Positions 1-64,000 of a stretch of DNA of 64,000 bases are shown one piece after another. The position numbers and the translations under genes were made by a program. This DNA comes from Paragordius varius (Eukaryota; Animalia; Nematomorpha), in contig OZ176052.1 in assembly GCA_964247055.1 (NCBI GenBank), forward strand, positions 868,001 to 932,000, given 5' to 3'. How positions within the stretch are numbered: position 1 is the stretch's first letter; each line of letters opens with the position of its first letter. Under the pieces are notes generated by a model that was not told where the DNA came from, ran no database searches, and was given only the letters and a program-made list of their open reading frames with translations.

Positions 1-209
1 ATTTTTATGGCTTATTTTAATATTTTTTCAGTATTATTTTAATTTTAAACAAATTTCATTTTTTAAATATAAAAAAATATATAGGTAATTTTTAAGCTTA
101 AAAAACACATAATTTATTTTAGGGTGAATTTGAATAGTTCGAGGGTGAATTTTAATTGTTTAAGGCTAAATTTGAATTGTTAAAGGGGGAATTTGAAGTG
201 TAAATGGTA
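1..209. mobile_element. Foldback-like MITE with 21-bp subterminal arrays (partial, left edge)
   Basis: Core sequence plus four gggtgaatttgaattgttcaa-type units and terminal tgtaaatggta. Confidence 0.75.
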
Positions 210-451
210 TCTATTAAATTTAAATATTGAGATATCTTCGATTACATATACATAAAGTTTAAAAAAAATCGTTTCAATTTTTATTTTTTTAATTCATTTT
301 TAATATTCTGATAAAAAAAATATATATCTAAAACTAAAATAGCTTTTTAAAAATTCTATCAATCCTTATAATGTCAGTTTTTCTCAAACTTATCATCAAA
401 AATCAAAAAAAATTTTTTGAAAATGAAAAAAACTATAAAATTTTGAGTTAC

Positions 452-2246
452 CTGTAGTTGAAACAGCTATCCCAAAGTTAGATGGATTTAAAATAACCGT
501 TGTTTTCAACCTTTTTCTATTAGGTTGAGTATTGGATTTGTTTCGATTTTTAATTTGGTTTGAGGAATTTACAGTATTTTGGGCCCAGCAACCGCAGCCA
601 TACATTGCTGCCTGTAGAAAGCGCATTTATAATTATTTCTCCGATATAAATACCAGTAAAATGATTTTAAAAGTTTGACATATAATTCGTTTACCACATG
701 AGAAAAGCGAAGTAATAACTTTTAAAAAGTAATAAAAACTTTCATAAAGCGTAAACTTAAGAAATTCAATTTTTTCAAAAAAGTTTCCGATTTTTAGTGC
801 CTTTTATTCTTGTAAAGCCTAATCTTTTAATTAATTCGTAAAAATGATGAGTATAATTTACCAATCTTTATAAAAAAAACTTAATTAAACTTTTAAATCT
901 TTTTATTTCAAAATAACCCAAAAAATATATCTAAAAATATTATAAATATAATTTTATACATGACCAACCCGACCCTGAGATTTTAAAATGGAACCACCAG
1001 ATGAGACTCCAGCAAAATAATTTCCGTTCTGATCTATGCAAACAGCTCCAACTGTACCAATATTCAGGTCTAATAAATATAAATACTTTTTGAAAATAAA
1101 TTTTGTGTTTTAATTAGGACTTGATTTCCCAAAAGCGTATCGATGATATTTAACCATAATATATATGCATTCTGTGGCCCTTTAAGCGCATTATTAGGAA
1201 ATAATTTTCGTAATTATTGGAATCACTCATCTTAAACTGTTTGCAACCAAATATTTTTAACTAATTTTTTATTGACCCGCTAAAATAATTAACAAAATAT
1301 ATATTTTAAGTTTAAAAATTTAATACCATTAAAAGTATTTAATTATCTTTAAAAGAAAATTTTTTGATGCTTGATAGATGGATGGTCGTTGCGATTGGAT
1401 TTAAAAGCTATAAATTTTATATAGGGAAATTAAAAAAACTGTTATTTAGTTTTTTTGGAAAAAAATTCAAATAAGTATCATTTTTAAATCTAAGATTTCT
1501 TTTATAATGTAATAGAAAGTTAAGAAATATCATCTTTTTGTAAAACAAATCAAAATACCCAGAGGAGTTGAAGATATGAATTCGACATAACATAACTATA
1601 GAATTATGAATTTAAAAGAACTTTGGTTAAGTTCTCGGCGTCTTTTAATTTTAATTTGTTTTCCAAAAGCAATTTAGCTTCCGAGTAGAGTTTAACCGAT
1701 TTTGGCGGGATATCAAATGCGTTTAAGTTACCTATTTTATAAGATAATTCAAACCAGACGATGTCCTAGCATTTTCAATCACTATACTTTTATTTAGATA
1801 TATATCTTACCTGGGTGGTATTAGGACATTATAATAATTTGTAATTTGATGAGATAAAATATCAAAAGATAATTTGATTGGGTTCTTTGAATCTAAATAT
1901 AATTTTAATTTGGTTTACACATTTGACTCCACACGCAGAGCCCCACATCAAGTTGCATCCTTCCATCATTGAAGCGTCCCCTTCAATCTCACCCGTAATA
2001 TTTAAATTTGAACCAAGACCAGCATTAGTAATTGCAGAATTCTATCAATATTACAAAATGATAACTTCCAAATGCTGTATAGTTTCTAAGATACATGTTT
2101 GGCCATCATCACTTAATAAACTTTCAAGACCCTAAACATAAGACATTTTAAACTTTAAATAACGCATTTTTACATAGATTCATGTAACTTTTAAATTGTA
2201 TTGGATCATGAAATCCGGCTCCAAGATGCAAAGCCAATAAAACCAT
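452..2246 (-). CDS. TASP1: Taspase-1 (threonine aspartase, type-2 asparaginase/Ntn-hydrolase family); spliced, 3' end lies outside the window
   Basis: Exons 2246-2154 (MVLLALHLGAGFHDPIQFKSYMNLCKNALFK), 2131-2066, 2041-1921 (NSAITNAGLGSNLNITGEIEGDASMM), 1892-1811 (SKNPI..IPP), 1786-1755, 1731-1622 (PP..NKLKLKDAE), uncertain linker exons ~1280-1156, 1069-960 (LNIGTVGAVCIDQNGNYFAGVSSGGSILKSQGRVGH), 611-452 (AAMYGCGCWAQN..IAVSTTG). GAGxH, VSSGG, GRVG and YGCGCWA are Taspase-1 signatures. All junctions used are GT-AG. Confidence 0.93.
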
Positions 2247-3830
2247 ATGGATTTTTTGAAAAAACTGGTTTCCCGCTCTAATATCCCATGTAGTTGCTTA
2301 TATAAAAATATTTTAAAAAAATTATTTATATAATCAAGTCTATGTGATACATAACACGCTTTCTTTTATTTAGTATCATCATAAAAATTGTCTATTTTTG
2401 CTTTTAGGAATTAGGATAATAGCTATATATTTTAATTCCAATAAATAACGGCAAAGCTTATTTTTATTAAAATATAATTGATTATTGCCCACAAACATAA
2501 TATTGTATTTGATGTACCTACATTTCTAAAAATTCTCCACTTATATACGATTTTATGAGTAGGGGCGTAACAAACGGGTTAGGGTGCGTATATTTCCCCT
2601 GGAGGATGTTTTGATTTTTTTAAAAAAGCTTGAATTTTTGGCACCAGTGACATTTTCCGGGATTTATGAATGTTTGCGAGGTCACTTTTTAAAAGTATAT
2701 CAAGGTAAATCACACAATTCAAATGCTATTATTTTTCGTGTCATCCGTTATTAACCAATATTCTTAAATCCAGTATATCCTTAACTGTTTCCGGTGTAAT
2801 TAGGCTTTTTGGTGTAATGATAGAGTATAATATTTATTATAAATGGTCGTATGTATCATATCGCGTACTATGCAGCTCCTTTATATTCATATCCTAACAA
2901 ATAGTATCTTGAATTATTATATTTCTTGACATTGATCTGTTAATATGATGGGTTTGTTACATAAGAGAATTATTTTGGGATAATGTTTCTGGGCTTGTAA
3001 CAGCTAGAACAATATAAAGATGTTGTGCCTTTGTATGCTTTAAGGTTGCCCAGATTTCGTTTTAAGTTATCTATCCTGTAGCAGCTTTGTTGAATCTATT
3101 CACCTAATGCCATTTTTTCCTTACGTTTAAAATCTATTCATTAAAAGTAGAAAATTCCCTTCTAAGTATTCCTAGGATATACTTTTCAGATATTATTTTA
3201 GTTTGAAAAAATACCAAAATAATGATATCATCGGAGTAATTAGGCATAAAGTATTACCTAAAAAGCCAATAAGCTATTACAAATCATTTGTACCGAAACC
3301 ATACGTCTTGTTTTGTGCCTCAAACATTACCAATTTAAAGTTTTAAATTAAATTTTTTTTAACTCAGTAAAAATTTAAACTAGGGAACAAAAGGATTCAT
3401 AACCATCATAATTCTAACATGATTTTTTTTGAATTTAAATACCAGCGGTAGTATGGATTATTTTTTTTTCAAATTAAAGCTAAATGGTTTTCTTCCCTAA
3501 GCTATCGTAAGAATAACTCAAACGCAAAACTATTTTATGAAATAAATGTAATTTATTTTATAATTATCATGTGAAATACCCATTATATAATTGTTTTAAA
3601 ATTGATAATATATATAAAATAAAATGAAAGAAAGGCAGAATGTAATGGATAAAGAGTTTATTAACATACATGTTGTTTAATAAATTCTTGACACCTTACT
3701 AAGCTAATACATGCTTTACCGTTACGATACCGCTTGTATGCTTTTGCCCATCACAACATTATAAAATATATGTATGATATTGTCATTTATAATTGGTATA
3801 ATAATATATTATATTTTATGAAACATAGAT

Positions 3831-6104
3831 TTATATTTGAATATCTAAATTTTTATAATAAGTATCATGTAAATTATGCTTAATAACCGAAATATTGATA
3901 GATAATATGGTGTCGCTTAAATCGGAAAGTACCGATTTATTATTATAATTATCGTAGTAGGACGGAATCCTAGTTGGTGTATAATTTTCAAATTTGGATG
4001 GGTGGATAACTGCTTTTTTAATGGGGACTTTGGCGAGACAATCTTTGCGACCAAACCAAACATTAGGCGAACCCAAAACTTTTGTTGGTTCATTTGGATC
4101 ATGCAGTTTTTCGCAGAGTTTACACCAAGAATTGATTGATCGAACGTCCCAATACTTTTTCCATTCAAAGAACCGCATATAAAGCTCGGGATTATGGTCA
4201 ACGTATTGAAGAAATGAAACGAGATCATACACTGTGCCAAAATCCATGACATTTACATAACCTTGCGTGGATATATTGTATCCACGAAAGGTTAGGTAAG
4301 AAGTCTTTTGATTTTTTATTCCATTATGTTTAATGTCAGACTGTGCAAAATGATTGATTGATGCTGATTTAGAGTTGCCTAGGATAATATCATCTATTAT
4401 AGTTGTATACATAGCACCACCATATACGATTGGTAGGATGTCTAAACTCAAAATTTTATAAAATTTTTCCGTTACATATTCGGTACAAAGCGAATTCTCG
4501 AACGAAAGATAAAATTTATACGGGCCTGTTTGTAGCATATTTAGACAATCAGCATCATGTTTGAGTGAACAAGTTAAATTCCCGCATACTCCAAAGATGT
4601 CGAGTGCAAAATATTTAGATAATTCTCTTGCGATTGCATCACGTTTACTAGCCGGGGAACAATTGCTAACAAACCATGCTATTCGTCCGTTTGGCTGCAA
4701 TGATTTTTGCCTCAAAATGCGTTGGCTAACCTCCTGATCATGAAGAACACGTGATTGACCCTTAAATAGCTCCTGGTATATTCCACTTCGTATGGGTGTC
4801 CCTTTAGGGACAATGGCACCCCATGGGCTTGGTATATCGCTCTCTGTTTTATACAACATTGACCAATTGAAAACACCTGTTAAATTTTTATAATACAAAT
4901 TTTGTAGGTGTGAAGGCGGTTCCCGTGAATAAAATATCCATCGTTGGTGAGCAATGCGTTTAGTTTCTTCCGGATACTTGAATGTTTTATAAGAATTTTT
5001 AGGGGAAAATATGAGAGCCGTGCTGAGTGATACTAAATATTCTCGATTTCGTACGAAGGCACAATTATCGACGGGGCAGCCAAAGAATTTTATAGGCCCA
5101 TACCGTATTCCTAAACGTTCCTCCCTATCATCATAATGCGTCCAATGAATGATAATTTTGGGCCTTTTTTCCCGTGGTAAATCATATTTAAGTCTTTTGA
5201 GTGTTCTGGCACATTCTAACTCCTTGTAATCCGAGTAATGGCTAAAGCGATCTTGGCAAACTGCTTTGAAGTCATTTATATTCCATTTTTTACGCCTTTT
5301 AACTTGAATGCGTACGTCATTAGTATCACTGTTAAAAGCATTCAAAGAATTTTGAACTACTTTAGGAATAAAAAAATAGGCATCATTATCATATTGGATA
5401 AAACGTCGATTAGGTCCCAAATAAAAATTGCCATCTTTTAGTGTATGGAATAGAGTGTCAAAATCCATTTTATAACGGTAAATGGAACCGTTCTGCTCTT
5501 CACTATTAAAGGTAGTTTTAGATGATGCATGTCTGGTAACATCGTATGTGGTATAGAAAAAACGTTTTTTGTATTTATCCAAAAATCTTTGAAACAAAGT
5601 TTTTAACCGAGAACCAGGTTGGGAATATATCTGTTGTCTGAGTTTCTGAGAATAATTTTTGATATCATTGTAATTCTTGCTAAAAAGTTCAATATCATCC
5701 ACATGAATACTATATTTAGTGTTTAGAAAGGGAATAATTTCTACGAAATGGCTGTTGTTTGTTTTAAACGTTGCAAAAGATGTAGTATAATATTTTTTAT
5801 TGGCATGAAGGGATGGTGAATGGAGAGGAGAGGTCGTTGAAAGATTGTACTGCCAAAGTAATAAACATGAAGTACACAATAATAGCAGTATGATTACCCT
5901 TAAAATGGTTATGTTTTGGAGATGGCAACACACATATACATTGTTGTTAACTAACAGCAACAATCTACTAAATTTAGCCAACACGCCATCTTTTAATGTG
6001 TGGATTGAGAATTTTAAACGTTGAATCCAAGTTTCGTGTGATGATTCGTTAGTTGGACAATACTCTAACGAAATTATATCAGCAGTGGAGTCACTAATTA
6101 CCAT
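3831..6104 (-). CDS. Alpha-1,3-fucosyltransferase (GT10), type II Golgi membrane protein, 757 aa, single coding exon
   Basis: Uninterrupted ORF. Hydrophobic segment ILRVIILLLLCTSCLLLWQY near residue 70; GT10 motifs FNWSMLYKTESDIPSPWG, AWFVSNC, YKFYLSFENSLCTEYVTEKFYKIL, and VNVMDF..LVSFLQYVDHNPELYMRFFEWK. Confidence 0.93.
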   Translation of the reverse strand: MVISDSTADIISLEYCPTNESSHETWIQRLKFSIHTLKDGVLAKFSRLLLLVNNNVYVCCHLQNITILRVIILLLLCTSCLLLWQYNLSTTSPLHSPSLHANKKYYTTSFATFKTNNSHFVEIIPFLNTKYSIHVDDIELFSKNYNDIKNYSQKLRQQIYSQPGSRLKTLFQRFLDKYKKRFFYTTYDVTRHASSKTTFNSEEQNGSIYRYKMDFDTLFHTLKDGNFYLGPNRRFIQYDNDAYFFIPKVVQNSLNAFNSDTNDVRIQVKRRKKWNINDFKAVCQDRFSHYSDYKELECARTLKRLKYDLPREKRPKIIIHWTHYDDREERLGIRYGPIKFFGCPVDNCAFVRNREYLVSLSTALIFSPKNSYKTFKYPEETKRIAHQRWIFYSREPPSHLQNLYYKNLTGVFNWSMLYKTESDIPSPWGAIVPKGTPIRSGIYQELFKGQSRVLHDQEVSQRILRQKSLQPNGRIAWFVSNCSPASKRDAIARELSKYFALDIFGVCGNLTCSLKHDADCLNMLQTGPYKFYLSFENSLCTEYVTEKFYKILSLDILPIVYGGAMYTTIIDDIILGNSKSASINHFAQSDIKHNGIKNQKTSYLTFRGYNISTQGYVNVMDFGTVYDLVSFLQYVDHNPELYMRFFEWKKYWDVRSINSWCKLCEKLHDPNEPTKVLGSPNVWFGRKDCLAKVPIKKAVIHPSKFENYTPTRIPSYYDNYNNKSVLSDLSDTILSINISVIKHNLHDTYYKNLDIQI

Positions 6105-8755
6105 TTTTAAAATGTCAAAAATGATGTTTCACAAGAAAATGCAAAGCGCTTTTCTCTACATTGATCTCAGTGTTACCGTTAGAATGTCCTACAAGGTAAT
6201 TTTATTTCCTAAATATAAATACCATGTCAATTAACATATTATTTATTCTCTTATTATATAATTCACCACCATGTTACAGAACATTTATTTTTAATATAAA
6301 ATATGGATTTGTTTTTTAAACATTGATGAAATTGTGTTTCCTATCTAATATGCTTTAATAAAAAATATTTAAACAAATTTATCTATCTCTAAATTTTCAA
6401 CAACACATCAATATTGTCTAACTCTACGTACATTGTACTAAAATCTAATGCATACATTGATGTGGTCTGGGCTATCCTATCCCATAATTTAATATTTATA
6501 GCACTATAGATAGAAAAGTGTTAAATTTTTGTGTACTTAATATTTTAGAAATGGTTTTCTTTGCTAATGTTTTATAAAAATTAAAAAAACATTGCGAATA
6601 CAAATAAATGTTTAGCGGTTGAAATAAAAAGTAATTTTAACGTAAAATTTTCAACGGCAATTTTAATAAAAATGTCTATATCTACAGTTTAAGGTTTTGA
6701 ATAACATTTTTAAACTTATTTTCAAATGTTTCTATGTTATAAATAGTGTGCCAAACTAAAAGCGTTTTTTCCCTAAACTTAAAATACTGTAAGTAGCATA
6801 TGGTATAAAAAAGTTTGTCCCTAACTTAATAGATAAAATTAATGTTAAACCATAGGGGAACAAATGTTTAATCCTAACCATTGGTTGGTTGTTACCATAC
6901 ACTACTGTATATTATTTTGGGTATTACTATAAAGAGTTGCTTTGTTTCAATTTTATAAAAATGGTGTACCATAAAAATAGTTCATTATTTGTTCTTTGAT
7001 CCCGTCTAACGAGAAACAAAAGCATTTAGAAATATATAAAAGATCAAAGACCCATTAATCAAACCATTTTATATCAATATATATATAACCATAAAACAAT
7101 ACAAAGGATGTTGAAAGTGACAGATAATATTAACTCAGTTACCTGGTTTTGACATTCAAAGACACAAAAGATTTGACATTAACCATTTTACTAAATACTT
7201 TTGAGTTATTAAAGAATATAATTATTTGTATGATAAAATATCGTTTCTATATAATTTGTTAACATTTTAAAATGAAATGTAATCTGCTAATGGGATATGT
7301 AATAAAGAAAAAAATTAGAAGAACTGCTTGCGTACAAAATAAACTATTGTTATGTGTATTTAATAAATTCCAAAAAAAAACGCTAAAAGTACACGCAGAG
7401 ACGTGCATTTATGACAAAAAAAGAGAGAGGCAAAAAAATCATTGACCTTTATGTATTGTTATTTATTCGTAGAAGTATTATATTTTACACTTTTTAAGAC
7501 AATTGTTAGGCTATGGGGTACACGGTAGGACCCAATATAAAAAGCTACATTGAAAAGAGTTTAATTAACAGTAGCGTATGGTGAAAGAGAACAAATGGTT
7601 GAAATTAAACAACATTTTTCCTCTATTTTACCATTAATTATGTTTATTTAGCTATCGAAGTATTTTTTTACCATACACTGTTATATATGAATATTGGTCC
7701 CACATATTGATATCTTAAACATGTGTACTCTTATTACATAATTTAGGTATGTGTGAATTTGTTTTGAAAATTAGAGGTTAACATTCTTAATATGCAATAT
7801 TTTTTATAAATACCAATGGGAGACATGTTTATCATATTTTGGCCCCCCTAGTGTTAAATGAGTAATATCTCTAAGCTAACGGCAAAGGCTCCTAATTACA
7901 TAATTGTGAAAATTGTTAGTTGCACACGGGAAAGTGGAACGTTTGTGGCTTTGTGGAAAACAACATGCGGTGTTGAAACAATAATAACGATTAGGTGATA
8001 ACACTCTTTCGAGCGGTCATTTTCGTAAACTATTTCGCCATAAAACCCTATCTATGGCGTTTTCGCGTTTTAGGTTAAGTTTTGTCATACTCTACCGTAT
8101 CTAACCGTCGCGTTAGAGGGCGCACCCTCCTTCCCTCTAACCTTATACCATCAATCTTTTTACGTTATATCTACCATCCCTTTTTTCTATAGGTCCAAAC
8201 CGCCTAAAACGATTAATAATCGTCTTTTGTGTTATCAGTTTGATTTCTGTACTTCTTTTAATGTATAAATTATTGATTTGTTTCCTCGAGACACCGCTCA
8301 TTGATCTGAGCATTCACATTTCAGCAACTTCAAAGTGATTTAAATAATTTGTTTATGAGATTTGGTTGTATAGCCAGTTGGTGAAAAAAGAATACCATCG
8401 ATTTATAAAAAAAATAAATATCACTAAAAATTTAATTAGCCCCTCGTCCAGTTTTACTCGCTAAACGTTTTTGAGTTTTTTTAGAACGGAACATTATAAT
8501 TATCTAATTTTAAACACGATCGATTGTGTGTATCAATTATAGCACTGATTTAATGTCTAAGATTTATTGAACAATGTAAATTTTATTAAATTAACATTGC
8601 TAATTAAATGGTTTAATACTTTTAAGGTATTTATTTGGTTATGAGTGTAACCAACTTTACCGGTTATTTTTTTTATCAAATCTTAAGTATTCTCTAATAT
8701 GGCATAAGGTATCTATTTATACATTTATAATCCTAACCAGGATCGAATATGACCA

Positions 8756-9896
8756 CCAGGTGTATGCACAGGTTTTTAAGAGTTTAACTAAGAGAAGACG
8801 TCAGAATAAAATACACACAGACGATTAAACTGATACATACCCCATACATTAAACTACAAATCACACAAGTTAAAATTAAAGTATTATTTTTTTATCAGTA
8901 ATTAAATCCATTTTGTGCCCGAAAAAAAATTTTACAGTACACATTGCATCACAAAAAAGGCTGTTGAAATTTATCGTTTATTAGCAGAAACATATGGATA
9001 ACATGCTCTAAAGACTACACATTTCAAACTGGTTGTGAAATATTAATAGCTGTGATTTCATCTAAAAGAGTGTAAGCGCTCTACTAGACTATTCAATTGC
9101 CAAGACGCAACAGTGCAAGAATTATTGGATGATAACCTAACTCAAACTTAAAAACATTTGGCAGAAGTATTACAAGTATCCCAGCAATCAATGGATGTTT
9201 ACGAGCAATGAGAAAGGCAAACATACTCGGTAAATCGACAAAATTTTCTTAAACCCCAAGCTTCAACGTCACGAAAAGAAATTATTAATGAATCGATTGA
9301 GACGGGTGATGAGTAATGACTTAATTTTGTAAATCCAAAGGGGATAAATCACAGCTTTCATCTTGCCAAGCCGTTCTAACCACCAAAATTATTACATCTG
9401 CAAGAAAACCATTCTCCGTGTCTTGTGGGACAAGAGCGGTATTGTGCATTTTAAACTTTTGAAGTCTCGTGTAATTGTTATATAAAACTATCGCTATTAA
9501 ACACCTATTTAAATCATGCAATAATCGAAAAACAGCTGGAATGAGCCAGAAAACATGGCAACAATGTTTCGCCTCAAACAGCGAAATCAGTGAAAAAAAA
9601 CCATATTTTATTCAATGAAAATTTTTTCCATCCACTAAACTCTCCTAAATTTACGCCATCTGACTAATACTACTCATCAATAAGACACACCCTCACAAAG
9701 CGGCATACTTTAATAATTTCGAAGATGTTAGAAACTTAAGGAATGCTTACCCGCAAAAGTCAAGTTTATCTGGCTCGGCATTCATAAATTACTTGAGGGA
9801 TGAGCGAATTGTGTAGAAGCCGATGACAATATTTTGAATAAAATGAATTGGTTTCCTTCGACCAAAAAACCGGTAAAAACTTATAAATACATCTGG
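8756..9896 (+). mobile_element. Decayed full-length mariner (Tc1/mariner) element
   Basis: Imperfect TIRs (ccaggtgtatgcacaggttttta at 8756; reverse complement ccagatgtatttataagttttta ending 9896, followed by TA). Interrupted transposase remnants: ETYG, QELLDDNLTQT, TGDE, KTILRVLWDKSGIVHFKLLK, SPKFTPSD (YSPDLAPSD), GIHKLLEG. Confidence 0.85.
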
Positions 9897-10532
9897 TATA
9901 TATTTTCAGATAAACATTTCATTCAACGAGTTTGCGTGAATAAAATTTCCAAAAATTATATCCTTGCTTTCACACACAACTTAAATAATATTTTATAGAA
10001 AACTCCTTAATGTAAAAATACATATAATATTTATTTTTTTGTAGATTGATAAATGACATATAAACATGATATATTTAGTAGATAAAGGGGAATAAAAAAA
10101 TACGGTATAAAGTTTGATATAAATGGTTATATGTTTACATACATACATATATATAGCTTTTTGGGCCATCATATTAATTATAGAGAGAGATGATATACAA
10201 TAATAAAAATAGGTTGAATATTAAATAAAATGTATGGCGCTGAAAAACCAGCAAAATGGGAGGAAGTATTGTTATTGATATGAACAAAAGTTGAGTCAAA
10301 ATAATTTTCCACATTGAAAATTGTATTTAAGACCATTTAAATATAGTTTTTTCTAGTGTTGGAATCTCTTTTTAAAAGGTGGATGATTCAACAAAATAGC
10401 TCTATAACCTATTTTACTAATCCACTAAAGGGGGAATGTAATTATTACAGTTTTATTATTTTAAGTAAACACTGTTTTGTTTGCAATGCAGAGGAGGTTA
10501 ATTTGTAAAAAAAGTAAAAAATTTTATGATTA

Positions 10533-13131
10533 TTAAGAAGTAGTTGAGTTTGATTTCTTGGGAAATATTATAATGCAAGTCATATTATCACAACCGGTTC
10601 CATCTCCACCCGTTCCAGGGGCCAAACATTCATGGAATAACTATATATAGGCATTAAAATTTTATATAAATAAATTGTAAAAAAGGCAATCATCCAATCA
10701 TTTTTATAGATATATTTGAGATATATATATATATAAAATTTTTGACTATTAGATATATAAGCGATGAAGAATTTTTGAAAAAAAACTACCAATAAAACCG
10801 AAAATTCATAAAAATTAATACATCCTATTGTAATTTGTAAAGTTTATACGTTGACTCATGATTATTTTGCGCTATAGTGGAGGATGCATAAACAATAATA
10901 TATATAACAATGTAAAAAAATTAATCATATTACAAAATTATTTTAATATTACTTAGAATCACACATGTATAGGATATAAAGGAAAGAAATATTTATATTA
11001 TTTTAAATCCAAATAAAATAAAAATTTAAGAACATCGTAATTTTTATCAATATTTAAATACTTGTTCACAAATTTTGGAAGGGCAATCATAGAATTCCTC
11101 TTTTCTTTCCTCCACAAAATCTATAACTTGTTGGCTGGACATTGAATTCCTATCAAAATTTAATTTAAAAGTTTGATTTTAAAATAAATTTAATAATAAA
11201 AAAACATATGGTAAGGACTGATTTAGCTAAAATAAAAAATAGAATACTCAAAAACATTATATAATTTTAAATTTATGGTAAAAAGTCCATATAAATAAAC
11301 TAAATAGATGGATGGTTTTAAACAAATTTGGATATTAAAAAATATTTTGGTTCGAAAAAAATAATTACAAATTTTAAAATTAACTACTACTGATTATGAA
11401 GAATTCAATAAAAATTATGGTTTTAAAATTTTTAAAACTTAATTTTTTTTAAAAACCAACCATATTCCATCACAGGCAAGGACAATAAAATCGGAATTTG
11501 GGGTGATTTTGCAATGCTTAACATCGGGCAGAGCAATTATCATTTGTTTTGTGGCATCTAAACTTTTTTCCATTTTGTAATGATGATCACCTGTGTTTGC
11601 ACAAAAAATGCCAAAATAAAATTATTTTTTTGAATGAAATATATTATTTTAAAAGTTGAATTTTCTATAAAACTGTTTAAAGTAATAATTCACTTAAAGA
11701 AGAGATATCAAAATTTGTTGTAAAACTGTTTTTCCGAAAATATTTAAACGCTTTTAAGAAATAAAAAATTAAAAAACTGAAATAAATTTTTTACCAAAAG
11801 CCCGAGATAAATTAAGGCCTTCATTGACTCGTCCATCTTCGGTTACAACACCACCAGCGCCTTCGATTCGTTCTTTTTCCGGCTATTAAAATATATAAAT
11901 GCATTTATATTGCTCTTATATAAAATGCAATAAATCTCAATATAAAATCCAAAAGAATTTTCGGCATAACATTTTAAAATTTATTTGATGTACCATTTTA
12001 AAATAAATTATGCCAGATATCAAATTATTAAAAACGTTTTAAGCAATGACTTCAATACTTACTTCATATTTTTGTGAATACCCTTACTACAATAAACGTC
12101 GAGAACGTTTTTTAAACTAAAACACATTCGTTTATTGATATGACCAATATGAGGTAAATTTCATTTTTTCTTGCAAAAAACAGTATTAATAAAAATAGAT
12201 AATTTAATTTCTAAATTATATGGTACCTCATCTTCGGGTTTATAATCAATGTAACAATTTTAAAATAAATTAAGCCAACTATAAAATTATAAAAACTTTT
12301 TTTACAATAACTTCAATACTTTTTTATATTTTAGTTAATACCCATTTTAACAAACGGCATAAACGTGTTTTTTTAATTCAAACACATATGTTTATCGATT
12401 TGACCATTATTAAACTAAAATTTCATTACTTACTTGCAAAAAACAGTAAAAATAAAACTATTATTTTGATTTCTAAATCATATTTTACCTCATCTTCGGG
12501 TTTATGATCAAAGGACATATCAACGGCCGTTCCCTTGTTGGAAACAACACACCGGGAATCTCCAATGTTAGCAACATATAAATCTGGACAGTTTTCATCT
12601 GAAGTATCTAACCAAGCCAAAACAGCCGTACACCCAGAATCATATCCCGGCTAGAGGGAAAGTTGAATATTAAAATATACCTTTAAAAAACATTAATTGT
12701 GGAAACAAAAAAAGATAAATATAATTCCATTGGAAATGATTTAAAGAGTTATGCAATTATTTATATATAATATCAAGTCAAAATGAACCAAATACTAACC
12801 TGTATAAAATTACAGTAATAATTAAAATAAGACAAAACGTAATAATAAAAAACAATTTATTAATAACAAAATGCCATACTTTTTACTCAATGTATTAAAT
12901 TAAAACCTATCGTTTTGGGTTTTAAAAATAAAAATATAAAGTGGCAACAAACATATATTTCACACAAATGATTTAATATATAATATAGTTAAATTATAAT
13001 TGTCTTAAAAAGTCTTTTAGTTTTATCTTATAATTATATTGCAATATTTGTGTAATTATAATAATAGAATCAAACGAAATATATTTTATTAAAATCGAAT
13101 TTAAATATACGGACAAAACGTAACAATTAAA

Positions 13132-13163
<32 letters not shown>

Positions 13164-16100
13164 AAACATCCATAATTTTTTAAACCTTAATAATTATATA
13201 AACTAGTCACGAATAACTACCAATTTACTACTCTGTTTCTATTTTGATCAACCTAAAAAGATGAGTTATATATTAAACAATTGTTAATAAATTTAAGGTT
13301 TCGTCTGCAAAATTTCAATTTTTACTGTATAATTTTAAAATATATATCCAAATTAAAAAATATATATAACACATTTCCTTTTAGTGTATTTATATATTCC
13401 TCAAAAATGGCTTATAAAAAATATTATTGTGTTTTACTTTTACGTTTTGTCTGTATAATTTGAATTTTTACTGCTCTCAAACTTTTAATATTCAAAAAAG
13501 GATAAATATTTTGGTAGAACCAATCTAAAATATATCCAAATTAAAAATAAATATATTATACTTTTCCCTTGGGCGCATTCAAATATTCCTCAAAAATAGC
13601 TTAAAAAATATTATTGTGTTTTACTTTTACGTTTCGTCTGTTTAATTTAAATTCTTACTGTTCTCAAAATTTTAATATCCAAAAAAGGATAAATATTTTG
13701 GTAGAACCAATCTAAAATATATCCAAATTAAACATAAATATATATATTATACTTTTCCCTTTGGCGCATTCAAATATTCCTCAAAAATGGCTTGTCTGGG
13801 ATCTAAATCATCATCATCTTCATCGTCGTCGCCATTTTCATCCGTATCTTCATAATCGTCTGCTACGTCACCTGATTCGCTTTCACTTTCAATGTGATCG
13901 TCTGCGTTTTCTTCAGCACTGTCAAGTTCGCCATTTTGTTTATTCTTGTTGGAAATTATAGCATTTGAATTATCTGATGAATCACAATTCGAGGAGGAAT
14001 CAAAGGGTATATCTTGTTCATGCTTTGTAAATGATTAAAACATAAAGATTTTAATGTTTTTTTTAAAATATATATTAATTTTTTATACATTATCAAATAT
14101 GTTAAATCAAAAAATATATTATTATAACAAATTGTAAAACATCGAATACATATAACAATCACGTAAAAACAAAAAATTGATATCACACATATGTTCGACA
14201 CTTACTTTTATATCACCGTTCATATGAATTGTTGCCGTCGTTTCCTCTTTAAGCTTTTTATGAAGAGGAGATGATAACGTGCCAGTTAATGATTTGGTAG
14301 GGGATTTTTGTTTTTCGGAGTTATTATCATCGATCTTAGAATTATTGAAAGATGATGAATTATATTCTTCTTTTATTTCAAGGCTTTTTCCAGTTTTTAA
14401 ATCATTTTCCAGCGTTGTAGAATGTTTCCTTTTTCCTGCCGCGTGTGTCGTATTAGTGGAATCTTTAGAAGTTGTGGATATATTGCCATTAACATCTGTT
14501 GTTGAAGTAGTTTCAATGTGTTCATCATCATCATTTAAAAGGGATGTAGGGAATTCGGGTAAAACTTTTGAATCCTAATATAAAATTTAAATTATTTTGG
14601 TAAATAATAAAAAATATAATGTCTTAAAATAAATATGCAATAAAACCAAAAAAAGCTAAATTCAAATGCTAATTATGTCTATCAAATTGCACCTTGTATC
14701 AAATGCTTTTAGTTACTTTTGTGATATATAATCATTATTTAAAAAGGCTTTTTTAATTTATGATATGTTAACAAAATATGAAATTACCAGGTGAAAAATA
14801 ATTTAATTTGCTAGATTTATAATTTATTTAATAAGTCGTTGTAATGTGACCGTATATTTTTGCATATTTAATATGGGTAAAGATTGATATACTTAAAATT
14901 TTGGTGTGATAAAAATATGATAAACCAATATTTCCATAAAAATCATTATGAGTTAAATAGATAAGCGCTTTTATCCTGAAGAGAAATAATGAGTAAAAAT
15001 GTTTATTAAAAATGGTCACCAAAATAATTTAAATCAGAAATAAATTTGCCATAAAAAACGAAAAAGGATGATTTAAAAAAAACCGTATGAGATGGGGTAT
15101 CTTTTTGTGGAGATGTTTCTTTAGCAACCTTTCCACCCACCTTGCGCCGTAAAATAGATTCTTCTCGATGTATTATTCCTTCAATTTTGATTTTCGGTGA
15201 GGCGGATAAACCATTTTCTGATGTACTAACATTATTAATTTGAGTATTATTATTAGTATTATTTACATTAACTTTTGAATTATTTGTGGAACTTGTAATT
15301 TCAGAACAAAGTGTTGATTCCAAATTATTATGAAGAGATTCATTTTTGGAGGAACTTTTGTTTAACAAAAATTATAAAAAATATATACCATATATCAATT
15401 AGTCAATTAATTAACGCTTTAAAGTAATTGTCACATAAGCTCTTTTGGGCATTATTTAGGATTATGGTTAAATATCATAAATTATATACGTTTTTTTACA
15501 TTTAGGAACATTAAATCTGTTAAAAATAGATATATGATATATAAATGAAATAGATTTAAATAGTTATAAAAGTTTAGAAAAAAAAATTCAATACTTGATA
15601 TGGGTTGTTGAATCTGGTTTTATTGTTTTTTCTTCCGATAATTTATTCAATACCATTTTATCGGGGGAAGTGAGATCTTTGGATGAATGATTTATATTAT
15701 CAACATTATTTTCGGAATCAAGTTTCTTTTGATCTTCAGAAGTTGGAGAGGACGCATTCTGTTGAGATTTTTTATTTATCTCTTCATCTGTCTCTTCGTT
15801 TAATTCATCAGCCTCAGAGCTTTCTAATTTAGTATATCAAATAAATAGTATCTTAAGAAATTAGAAAATTATATATGCCAAACGTATTGTTGGGTAAGTT
15901 TCTCATTATGCATGCAAGTTATGGATTAGACAGATAGGTAATTAAACGCAGCCCTGACCTAACCCGATATTAATCATGTATGAATTAGTTAGCCCATGAT
16001 TTGTGGGAAAACCGTAGCAGTCGAACTTGAAAAAATTGAGAAAATATGTTGATTAGATGCAAATGTGAATGATTATGTTGGATAGAGTCAAATGTCTTGT

Positions 16101-19100
16101 AAAAATCCACAAAACACATATGGATTTAGGACTGCGTTTTATCGCCTATTCTGTTCTTGAATGCATAATGAAAAACTTACCCGATACATTCGGGATTCAC
16201 GTCTCAGAGGTTATGATCTAACTTAGCAATACTCAAACCGCCGTCCTAAAAATCTTTTTTAAAACCCTGAAATTCTTATTTTGAGTATTAATATTTGCAA
16301 ATGTGTCAAACAGCATCAAAATTTTATCGGTATTATGGCCTTAGAAACAAGATTCAACCCTTTATAAATTTTTTGTGATTACCATCTAACTTCTATTCAT
16401 TATGAGACGATACCCAAGCTCATCATTGCTAATACTACAACATTTTGTAAATCTTTCAAAAACAAAGATGTATATTAAACCAAAAGTTGCTAACGCTTTT
16501 GTAACTGGGCATTCAATAGAAATAGTCAAAAACTACAGATATTTCCGGAGCTTAATAAGTGACGATGATAATTGTACTCCTGAGATATATACGTATAATC
16601 GTTATGGCCAAAACGGGCCACAAATATAATTATATAAAATTTGGGCATCCCCTGATGTCAGCTTGAAACTAAAAATTCGGCTTACAAATGCAATTATTTT
16701 TCCATCTTTTTTATGGGTGTAAGGTTGGGCGCTAATAATCCGACGAACGGATAATAAATTCTTATGAATTTTTAGTACGGACATTAGAACAACACACACA
16801 ATTTTAAAGATAAATCGATCCCGATATATTATTGCTTGGAATTACTTTGACCACATTATGAAATTGTGGAAAAGTCCTTGATGTTGGTAAAGGTTAAATG
16901 TACACGTAAAAATGGCGCCGAAGAAGAATAAGGTGGATGGACAATATTCTAATAAAAACCAAATGTAACCTTTGCAGAACTCTACATTAACACTAAAAAT
17001 AGCAATCTATGGAGAAGTTTCATTTACAATGTTGCAAAGAGTCGACTTCGACACTGTAGCTATACATTCATCCATCCATGATTTTTTATGATATATAGAA
17101 ATAATTTTTTAAATTTACTTTATAGGAAACGCTTTAAAAATGGCTTAAATAATTCAATATTCGGCCAATTTCCACCGTTAAAACAATGAAAAAATTTATA
17201 ATCAATAAAAGGGTCCATGTAATATTAAAAAACTCACGGACAAATTTGTTTTGTGATTTTTTTAACTACGCCGTTGAAATAACTTAAAAACACAGTTATT
17301 TGGCTTTTCGGTCAGTTCTCTTGACGCCGTGATTAATTATATAAATAAATATTTATTCAAAAAGAATTGCGTAAAATGTAATAACCACCCTTTTAAACAC
17401 ACCAAAACCAAAAAAAAGTTTAAGGTGTAAACTGTAATCAAACACAAAGATAAGTATGACTCAAATTAGTTAAATTTATGTTAAAAGTTAATTAATTTTG
17501 GTTTATCATTTTCAACACCATAAAAAACAAAAAAAACCAAGTAGTTAATCTACACCCACAAAAATAAGTAAAATTAGCGTGAAAAATTATTTTAGATTAA
17601 CAAGGTCCACACACACATCAAAAAACAAAACCCAAATGGTAAAAACTTTAACCAAACTACAAAAATAAGTAAAAATTTAATTAATTTTCTATTAAGTTTT
17701 CGTTTATCGTTTTACGATATTAACAACAAATATTAAAAAAATATTTTGGCAGTCAATTAATTTTGGTTTATCATTTTCAACATACCAAAAAAGCAAAGCC
17801 TAACAGAGTTAACTTTAGTATCCACAAACACAAAGGAGACAAGTAAAATCAAAAAAAAGTTATATTTGGTAGAAATTTTAATTTACCATTTTCATTATTA
17901 GTTTGTTCTTCACTACTTTCCTCCTCCTCGTCGTCTTGAGAAGTATCATCGACTTGAAAATCGGCGTCGTCTTCAGAGTCGTCTTCGTTTTCATCATAAT
18001 TCATATCAGCGTCGTTATAAAATTCTGCTAGAGAGTTTGGATTTCGACCAGAACCGGTCCCGCTTTTAGAAGAAGAACCGGCTTTTTCTTTCCTCATATC
18101 AACTTTGTTGCAGTTTTGAGATGTTGAAGTAAAAGTACAAACTTTTTTTATATTATTATTGTCGTCTACATGATGAGGATGGTTGTTAACCATATTATTG
18201 ACTATGTTATCTTTTTGTTGTAAATTTTCAGGACCCAATAGCAAACTACGCGTTTCCTCAGATAAAACGGAAGTAACTTTCTTTTCATCTAAAGGAAAAA
18301 AGAGTAAATGATTATAAAATCTTGAAACACTATTGTTAATCAAAAAACAGACCCATTAACTTTTTTGGGAGCGGGTGACATAAAATAATGCTACTGATTT
18401 TTTCTTTTAATTCTTTTAAATATGCTTGCTAGCCTAATTCTCAAATATTGTTTTCTAATTTATTTAAACTATAGGATTATATTTTTTAATACTTTATGAA
18501 AAAAATTGCAGAATATCAATCATATTAAATATATTAGAATAATTAATAATTGGTAAAAATTAGTTAAAAAACAGATACCAGCTATTTAAATGATTAAAGA
18601 TATGAAATTCGGCATACTAACAGATTTATGTAGTTTAAATGTAAAATACGTATTGTTAACAATAAAGTTATCCATATTCAAATTGAATTAAAAAAGAAAA
18701 ACCAACAATATATAATAAAAAAAGCAAAAATTTTACAAATGATAAATTTTTTTTCCAAAAATTTAAATGATGTTTTATGAACTGACCTTTCACATTTTCA
18801 ACTCCCTCGTAATTGTTGGCTAAAATTTCATCTATGGGCATATTGGCTTCATGTCGAAGCAAAGATGCTTCATGAATCTCGAAAGAGATTTCAGAATCTA
18901 AAAAGTAAAATATAATTAATTAATAACCTATTTTAAATCAAATTAATAAGTAATACATATATATATATATATATATATATAGCAAACACTAGGTTTGATC
19001 TCTAAATAGTTTTCTAAAAATTCTCATGATGCGATCATAATTAAACCGTTTATAAAATTATTTCCTAAACTGATTAATGTAATAATGGAGGTTTAAAAGA

Positions 19101-20026
19101 TATATTACATTTTACCAATATTATACATAGAAAACAAAGATACAGTTTAACACTTCGATTCAAATTGGGGTATCTAAATACCCCAGACTAAATTTAAATT
19201 AATATTTTTAAAAAACTACTGAGGGAAACGGTCCCAATTTAAATTTATGCTTCTATCTTGATAAAAATTATATAAATATGCCAAAAGATCTTGATAAAAT
19301 TTTGTTTTGAAAAAAAAGTTCCATCTCAAACTACTTCGACGCCATTTTTATTTTACAAAACTTTTGCAAAATATCGTCTTCATTTAATTTTAAGGGTAGA
19401 AATAAAGCTATATTTTAATATAAATTACATTTAACATTGATAGAAATAGAAAAAGCGGTTTATTTTGTATTATTTTTTAATATTACCATTTGACACATGT
19501 CACGTTGACAAAATTTTTACCTTTCAATTTTGGGTTAAAATATTTAATATCAAATATTTTTGAGTAAAATTTTTTATATATTTCGGTTTATTAATGTTAT
19601 ATAAGTGCAAAATTTTGCCATGGTATCGATTCCTTCCATACTTTTTAAAGTCTTTGATTTTAAACAGGCCTGGGGTATCCAACTACCCCAATTTGAATCG
19701 AAGGACTAAAATGAGTGTGTTGTATCCAAGTGTTAATGAATTATATATATATAAATATAATAATCAGGTGTTTAAGTCAAAAATTATTTTTTTCTACCCG
19801 CTAATATCATTTAAAAAACGGTTTTTAAATGAAGCATGGAAGTAAAAATTAAATTTTATTTATCAATATAAAAATAGAAACCATACTAACCCTTGAATAT
19901 TTGTTATAATCAAGTGTTTAAGTTAAAAATTAATTTTTTCTTCCACCGACAAATATTTTAAGGTGATACATAAATGTACATATTTTACCAAAATCTTCAT
20001 TATAAAACAACACACGCAAAAAACTA

Positions 20027-20065
<39 letters not shown>

Positions 20066-23000
20066 ACATTTTAAATAATAAGCTATGCCACAAAAATGTA
20101 TTTTATATTAATAATGAGTTATATTAGTTCGAAAACACATAATTTATTTTTAGGGTGAATTTGAATTGTTCAAGGGTGAAGTTCAATTGTTCAAAAGTAA
20201 ATTTCAATTGTAAATGGTATATTTTAAAGTGATATATATAAATAAAGTTATTTTACCAAAATCCCCATTATAAAACAACACACGCATAAAAAAACTGTCT
20301 AAATATTATATATATATATATATATATCATATTCAAATGTTTGAATCAAAAATAATTTTTAAATACTAATTTTAATGATTATATATATTTATATATACCA
20401 TTTACAGCTCAAATTCACTCTTAAACAATTCAAATTCATCCTTGAACACTTCAAATTGACCCTTGAACAATTCAAATTCACCCTAAAAATATATTATGTG
20501 TTTTCGAACTAATATAACTCGTTATTAATGAGAAATATATCTTTATGGCATAGTTTATTATTTTTTCATTATTAATTATATTTAAAACAAAATTTTTATT
20601 TTTTAAAAATATTGGGTAATTTTTATTCTAAAAACATATATTTTATTTGAGGATGAATTTGAATTGTTTAAGGGTGAAATTGAATTGTAAATGGTATATT
20701 AGTTCGAAAACACATGATTTTATTTTTAGGCTGAATTTAAATTGTTCAAGAGTAAATTTCAATTGTAAATGGTATATTTTAAAGTGATATATAAAAAAAG
20801 TTATTTTATCAAAATCTTTAAAACAACACCTGTCTAAATATATCATATATATATATATGTCATAATCAAGTGTTTAAATCAAAAATAATTTTTTAGTTTC
20901 TAATTTTAATAATATATACCTATTGAACCATTCATAAGGATAGATGATGAAGTTGGCATTTCATCGCCCTCTTGATGACCAAATGCTTCTCCATTCATCA
21001 TTTGGTGTTGTTCATCTGACTATATACAAATTAAATACAAACAAGACGACATAAAAATATAAAGACAAAAATTTGCTTTAAAAAACACACAAGCGTACTT
21101 TGTTAACCCTTGTTTTTTCCCATATAAATTAATTAATTTCATATAATTTAGCAATTTGCACCTCTGATTCATGATTTGCAATTTAAAACAATGAGTTTTA
21201 TTCAAAAAAAGCAAATTTAAAAAAAGTAGAGTAGTAGTTAAAAAAATATTTGTCTTTTAATTTTGCGTGTCCGTAAAATTTCAATTTTTACTGTATGTGT
21301 GGGTTATAGATATTAGCATGTTGATTAATTAATAACTAATATTAAAGAGAAAAAATACGCTTTAATCAATAGGAAATAATACAAGTAAATGGATAAAGAG
21401 AGAGAGAACTTAAAAATATTTTTGATTGTGTATATAAATAAAATCTTATCATATTAGCCTTTAAAGAGTTTTTTATCCCAAGGTGGAAACTCAATAAAAA
21501 TTGAAATCATATCAACCATTCGTATAAATGGTTTTTAAACTTTTAAGGCTATTTGAATTTATTTTTTTTGAAACCTTTGCTTTTCTTTTCTTTTATTGCT
21601 TATAGCCACTTATCGAACAAATGATGAAAATTTGAAATTTCGGATGATCCAAACTTGGAATGTAAATAACTTAACAATGCTAAATCGAGATAATATGCTT
21701 CCAAACTTCACAAAAGAGTATATAAAATCTATATTCAGGAAATAAATGAAATGGACGCGGAGGCGAAGTAAAGCTGTACAAGGAATTTCATAAAAATCCT
21801 TAATTTTTTCGAAAAAAATTAAAAATTTACGCATGAAACCAATATTAAACCTCACTAAATTATATCCAACTATTAAGCAAATTATCAAACAATATTGTAA
21901 AATGAGTAAGTATACCTCTTCGCCCGAGTCTCCTGCACACTTTTTTAGGGCATTTGTCGTGGTGGTCGAAGTTATTTTTTGTTTCCTAAGTTTATTGTTG
22001 TTGCGTTTAAGTCCACAAGCAGAGTTATTATTGGATGATATAAGTTCATTGTAATTACTTTCTTCATCTATATTATATGTGTAAAGTCATCAGTTAGTTT
22101 ACAAAAAATACAGTAAAGGGCACACTATTATAGGCTATATCTGTATTTTAAATGTAAATTTTTTTGTTTATATTAATATATACCATTTACAATTAAAATT
22201 CACCCTTGAACAATTAAAATTCACCCTTGAACAATTAAAATTCACCCTTGAACGATTCAAATCCTCACCCTAAAATAAATTACGTCTTCTTTAAAATTAA
22301 AAATTACCTATATTTTTTTATATTTTTAGGAAACGAAATTTTGTTTAAAATTAATATTGATATAATAAACGATGCCATAAGAATATTTTTTATATTAATA
22401 ATGAGCTGAATTAAATTGTTAAAGGGTGATTTAAATAGTTCAAGGGTGAATTTGAATTGTAAATGGTATATTATATTGAACATTGTGTATTATTTCCCCG
22501 CAATCTTAAAAAATGTGAATTATATAAACGAAAATTCTCTGGCATAACTATTGATATTCAAATAAAATACCCTATTTGCCATTAAAAATAAAGATAAAAT
22601 AAAAGTGCTACAAATGTTATAGCAAAACTAAATTCTGACGCATTTGATAATATTAGCAGTAAAGATAAAAATTATATATACAAAACGTGAAAACAAAAAG
22701 ACAAATATTTTATATTTTTTAAGTTCTTGGTTTTTATTTATTTATTTAATGGAATCGAGTATAATCTCAATTTCCACGGCTATTCCTTATTTTTCAATAG
22801 AATACAATAGACTATACTTTTAAAATCAAGTCTCAAAAAAGATTAATGGGGTTACAAAAAAAATTGGTTTTTTGTTTTTTAAGTTTTGTCTTTAAAATTT
22901 TAATTTTTATCGTATATTTATATATTTGTGTATCACCCGAAACAACGACTTGAAAATAAAATTGAATATAAAATTAACCTTCTTCCCCATTTAATTTTCT

Positions 23001-23466
23001 CAATTCTGCAAGCGTTGAAGGCTCTTTCAATCGTGCATCAAACGCTAAAAACGATGCTTGAAGAAATGTTTCTAAACTTTCTTCGTTAGACTCTAATAAT
23101 TATTGGGTTAGAATATGAGTTAATGTTATAAAAATTATTTTTACTAAGCAAATAAAATACTTTTAGCATATCGTTCGCGTAAAAAGTTTGGAAAATGTTG
23201 AGATACGTATTGGGCAACTTCAGGTCCTATAATTTTAAAGCTGAAAATACCTCCATGACCATCATATACACCAAAAAGTGATATATTTTCCAAGAAATCA
23301 ACAATCATATTGTGTGCATCCTACAATGTAAGGAAGTTAAAATTATTTTTATTACCTCTTGAGCACTTCGCCAACCCTGCATGGATGAATATCCACTATT
23401 GAATTTTTCACTTGTGATATCATGAGAATCTGTTTCAGTATTAGGTTTTGCAAGATAAATGCCCAT
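10533..23466 (-). CDS. PPM1G: Protein phosphatase 2C, PPM1G type, ~945 aa, 17 exons, with a very long acidic insert
   Basis: Start [18 protein letters not shown] (23466-23356), DAH..VYDGHG (23320-23251), GPEVAQY (23226-23161), 23092-22979. Eight low-complexity exons follow, including [18 protein letters not shown]. Then [26 protein letters not shown] (~12655-12488), [43 protein letters not shown] and [10 protein letters not shown], stop 10533-10535. Exon phases are mutually consistent. Confidence 0.93.
12045..12510. repeat. ~260-bp tandem duplication containing a PPM1G exon 3' end and splice donor
   Basis: 12045-12255 resembles 12305-12510. Both contain acctcatcttcgggttta(t/g)atcaa (minus strand KPEDE followed by GT). 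Confidence 0.8.
13370..13795. repeat. ~190-bp tandem triplication of a PPM1G exon end, donor site and MITE arm
   Basis: The exon end cttttccctttggcgcattcaaatattcctcaaaaatggctt (13752) recurs at 13561 (near identical) and ~13372 (degenerate). Each extra copy is followed by ttttacgttt(t/c)gtctg..ttactg. Confidence 0.85.
16100..17085 (+). mobile_element. Decayed RTE-clade (BovB-like) LINE, 3' portion, antisense within a PPM1G intron
   Basis: RT remnants: CVLSPILF (~16130), [32 protein letters not shown] (ORF 16402), [31 protein letters not shown], and a cattcatccatccat tail. Confidence 0.75.
19147..19710 (+). mobile_element. ~560-bp non-autonomous TIR element (piggyBac-like, TTAA at one end)
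   Basis: ~39-bp imperfect TIRs ttaacacttcgattcaaattggggtat..tacccc / ggggta..ccccaatttgaatcgaaggactaa. Homologous copies at 44138-44665 and 63711-64000. Confidence 0.7.
20396..20696. mobile_element. Foldback-like MITE with 21-bp arrays (complete); extra partial arms at ~20120-20220 and ~20700-20775
   Basis: taccatttaca + (aattcacccttgaac)n + ~200-bp core + (aagggtgaatttgaattgtt)n + tgtaaatggta, flanked by TA. Confidence 0.85.
22181..22468. mobile_element. Foldback-like MITE with 21-bp arrays (complete)
   Basis: Same termini (taccatttaca / tgtaaatggta), core and inverted 21-bp arrays. Confidence 0.85.
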
Positions 23467-23617
23467 TTCGTAACGTAATTTTAATTGGTGCGGTACCCCA
23501 TCACTATTTTAAATCCGAATGTAAAAAGGTGATAACGCATTGAAAATATTCTTCTTTTCAAAAATAGCTCTTTCTTTACAATATTGGAAAAGAATTGGGA
23601 AAAAAACATATTTTTAA

Positions 23618-23623
<6 letters not shown>

Positions 23624-23660
<37 letters not shown>
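23624..23660. repeat. (TA)n microsatellite; similar tracts at ~13133, ~18957, ~20027, ~33095, ~54182, ~55210, ~61346, ~63015
   Basis: Direct reading. Confidence 0.95.
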
Positions 23661-23663
<3 letters not shown>

Positions 23664-24217
23664 TGTAAACATTTATTTTCAACGCTCTAATATATATCTC
23701 TTAAAATATGCAGATATATTTATTTTCTTATTTTAATTAGCTAATTAAAAAAATTTCAAAAACCTATATATTTATTACATATTGTGAATTGTTTATATAT
23801 AATACATAACATTTCCCAAAACCGCTCATCATCTTAGCGAGATATAAGTAATTCATAAAGTAGTAGTTCTCCTTAATTTCAAAAATGGTAGAATATAAAA
23901 TTAAGCCTGTGTATCTATTATTAGGACATATCCTAAATAAATTCATCTGTAATTTTGTTTAAGGCATTTGAGTAATTTCACATGTAATTGAATAAAATCG
24001 AAGGCTAAGATAGTGATAATGATGATTTTCCTCAGATAGGGCATTCTAATAAGAATAATAATTTACTCATCATTCAATATTAAGTTTTATAGTATACAAT
24101 ATGGTAAATAAATTTTAAATATTTTTCGGAGATTAATTTATTCTCCTATACTGAACTATAAGCTTCAAGATTAAAATAAACCTCGAAAATTAGGTTTAAA
24201 ATATAAGAATTAATCAT

Positions 24218-25234
24218 GGGTCGGGTGATAAATAAGTCGCACTTGACTTGTAAGCCAAGCGTGGCAAGTTGAGCAAGATTACTTAAGCCAGCAAGTGTAC
24301 ACTTGAAGATCGGTGATAAAAAAAACACTTAAGTCAAGTCTTTTGCTTATGAATGTAACAGTTTTTTGCCACCCAATTCGAATTTTATGGAAACTTTTTT
24401 GATCATTTTCAACCAAATTTTATGAAATAAGGCACAAAAAGATAAACAATTAATACAATATGCATTTATTGAAGTTTTTCAAACTCACTGGCACGTATCT
24501 TATTTAATATATAGAGTTTTCTAAATTGTGAGCCTGGTAATAATTTTTAGATTGATGAAACCATTCGCCCTTAAAACACTTTCCATTATTATACCACACT
24601 ACTTTTATTTGGAGTCCAGTTGCATATATATTGAGATGTTGATACAATATAACATAATTATTTTTAATTGATTACAAACATTACATTCGAAATAAATTTA
24701 TGATGAAATAAATTCTTTACATTGGTTAATAGTGAAGTTTTGCTTATAAAGATTTAAAATTTTACAAAAATATTTAATTATTAATTTTAAGAAATTTTCG
24801 AGAATCCAATTTTTTTTGCGGTCACGGAATTGATGTATTTAGCATATTTTTATATGCCATGTTATTAAATATTAGCAGAGTTTTTCTATAAATTTATCCT
24901 CTTTTATATCCACCCAATGAATAAATTAATTAGCCAAAGTTTATAAAATTAACAACTTATAGCATTAACAAAGGTTTAAATTACATATAAAACCTAAATT
25001 TTATACAAAAATAGTTTCCAAAATAATTTTATCCATATTTTTAAATCTGTCAAGTGTGCCCAACACCACACTTGCAAAATCTTTAAGTTTTACTTGATCA
25101 TATGATTTTTTATCACCTCCTTATCAAGTTTTCTTGCTTGACTTAAATCGTGTAATGTTAAATATTTTTTATCACATGAAAGCAAGCCATGACTTGAAAA
25201 ACTTGCAAGTCAAGTCAAAAAAATTTTTTTATCA
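24218..25234. mobile_element. ~1-kb decayed TIR element (possibly hAT)
   Basis: Terminal inverted repeat gggtcgggtgataaa / tttatcacccgaccc, with subterminal gacttg/caagtc repeats at both ends. No clear TSD. Confidence 0.55.
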
Positions 25235-26349
25235 CCCGACCCCATATACTCAAATGTGTTGAAAAATATATATTAGAGGTGTGATGCGGCCTGCAAATTT
25301 TTTTGATATGTTTTATTATCATGTTTTTTCTAATTGCTACAAACCAATATATATTGGATAAATTCCTATTACACTGGGTCGGGCAAAACTAAGAGGTTTT
25401 TTTCCAAAAAGGGGGTCAGCTATCCAAGACGCATGTAAATGATAAAAAGATTTACTTTGAAATTTCACACCTCCTAACCTATTAACGTAGTTTTATACCT
25501 CAGAGCAATTTGAAATTTATATCTTAAAAATTATTATAAGTATTAGGCCAAATTTAAAAATATGCTTTTTAAGCTTTTTAGGCACATGCGGGGAAAAATC
25601 GTAAAATAAATGTGAAGTTGTAAAAAAATTCTCATATTTGCCGCCGTTTTTCTTTTTTTATGAACAACCATAAATGTATTTTTTGGTTAGAAAATGTGAT
25701 ATTAAGATAACTTTTAAATTATTTTACCAGCATTGATATTTAATTTTTAATATAAGCCAGTTTCATTCTTGTTTTGGAACCTACTTAACACTTTATTACC
25801 TTTTCACTTTTTTGTCCTGCTTAACCTTTTTGGGTAGTTTTATCCAGAGCTCAATTCTGTAAATAAACTACAGTTTTTAAAGTTATTTTAATTCAAATTT
25901 AATTATGATACATTCTCCTCATGTTTAGAAATAGGCTTATATTTTTTGGAGATTTGTGACTTCTACAGTAAATTGGGACACCCATAAATCACGATTGAAA
26001 CGAACACCTGATAATAAAATCAACATTTATTAAATGTTTGCTAATAAAATGTAGCCTGAAATCTTCTTCCAGTTAATTATGTACATTTTCTAACCATAAT
26101 ATATATTTGTTTGCCTGTTGCATTAGCGATCATAAAAAATTTATAAAAAAATGACGGAAAAATAGTTTGAGATGAGGATTTTTTACAATTTTGCAACTTT
26201 TTTAACAATTTTTTTAGCATAATGGGCCCAAAAAGCTAAAGAAAGCATATTATTTATTTCGGCCGATACTTTATTTAATTACTTTTTATGTTCAAATCGC
26301 TCTGGTAAACTACCTTAAAAGGTAATGGAGTGTTAAGATTCTGGAACAG

Positions 26350-26665
26350 GCAGTGTTCAACACGCGGCCTTCCGAGATTATGTGCGGCCCGAAAAAATTT
26401 GAAAATCCATAATTTGCAAATATACACACAAAATTTTAGCAAAATTGACATCTATAAACAAATTATTAAATAAGTCCACCCAATTGGCAATTAAATAATT
26501 TGTTACTCTGAGCAATTTCACAGTCTTTTGTTTAAATCTAATGAAATATTTAATAATGCCTATAACATTTTAAATAATGTCAGCCAGGTTTTACAAACAA
26601 AAGTGCGGCCCAAGTGGGAAAAAACTGAAAATATTAGCTCTTTTATCGAATACGGGAGAACAGGG
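26350..26665 (+). mobile_element. hAT (Charlie/SPIN-like) non-autonomous remnant; related end in reverse at ~42940-42990
   Basis: cagtgttcaacacgcggccttccga..tgcggccc; the reverse complement tcggaaggccgcgtgttggacacc occurs at ~42957. Confidence 0.5.
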
Positions 26666-28685
26666 TTCCGTAATTAACATCCAACAACTTAATGAGTTCC
26701 TTATTTACAAGTTTAAGCTCGGGGTATAAAACTCCCCAAAATGCAATTGTGCAAAAAAAGGTAATAATATTAAATGGGCCTGCACGTTTCCCCGGCACAA
26801 CGTTTAATTTTACATTTATATAAATTATTAGGATATGAGTTTGAATTATTTTAGACGATATAATAAATAAATTTTATGTTACCGCAGTGTCAAATTAATT
26901 TTGAAATATAAAGTGGCGTATGGTATAAAAAAACAAACAGTTTGCTGTTACTTATGTTTCCATATTTTTAACATTAAATTTAATAAAACATTTTTACTCC
27001 ATACCCTATTTTAATAAGAAATACCGCTGAAGCTAATGATTAAATTAATTGTCAAAAGGGAAATACTACACCAGGATCGATATAACACGTCTCATCGAGG
27101 CATCTTGTTAGCCACGTTATTTATATCTTAGCATAGTCGGCGTTAATATCTAAAACGCGCTTGACTAAAATTTTTGCCGATAAATGGCAAAATAATCCTG
27201 ATTTAATTGATATTGTTAGGTTTTCCGAAACCGTACTTCAAAGCACACATGGTGGAGACCCCAACTGAAAAATTGCTTTTATACAATAAAACCATTTGTA
27301 AAACCATTTTTATATGGTAGCATATTTTACAGAGTTTGACCCCTAACTAATTTAAAAAAAGCGCTGAGCTAAAAATTTATGCTTTTTTTACTAGGAATAA
27401 CTAAAACCTTTGTTTTTATAGTCTCATAACTTGGGCCAAAAACTTCTCCAAAAAGAAGACTTATTTTTTGCTAAAAAGGGGAAACCACTATATACTGGGA
27501 CTAATTTAAAAAAGGCTAAGCTTATCGGCAAAAATTTCAAAGATTATCTCAAAGCCAATAGACTAAATTTTTCAATATATAGTGCAACAAAGGCTGAATT
27601 GAATTTGATACATTTTACACCAAATAGTTGATAATCATCCGTTATCTTTTAATATACTCGGACATTTAGAAATTTTGTGTGCTATTCAACTGTTTGATAT
27701 TACCCAAAAAACTATTTTTAATTTCATTTATTTATATATCAGATATGTGTGGTAGTAAAGATTGATGAAACATGGGCAATAAACAATTATATAATCATAT
27801 AATATAAATGAAATTGATGATGACAATGTTGTAATCTAATATATGGATATAACTATTTTCAAAATAAAATATGATATCAAAATATTTTCATGAATATCAT
27901 GTTTTAAACAATATAATTATTATATAACTTTTAGCAATGATCTTAAACTAATTGACTATAAGGTAAAGGGTGGTAACATAATGGCCAATATAAAAAGTTA
28001 AACTTGGATGGGGTCAAAACAAACATTTTAGTAAAAGCCCCAATAAACCGTTAAAGAGTTAATGAAAAAAGGTGGAAATCTAAGGTTTTGATAAGATCAT
28101 TGAAAGTTGTGGTTGGTTGATGAATAGTATATATATGCTGATAAATAAATATTTTAAAGAAAGCCAAATTTATATAGTTATAATAAGGGGAAAAGAGAGG
28201 CAGGTTAGGGTTAAGAAGGCTTTTGTAATAAACTAGTTATGATTATAATTGGCAACTTTAGTATATTAATTTAATGTAAAGAAAAAATTGTTATTGATAG
28301 AGGGGAATATAGGGATAAATTAATCATCACATAAGCCGATGTATGGACATTGAAAAAAACTAATTTTGAAATTGATTTGGGCGTAATACTAAAAGAAGGG
28401 CCAACAGAGCTTAGTATCGATTGTTAGAAAAAAGTTGTATTATGAAAAATAAAATAGTGGTTATGCTTAAAAGCGTATATACAACGTATGATGCAACTAT
28501 AAGATATACATAAAAAGGAGCACATTATGGCACAATCATATTTATTAGACTTGAAAAAATTTTCTCCATCTAAATATTGATTGTTGATGATGAACTAGGG
28601 CTAATAACTATATGAATATTTTTTGGATTTTGTGTATAATATATGTTTTTTGTGTGATAAAGACCAGTTATAATAAATTTTGTTA

Positions 28686-31832
<3,147 letters not shown>

Positions 31833-32846
31833 AAAGCGTATACGGCATTTATAGTAAAGCGTAATAAGCGTAAATGACTAAAGTATGCATGAACATCAGT
31901 TGAAAGTATTTTTATAATTATTATTTTAAAAAAGCAAATATTAATTTAATATATTAATACTAATTTTAAATTAATTACAGGGTAAGTTGCGTTTTTGATA
32001 AGAAAGTATATTTTTTAAGAACAAACGTATCTTAATTTGTTCTCAAATATAATTAGGCAATTTATTGATTATATTTTATAAGGATGGGTTAATACTCTTA
32101 TTTCTTTGTAGACATAATAATTATCAAAAAGAGGCAATATGTTGTTCATTTTATTTTTTGAGATAAACTACCCCTGCTTGTTTTGTGACGATTTTTAGAT
32201 GACATGGTTGTGATGATTAGTGATGAGGGTAGGTTATTTTTTTTGTCAATGATATCAATAATTCTACATTTAAAATAGCAATCGCCTGTAAAAGTAATAA
32301 CTGTTAATATATATATATATATTCCGAAGCAAAATGTATCAGGATTATCAGGATGCTTTTGGTTTGACCCTTACGAATGATATTATAAAGTTTTTCAGCT
32401 TCATTAAATATACTAAAATATATCGTAAATACTTTTAAAGAATTAAAATTTTTTATAATTATAATATTCCTAAAGTTAAAGAGTTAGAACTCGCATACTT
32501 TTTACGAAATAAATTTGAATTTCGGCCAAAATAGGTTTAAGTTCATCAAACGATTTCTCATACTTTTGTAGTTTACAACAATTAAAAGCAAAGAGCGAAA
32601 TTTTAACGTTTTTAAAATTAGAAATCTATATTAAATTTTGACTTTATGAGATAAAATGTATTACTCTCGTTAAATGTATGTATTCAATCAATAATTCCCA
32701 TGGTTTTATTGGTTTCGTTGATAAGATTAAAAATCTTATAGGTGTTAGGTAATTAACGAGTGTTTTAGAAAAATATACAATAATTAAAATCAAGACTATA
32801 TTAAATTTAAATACTTAATTTTTTAAAATTTGTCCTGATCTTTAAT

Positions 32847-33092
32847 CAGGGCTTCTAACCGGTTCCAAAAAAGTGAAACCGAAACCGGCGTGGCTCCATG
32901 ACGGTTGGAAACCGTCATGGTGTCTAAGAGATTAATAATGGAATCAAAGCAGTTCCTAAAATCATAAAACCGGAACGGGGCGATTCCTGAGCAAGTAGAA
33001 CCGGAATTGGGCTGTTTTTTAAATTTTAACGGTTCTAAAACCGGTTCTTTACATTTGGAAGTGGTTTTACATTGATCCTAATCTTTAGTATA

Positions 33093-33144
<52 letters not shown>

Positions 33145-33915
33145 TAATTCCTTTTTATATTATATAAAATGGCAAAATGCTTTATCATATCGGAGCACTA
33201 AATGTATACCTAATATCGTATTCTGATCTGAATATACCCTAATGTAACTCTAGATGAGAGAAATTTTAATACTTTTTAATAACTGTGGCTTGAAATCGAT
33301 TTTGGGACCGAATGCGGTTTTTCCCCTGTTTTACCACTTATATATAACATTAACTCATTTTTCCCGTTATGGGTAAATGATTATGGACGCTATAGTATAT
33401 AGTTTTGTTGAAATTTACGCATTAAAAAGTTATTTAGAGCACATATTTTAGAATTATTGAACTAAAAATATAAAAAAGAGTAACCTGGATAAATTCATCG
33501 TATTCCCCTTTTTCTAAGCTATTGGAGGACCCCAATATAGTTTATGGCTTTACCAGATTAATTACTGCGTAAGTAATTATGTCAATAGTTCTCTTCAAGT
33601 GTTAAGGGAAAATTTTAAAATAATTGTCAATGTGTTCAATATATTCTAATAGGATGCGAGAAAAAAAATATTAACACGAGATCGATTTATTAAAAAAATT
33701 ATATATACAACAAATTTTAATATCAGGATGGTCATTACATTTTAATGGGAAGCCAGAAAAAAATGTTATCATACCAAATTTCAATAATAATTTAAGTAAT
33801 ATATTATATTTTAATAAAAACATATGGAAACCAGGTACCTTGAATGTTTAACCGCTGGCTCCTAAGAATTGGAACCGGAATCGGGTTGGTTTAAACCCAA
33901 CATAACCGGGTCCTG
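32847..33915. mobile_element. Decayed hAT-like element with aaccgg subterminal repeats
   Basis: cagggcttctaaccggtt at the left, aaccgggtcctg at the right, and clusters of aaccgg near both ends. Confidence 0.4.
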
Positions 33916-34069
33916 CTAACCGGGGTTTGGTCTCTGTTTTCAACGATATTAACATGCACAATTTGATTATAACACAACAACACAATTAGTACAAATTGAT
34001 GTATATATGTTTAAGATTTTTTATCTTATATAAAAATATGAGTGAAAGTTTTAGTCGTTTCGCAAGAAA

Positions 34070-35187
34070 CCATGTGTAATCATAAGTCTCAACCGGGTTT
34101 TCGAGAAAACAAGTAATTTTTAAAGTATTCAACATCGGGTTCTACACATTTTACCCATTTCTCAGGCACATATGTATGATATGCCATAAAAACCGAATGT
34201 CTTTTGCGGCAAACCATTTGCCAAGAGCCATTTCCTAGCGGCTTCGAAAATATTGAAGCGGTGCTGGGCAAGTACATGCTCCATTGATGCGAAGTTGTAT
34301 TAGCTAGATGGCGCCATATGTAGAGACTTATGCGGATGCGAAAAAATATCGCTGAAGCGATTTTAAGTAATTTTCATTTGTTTTGCTGTGTGACGCAAAT
34401 TGTTTGATAAATATATTTTTTAGGCCTTCCGGCCATTCCAGTCGTTTTTCAATTAGTGCATGGTTTAAATTAATGTTGTCGATAGCGTTATATATTAACG
34501 GTTTCACCTGACTTCGGACGTTTTTATTACACAATACTGCTCTGGTTCCACCGCATACAGTGAAATGACTTCTTTCCGAGGCAATTTAACCTTACTGTTA
34601 AATTATTAACGGATTGGCAAGATACGCACGATTTTTTCCACTTTGGTTTTACGCATAAAACTTGTCATCATCAGTCACAATTCAGTGTAAAATATTTAGC
34701 TTTCGTGCGATAAAACGGATTCAACATGTTACTTTGCCATTTTTGGATTTAACGTTCATTCGAAATGTGTAGGAGCCATTTAAAGAATTATTGCATTCTT
34801 CAATTTCTCTTATTGTTTCTTGTAATATGTGTATTGCTTCTGTTAATTAACCTTTTAACGTTGGGTCAAAATACTCTTGTTATCATCTCCGCAGTTGTTT
34901 TGTAAAATTACAATTTTTAAATTGAAACCATGTTTTCCACATGTGGTAATCGAGAGAGCGTGTCCATATGTTTTTGCTAAAAAACGATAACTTCCAACAA
35001 CCTTTTAGTTCTAATAGCAATGCAGACGAATTCTTTTTCAGGCACAGAATTCGCATGATTACTAAATGATAAAAAAAGGACGTTAGTTTTTGGAGGATTC
35101 ACCTTGTGTGAGTTTGTCGATTAATGTCAGATGACGAATGGGGTATATGTTAAACTAAACGACTGCGTACTTTTCGACGTCATACCT
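34070..35187 (-). mobile_element. Decayed mariner element
   Basis: TIR ccatgtgtaatcataagtctcaaccgggtttt at 34070. Minus-strand remnants SGETVN..NLNHALIEKRLEWPEG and PEKWVKCVEPDVEYF (ORFs 34328, 34089). Confidence 0.8.
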
Positions 35188-35759
35188 AAATTAAAGCGGT
35201 GATAAATTACACTAGTCGACAAATTTGGACATTTTTAAGCACCACCACTCAAACTTAAATTATGACTAATTTCAGTGTTTTAAAACCGAATTTGAAAAAA
35301 TTTTTGATCCCGCCAATCAGAATTTTGAAATTTTATAGGTTTTTTAATTTTTCAAAAATAAGAGAAAATCGAGGGAAAATTAAATATAACTTTATAATAA
35401 AATGTTATTATATTATAAACTTAATATCATTTAATAAAGCGTTTTAAACTCTATTTTTTGAATATAAATATGTCATTTAAATATCAGAGAGAAAAAAATA
35501 GTACGGACTTAAACGTCAAAATTTAGTCTTTTTTTTCAAGTGAATTTTTAACACATATAAATTTTTTTTAAAAAAATACTAAAAAAGGCATTCTATGGTT
35601 TAAACCTTCGGCTTTCAGGTGGGCTATATTTTTTTTGTTAGATTTCGTTCTTTCGAGTACTTATTAGCCTTTTTCTCTTGAGTTGGTTCTTATAAAAAAT
35701 CCTTTATTTATACCTAGTGGATATACCTTATTTTTTTAAATTATTGGTTGTTTTCTATT

Positions 35760-36360
35760 TTGAATTTCAGATGGATGTTGTGTAGCCACTTTTAGTAGAA
35801 TTTATTGTTGTGGGGTTGGACCATTTGTATTTACCTAATTTATATTTTAATTGTAGAATTTATCTAACTTTATTCTGTAAGTTGGTTAATTTGACATGTC
35901 AATTTGCATGGATTTTGCTTGAAAGTCTCTCTTATCGGGCTCTACGATTACTTATTGTTATCTTTGCCATATCTGGCATAATTATAGGATCGCTTGGGGG
36001 ATTTGCAGAATTTGTGCAGCCGCCCGGATCTATCACACTATACTAAGCCCTTTTAGATTTTTAATACTTTGGCTCTTAGCTTGTTTAGTATCTTATTTAA
36101 TGCCTAGAATTTGTTATCCATGCATGGAATATTACTTGTATCGACTTGCTTGTTTGAATATTTAAACATATGTTCACGAGGAATGATTGTTATTTTTGAA
36201 TTAAATACAAATTTAAAAATTAAATTTTGGAAAAATCCTATTGGTGGCCTCAATTTTCTTTTTTGTTTTGGCCTTTCCATGCCATTAGGTATCAGAAAAT
36301 GCAAAAATAATGGGGTGGTGCAAAACCTTGTTGAGCAGTGTTATAAACTCTGATAGTTAT
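35760..36360 (-). mobile_element. Possible decayed non-LTR retrotransposon 3' fragment
   Basis: Stop-riddled remnants HPII..W..KKKIEATNRIF and TYRIKLDKF resemble the post-RT region of LINEs. GC is locally higher. Confidence 0.35.
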
Positions 36361-37076
36361 ATAGTTATGGACCAGTTGGTTCTAAAAAGTTTAGTCTTCT
36401 AAAATGCACACTAGGTACCCCTAAATTAAATACTATGATGTAATAATTTGATTACCCCCAATTATTAATGAACTTTGGTAGTTTAATAAATTATATTTAA
36501 AATTTAATTGTGTATTTTATTAATTGTGGACAAATATTATATCGTATCGTATTACAACGTAAAATATGGGCTAAATTTTTTCCCTTTTTAGACTTGATAA
36601 ATTCAATATCTAAATCAAAACAAATTTTCCAGCTAATTAAATATTGTTTTTTGTTTTTTTCTCTAACGCTAATAAATAATATTATATAATTATCACACAT
36701 TTATACCTCTTTATATCACATATAAAATATACTTTTCAAGCAATAAAAACGTCTTACAACTATTTTTTTCATCGATTATATGTTTACTTAATAAATATAT
36801 AGAGTTTACCTACCATATATTTATTTATTTGCAATGTAAATCTTCGAATTTTTATTTCCATAATTCATGGTCATTTGCGATTCTATATAATTTATTTTCC
36901 TTATTAAAAACGCTGACTCATGCCATAAACGTAAAACATTGCATCTTCTGTTTTTCTATTCCTTGAAGAAAAAAAAATAGTATCTATTTAATTTTTTAAC
37001 TTATCGTTTTTTCACCTATATCATCGTACCTTTACGCCACACTTGAAACCTAAATCAAATCTATTTAATAATTATA

Positions 37077-40000
37077 ATGCGGACCCTTAAAATCAATATT
37101 TTAACATTATTTGTAATTATTCTGTCTAAAAATCTCTTTGACTGCTTTATGTTAACTACATATTGTCCGTTTGATAGTGAACCATATACGACTACCTATT
37201 CTCACTTGAATGGAACGTATGAAATACATTGTCATTGTATAACACATATCGAAATGCTACCTAGTGTTATTTACCATTTTCCCCCCGATAGATATGTTTG
37301 GCGTGAGCCTGAGGCAGTTAATATTTCAGACGAGGTTTCTGTCATTGTGTGTGAGGGAAGCATGAAAAACTACCCATCAGAAATTTATTCTACAGTCAAT
37401 CATCATCATAATCAGACTACAACAACGGATAAAAAAACTGTTAGCACAGTCGATGAACAAACTGCCTTTGGTCCGGAAGGTAATTTTTTTATATCTGTTT
37501 AAACAAGAGTTTTGGAAACTTATGTTGTTTTAGGGATTGGAAATCGGAAACAATGCAGTGTTTAAGAGCAATCTTAAAGAAAAAAAAATTATTAAAATAA
37601 AAAAACAATTTGGAAGCGCGGTTTTTATTTCTAAAAGAGGCTTGTAGTTCCAGTTCCACAAAAAATAGTTTCGGTTTATGTCCCTGTTTCTAGTATAATT
37701 TTGGATATAAAAACTTTACGTTTAAACAATTTGGGATTTTACTACACATTTTTTAAAGTTAATAATTTGAAAATTTTTTGTGCAAGTTTTATAAATTATA
37801 CATTTTGACCGATTACACATAACATTAAAAAACGGTTCTAGAGGAAATGGTTCCTGTGGCAAAAAAACTTGTCAAAATACTTGGGATTTAATTAGTTTTC
37901 ATTTTTTATCATATCTAATTCGGTTCTTGTTTTACAATTGCAGATAGTTTTATTATTTTTCTACAATGCTAAAACCACAAAAATATAAATGTTTGAGCCA
38001 CCAAATAAATACAAAAAAAGAATAAAAGTAGGATGGGAATTATAGCTAAAATTAAAAAAAAGCTATCGAGTTTTAATCCGTTCCCAAAAATTTATTGGTT
38101 TAATTCATTCACAAACTTGGTTCAGGTTTTTAGTTCGTTTTATAAAAAAATAATTTCAAATGGTGTTTAATTTAATAGTATATACGTTATATACGCCAAA
38201 TAATGATTAAAGTATTTTAAATGAATAACAGAATGATGGTTGAATTTGATAACTACGGGTTAAAAAAATTTAAAATGTGAAATATAATAACTCTTATATA
38301 ATTTATATTTTGGCCAAAACCGTTGCCTTCTATTGTAGACTATTTCCGAACAACTGTTTTTACATTTTCTATTTTCCATTTTTATAGGATTAAGTTTCTT
38401 GGAACATATACGCTCCTCAATACATTCAAACTCTACCAGTAATGCAAACGCCATCAAACTCCATAAAATATTAGTGTTGGAAAATGTTCATTTACCGCAC
38501 TTGGGTATGTATGGAAAAGGATCCGATTATCAACACAATATTTTTACTGAATCCTTGGGTCTAACCCATTTAGTTCTTTTAAATCCCAACGTTGAATCCA
38601 TACCGCCTACGGCATTACTTCCTCTCAAAAATAGTTTAGAGGTATCTTTTATCAAAAAATTTTTTACAAAAATTTTGGGTTTTTATTTTTCCTAAATGTC
38701 ATCTATGACTTATAAAGGTATCTCAACTTTGCGACGGATATGTATAAGTATACGATTGATTTAGCAATAGATCTTTTATATGTAATGCGCTAATTTTAGC
38801 CACCTAGGCGCAGAGTTTTATTTTTATCCCCTTTAATTGTTATACAGACAAGGTACATATATTATTGGCTTTTGTTCCTTATATTTGAGCATATCGAAAA
38901 GATTTTCGGTTAGCAATTGTTTGATTAAAAAATTGTGACACTATTAAATTTAAAGGTATGCCTATAAGCGGTCAAACATATGCAGTAATAATCTGTAAAT
39001 ATTTTTTAGGTTATAACAATTAGTGAGAGAAACTCGGACTCTAGTCATCATATCTTTCCTATGTTGATAAAATCACTCAATTTTCCAATCCTTTCTCGTG
39101 GCCATAAAAATAGTAGTATCAAAGTCGTTAACAATAAATACCCACTACAATCTATAAACGTTCATTTAAATGACTGGCCTGGCATAGCATCTTCAGAAAC
39201 CTTTGACCAATTTGAAGCACCTAACTTGCAACATTTAACTTTATCAGGATTGATGACACTCTCAGAAGATAGTTTTGATAAAATGAAAGGACCAAAGCTT
39301 AAATCATTCTCCATTATAACAGATCATATGGATAAAATACCTTGGAAAGCTCTTGAAGTATTTAATCAAACTCTTGAAAAATTTGCGATTCAAGGGGATC
39401 TCATCTCTACCTTAACGCCTTCAAGCAATCATGTTGTTAGTGGAGATGGTAAATTAGAATTTCTCAAACTCAAACATTTGGAGATCAATGATGCATTAGC
39501 CCTTAATGAAATACCCCCCAAAACTTTTGGTCAAAACCTAAAATTACCCAATCTACAAACCCTAAATATTATACGTAATAACATAAATGAAATTGGGAAC
39601 TATGCTTTTACCGATTTGCCAGAGTTAATCACGCTTGACATGTCCCACAATAACATAGGCAGTATTTCAAAAGATGCCTTTAATGGGTTAACGAAGTTAC
39701 AAACGCTAAATTTGCAAGGCAGTACCATGGTTAAAGAAATCGAAGATAGAACAGATTTTAGTTTTGCACACTCACTTAAAACATTACTGTTGACGGAATC
39801 ACTCGTTCTTCAAAAAGTTCCCAAACAATTTTTGGCATCCCTAAAGAATTTACAGATACTTGATTTATCAAACAATAAAATAGCTCAGTTGTGGGAAAAT
39901 GATGGTTCCACCATTGATCTTGAAAATCTCCAAAGGTTAAATTTGGCTCACAATCGATTACAACATATGCCATATGTGATAAAAGCTCCAAACTTAGAAA

Positions 40001-41274
40001 CACTTGACCTATCCTATAACAATATAAATATGATTGAACCAAAATTGTTTTTGCATATGCCAAAAATTAAAACTCTCCGTTTACAGGGTAATCGTCTGCG
40101 TGCACTCCCATTCGAAACGAACAGTACATATTTAAACATAGGATCGCCCCTTGTATTTTTGGGTCTTAAAGGTGATTTTTTTCAATATTTTGTTTGTAAT
40201 ATTTTATGTAATTACTTTAAATCTTAAGTCTAAATTTTGAGCAAAGATCGGAATCGGAAATTCGAATGGTTTAGGTTTTTAAACCTTTTTTGCTTTATTT
40301 CCCGTTCTAAACTTTAAAAAAAGAGAAGTTGGGTTTTGAAAATATATTTTGTTAGACCTTGGTCCGATTGTTTTTGGTCCCACGGTTTAAATTTTGGCCT
40401 CTGATATTACAGTTGTGTTTTAAAAAATAGTTTTTAGAATATTTTTTTTACCATACTCACTTATGGCATTATTCATCTCAAATTTCTATCCAAATCTATT
40501 TTTTCATAAGATGGTTGTTTAAATGCTACTATATTAAATTCTAATCATATCCACATATTTTTATGTTATAATTCTTAACGTGGGAAATACAACTCACTTT
40601 AAATCATTTATAATTTTTATTTCAATTATTATGGAAAAGTCATCAATAATTAAATACCTAATTAACATAACTAGCCCAATTTAAATAATCCCATCATTTA
40701 TTAATTTTATACGATATTACTTATAATATTATTATTATATACAGATAATCCATGGGATTGTAATTGTAATCTAAAAAAAGTTTTACACCAGATAGTAAGC
40801 GAAAAGTACATGGAAATGACACAGGCTCAAATTCAAACGCAAAACGAAGAGTTACAAAATGCCAAATGCCATAGTCCCCCTATATATGCTGGGTTAAGTT
40901 TGGTTGATTTTGAATCTGAAGATATATGCACAGATTCTGCCATTGAAAGTTCTAATTACTCTTCAATTAGTCCAATATCAGCTTTGATGGCTTCAAACAA
41001 TGCTTCTATAACTAACAATGATGAGTTTTATCGAAATTTAACGCAACAATTTGCACCAGGCCTGACCAAGGCTTTAAAAATTGCACGTCGAAGTCTAATT
41101 CTGACATCATTGCTGATAACGGGAATAGTACTGAGTTTTCTGGCATACGTGGCTTATGAGTTTTGGCTCAAACATAAGAATAAACATGAATTGTTCCGTT
41201 CATCTACACACTCTTTGCAATACAATCCAAATCATCATGTTGGCAATAATTTACGGAATACTTCAATAAAATGA
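37077..41274 (+). CDS. Single-pass leucine-rich-repeat membrane protein, 782 aa, 4 exons
   Basis: Exons 37077-37479, 38388-38641, 39010-40171, 40745-41274 (2349 nt, phases 1/0/1). Signal peptide MRTLKINILTLFVIILS; LRRs (LQTLNIIRNNI, LITLDMSHNNI, LQILDLSNNKI, LETLDLSYNNI); LRRCT NPWDCNC..KCHSP..DIC; TM segment LILTSLLITGIVLSFLAYVAYEFWL; ~34-aa tail with no TIR domain. Confidence 0.9.
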
Positions 41275-43459
41275 AAAATAAATATATTATATTGCATAAT
41301 TTTATTGTTTATATTTATTTAGATTTTATTTAGGGAATTGCGGATACATTAAAATAATTACATGTTTGCATGGGTGATTAATTTAACCTCAGTAATAACC
41401 TCCAAAGTACAGTAAAAATTATAATTATACAGGCAAAATTTTAAACTATAAAGACGAACATATTTTGAAAACAGCTTTAACTTGTTTTAAACTGCAAAAT
41501 ATAAACAGAAATGTAAATTGGCTACACAATCAATTAATACCAAAAAAATCAAGCTTTAAAAAGGCATGGTTGTCTTTAGAAAAAAATATTTGTCTTATGT
41601 TTTACATTTTTATAATAATTTTTATTTACTGTCAGAATGCTGTTATGGTTGAGCTTGTAAAGTAATCCAGGACCTTTTAAAAATACAACAGGAGAATTTT
41701 TTTATCAAAAATAGTGCTTAAACAAATATTTTAAGTAATAAAATCTATGATTACGGATTATTTGCAATAATCCTATAAAAATAAGCGTTTTCTATTTAAT
41801 AATATTTAATTAATTAAAATTGGGAAATATATTTCTTGGAAAAGCGTCACATTTAAACCTATTCAAAAACAAATTTTAACCTAGCGCTTTGCACTTATAA
41901 CTCAAATAATATAAGAAAACTCGGTTCCTTTACAAATCCGTTTTGTGTTTCAGGTTACGGCACATATTTTTTGAAAAAAGCAGTTTAAGGACTTTATTGG
42001 AAAAAATGTTTTAGGTTTACTTTTTTAGTTTTTTTTACGAATAGTATAATTTTATTTCATGAATTTAAATATATTTACATATTGTATGGTCCACATATCT
42101 TTATAAAAAAATAAACGATTACAGAACAATTTTTAAGTTGTTTTTGGGCGTCAAGAAAGCGATTTAACCAGTTCCAATCCTTGTATATACCAATGTTATT
42201 CTAAAATATTTTAATTTGTAATTTGCATTACAATGCCATATTTGGTATCTTTAGACTTTTTAGCAGGCTTTTTGTTAATATTACCTAATAAAAATATATA
42301 GAAAAAATTGCTGACGCATTTTCCCCCAATATTATTAATCTTTATAACAGTATTAAGCAAAAAATTAAAGGACAAACAAATATATATCTTATCTTAACGG
42401 CTATGATACCGATAAAAACATAGCTGTTAGACACGTAAGCAATTTATAATCCAAATAGGCGCATTGAAGAATTTAATAGATAATTCACAGCCATAAAAAA
42501 ACTTTAATTGCCGCATACGGCCTTTAGGCCGCGTTCTGAGTACCAATGCCTACAAGATAAATGTAGGAATATTGATATTACTTTTTGAATGGCTTTTGTA
42601 CTCCAAAGCGATTAAATTCAAATATCTAAAAAAGTATGTATGATATTAAGCCAAATTGTAAAAATATGCATTCCTTATATGCATTCAAAAAATATTTTAA
42701 AAAAGGTTATTATATAAAAAATTATCTGAAACTTTTTGCCGCCGTTTTCTTTGGATTTTATCGTTATTTATATTTAATGGAATTAATTAAAATCAAAAAG
42801 CTGTTATATTACATTAGTAGATATTTAATTATTGATTTTTAAATCAGCTGTTTGCTTCCATCGGGTATTGGTGATATCTCAATATTTAACTTAACAGAGG
42901 TTTTCCAATACAATTGGCTTTGCGGGTGCATTTTTAATTTACAAAATACAATAGTTTCGGAAGGCCGCGTGTTGGACACCTATGCTCGAAGTTAACATAA
43001 CTGGGATTAAATGTTTTTATCCAGGAGAAAATGTTCAATTATAATTTAACGCAAATTTACAACAGTAGTTTTCAAGCTGAAGTTTTGGGCTAATAGTACC
43101 CTAAAACATTTATAAAAAAATTAAGAAATAACAAAGTATCATATATGATATATTTATAAGTTATTACCATTGAGATAAGGAGCTATCTAGGGGGATAATT
43201 TTTAGTTGACCCCATATACCTTGTATAATGTTATAAATATCTTATTTTATGAAAACAATGAATATAAATTAACTTATACAATTTTAACCTTATAAATACC
43301 ATTTGAGCAAGCAGTTGTACAAAGGTAAAATGTTTGAAAAATTTCTAAATTTTTGTGATTTTTATGCATATCAAAAATGCCTTAAGAGTCGATAGAAGAT
43401 TATCGGATCTCCAGGGTAATAATAGTTTCAATAGGACTTATTTAACACTTGAATACAAC

Positions 43460-44116
43460 TAGGGTTGTGCTGACCCCTGACCTGGTCATAAATTTTTTGA
43501 CCACGGTCATATAAAAAACAGATGTTTTTGAAAAATTGCTGGTGAATTTTTTTGTAAGAGAGATGGTAAGATTTTATTGTTTTAAAATAATTTTTTTTAG
43601 AAAGTATAAATCAAATAATAAATATGCTTCTTAAACCATATATAAAAAATTGTTGTACATGCATCCTTATAACATTAGCATTTAAGCGAAAAACACAATC
43701 AAGCACTGTGCTAAATATCCAATTATTCTATATATGTGAACCAATAAATTGAAAAATTAGATATTTCAATGATGAAAGAAAGTGTAAAACAAACTTAAGT
43801 AATTTTTTAAAAAAATATCTAGTATAAAAAGCCATGTATTTGAAGATTCAGAAAGCCACAAACATGTGGCAAAATTTATTTGAAAACAAAATTCTTAATT
43901 AAATTGGATTGGAAATAATAAGTAATAAATATCAAAATGGATAATACCAACTTTTAAGAAAAAACATTACATTAGTCTCCTTCGAACATTATTTTTTACA
44001 ATGCAATATGGCATGGTATTTACTTGGGTAAAAAGTGGTCATGACCGTGGTCATGACCATGGTCTGACTGGGTCTGACCGGATTTTTTTGAAAAAGCAGT
44101 CAAATGCACAACCCTA
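43460..44116. mobile_element. 657-bp internally deleted hAT element
   Basis: Perfect 11-bp TIR tagggttgtgc / gcacaacccta. 8-bp TSD aatacaac / tatacaac (7 of 8 match). tgacc/ggtca subterminal repeats. Confidence 0.85.
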
Positions 44117-44137
44117 TATACAACACATTCATTTCAG

Positions 44138-44665
44138 TCCTTTGATTTAAATTGGGGTAGTACCATAGGCCTGTTTAAAATCAAATTCTCTAAAAAATAT
44201 GGAAGGAATTGAAATCATCGCAAAATTTTGCACTTATATAACATTAATAAACCGAAATATATAAAATGTTTTATTCAAAAATGCTTAATATTACTTATAA
44301 CAAGCTAAAACCGAAAGGTAAAAATATAGTCAACGCGACATGTGTGCAATGATAAAATTGAAAAATAATATAAAATAAATCGCTTTTTCTATTTATATCA
44401 ATGTTAAATGAAATTTAAAAAAAAATAGCAATTTTTAAAATTAAATGAAGACGATATTTTGCAAAAATTTGTAAAATAAAAATGTTGAAGTAGTTTGACA
44501 TGGAACTTTTTTTTCAAAACAAAATTATTTTGGCATATTCTCATAATTTTTATTAGGATAGAAGCATAAATTCAAATCGGAACCGTTTTCTTCAGTAGTT
44601 TTTTTAAAAATCTTAACTCAAATTTAGTCTGGGGTATTTAACCCCAATTTAAATCGAAGTGTTAA
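44138..44665 (-). mobile_element. Second copy of the piggyBac-like MITE (reverse orientation)
   Basis: Reverse complement of 19147-19710; ends aatcgaagtg-ttaa. Confidence 0.75.
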
Positions 44666-45137
44666 AAAAAATTAACTTTAGTAATTACTCCTCAATTTAT
44701 TCTGGATAAAAATTCAAGCGCGAATTGCGATTATTTATTTATGTTAAAATCTTGTCCTGCATAAAAATCCTGGCTATGTTTTATAATACAGAATTGAATG
44801 AAATTACATTTTAATGTTATCATATGATATTTTAAACAACCTATTGTCCGATATAAATGTTTATAGTAATTTGCATTCTCCAAGATTTAGGCTTGATAAA
44901 TTCCGGACTAACAAATTTTTATATTATGAAAATTTTAATATATAATGCATCATTTTTTAATATATTAACATTTTAGAGGTTTTACAAAATTACTGTATTC
45001 TGGATACCTGTATAATATATCGACTAGTTGTAAAAAGTGTTCCCTAATGTTTTAAATTGATAACATCAGATGGTTTGGATTAAATTAATGTTTTGAGTTG
45101 AAAAGCGAAATGGTTTATATTTGTGTTAAAAATTAAG

Positions 45138-48100
45138 GCTGTGGACAATATATCAGAAAAAGATGGATACTTATCGATTGATATATCGGATGCTTTGAGC
45201 GAAAAAGACAAAGTTAAATTCACGATTCATACAAAGGTTTGTTTTATATAATAAATATGTTTAGACCAATATGCCTACGTTTCAGGAAAAAGAATTTTCA
45301 GTCATTCGTGAACATGAAGAGTTTGTTTGGTTGCATGATTGTTATGAGGATTGCGACGAATTTGCAGGATATATCGTATAACCCATTTCGTTTAATACTA
45401 ACATAGATAAAAGCATTTTTTTCGTATATGGAGTAAACTTCCTTTATAATAAACCCAATTGTTAGAAAGATAAAAAATATTATCATTATTTAAAATAAAA
45501 TTTATTTTTTTAGGGAAATATATACAGTAGCGTATGGTAAAAAACAACAAACGTTTAAAACCAAAAAATTTTTCCTACTACAATAATTTTGGTTATTAAG
45601 TTTTGGGTGTTTTTAAACCGTACTATATATACAGTTTTTAAATAATTTAATATATCCCTTTAATTAAAATTTTATATGAAATTTTGATGATTTCATTATT
45701 GCTGGATCATTATGAGATTATCGACTTTTACTCACAGAATCTTAAGTTTATGAGGACGTATATTTAAACTCTAACTATTGGTTATCTTAAAATTTAAAAG
45801 GGCCCTATTAAATAATTAAAATCCAATGATGGCCATGGACTTTAGTTGCGTGTTTTCTTTTAAAATACTTTTTCTGAGTGCAGTTAACATTGTTTTCACA
45901 TATTTTTGCACTAAAAAATTGATATTAAACAGGCACAACTTAAATATTAAAAGACAAATATTGTTAAAAGGACAATTCTTCTTTTTTGAACCTTGATTTT
46001 TCCTAACTATACTCTATGAAAACAATTTTAAAATATTAATTGAATCTTTTACCGTTTATATCTTATTTATTTTGCAAGCCCAAACAATAAATTGTAATTA
46101 TTAAAAAAAAATTAGGACTTTTAAAATGGTTTATCTTTTTAATACAAATATTTCTTTTTTACAGTTTTTTATATTTTACAAATATTTTTCTGTATAATTT
46201 AAAGATCCCTCCGGCACCACCTAAACCCAATTTTGAATCCTCAAGAGAAAAGTTACAAAAATTGGGGGAAGGGGAAAGTCTCATGTCGAAAGAGGAATTC
46301 ACATATATGAAACAAGAACTTGAAGCGTAAATTTTATTTAATTCTCTTTTTTTTGAAATAATGATGAATTTGAGAAATATGTTTGTTTTAAAGTTGTTTT
46401 TCGGAAAAACACAATAAACTATGTCATAAAGATATATTTCATGTCAATAATGAGTTATATTAGTTCGAAAACGCATAATTTATTTTTAGGGTGAATTTGA
46501 AATGTTCAAGGGTGAATTTGAATTGTTCGAGGTTGAATTTGAATAGTTAGTTTACGGTTCAAATTCACCCTTGAACAATTCAAATACACTCCAAAAATTA
46601 ATTATGTGTTTTCGGGCTAATAGCAACTCATTATGAAATAAATATATCGTATGGCTTAGTTTTTAATTTTTTCAGTATTAGTATTATTATTATAATTTTA
46701 AATAAAATTTCGTTTTTTTGCAAAAACATAAAAAATATAGAGGGGCTGTTGTTTTGAAACACTTTTATTACTTTTTAATTTTTTGTATATAAATAATAAT
46801 ACATTTTGGGGCAAATAAAAGCCCAAAGTTTTTAATAAAATTATATAATAGTAAAGAGTTATTGACTTTTATGATTAACAAACATATCCAGTTATATTAG
46901 ATAAAAAAGCTTTTAATTTTTTGCAGTTCTGTGATACATTAACATTGCATATTTTTCATAAAAACAACAGCTGATTTTGAAATAAAAACTATTAAAAATT
47001 TACCCACATTTTTATAAAAACAGCTAATATAAAATATAAAATATCGAAAATTAACAACCCCCCCCCCCACCAGAATATGAGTATAATCATTTTAGAGCTT
47101 AATTTTATTTTTAAACCATATATTGCCGAATTTGCCAGTCATTTTAGCCATTTAAAATTTTTATTTTGAAAATATATCATTTTTAAAAATATGCGCCTTA
47201 AAATGCCATACGCATACTTTTCGTTGGCCCGATATTTTTTAACACATATTCATATTTATAAAATTATATGGGGTAAAAATTACCCCAAAATATAATAGAC
47301 GCTAAATATATGAGAAAATCGAATTCGAACGCAAATCTTTAACAATGTTTGAAAGGGAGATTTTATTTAAGACATAGCATAGTAGTTGAAAAAAGGAAAA
47401 TATTACAGTAAAAATTAAAATTATACGGACAAAACGTATTTTTTAAAAGACAACCATACTTTTTCTAAGCTTATTTTTCCATATAAATTATTTAGTTAAT
47501 TACAATTGTTAAACACAAACTTGATTGTGTTACCGATATACATATCTATTTCCTATTTTATTTTAAACAGTGATTTATATAAAAAAATTAATATTCAAGA
47601 AAAAAATATTTTTCTTTATATATTTATATATATTTATTTACGTTTTGTCCGTATAATTTCAATTTTTACTGTAAAACAACGGTTTATCAATAAATATATA
47701 TACAGTAAAAATTTATATAATAAGAAAAATTTTTAAACTTTAATACTTTATATGGAAAAAAAACTTTTTAACCTTGATTTTTATTCATGGGTTGCGAAAA
47801 AAGGCATAGAAATGTAAATTGATAACATATGAATGTCACATTAGAAAATATTAATGATCAAATATTTATACCATATACATTTCAAATTTACCCTTAAACA
47901 ATTCAACACCCTAAAACAATTCAACACCCTAAAACAATTTAAATTCACCCTGAAATAAATTATGTGTTTTTGAACATTAAAAATTACCTATATTTTTTTA
48001 TATTTTTAAAAAATGAAAAAATTTCATTTTAAATATTAACCTTATACTGAAAAAATAATGGTAGCTATACGTCATAAAGATATATTTCATATTAATGACG

Positions 48101-51100
48101 AGTTATATTAGCTGCCCGAAAACACATAATTTATTTCTAGGGTCGGAATTAGAAATGTTCAAGGGTGAATTTGAATTGTTCAAGGGTAAAATTAAAATGT
48201 TTAAGGGTAAATTTGAATTGTTCAAGGGTGAATTGAATTGTTCAAGGGTGAATTGAATTGTTCAAGGGTAAAATTAAAATGTTTAAGGGTGAATTTGAAA
48301 TGTTCAAGGGTGAATTTGAAATGTTTAAGGGTGAATTTGAATTGTCCAAGGGTGAATTGAATTGTTTAAGAGTGAATTTGAAATGTTCAAGGGTGAATTT
48401 GAATTTTTCGAGGGTGAATTTGAATTTTCCGAGGGTGAATTTGAGCTGTAAATGGTTTATCCTTAGGCAAAGTAAAAATTTTTCTTAATAATTTCCTTTT
48501 TATGTTTTATCATTATACTTTTTACTTAACAAGTGAGACCGTAATAATAATTTACATTTCTTTTTATCTATTCAAAACGATATTTTATATGAACAAATAA
48601 AATAAAAAATATATGCTATATTTAAAAAAACTATGTTTTTTGTTTTTAAATTTCTAAGGGTTTATTTTTTCTCTGTTTTAACCAAAACGCTTAAGAAAAC
48701 TCATTTTCAATAAAGGATATATAATATTTGAATTACTTTTACTTTTTATGTTTAAATATTTTATAATTTATTTTAGCGAATACTTGTCAACATTCAAGAA
48801 AACTGTGGCTATTCATGAACTTTTTTTGTGTCGTTTAGCCGCTCACCCAACCCTGAAAAGTTTTCATAATTTCCGTGTTTTCCTCGAATATGATCAAAAT
48901 GTAATTTTTTTGAAAAAATTTTTTTTTGAAATTTAATAATTTAATTATTATGATTACGAATTAAATAATTTTTCTAAACAAAAATTGTTTAAAATGTAAA
49001 AATAAAACTTTTTTTGATATATCTCTACTTTTTGAATATATTTTAATTGAAATATTACGTTATATATGGTTTTAATTTAGTGTTTTCTAGTTTTAATTTC
49101 TAAGAAACGTTTAAATAAAAAATATTTCTAGATTTATTTTTTTAAAATTTTTAAAACAAAATATTTAGTTACTGTTTTGAATTTTTTTCCATAATTTTTT
49201 TATTAAAAAAAAGATTTTGAAACTTTCGAAAAAATTGTTTTTTTTCATTTTATAGTTGAATGTCCGTGGTAAAAATAATCGTGAAAAATTGGAACAATTA
49301 CTTAAAACAGTTTCTCTTACGATGGATGAAACACTTTTATCTAAACGCAAGGTATGCGATATTTTTAATTTTAAAAATTTCATTTTTTTCAATTATTATT
49401 TTTATGAAAAATATAACCTTAATTGAGGCAATTTTTATTATATTTTAATTAGTTTTTATGTTTGATATATTCTCCACATAACTCCTCTCCTTATATGAAT
49501 TTTAAACTTTTTTATTAAACATTTATATATTAATTATACGATATTATATAATTTTAAACGCATTAAACATGTAAATTAACATAAATTTTCTATTTTAATA
49601 CTCAAATATTAGATTTATACCATTTATCTCAACTAGGTATATATAGTTTAGAGTAAATTAAGTAAAAAATTTTGTGATTAAATTAAACAATATTTTTACA
49701 AAAAAGATGTCTGGCATTAATTAATATATATTAATATCAGTTATTTGCCAGTTATTTTCAGGTTTTATCAGTAGGTGTTTTAAAACTTATAACCAATAAC
49801 AGAGAGACAATTGTATTCAATTTATAATAAGGCACATTATTTACTCCATATATTTTAAAACGTCTAAAAAATAAATTGCTTTTAGCAAGACACATTATAT
49901 ATATATATATATATACTGTTTTTCATGTATTTTTTTAATCTTTTTGTTTCCAGGAAATAGATGAATATTATGATGAACAAAAATCTTTTTATATGAATTT
50001 TACGGCCAGAATGAAGGACGCAGTTACAAAAGGCGAAAAAGTCGTTAAATTTTCTAAAGGTATGTCCTAAATTTATTTTCCATAAAATTGTTTTAATATA
50101 TTTTATTTTGCAATATTCTTCAGTATAGGAAAAATAGCAGGTTAAGTCATAAGTCTTTACTGGTTCTTTGTAGAAATACAAAATTTTGTAGGATAATCAA
50201 TTATTTATTTTATTACATCGGCTTCCACGCATTTTGCCCATCTCTCAGAATATCTGTGAATGCCGTACCATATTAATGGATTCTCTTGCGACAAACCATT
50301 TGTCAAGCCATTTACGTCTTCGAAATTATTAAAGTGCTGTTCTGCGAGTGTGTGCGCCATTGCTGCGAAGAGTAATATTTAGATGGCGCCAGGTCACAAG
50401 AATTTAGCGGATATGAAAATATTTTTCTTCGAAGTGAATTCAAGGTGTCTTTTACTCGTTTCGCCGTGTGAGACGTAACATTGTCAGGTAGCGAAATCAC
50501 TTTGCTATGTCTTCTGTCCTATTCCGGCCGTTTTTTTAATTAAGCAATGTTTTTAATTAATCATTTGCAATAGATTTGTAAATCAACGGTTTCAATGGGT
50601 TTCAACCGTTTATAATGCAAACAACCGCTCTTATTATACCAACAGAGAGCATTATTGCGGAAGCAATTTAGCCTTGGTGTGGATAGAACGGCTTGGTAGG
50701 GTGAATTCATGATTTTTCCCACTTTCGACTTACAAAATAAAGCCCCTTTTCATCACCCGTCGCAATTTGTTGTAAAAAGGATTTCCTTTCGTGACGTAGA
50801 AGCAGGATTCACGAATCATTTTGCTATTTTCGTTATTGACATTCAATAAAATTAATTGTGTGGAACCCATTTACCGAGTTTTTTTGTATTTTCCATTGCT
50901 CGTAGACATCTACCGATTTGATGTACATAATGCTCCTACCAATTGACGTTGATCTTGATTTGATTATCATCCAATAGCTTTTTTATCATCTTCGCTGTTA
51001 CCAAAGCGCCCACACTCTTTCACATTGAAATCACAATAATTTTCAATTTGAAATCATATTTCACATGTGTTAATCGAGAAAACATGTTCACCATATGTTT

Positions 51101-54100
51101 CTACCAATAAACGGTAACTTTCAACAATCTTTTTCTCTTAGGGCTGCCGATGTTCTTTTTAAGGGACGAAATTCGACATGATCACTTTTAATGATAAAGA
51201 ACAAAACGCTACTTTTTTGCGGATTCTAATTCTTTCGCTTGTAGTTAAACGTTAGATAAACAAAATGGAGAATGTATCAAATGAATCGTCTGCGTACTTT
51301 TCATTTATGAATACACAGGGCAGACTGTTATATATTATTTAACTATATGTTCGTTTGCATATATATATTTGAAATTAAGTGTGTACCAATTTACATATCT
51401 ATCAAAAAATAAAGTTTTAAATTTTATTTTATAAATTATCTTTATATATAAAATGACAGTTTTTTAATTTTATATTTATTTTTTTCATTTTCCTAAATTT
51501 TTTCAATTATAGCAATATCTGATGATTATTCCAAAATGAGTGTGGAGAGTAAACGGTTATCAGATACGGAAAATCCGCAATTAGAAAGGCAATAATTTAT
51601 TTAATTATAAAAAATAGAATAGTATTCATTTATTTTAAAACTTTCTATAAAATTTGAAATGTTGAATAATGTTTTTTTATAAAAATTAATTTTTTTAGGC
51701 TTAATTTTAAGTATTTTTACATTTTTTGTAATTTTTCAATGTAGCATATTTTTTTACTAGTGTTTAAATAAATTTTAATTTTTAATTGATCAAATTTGTA
51801 AAAATATTTAACATATCCTTTTAGTAATTATGCAAGAAAAAATGTTAAATTTGCCGTATGAGAAAATATAAAGTTAAAACAAAACTTTAGATTTTTATTG
51901 GGATTTGGTCAGGGCTGTTTGGAATTTAAGAAGCACGAGAATAGAATTGCTTCTGATCTTGACCTCAAATTGTGTGATATGTTACGCTATTTCTATCAAG
52001 ATGCATGTTCTGCTAAGGTTATTATATTTAAATTTTTTACATCTCAAATAGTCTGAATTTATCTTTGAACAATTCTAAATTCACCCTTAAACAATTCAAA
52101 TTCACCCTTGAACAATTTAAATTCATACCCTTGCTAAAATGAATAAATTATGTGTTTTCGGGCTAATATAACTAACTCATCATTAATAAGAAATATATTC
52201 TTATGGCATAATTTATTTCAGTATTCTATTAATTTTAAACGTAATTTCATTTTTGCAAAAATATAAAAAAATATAGTTAAAAAACACATGATTTATTTCA
52301 AGGGTGACTTTAAATTGTAATATTTACATTTCAAAATAATAAATTCATCCTTGAACAATTCTGAATTCACCCTTGCTAAAATGAATAAATTATGTGTTTT
52401 CGGGCTAATATAACTAACTCATCATTAATAAGAAATATATTCTTATGGCATAGTTTATTTTTTTGAGCATAATGTTAATTTTAAACAAAATTTTATTTTT
52501 GCAAAAATATGAAAAATAAAGGTAAAAACATTTTTTTTCAAGGGTTACTTTAAATTGTAAATGGTATATTTACATTTCATTATAATAAATTCACCCCTGA
52601 CAATTTAAATTCACCCTTGCTAAAATGAATAAATTATGTGTTTTCGGGCTAATATAACTAACTTATCATTAAATATTTCTTTATGGCATACTTTATTTTT
52701 TTGAGCATAATGTTAATTATAAACAAAATTTTATTTTTGCAAAAAATGAGAAAAAAAGGTAATTAACACATAATTTGTTTTAGGGTTTTGAATTGTTCAA
52801 GGATGAATTTGAATTTTTCAAGAGTAAATTTGAATTGTTTAAGGGTGAATTTTAAATGTAAATGATATATTTATATTTTAAATATTTCAAATCACCCTTG
52901 CTAAAATGAATAAATTATGTGTTTTCGGGCTAATATAACTAACTTATCATTAAATATTTCTTTATGGCATACTTTATTTTTTTGAGCATAATGTTAATTA
53001 TAAACAAAATTTTATTTTTGCAAAAAATGAGAAAAAAAGGTAATTAACACATAATTTGTTTTAGGGTTTTGAATTGTTCAAGGATGAATTTGAATTTTTC
53101 AAGAGTAAATTTGAATTGTTTAAGGGTGAATTTTAAATGTAAATGATATATTTATATTTTAAATATTTCAAATCAACCTTGCTAAAATGAATAAATTATG
53201 TGTTTTCGGGCTAATATAACTAACTTATCATTAAATATTTCTTTATGGCATACTTTATTTTTTTCAGCATAATGTTAATTTAAAACAAAATTTTATTTTT
53301 TAAGAATATAAAATTAGAATAGGTATTTTTAATCAAAAACACATAATTTGTTTTTAGGGTTTTGAAATGTTCAAGGATAAATTTGAATTGTGCAAGAGGA
53401 TTGTTCATAAAATTTCATTTTATGAAAATACAAAGAGATATAGATAATTTTTAATGTTCAAAAACGCCATATTTATTTTTAAGGGTGAAGAATTGTTCAA
53501 GGATGAATTTGAATTTTGTTTAAGGGTCAATTTAAATTGTGTTTAAGGGTGAATTTGAACCGTAAATGATATATTATCTTAAAGATTTACGACATGTTAA
53601 AACAAATTGATTATTTTGATTAGAATAATTCAAAAAAATTATATTTTATAACAACATTATTTTTATTGTTTTAATTGATAATTTTTGCATGATATAGAAC
53701 CTAATATTTCGAAGATTACGAGCTTTGTCAGATTTCGAAGGGGCCAATCGAAACATGGAAAAAGCTAGGATTAAAGGGAGAGATATCGCCCAAGTAAAGA
53801 TATTAATATAAAATTTAGTTTAAACGATACGATTTTTTAATTTTTTATTAAAAAAATTATGTTTAATTTTTTAAAATTTTTAATAACTTTTTTATGAGGT
53901 AAAGCTCAATGGTATTAACCTAAATGAGTTGAATACGTTTTTATTTTGTATATTCCCAATTTGTTGGTTTTTTAAATTAATTATTAGGTATGATAATTTT
54001 TAAATTATTGAGTGTGTATATAGTAAAATATACAGTAGCGTATGGTATAAAAAAGTTTGTCTATAAATAAATAACGAGATAAATATTGAAGTGTGTGGAA

Positions 54101-54178
54101 AAAAATGTTTAAGTTCAACCACGTGTTATTTTATATGCTATTGTTTTGTAAATTTATTAAATTTTTAGCATAGAACAC

Positions 54179-54216
<38 letters not shown>

Positions 54217-54653
54217 AGGGTCAGATTATAGTATTTTTTGACTAATCAATAACTAACTAAATGTTGAATGATAATTTTGATCAAAAAGAATATTTTGATG
54301 ATATTTTATGATTTTAACTTATTTTTTAGGCTGAAACCGAACAAATAGCTGCCAGAAATAAGTTTAATCAATTATCCGAGATTGGGAAAAAGGGTATTGC
54401 CTTTTCTATTCATATATTTTATAAAAATTTCATTTAAATTTAGTTATGGCATATTGTCCATTTAAATGTTCAATAATATATTATGTAAAAAAAATTTTAA
54501 TTTTACAAATTAATATTATATTTTTTTGACAGAATTGAAAGATTTTAAGGATAGACGTCTCCAAATCTCGCGCAAAAATTTAATTGAAATGACGGAATTA
54601 CAAATTAAACATGCTAAGGTATGTCTTTTTTCATAAATTTATATAATGATTAA

Positions 54654-54684
<31 letters not shown>

Positions 54685-55207
54685 TCCATAAATTTATAAG
54701 TGATTGTTAATACTTACTTGTATTTTAGATTTTTCAATATATTTTCATTTTTTTATTTCTCCTTTTCAATAAAACCACTTTTCTTTTTTCAATTTGAAAT
54801 TAATATTTAAACAGGAAATAAAAAACGGTAATAATTAATATTAATAAGGTTTAATCGTGAAAATAACCTTTTATATATATATATATATATATAACAAATT
54901 GTAGTTGTTTTTTTTTATAATAATTATGGTTTTAAAAATTATTTTTACCGACTTAACAAAAAATGACACACTTTTTACTCTAACGCTGACCAATATTTAA
55001 AATATCAACCCTTATATTTTTAAATTTTTATTGTAGCTTTAACAATAAAATTCATCAAAAATACAGTAAAAATTGAAATTATACTATGGGCAAAACGTAA
55101 AAATATAAAGACAAATATTTTTTTTCTTAAAGACTACAACTATACTGCTTAAATATTGATTTTTTGTAAATAAACCATTGTTTAATATGGCATACAGTAG
55201 GAAATGG

Positions 55208-55253
<46 letters not shown>

Positions 55254-56390
55254 TAACACAATCAATTATATATTCCACAATTTTGATAAAATAAACTATT
55301 AGGGAAAAATTAAGATTTTGAGAGAGTATGGGTTTTTTTTAAAAAAAAATATTTGTCTTTTTATTTTTAGGTTTTGTCCGTAGTATAATTGCAAATTTTC
55401 ACTCTAATAAATGTTTTTTGTAAATTTCGATGGGTTTATTTGATATTTATCTACATCTAATTCTTCACATATATACCATTTGTTCAAATTCACCCTTGAA
55501 CAATTGAAATTCACCCTTAAACAATTTAAATTCACCCTTGACCAATTCAAATTCACCTTAAAAATAAATTATGTGTTTTCGGGCAGCTAATATAACTCAT
55601 CATTAATATGAAATAGATGTTTATAATATAGTTTATTATTTTTTCAGTATTATTTTAATTTAAAATTTTTTTTAAAAAAATATATTAAAATATTTATCTT
55701 ATAAAACATATATTTTATTTGAGGGTGAATTTGAATTGTTCAAGGGTGTATTTGAATTGTTCAAGGGTGAATTTGAATTGTTCAAGGGTGAAATTGAATT
55801 GTTTAAGGGTGAATTTGAATTGTTTAAGGGTGAATTTGAATTGTTCAAGGGTGTATATGAATTGTTCAAGGGTGAATTTGAATCGTATATGGTATATTCC
55901 CATATATTATTATTAACAATTTTCTTTTATAAAATTATAGGCTTTAGAGCAGGCCATTCGTTCAACCTTAGTTACCTTGATTGAAATAGCTAAAGAAACT
56001 AATATAAATACCAGCACACCACATGATAATACTTTCACTATAAATAATTTGCCTGACTTCAATAAAGCTTTATTAAGCAATACTCATCAATCTACAAATA
56101 ATAGCAACACGTCAGAAAATGATATTTTAAATAATGAATCACAAAATACGTTTCAAAAACTTTTACTTGAACGAACAAACAACACTTCTTTATTGAACCG
56201 TAGAACGGAGGATTTTAAAAGCAGCATTTCAGACCATAAAAATAAGATCAATACAAAAAATAAGCAAAACCTTGATAATGAAAGTGGGATGACAGATATG
56301 TATGATAGTATGAAATCATCAACCTCAACTATTGGAACCAATAATACAAATAATAACCTATATTCATCAACTTTATCCGAATTTTCTTAG
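45138..56390 (+). CDS. SNX6: Sorting nexin 5/6/32 family (PX-BAR), 12 exons, start codon on an upstream ATG|GT micro-exon (45110-45112 or 45070-45072)
   Basis: Exons 45138-45236 ([17 protein letters not shown]), 45265-45375 ([13 protein letters not shown]), 46205-46326 ([19 protein letters not shown]), 48778-48900, 49256-49351, 49954-50059, 51513-51588, 51891-52017, 53698-53793, 54330-54393, 54533-54618 (IKHAK), 55941-56390. Colinear with recalled human SNX6; all phases consistent. Confidence 0.95.
46420..46720. mobile_element. Rearranged copy of the 21-bp-array foldback MITE
   Basis: Two partial copies of the core joined through facing 21-bp arrays. Confidence 0.7.
47406..47671. mobile_element. 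266-bp pogo/Tc1-type MITE (CAGTAAAAATT family); relatives at ~12826-13330, ~21050-21295, ~55063-55405, ~63550
   Basis: TIRs cagtaaaaattaaaattatacggacaaaacgta / tacgttttgtccgtataatttcaatttttactg, with TA flanks. Confidence 0.85.
47868..48458. mobile_element. Foldback-like MITE with an expanded right arm (~14 x 21 bp)
   Basis: Tandem aagggtgaatttgaa(a/t)tgtt(c/t) units at ~48150-48445, then tgtaaatggt. Confidence 0.85.
50138..51320 (-). mobile_element. Decayed full-length mariner element in an SNX6 intron
   Basis: TIR-like ends caggttaagtcataagtctttactgg / atttatgaatacacaggg. Remnant [29 protein letters not shown] (HDNA and YSPDLAPSDY motifs). Confidence 0.85.
52070..53570. repeat. Tandem array of five MITE-core units (periods 242, 244, 281, 281 bp)
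   Basis: ttgctaaaatgaataaattatgtgttttcgggctaatataac recurs at 52131, 52373, 52617, 52898 and 53179. Confidence 0.9.
55473..55894. mobile_element. Foldback-like MITE with 21-bp arrays (complete)
   Basis: taccattt..(4 units) + core + (8 units)..tatggta. Confidence 0.85.
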
Positions 56391-57149
56391 ATATATATGT
56401 GGCTGCTAATTAGCCCAGACATATATTTAAGCATTTTTTAAAAAAATGTAAAAAATTTATAGATTAAAACATTTAAGGGTTAAATATAATACATTCCCAC
56501 ACGAAAAAGTAAACATATAGGATACAATATAACTAGTATTTTTGTTTTACAAAAATTGTAAGACCTTTGAATTTTCTTTGAAAAAAAAATACGCTTTAAA
56601 ATTTGCAATAATTGTGCTTTTTTGTCGTATCTACACCGGTTATTTAGTTTTATTAAATTTCACATTCATTTAAAAGATTTATGAAGTATATATGATTATT
56701 TTTTATTTTATGAGTTATAAATTAAGTGTTGAAAACATTTATCATATTTTACTTGAAAAATATCATTTTTTTCATCATAAATCCATGAAATTACATTATT
56801 TATTCATTTTGAAAAATGATTGATGATTTATTATAACAAATAATATAAATAAATTTAATATAATTTTTGTTTCAAACTGATAAACATACATATAATGACT
56901 CCTAATATGAGGGTTTGGGATCCTATTAGAAAAGACTTACAAAAGAGTTTTAATCTTAAAATCAAATCTTTTAGCATTTAGAGCCTTACGGTAAAAAAAT
57001 TACTTAAAATTTAGACCAGTATTTAATCCGGGTGCTTTTTTATGCCCCCCTGAATATATATTAAATTTTTTTATGGACTTATTTTAAACATAAATATCTG
57101 CTGCAAATATGTCAAACAGGTATGGAATTTTTATCAGTATTACAGTGTG

Positions 57150-57381
57150 CATTTACAGCCATGTATTTTTTATTTTATCAAAAATTTATTTTTTCCGTTA
57201 AATGGGTATAAATATTTGGTAAAGAATGGAAAAAACAAGAGCTCTATGGTAATTCTTATACTTTTTTAATGAATATGATAATGTTAATACCATAGAGCTC
57301 TTGTTTTTTCTATTCTTTACCAAAATATACCCATTTAACAAAAAAATTTTGATAAAATAAAGGATACATGACTGTAAATGG
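57150..57381. mobile_element. Near-perfect ~230-bp hairpin element
   Basis: catttacagccatgtat..aaaaaacaagagctctatggta [loop] taccatagagctcttgtttttt..atacatgactgtaaatgg. Confidence 0.8.
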
Positions 57382-57537
57382 TTGCTTATTTCACACTAAA
57401 TAAAGTAGGGCAATGCGCAACACAGGAGTGTATAGAAAAAAAGAAAAGAAATAATTGTTTATTCAGCATTTTGTTGTTTTTTTCCATACACTACTGTTGT
57501 GTTGCAAAGCTACTATAGTGTGAAATAAGCAACCATT
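57379..57537. mobile_element. ~160-bp hairpin element abutting the previous one
   Basis: atggttgcttatttcacacta.. / ..tagtgtgaaataagcaaccat. Confidence 0.75.
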
Positions 57538-58819
57538 AAATGTGTGCAAAAAAATTTTTTTTCATGGGATAGCTTATGACCAGCGTATTCATTTGCCGCA
57601 AAAATTTTTATTTGTTGACAACCTAGTTTTTTTTAAATATTGAGAGAAAATCGAAATTGGGCAAAAAGTGAAAATTAAGGATAATTCAAAAAATAATGAT
57701 AAAATTTGAGATTATGTATTATAATCATTTTAGGATATATTTTCAATATAAGCCTAAAATCATATAGTTAGGGTTTCTATAAAGTTTCAGTCAAAAGATG
57801 GCGTTTTTCTTTTAACAGACCTAAAAGATAAAACAAATTTAATAAAACTATATTAAAATAATTTTTTTTTATTATTTACTACTTAAACTCACTATTAAAA
57901 TCTTAACATTAATATTTTATTCAGTAAAAAATACTTATATATCATATAAAATCAAAAATATATTGTTTTTTATTTTTGCATTTATCTAATTTATGAAAGT
58001 ATAAAAAAATCGTTTTATTTTGGAAATTTACATGAGTGGGAATTAAGTATATTATTTATGCAAATTTCCAAAAGTAGTGGAATATCAACCAACAATCCTT
58101 ACAAATCCCTGTAAGAAGTCTGTTTTAAGACAATTAATCAGAAAAACTATAACTTTTTTCTAATTTTCCGGATTATACAATGCAGTTTTGTGGTATCGAA
58201 TGCAGATATTAGCACTCTTTTTGACCAATTCTTAACGTAATTTTCTATAAGTTCGGTTGAAACATATTTTAATATGGCTGATCGCGCTTTACATATGATT
58301 TTTTGATTTGGAGTAATTGTTGTTTTCTATAACCATCACGCCATCGAAATATCACTCTGAGGAAAATATAATTAGGCCTCTTGTCTAATTACTTATAATA
58401 TCTTACTTGTTTTAAAGGGAGTCTGCTTTTTTAAACATCTATATGGCATCTTGATTCACTTGAAACAATGTTTTTATATAAATTTAATTTTTGATAAATA
58501 GATTTACCTATGTTTAACAGTTATTGTCAGACTATTTGTTTTCCCATATGTACCTAACTTGCGATTTTTGATTTCGGCAAAATATAAAATAATATTATAT
58601 TAGTCATAGACTAAAGATGGACAATCTTCTGAAAATATTTATTAGGACCTTTTTTAGACTCATTGTAAAATTTTATATCTGGACAAATGAATATATCACC
58701 CGTCTTTAAATTATTTTATCAATATATCATTAAAAATTTTATAAAACACATTTATTAATAAAACTATATAATATAATGATATTATAACACATATAATTTA
58801 TGCTAGCCTATATAATATA

Positions 58820-59149
58820 TACCATTTACAGTTCAAATTCACCCTTAAACAATTCAAATTCACCCCTCGAACAATTCAAATTCGCCCTAAAAATAAATTA
58901 TGTGTTTTCGAATTAATATAACTCATTATTAATATAAAATATATCTTTATGGCATAATTAATTATTTTTTTCAGTAATATTTTAATTTAAAACAAAATTT
59001 TATTTTTTAAAAATACATTAAAATATATGTAATTTTTAATCTTAAAAACTATGTTATTTATTTGAGGGTGAATTTGAATTGTTCGAGAATTTGAATAGTT
59101 TAAGGGTGAATTTGAATTGTTTAAGGGTAAATTTGAACTGTAAATGGTA
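58820..59149. mobile_element. Foldback-like MITE with 21-bp arrays (complete)
   Basis: taccatttacagttcaaatt.. / ..aatttgaactgtaaatggta with the same core. Confidence 0.85.
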
Positions 59150-59282
59150 TATTAGGGAAAAAACAAGTGAAAATAGGAATGATAAAAGGCACGGCATATA
59201 AAGTTGCAATATTAGATTTAAAAAGAAATGATGATAGCATATTTGCAAAATTAAAAGAGATGATAAGGTTTGTGTGGGTGTG

Positions 59283-61780
59283 TTAAAAAGCACGATTAGG
59301 TCTTACCTTGACCAGGTACATTCTTTTGTCATTAAATGGACTTTGGTGGTGAACCTTGGGCAAATACATACGTTTACCTGGTAAAAGTTATATAAAACAT
59401 AAACAAAAACAATATAATAAATTTTTAAATCCAAATTTTTTTGTTTGTCTTAGGGCTTGGAATTCAGAAATTTTTTTAAAATAGCTCCGTTGGCCGCATT
59501 TATAATATATATGGGGGGCATTAATACCTATTTAATTAAATTTCAAATATAAGATTGTAAAATGCAAACAAGATATACCATTTTTTTGGTTTATTTGCCA
59601 ATAGACGAATTTTAAATAAAAATTCTTTCCTAAGGCTTCGAATCGGAAATTTTTTTGAAATAGCTCCGTGGGTCGCATTTATAATATATATGGATGGGGG
59701 GTATTAATAAATTTTTTATTGGATTTCAAATATAAGAATTGTAAAATGCAAACAAGATATACCATTTTTATAGTTTTTTGCCAATTATATAGACTTATTC
59801 AGGTATTTTTTTTTAAGAAATACTAATTTATTTAAGATTTTGTTAGCATATTTTTGCAAATTATAAATTTCCAAATTTTTCTTGGGCAGATAATGTTTCA
59901 AAGGGCCGCATATTAAATACCCCTGTACTAAAAGGTCGGGCACCTGCTTAAATTAAATAGGAACTAATAAAAGCTTTATTTCTTTTTCAAAGCCTGAAAT
60001 ACGTATAAAACGAGAAATGCCATTACAAAATTTAGTCCCGGTTTGAAACTGTTTTAAGATGAACATTCAATCAGATATAGATAAAATTTTTATTCGTATT
60101 CCATGAGTCTTTATTCAAAAGCACATGTTAGTTAAATTTAAAACTTTTTTAATAATCATTGAGTTTTTTAACCTTTATTTCTTTTCTATTGGTTTTTATT
60201 TCTTCGAATGCGAGACTGATTTAACAGGTGTTTTTAAGATTATAATCGAATGCATTATATAATTATTTACGGACCCACACTATATTCAACATATGATTGC
60301 CCCTTTTTCCCTTTTTTAGAGGTAAATATCTTGTGTAGTATAATTTCTGAAAGTTTAGATACTAGCCTACCCAGAGTTAACAAAGATGTTGGAAAAATTG
60401 CTTCGTATAATGATATATCAAATACTACGATTTAAACAATTTTAACCCCCAATAATTTTTATGTTTTCAAATATTGGCATAATATGTTAAATATTTTTAT
60501 CTCGCTATTAGATATTTTTCTGGTTGTGACCAGTTTGCGGCTTGAGGCAGCCTTTCTTGGTCATAATTAATCAATCAATGTTTACCACAATTATGAAATT
60601 AACCATTTGCCTTTGATAGTGTAATTAACATTTACACCTTAAATTCACCCTTTAACATTTCAAATTTAATCTTAAACATCTCGACTTTACCTTTGAACAT
60701 TTCAAATTCCATTTTAAACATTTCCAATTAACCCTAAAATTAAATTATGTGTTTGGAATTCAAAATACATATCTATATATTTTGGTTATTATATATGTAA
60801 CAACTTAATATTAATTCATGCAGAATAGTATGATAAATTATGCAAAGACATACTTCATACAAAGAGTTGAATTAGCCTACTTAATTTATTTTTAAAGTTA
60901 AAATGTTTAAGGGTAAATTTGAAATGTTCAAAATCAAATTTTAACTGTTTTGGGGTGAATTGAGTAAATAATATTAAAATTTAATTGAAAAAAAAATCAA
61001 TTAAAATTGTAAATAATACAATTTTTTTATGAAATGAAGTTTATATTATCATTATTTATTATTTTTTATCGCGTAGGAAGTTTTAAAATTTTGGTGGTTA
61101 TTTTTATAAGCGAAGATTAACTGAATGGATTCTTAACCCGTCCGACTTAACCCATAGCTATATTTTATAATACAATATCTTTTCTTATAATTGCAAGCCA
61201 TTTGTTAACTTACAGTTTAAGTCTAAATACCAGAATTTTTCCAAAATAAATTATATTATATTTTTTGGCGGGCAAGAGTATAGGTGGGAAAAAACGAATT
61301 AAATGGTTTTTCTAATTATTTGTATGATTTAGTTAATTAAAGTACATATATATATATATATATATATATAGTTAATTACTGGGTTCATTTCTGGCAATAT
61401 ATATGGCATCCTCATACTGCCCTAAAATGGAAAAAAATTATCAAAAAATTAAACAAATATAGTTAATATAAAATCATTTATCTTGAATTTTTATTGATAT
61501 AACTAATAATTAATAAAAAAACTACAGACCCCAAATATTTAGATTATAGGGTTTTTAACGTTAAATATGTTTAAAAACTCAAATATTCCAAAAACGTGTT
61601 TATTAACACAAAAAGATTTTTTAAGAAATTTTAGCAATTAACTAAATTTAAATAAAACTTTTAAAGAAGTTGATAGGAGAGTATAAATTAGAGTAAAAAA
61701 TTATTTTTACCTTGAATCACGATAACCAAAAAGCTAAGGGCCAAGAGCCCAAAACATACTAGAATATTCTTCATTCGCAT
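59283..61780 (-). CDS. Putative 54-aa secreted pro-peptide (neuropeptide-like precursor), 2 exons
   Basis: Exon 1 61780-61711 (MRMKNILVCFGLLALSFLVIVIQ+g, donor caag|gtaaaa). Exon 2 59377-59283 (acceptor ttttaccag|, phase 1 matches). Product: MRMKNILVCFGLLALSFLVIVIQG-KR-MYLPKVHHQSPFND-KR-MYLVKVRPNRAF*. A possible donor aag|gtaaga at 59307/59306 could lead to an unidentified third exon. Confidence 0.72.
59450..59925. repeat. ~185-bp tandem duplication, probably hAT-derived, in the pro-peptide intron
   Basis: ggctt(g/c)gaat(t/c)..aaatagctccgt..gccgcatttataatatatatgg..gcaaacaagatataccatttt occurs at ~59455 and ~59635. Confidence 0.65.
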
Positions 61781-63710
61781 GAACTAAACTTTACGCAGAA
61801 AATGTAAAAATTTGTTTTAAAGAAAAAAACTTTTTTTTCAAACGATAAAATCAAATGATCAACCAAAAAACAAGAATTTGTAAAAATTGGTTAGGATAGC
61901 TGGCTAATTTATTTTATAGAGAGGAGGAGGGAAGTAAGAAACTAATAAAATATGTTGTTTCGTTTGAACTGTAAAATGTTCCTTTATTTACTTTAATCAT
62001 TAATTAAATCATCTATTTATACAAAGTATATTATTAATAATAAATTAGATATATAATCAATACGAAAATAATATGCGCAAGACACGCGAAAAAAGATACT
62101 AACTAATTATTTATTTAAACAAACTAAGAAATAGGTTAATTTGAGTTTTAAGAAAAAGTTTTTTCCCAAAATGGTATTTGATATTTAAATTATATTTTCC
62201 TTTTGTAAATGTAAAAAATTTAGAAAACTAATGTCACGTCTTTAGAATTAAAGGAGTACTTAAGTTTTCACCGCGTTTCAAAGATAATTTTAAAATTAAT
62301 TAGGATTTTCAAGTCTAAAATGAAACTTTTCAAAACATTTGATGACTTTCAATAAATTTTTTTAAAGTTTTTGTTAATTTTATTGATAATTTATTTCTTA
62401 AATTAATTTTAACGATATCAGAGACCATAAAATTAGCACATAAATTAAATTACATTAGATTATTATATAATTTAATATTCAGTGTGAAGTTTTTTAGAGT
62501 TTACAACAACTCTTATAATTAACTATATATTATCAAATTGATTTAACATATTAATATGCTGAGAGTGTCTAATCAAATAAATAATTTAATTTAAATTCTT
62601 TTGAGGTCTTAAAAATTAACAATGAAAACTAAAAAACTAATCTGTATATATATTAATTTTAAATAAAATCTTAAAAAAAACCAATCAAGACTATTGGAAT
62701 TTCAAGTTAAAACGCTAATAAGTATAAAATTTCATTTTTTCAAAAAATTTATTTTTAAGGCTGTTACATTAAGATTTACAGTTATAACTGATGTAAAAAT
62801 GGAAATATTGCTAGAAATATTTTTGCATGTGCTTAGATCCATAAAATTTAATAAAAGATTAAAATAAAATTTAGATTAGGTGATTTTTAGTTTACGACGT
62901 ATATGCCTCCCACTTTATCCTTTATTCATGAATTTTAATATCAAAAATTTGAGGCCAAATTAATAAGTAGAATGATATAATAAATATTCTGATCTAATAA
63001 ATAATTTATATTATATATATATATATATATATAAAGATAAAATAATAAAAGTTTTTTACTTTTTATAATGCGTACTTCTTTTTAGATTTTTACGGATTCA
63101 ATCTTCTTGCCAGGATAAATAAAGTTTGGCTTAGCTTATAAATAATTTATAATATCAATAGTAAAATGTTTTTATCAATTCCAATTAAACTCTACATTTA
63201 TTAACCAAATTCAATATTTTTCAATTCAAGCTTAAAACTTATTTTAAATAACAAAAACTTATTTAAAAATATGTTTTAAGCATTTATGGTCAATATATAC
63301 ATTGGAGAATTTGATTTATTTACAATTAAAATATAATGACAAATATTTTATTCTAAAAGACAACCATACTTTTCAAATTTTGATTTTAAATATAACTCAT
63401 TGTTTTTCAATTGCAAAGTACATAATAGAGATGTATATTCGTAACACAATTAATTATGTATTTTACGATTGTAATCAAATGATATTCATAGGATAAATTA
63501 AGGTTTAAAAAAGTATAGTTGCCTTTTGAAAAAAAATATTTGTTTTTATTTACGTTTCGTCCGTATAAATTCAATCTCTTGGAGTAATTTTGAATTTTTA
63601 ATAAAAGTTTCAAAAAAAATAACGGATAAAAAATCAAATATTAGAGACTAAGGGATAACTATACATGTTTATTATAAATTAAAAGCAAAATTATTTTATA
63701 TTGCAATTAA

Positions 63711-64000
63711 CTTTTTGATTCAAACCCCCGACATTATTTAAGTTGATATTTTTAAAAAACTACTGAAAGAAACGGTCCTAATATAAATTTATGCTTCTGT
63801 CCTAATAAAGGCTAAATATCAAAATAAAATTTAGTGTTGGAAAAAAAGATATCAAACTAATTGGACGCCATTTTTATTTAGAACATTTTTGCAAAATATC
63901 ATGTTTATTTGATTTTAGCTTAAAATTAATTTACTTTTTTATAAAAACAATAAACAGAAGTGGTATATTTTGCATTATTTTTATATAAAAGCATCATCAT
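63711..64000 (+). mobile_element. Third, partial copy of the piggyBac-like MITE
   Basis: ttaa then similarity to 19151 onward (aaaaaactactga..aaacggtcc..aaatttatgcttct..gcaaaatatc). Confidence 0.65.

Follow-up and report, generated by a model that had tools for sequence, protein, structure and literature searches.

A candidate two-exon gene for a secreted neuropeptide-like precursor in the horsehair worm Paragordius varius

We describe a candidate peptide gene on the minus strand of a 64,000-nt stretch of the Paragordius varius genome, called the window below; positions without a prefix refer to this stretch. The candidate has two exons (coding parts 61780-61711 and 59377-59283; 54 codons) with a possible 42-nt cassette between them, and we hold it somewhat probable that they encode a secreted precursor. 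A neuropeptide or hormone role specifically is a tentative assignment that we place below an even chance. These judgements are nested: the high confidence that exon 2 is coding includes the confidence in the two-exon gene, which in turn includes that in the neuropeptide or hormone role. The candidate is a plausible orphan neuropeptide-like precursor, matching no known family.

EXON 2 AND ITS TWO PEPTIDE UNITS

The coding part of exon 2 (59377-59283, minus strand) follows the acceptor ttttaccag|GT. A G carried over the exon junction plus this GT gives a Gly codon, which is followed by KRMYLPKVHHQSPFNDKRMYLVKVRPNRAF and then by a TAA stop codon at 59285-59283, for an overall layout of (G)KR-MYLPKVHHQSPFND-KR-MYLVKVRPNRAF-TAA. 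A sequence-only reading of this stretch had pointed to KR-flanked peptides that both start with MYLxKV, and this is borne out: each MYLxKV unit is immediately preceded by KR, and the stop codon closes the second peptide. Dibasic-flanked paralogous copies of this kind characterise secretory prohormone and neuropeptide precursors.

Codon comparison and motif counts were applied to the two units. Unit 1, KRMYLPKV (59352-59375, minus strand), and unit 2, KRMYLVKV (59304-59327, minus strand), are identical at 7/8 residues despite differing at 7/24 bases. Five of the differences are synonymous (CGT/AGA for Arg, TAT/TAC, TTG/CTG and GTT/GTA), and the other two bases fall in the single Pro/Val codon. 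In a simulation of neutral drift, where a DNA duplicate takes seven substitutions, at least 7/8 residues were kept in only 0.024-0.03% of cases (~3 of 10,000). Selection has therefore maintained the similarity of the units as protein sequence in the exon 2 frame. The exon is open in a plus-strand frame too, but in that antisense reading, which was rejected, the units share only 4/8 residues.

The back-translated motif, written as the DNA pattern AARMGNATGTAYYTNNNNAARGT, is matched twice in the window against 0.00 expected, and three times in the searched assembly (110.6 Mb in 44 contigs). Two of these three matches are units 1 and 2, which lie in the same frame 48 nt apart; the third contains a stop codon. 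Taken together, the pattern of synonymous differences and the genome-wide rarity of the motif are two independent arguments, on which exon 2 very probably is, or recently was, protein-coding.

Base composition was also compared with the surroundings. G+C rises locally at both exons, to 0.38-0.39 where the window averages 0.265, and its distribution over their codon positions is gene-like. Exon 2 itself has a G+C of 0.38 with a local peak of 0.43. It is present in a single copy, so it is not part of a transposon.

The two peptides are 14 aa (MYLPKVHHQSPFND) and 12 aa (MYLVKVRPNRAF) long. Their common part is the N-terminal MYLxKV and a Phe at position 12: with read-through of unit 2 to the stop codon, the two peptides share Val6 and Phe12. 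An amidation Gly, a common but not obligatory feature of such peptides, follows neither of them (...PFND-KR and ...NRAF-stop), as the earlier reading had it. The only G-K-R in the precursor is at the exon junction, directly after the signal-like sequence.

EXON 1 AND UPSTREAM SIGNALS

The coding part of exon 1 (61780-61711, minus strand) encodes MRMKNILVCFGLLALSFLVIVIQ plus the first base of the Gly codon, and ends at the donor CAAG|GTAAAAAT (G|GTAAAA) in phase 1. A stop codon sits one codon 5′ of the ATG. The product begins with a basic N-terminal region, MRMK, and continues with an 18-residue uncharged hydrophobic core, which is long for a cleaved signal peptide. There is a possible A-x-S cleavage site (...ALS) after residue 16. 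The exon 1 product may accordingly be read in two ways, as an ER signal peptide cleaved after ...ALS or as a signal anchor; in both cases the C-terminal part of the precursor would lie on the lumenal side of the secretory pathway. Exon 1 occurs once in the genome, is not repeat-derived and has a G+C of 0.39.

The TATAAAA that had been noted about 135 nt upstream is at 61918-61912 (minus strand), 138 nt 5′ of the ATG with no ATG between. As a candidate TATA box it is weak evidence in DNA of 26% G+C. The purine at position -3 is absent at both ATGs.

A 26-nt GT..AG segment within exon 1 (GTATGT...CCTTAG) was considered as a micro-intron. Its removal shifts the frame, destroys the hydrophobic core and meets a stop at the exon 2 junction, and it was rejected.

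EXON JOIN AND TRANSCRIPT STRUCTURE

The proposed intron 1 (59378-61710, minus strand) is 2,333 nt long, runs from GT to AG, ends in ttttaccag and is in phase 1. The signal-like exon and phase-matched second exon 2.3 kb away that the sequence-only reading described are thus both in place. The exon 2 frame has an in-frame stop four codons 5′ of the first KR, and between the two the acceptor at 59378/59377 provides the sole AG. It follows that translation must either reach the frame in phase 1 out of an upstream exon or begin at the Met of MYLPKV.

Candidates for the upstream exon were scanned on the minus strand over 4.6 kb (59378-64000). The segment 61780-61711 is the only ATG-initiated hydrophobic exon with a phase-1 donor there, even at the loosest threshold. 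Under strict criteria, only three signal-like phase-1 loci are found in 128 kb (both strands). With the criteria relaxed, chance alone would supply 0.2-0.8 such loci per 2.4 kb. Because the chance rate depends in this way on strictness, the exon join is not statistically secure; moreover, the scan criteria were set after exon 1 had been seen, and we therefore take the link between exon 1 and exon 2 as likely, not proven. On these sequence grounds exon 1 is probably spliced to exon 2.

A minor share of our confidence goes to a coding exon 2 in some other transcript structure. Three variants can be named: inclusion of a cassette exon at 61421-61380, use of a donor at 59306 into a downstream exon, or a start at the Met of MYLPKV, which would give a 28-residue non-secreted micropeptide. 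General support for this comes from the non-negligible chance of a signal-like exon under loose criteria, and from the RNA runs discussed below, which gave no contigs here that could fix the exon layout. Against it, no further phase-compatible signal-like exon lies upstream, and the exact placement of a dibasic site ahead of each unit is meaningful only in a product of the secretory pathway.

The possible 42-nt in-phase cassette (61421-61380, minus strand; ttttag|GG...CCA|gtaatt) would lengthen the precursor by GQYEDAIYIARNEP(S), placed after the signal and ahead of the first KR, adding an acidic spacer of a type typical of propeptides. It is one of 37 open in-phase AG..GT segments in the intron and has the best splice contexts of the 37, but that many segments arise by chance, so that its presence is not significant in itself.

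The alternative donor that the earlier reading placed at 59306 also exists. It is a near-consensus AAG|GTAAGA (59301-59309, minus strand, with the G of GT at 59306) inside unit 2. There is no AG within micro-intron range 3′ of it. The sequence 3′ of 59283 contains high-copy repeats (58787-59184 and 57000-58200), with no evident minus-strand G+C peak of the coding kind. Read-through to the stop codon aligns Val6 and Phe12 between the two peptides and is favoured on that account, and the 59306 donor is probably unused.

No AATAAA occurs in the first 220 nt after the stop codon. The first one, a candidate poly(A) signal, is at 59057-59062 (minus strand), 221 nt 3′ of the stop and inside a MITE-like element.

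SEARCHES FOR TRANSCRIPTS, HOMOLOGUES AND PARALOGUES

Transcripts. Runs X4-X6 yielded no contigs on 56200-62150. These runs carry the matching species label, are guessed to be RNA, are small and were available as contigs only, so their silence argues mildly against high expression. Among the runs recorded as RNA, none contains the locus.

Homologues. A protein search with the 30-residue exon 2 product found no match among 1.84 billion representatives, a search of low power at 30 residues in which, by our estimate, an orthologue below roughly 70% identity would escape. Pfam, Rfam and the ESM Atlas gave no match, and the two-unit DNA pattern had none over metagenome contigs. In the full-text literature the string MYLPK was absent, and no neuropeptide catalogue for hairworms (Nematomorpha) was found. 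We also used the neighbouring TMEM121-like ORF as a synteny route to a related worm; it gave no match at E<=1e-10, a strict threshold, yet one that a close relative should pass.

Paralogues. At the protein level, a search of the worm's own genome returned the exon 2 locus alone. With one mismatch allowed, the motif had 30 matches in the whole genome, against 27 for a reversed-pattern control. The best four of these matches (KRMYLVQV, KRMYFSKE, KRMFLYKV and KRMNLSKV) stand in unrelated contexts with no second unit, and were rejected as paralogues and taken as chance.

A possible third copy in the intron was rejected as well. The segment at 61380-61421 (minus strand), read in a frame other than that of the cassette, gives SMRMPYILPEMNP, which starts with MRM as exon 1 does and has RMPYILPE at 61412, recalling the RMYLP of the unit. 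A pattern modelled on it looked rare but was designed after the segment had been seen. An unbiased test, in which each exon product was locally aligned against the translated intron, gave p ~0.13-0.16, and the segment was not the best match.

Processing enzymes. The proprotein convertase P domain (PF01483) is found above the cut-off at two loci of the genome, C4:9.885 Mb and C3:7.708 Mb.

SETTING OF THE LOCUS

The window spans C3:868001-932000 of the assembly, is about 26% G+C, uses the standard genetic code and holds ordinary animal genes, among them a GT10 fucosyltransferase, a C2H2 zinc-finger gene and a leucine-rich-repeat gene. The fucosyltransferase (3831-6104, minus strand) is a single ORF of 757 aa with a long N-terminal extension ahead of its catalytic domains. 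The zinc-finger ORF (28686-31832, minus strand) continues after its C2H2 fingers into an Asn/Ser/Thr-rich tail of about 490 residues. Pfam matches it to generic C2H2 only; its fingers resemble the YY1/pleiohomeotic type, for which such a tail would be unusual.

The candidate locus lies within a stretch of about 14 kb that is laden with repeats and has no long ORFs, reaching from 56.4 kb to a TMEM121-like gene past the window end. No ORF above 140 aa was found around the candidate across 41300-64000 of the window plus L006:1-6200. The nearest recognisable genes include a PX-domain (sorting-nexin-like) exon at 48748 (plus strand; a weak Pfam match, below the cut-off), a TMEM121/CECR6-like single-exon ORF at L006:6266-7225 (minus strand), and a CDP-alcohol phosphotransferase (CEPT1-like) gene from L006:8098 (plus strand). 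A plus-strand open frame of 137 aa rich in Asn, Ser and Thr (55977-56390) lies to the other side, 2.9 kb past the stop codon of the candidate. Its Pfam match is sub-threshold, and it may be either non-coding or an exon of low complexity belonging to a plus-strand gene.

Repeats occur both in the proposed intron and 3′ of the gene. Copies of one MITE-like family are at 55483-55900, 58812-59160 and 60634-60965, and also at about 48258-48488; their inverted ends consist of arrayed 21-nt subrepeats (TTCAAATTCACCCTTAAACAA-like). The copy at 58812-59160 begins about 125 nt 3′ of the stop codon and is of very high copy number, and repeat analysis places the copy at 60634-60965 in intron 1. In a low-coverage DNA run (X3), contig depth over 58787-59184, which spans the copy nearest the stop, is about 11,000-36,700, which places this family among the most abundant repeats of the genome. 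Intron 1 also contains a tandem duplication of about 183 nt (59440-59780), its copies 82-93% identical and low copy in X3. A second high-copy repeat at 57000-58200 has a summed X3 depth of 300-4,400, many variant positions and inverted joints, and is probably a transposon family. Run X3 is essentially identical to the window where the latter is unique and covers neither exon; it carries no cross-species information.

PROPOSED FUNCTION AND RIVAL EXPLANATIONS

We propose the following course for the product of the two-exon gene. Exon 1, as an ER signal peptide or signal anchor, would target the precursor to the ER. In the secretory pathway a subtilisin-like proprotein convertase would cut after each Lys-Arg, and the basic residues would then be trimmed by a carboxypeptidase. 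This would free two non-amidated paralogous peptides, MYLPKVHHQSPFND (14 aa) and MYLVKVRPNRAF (12 aa), which would act as extracellular signals of an undescribed family, with neuropeptide or hormone as the most likely kind. Selection is concentrated on MYLxKV, and this N-terminal core is likely to be the part that contacts a receptor.

The sequence-only reading had gone as far as a neuropeptide or hormone precursor. The layout behind that proposal is real, the frame is under selection and convertase P domains are encoded in the genome; on the other side stand the absence of contigs from X4-X6 and of a homologue among the representatives searched. Its wording, 'neuropeptide or secreted effector', is a reasonable inference rather than a finding.

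It is unlikely that the locus is no functioning gene at all, whether a relic of a once-functional peptide gene, now unexpressed, or AT-rich DNA in which open frames are paired by chance. The empty RNA runs, the lack of relatives or paralogues in our searches, the low recognition of the exon product by a language model, and the repeat-laden surroundings without long ORFs would all fit such a locus. For exon 2, however, the count of the motif across the genome and the synonymous pattern exclude pure chance. The relic version has to contend with a frame, both KR sites, a stop codon, both splice sites and a signal-like exon that are all intact, which is unexpected in a long-dead relic, given that about 9% of random codons are stops at 26% G+C (an estimate).

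It is very unlikely that the peptides are parasite effectors secreted into the insect host and directed at its peptide receptors, a ligand or antagonist resembling proctolin (RYLPT) being one example: horsehair worms are manipulative insect parasites, our searches found no relatives of the candidate, as is common among fast-evolving effectors, and MYLPK shares YLP with RYLPT, but this is the sole resemblance, only 3/5 residues match with Arg1 and Thr5 lost, Val replaces Pro in unit 2, the peptides extend 7-9 residues further, and purifying selection on an ancient internal duplication suits an endogenous ligand equally well. The narrower proposal, in which a diverged peptide with the YLP core would mimic or antagonise proctolin, a myotropic peptide of insects, as part of the worm's manipulation of host behaviour or muscle, is slightly more improbable still.

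We therefore return to the two-exon gene for a secreted precursor as the best explanation. If expressed, it would be the founding member of an undescribed family of peptide signals in Nematomorpha. An internal duplicate with saturated synonymous differences and a MYLxKV core predicts orthologues in other horsehair worms, with the N-terminal hexapeptide as the receptor-binding part. Peptide genes that are small and split into several exons are missed in this genome by annotation based on ORFs. Taken alone, the candidate is one more orphan precursor and settles no long-standing question.

COMPARISON WITH KNOWN SYSTEMS

Arthropod proctolin. The likeness to proctolin had been called loose, and rightly: it amounts to YLP, 3/5 residues, in unit 1 only. 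As in the proctolin precursor, a short peptide is placed close behind the signal. Residues 1 and 5 of the candidate are Met and Lys instead of Arg and Thr, and unit 2 reads MYLVK. The candidate peptides have 12-14 residues, whereas proctolin has five and is ended by a basic site. Proctolin adjoins its signal cleavage site directly; the candidate peptide comes after KR. The defining feature, an RYLPT pentapeptide abutting the signal, is absent, and identity with proctolin is rejected.

Invertebrate multi-copy precursors. The comparison here is with KR-flanked, non-amidated precursors of the nematode NLP class and the orcokinin type. The candidate differs from them in that its sequence resembled no described peptide family in our searches, in the N-terminal position of its conserved core (MYLxKV) and in having no amidation signal. 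It agrees with them in its N-terminal hydrophobic, signal-like stretch, in KR immediately before the copies, in having two paralogous copies with a short conserved core in a small precursor, in a proposed phase-1 intron just after that stretch, and in the presence of convertase genes in the genome. Processing at KR|Met, as proposed for both peptides of the candidate, is used in Caenorhabditis elegans NLP-1 and NLP-40.
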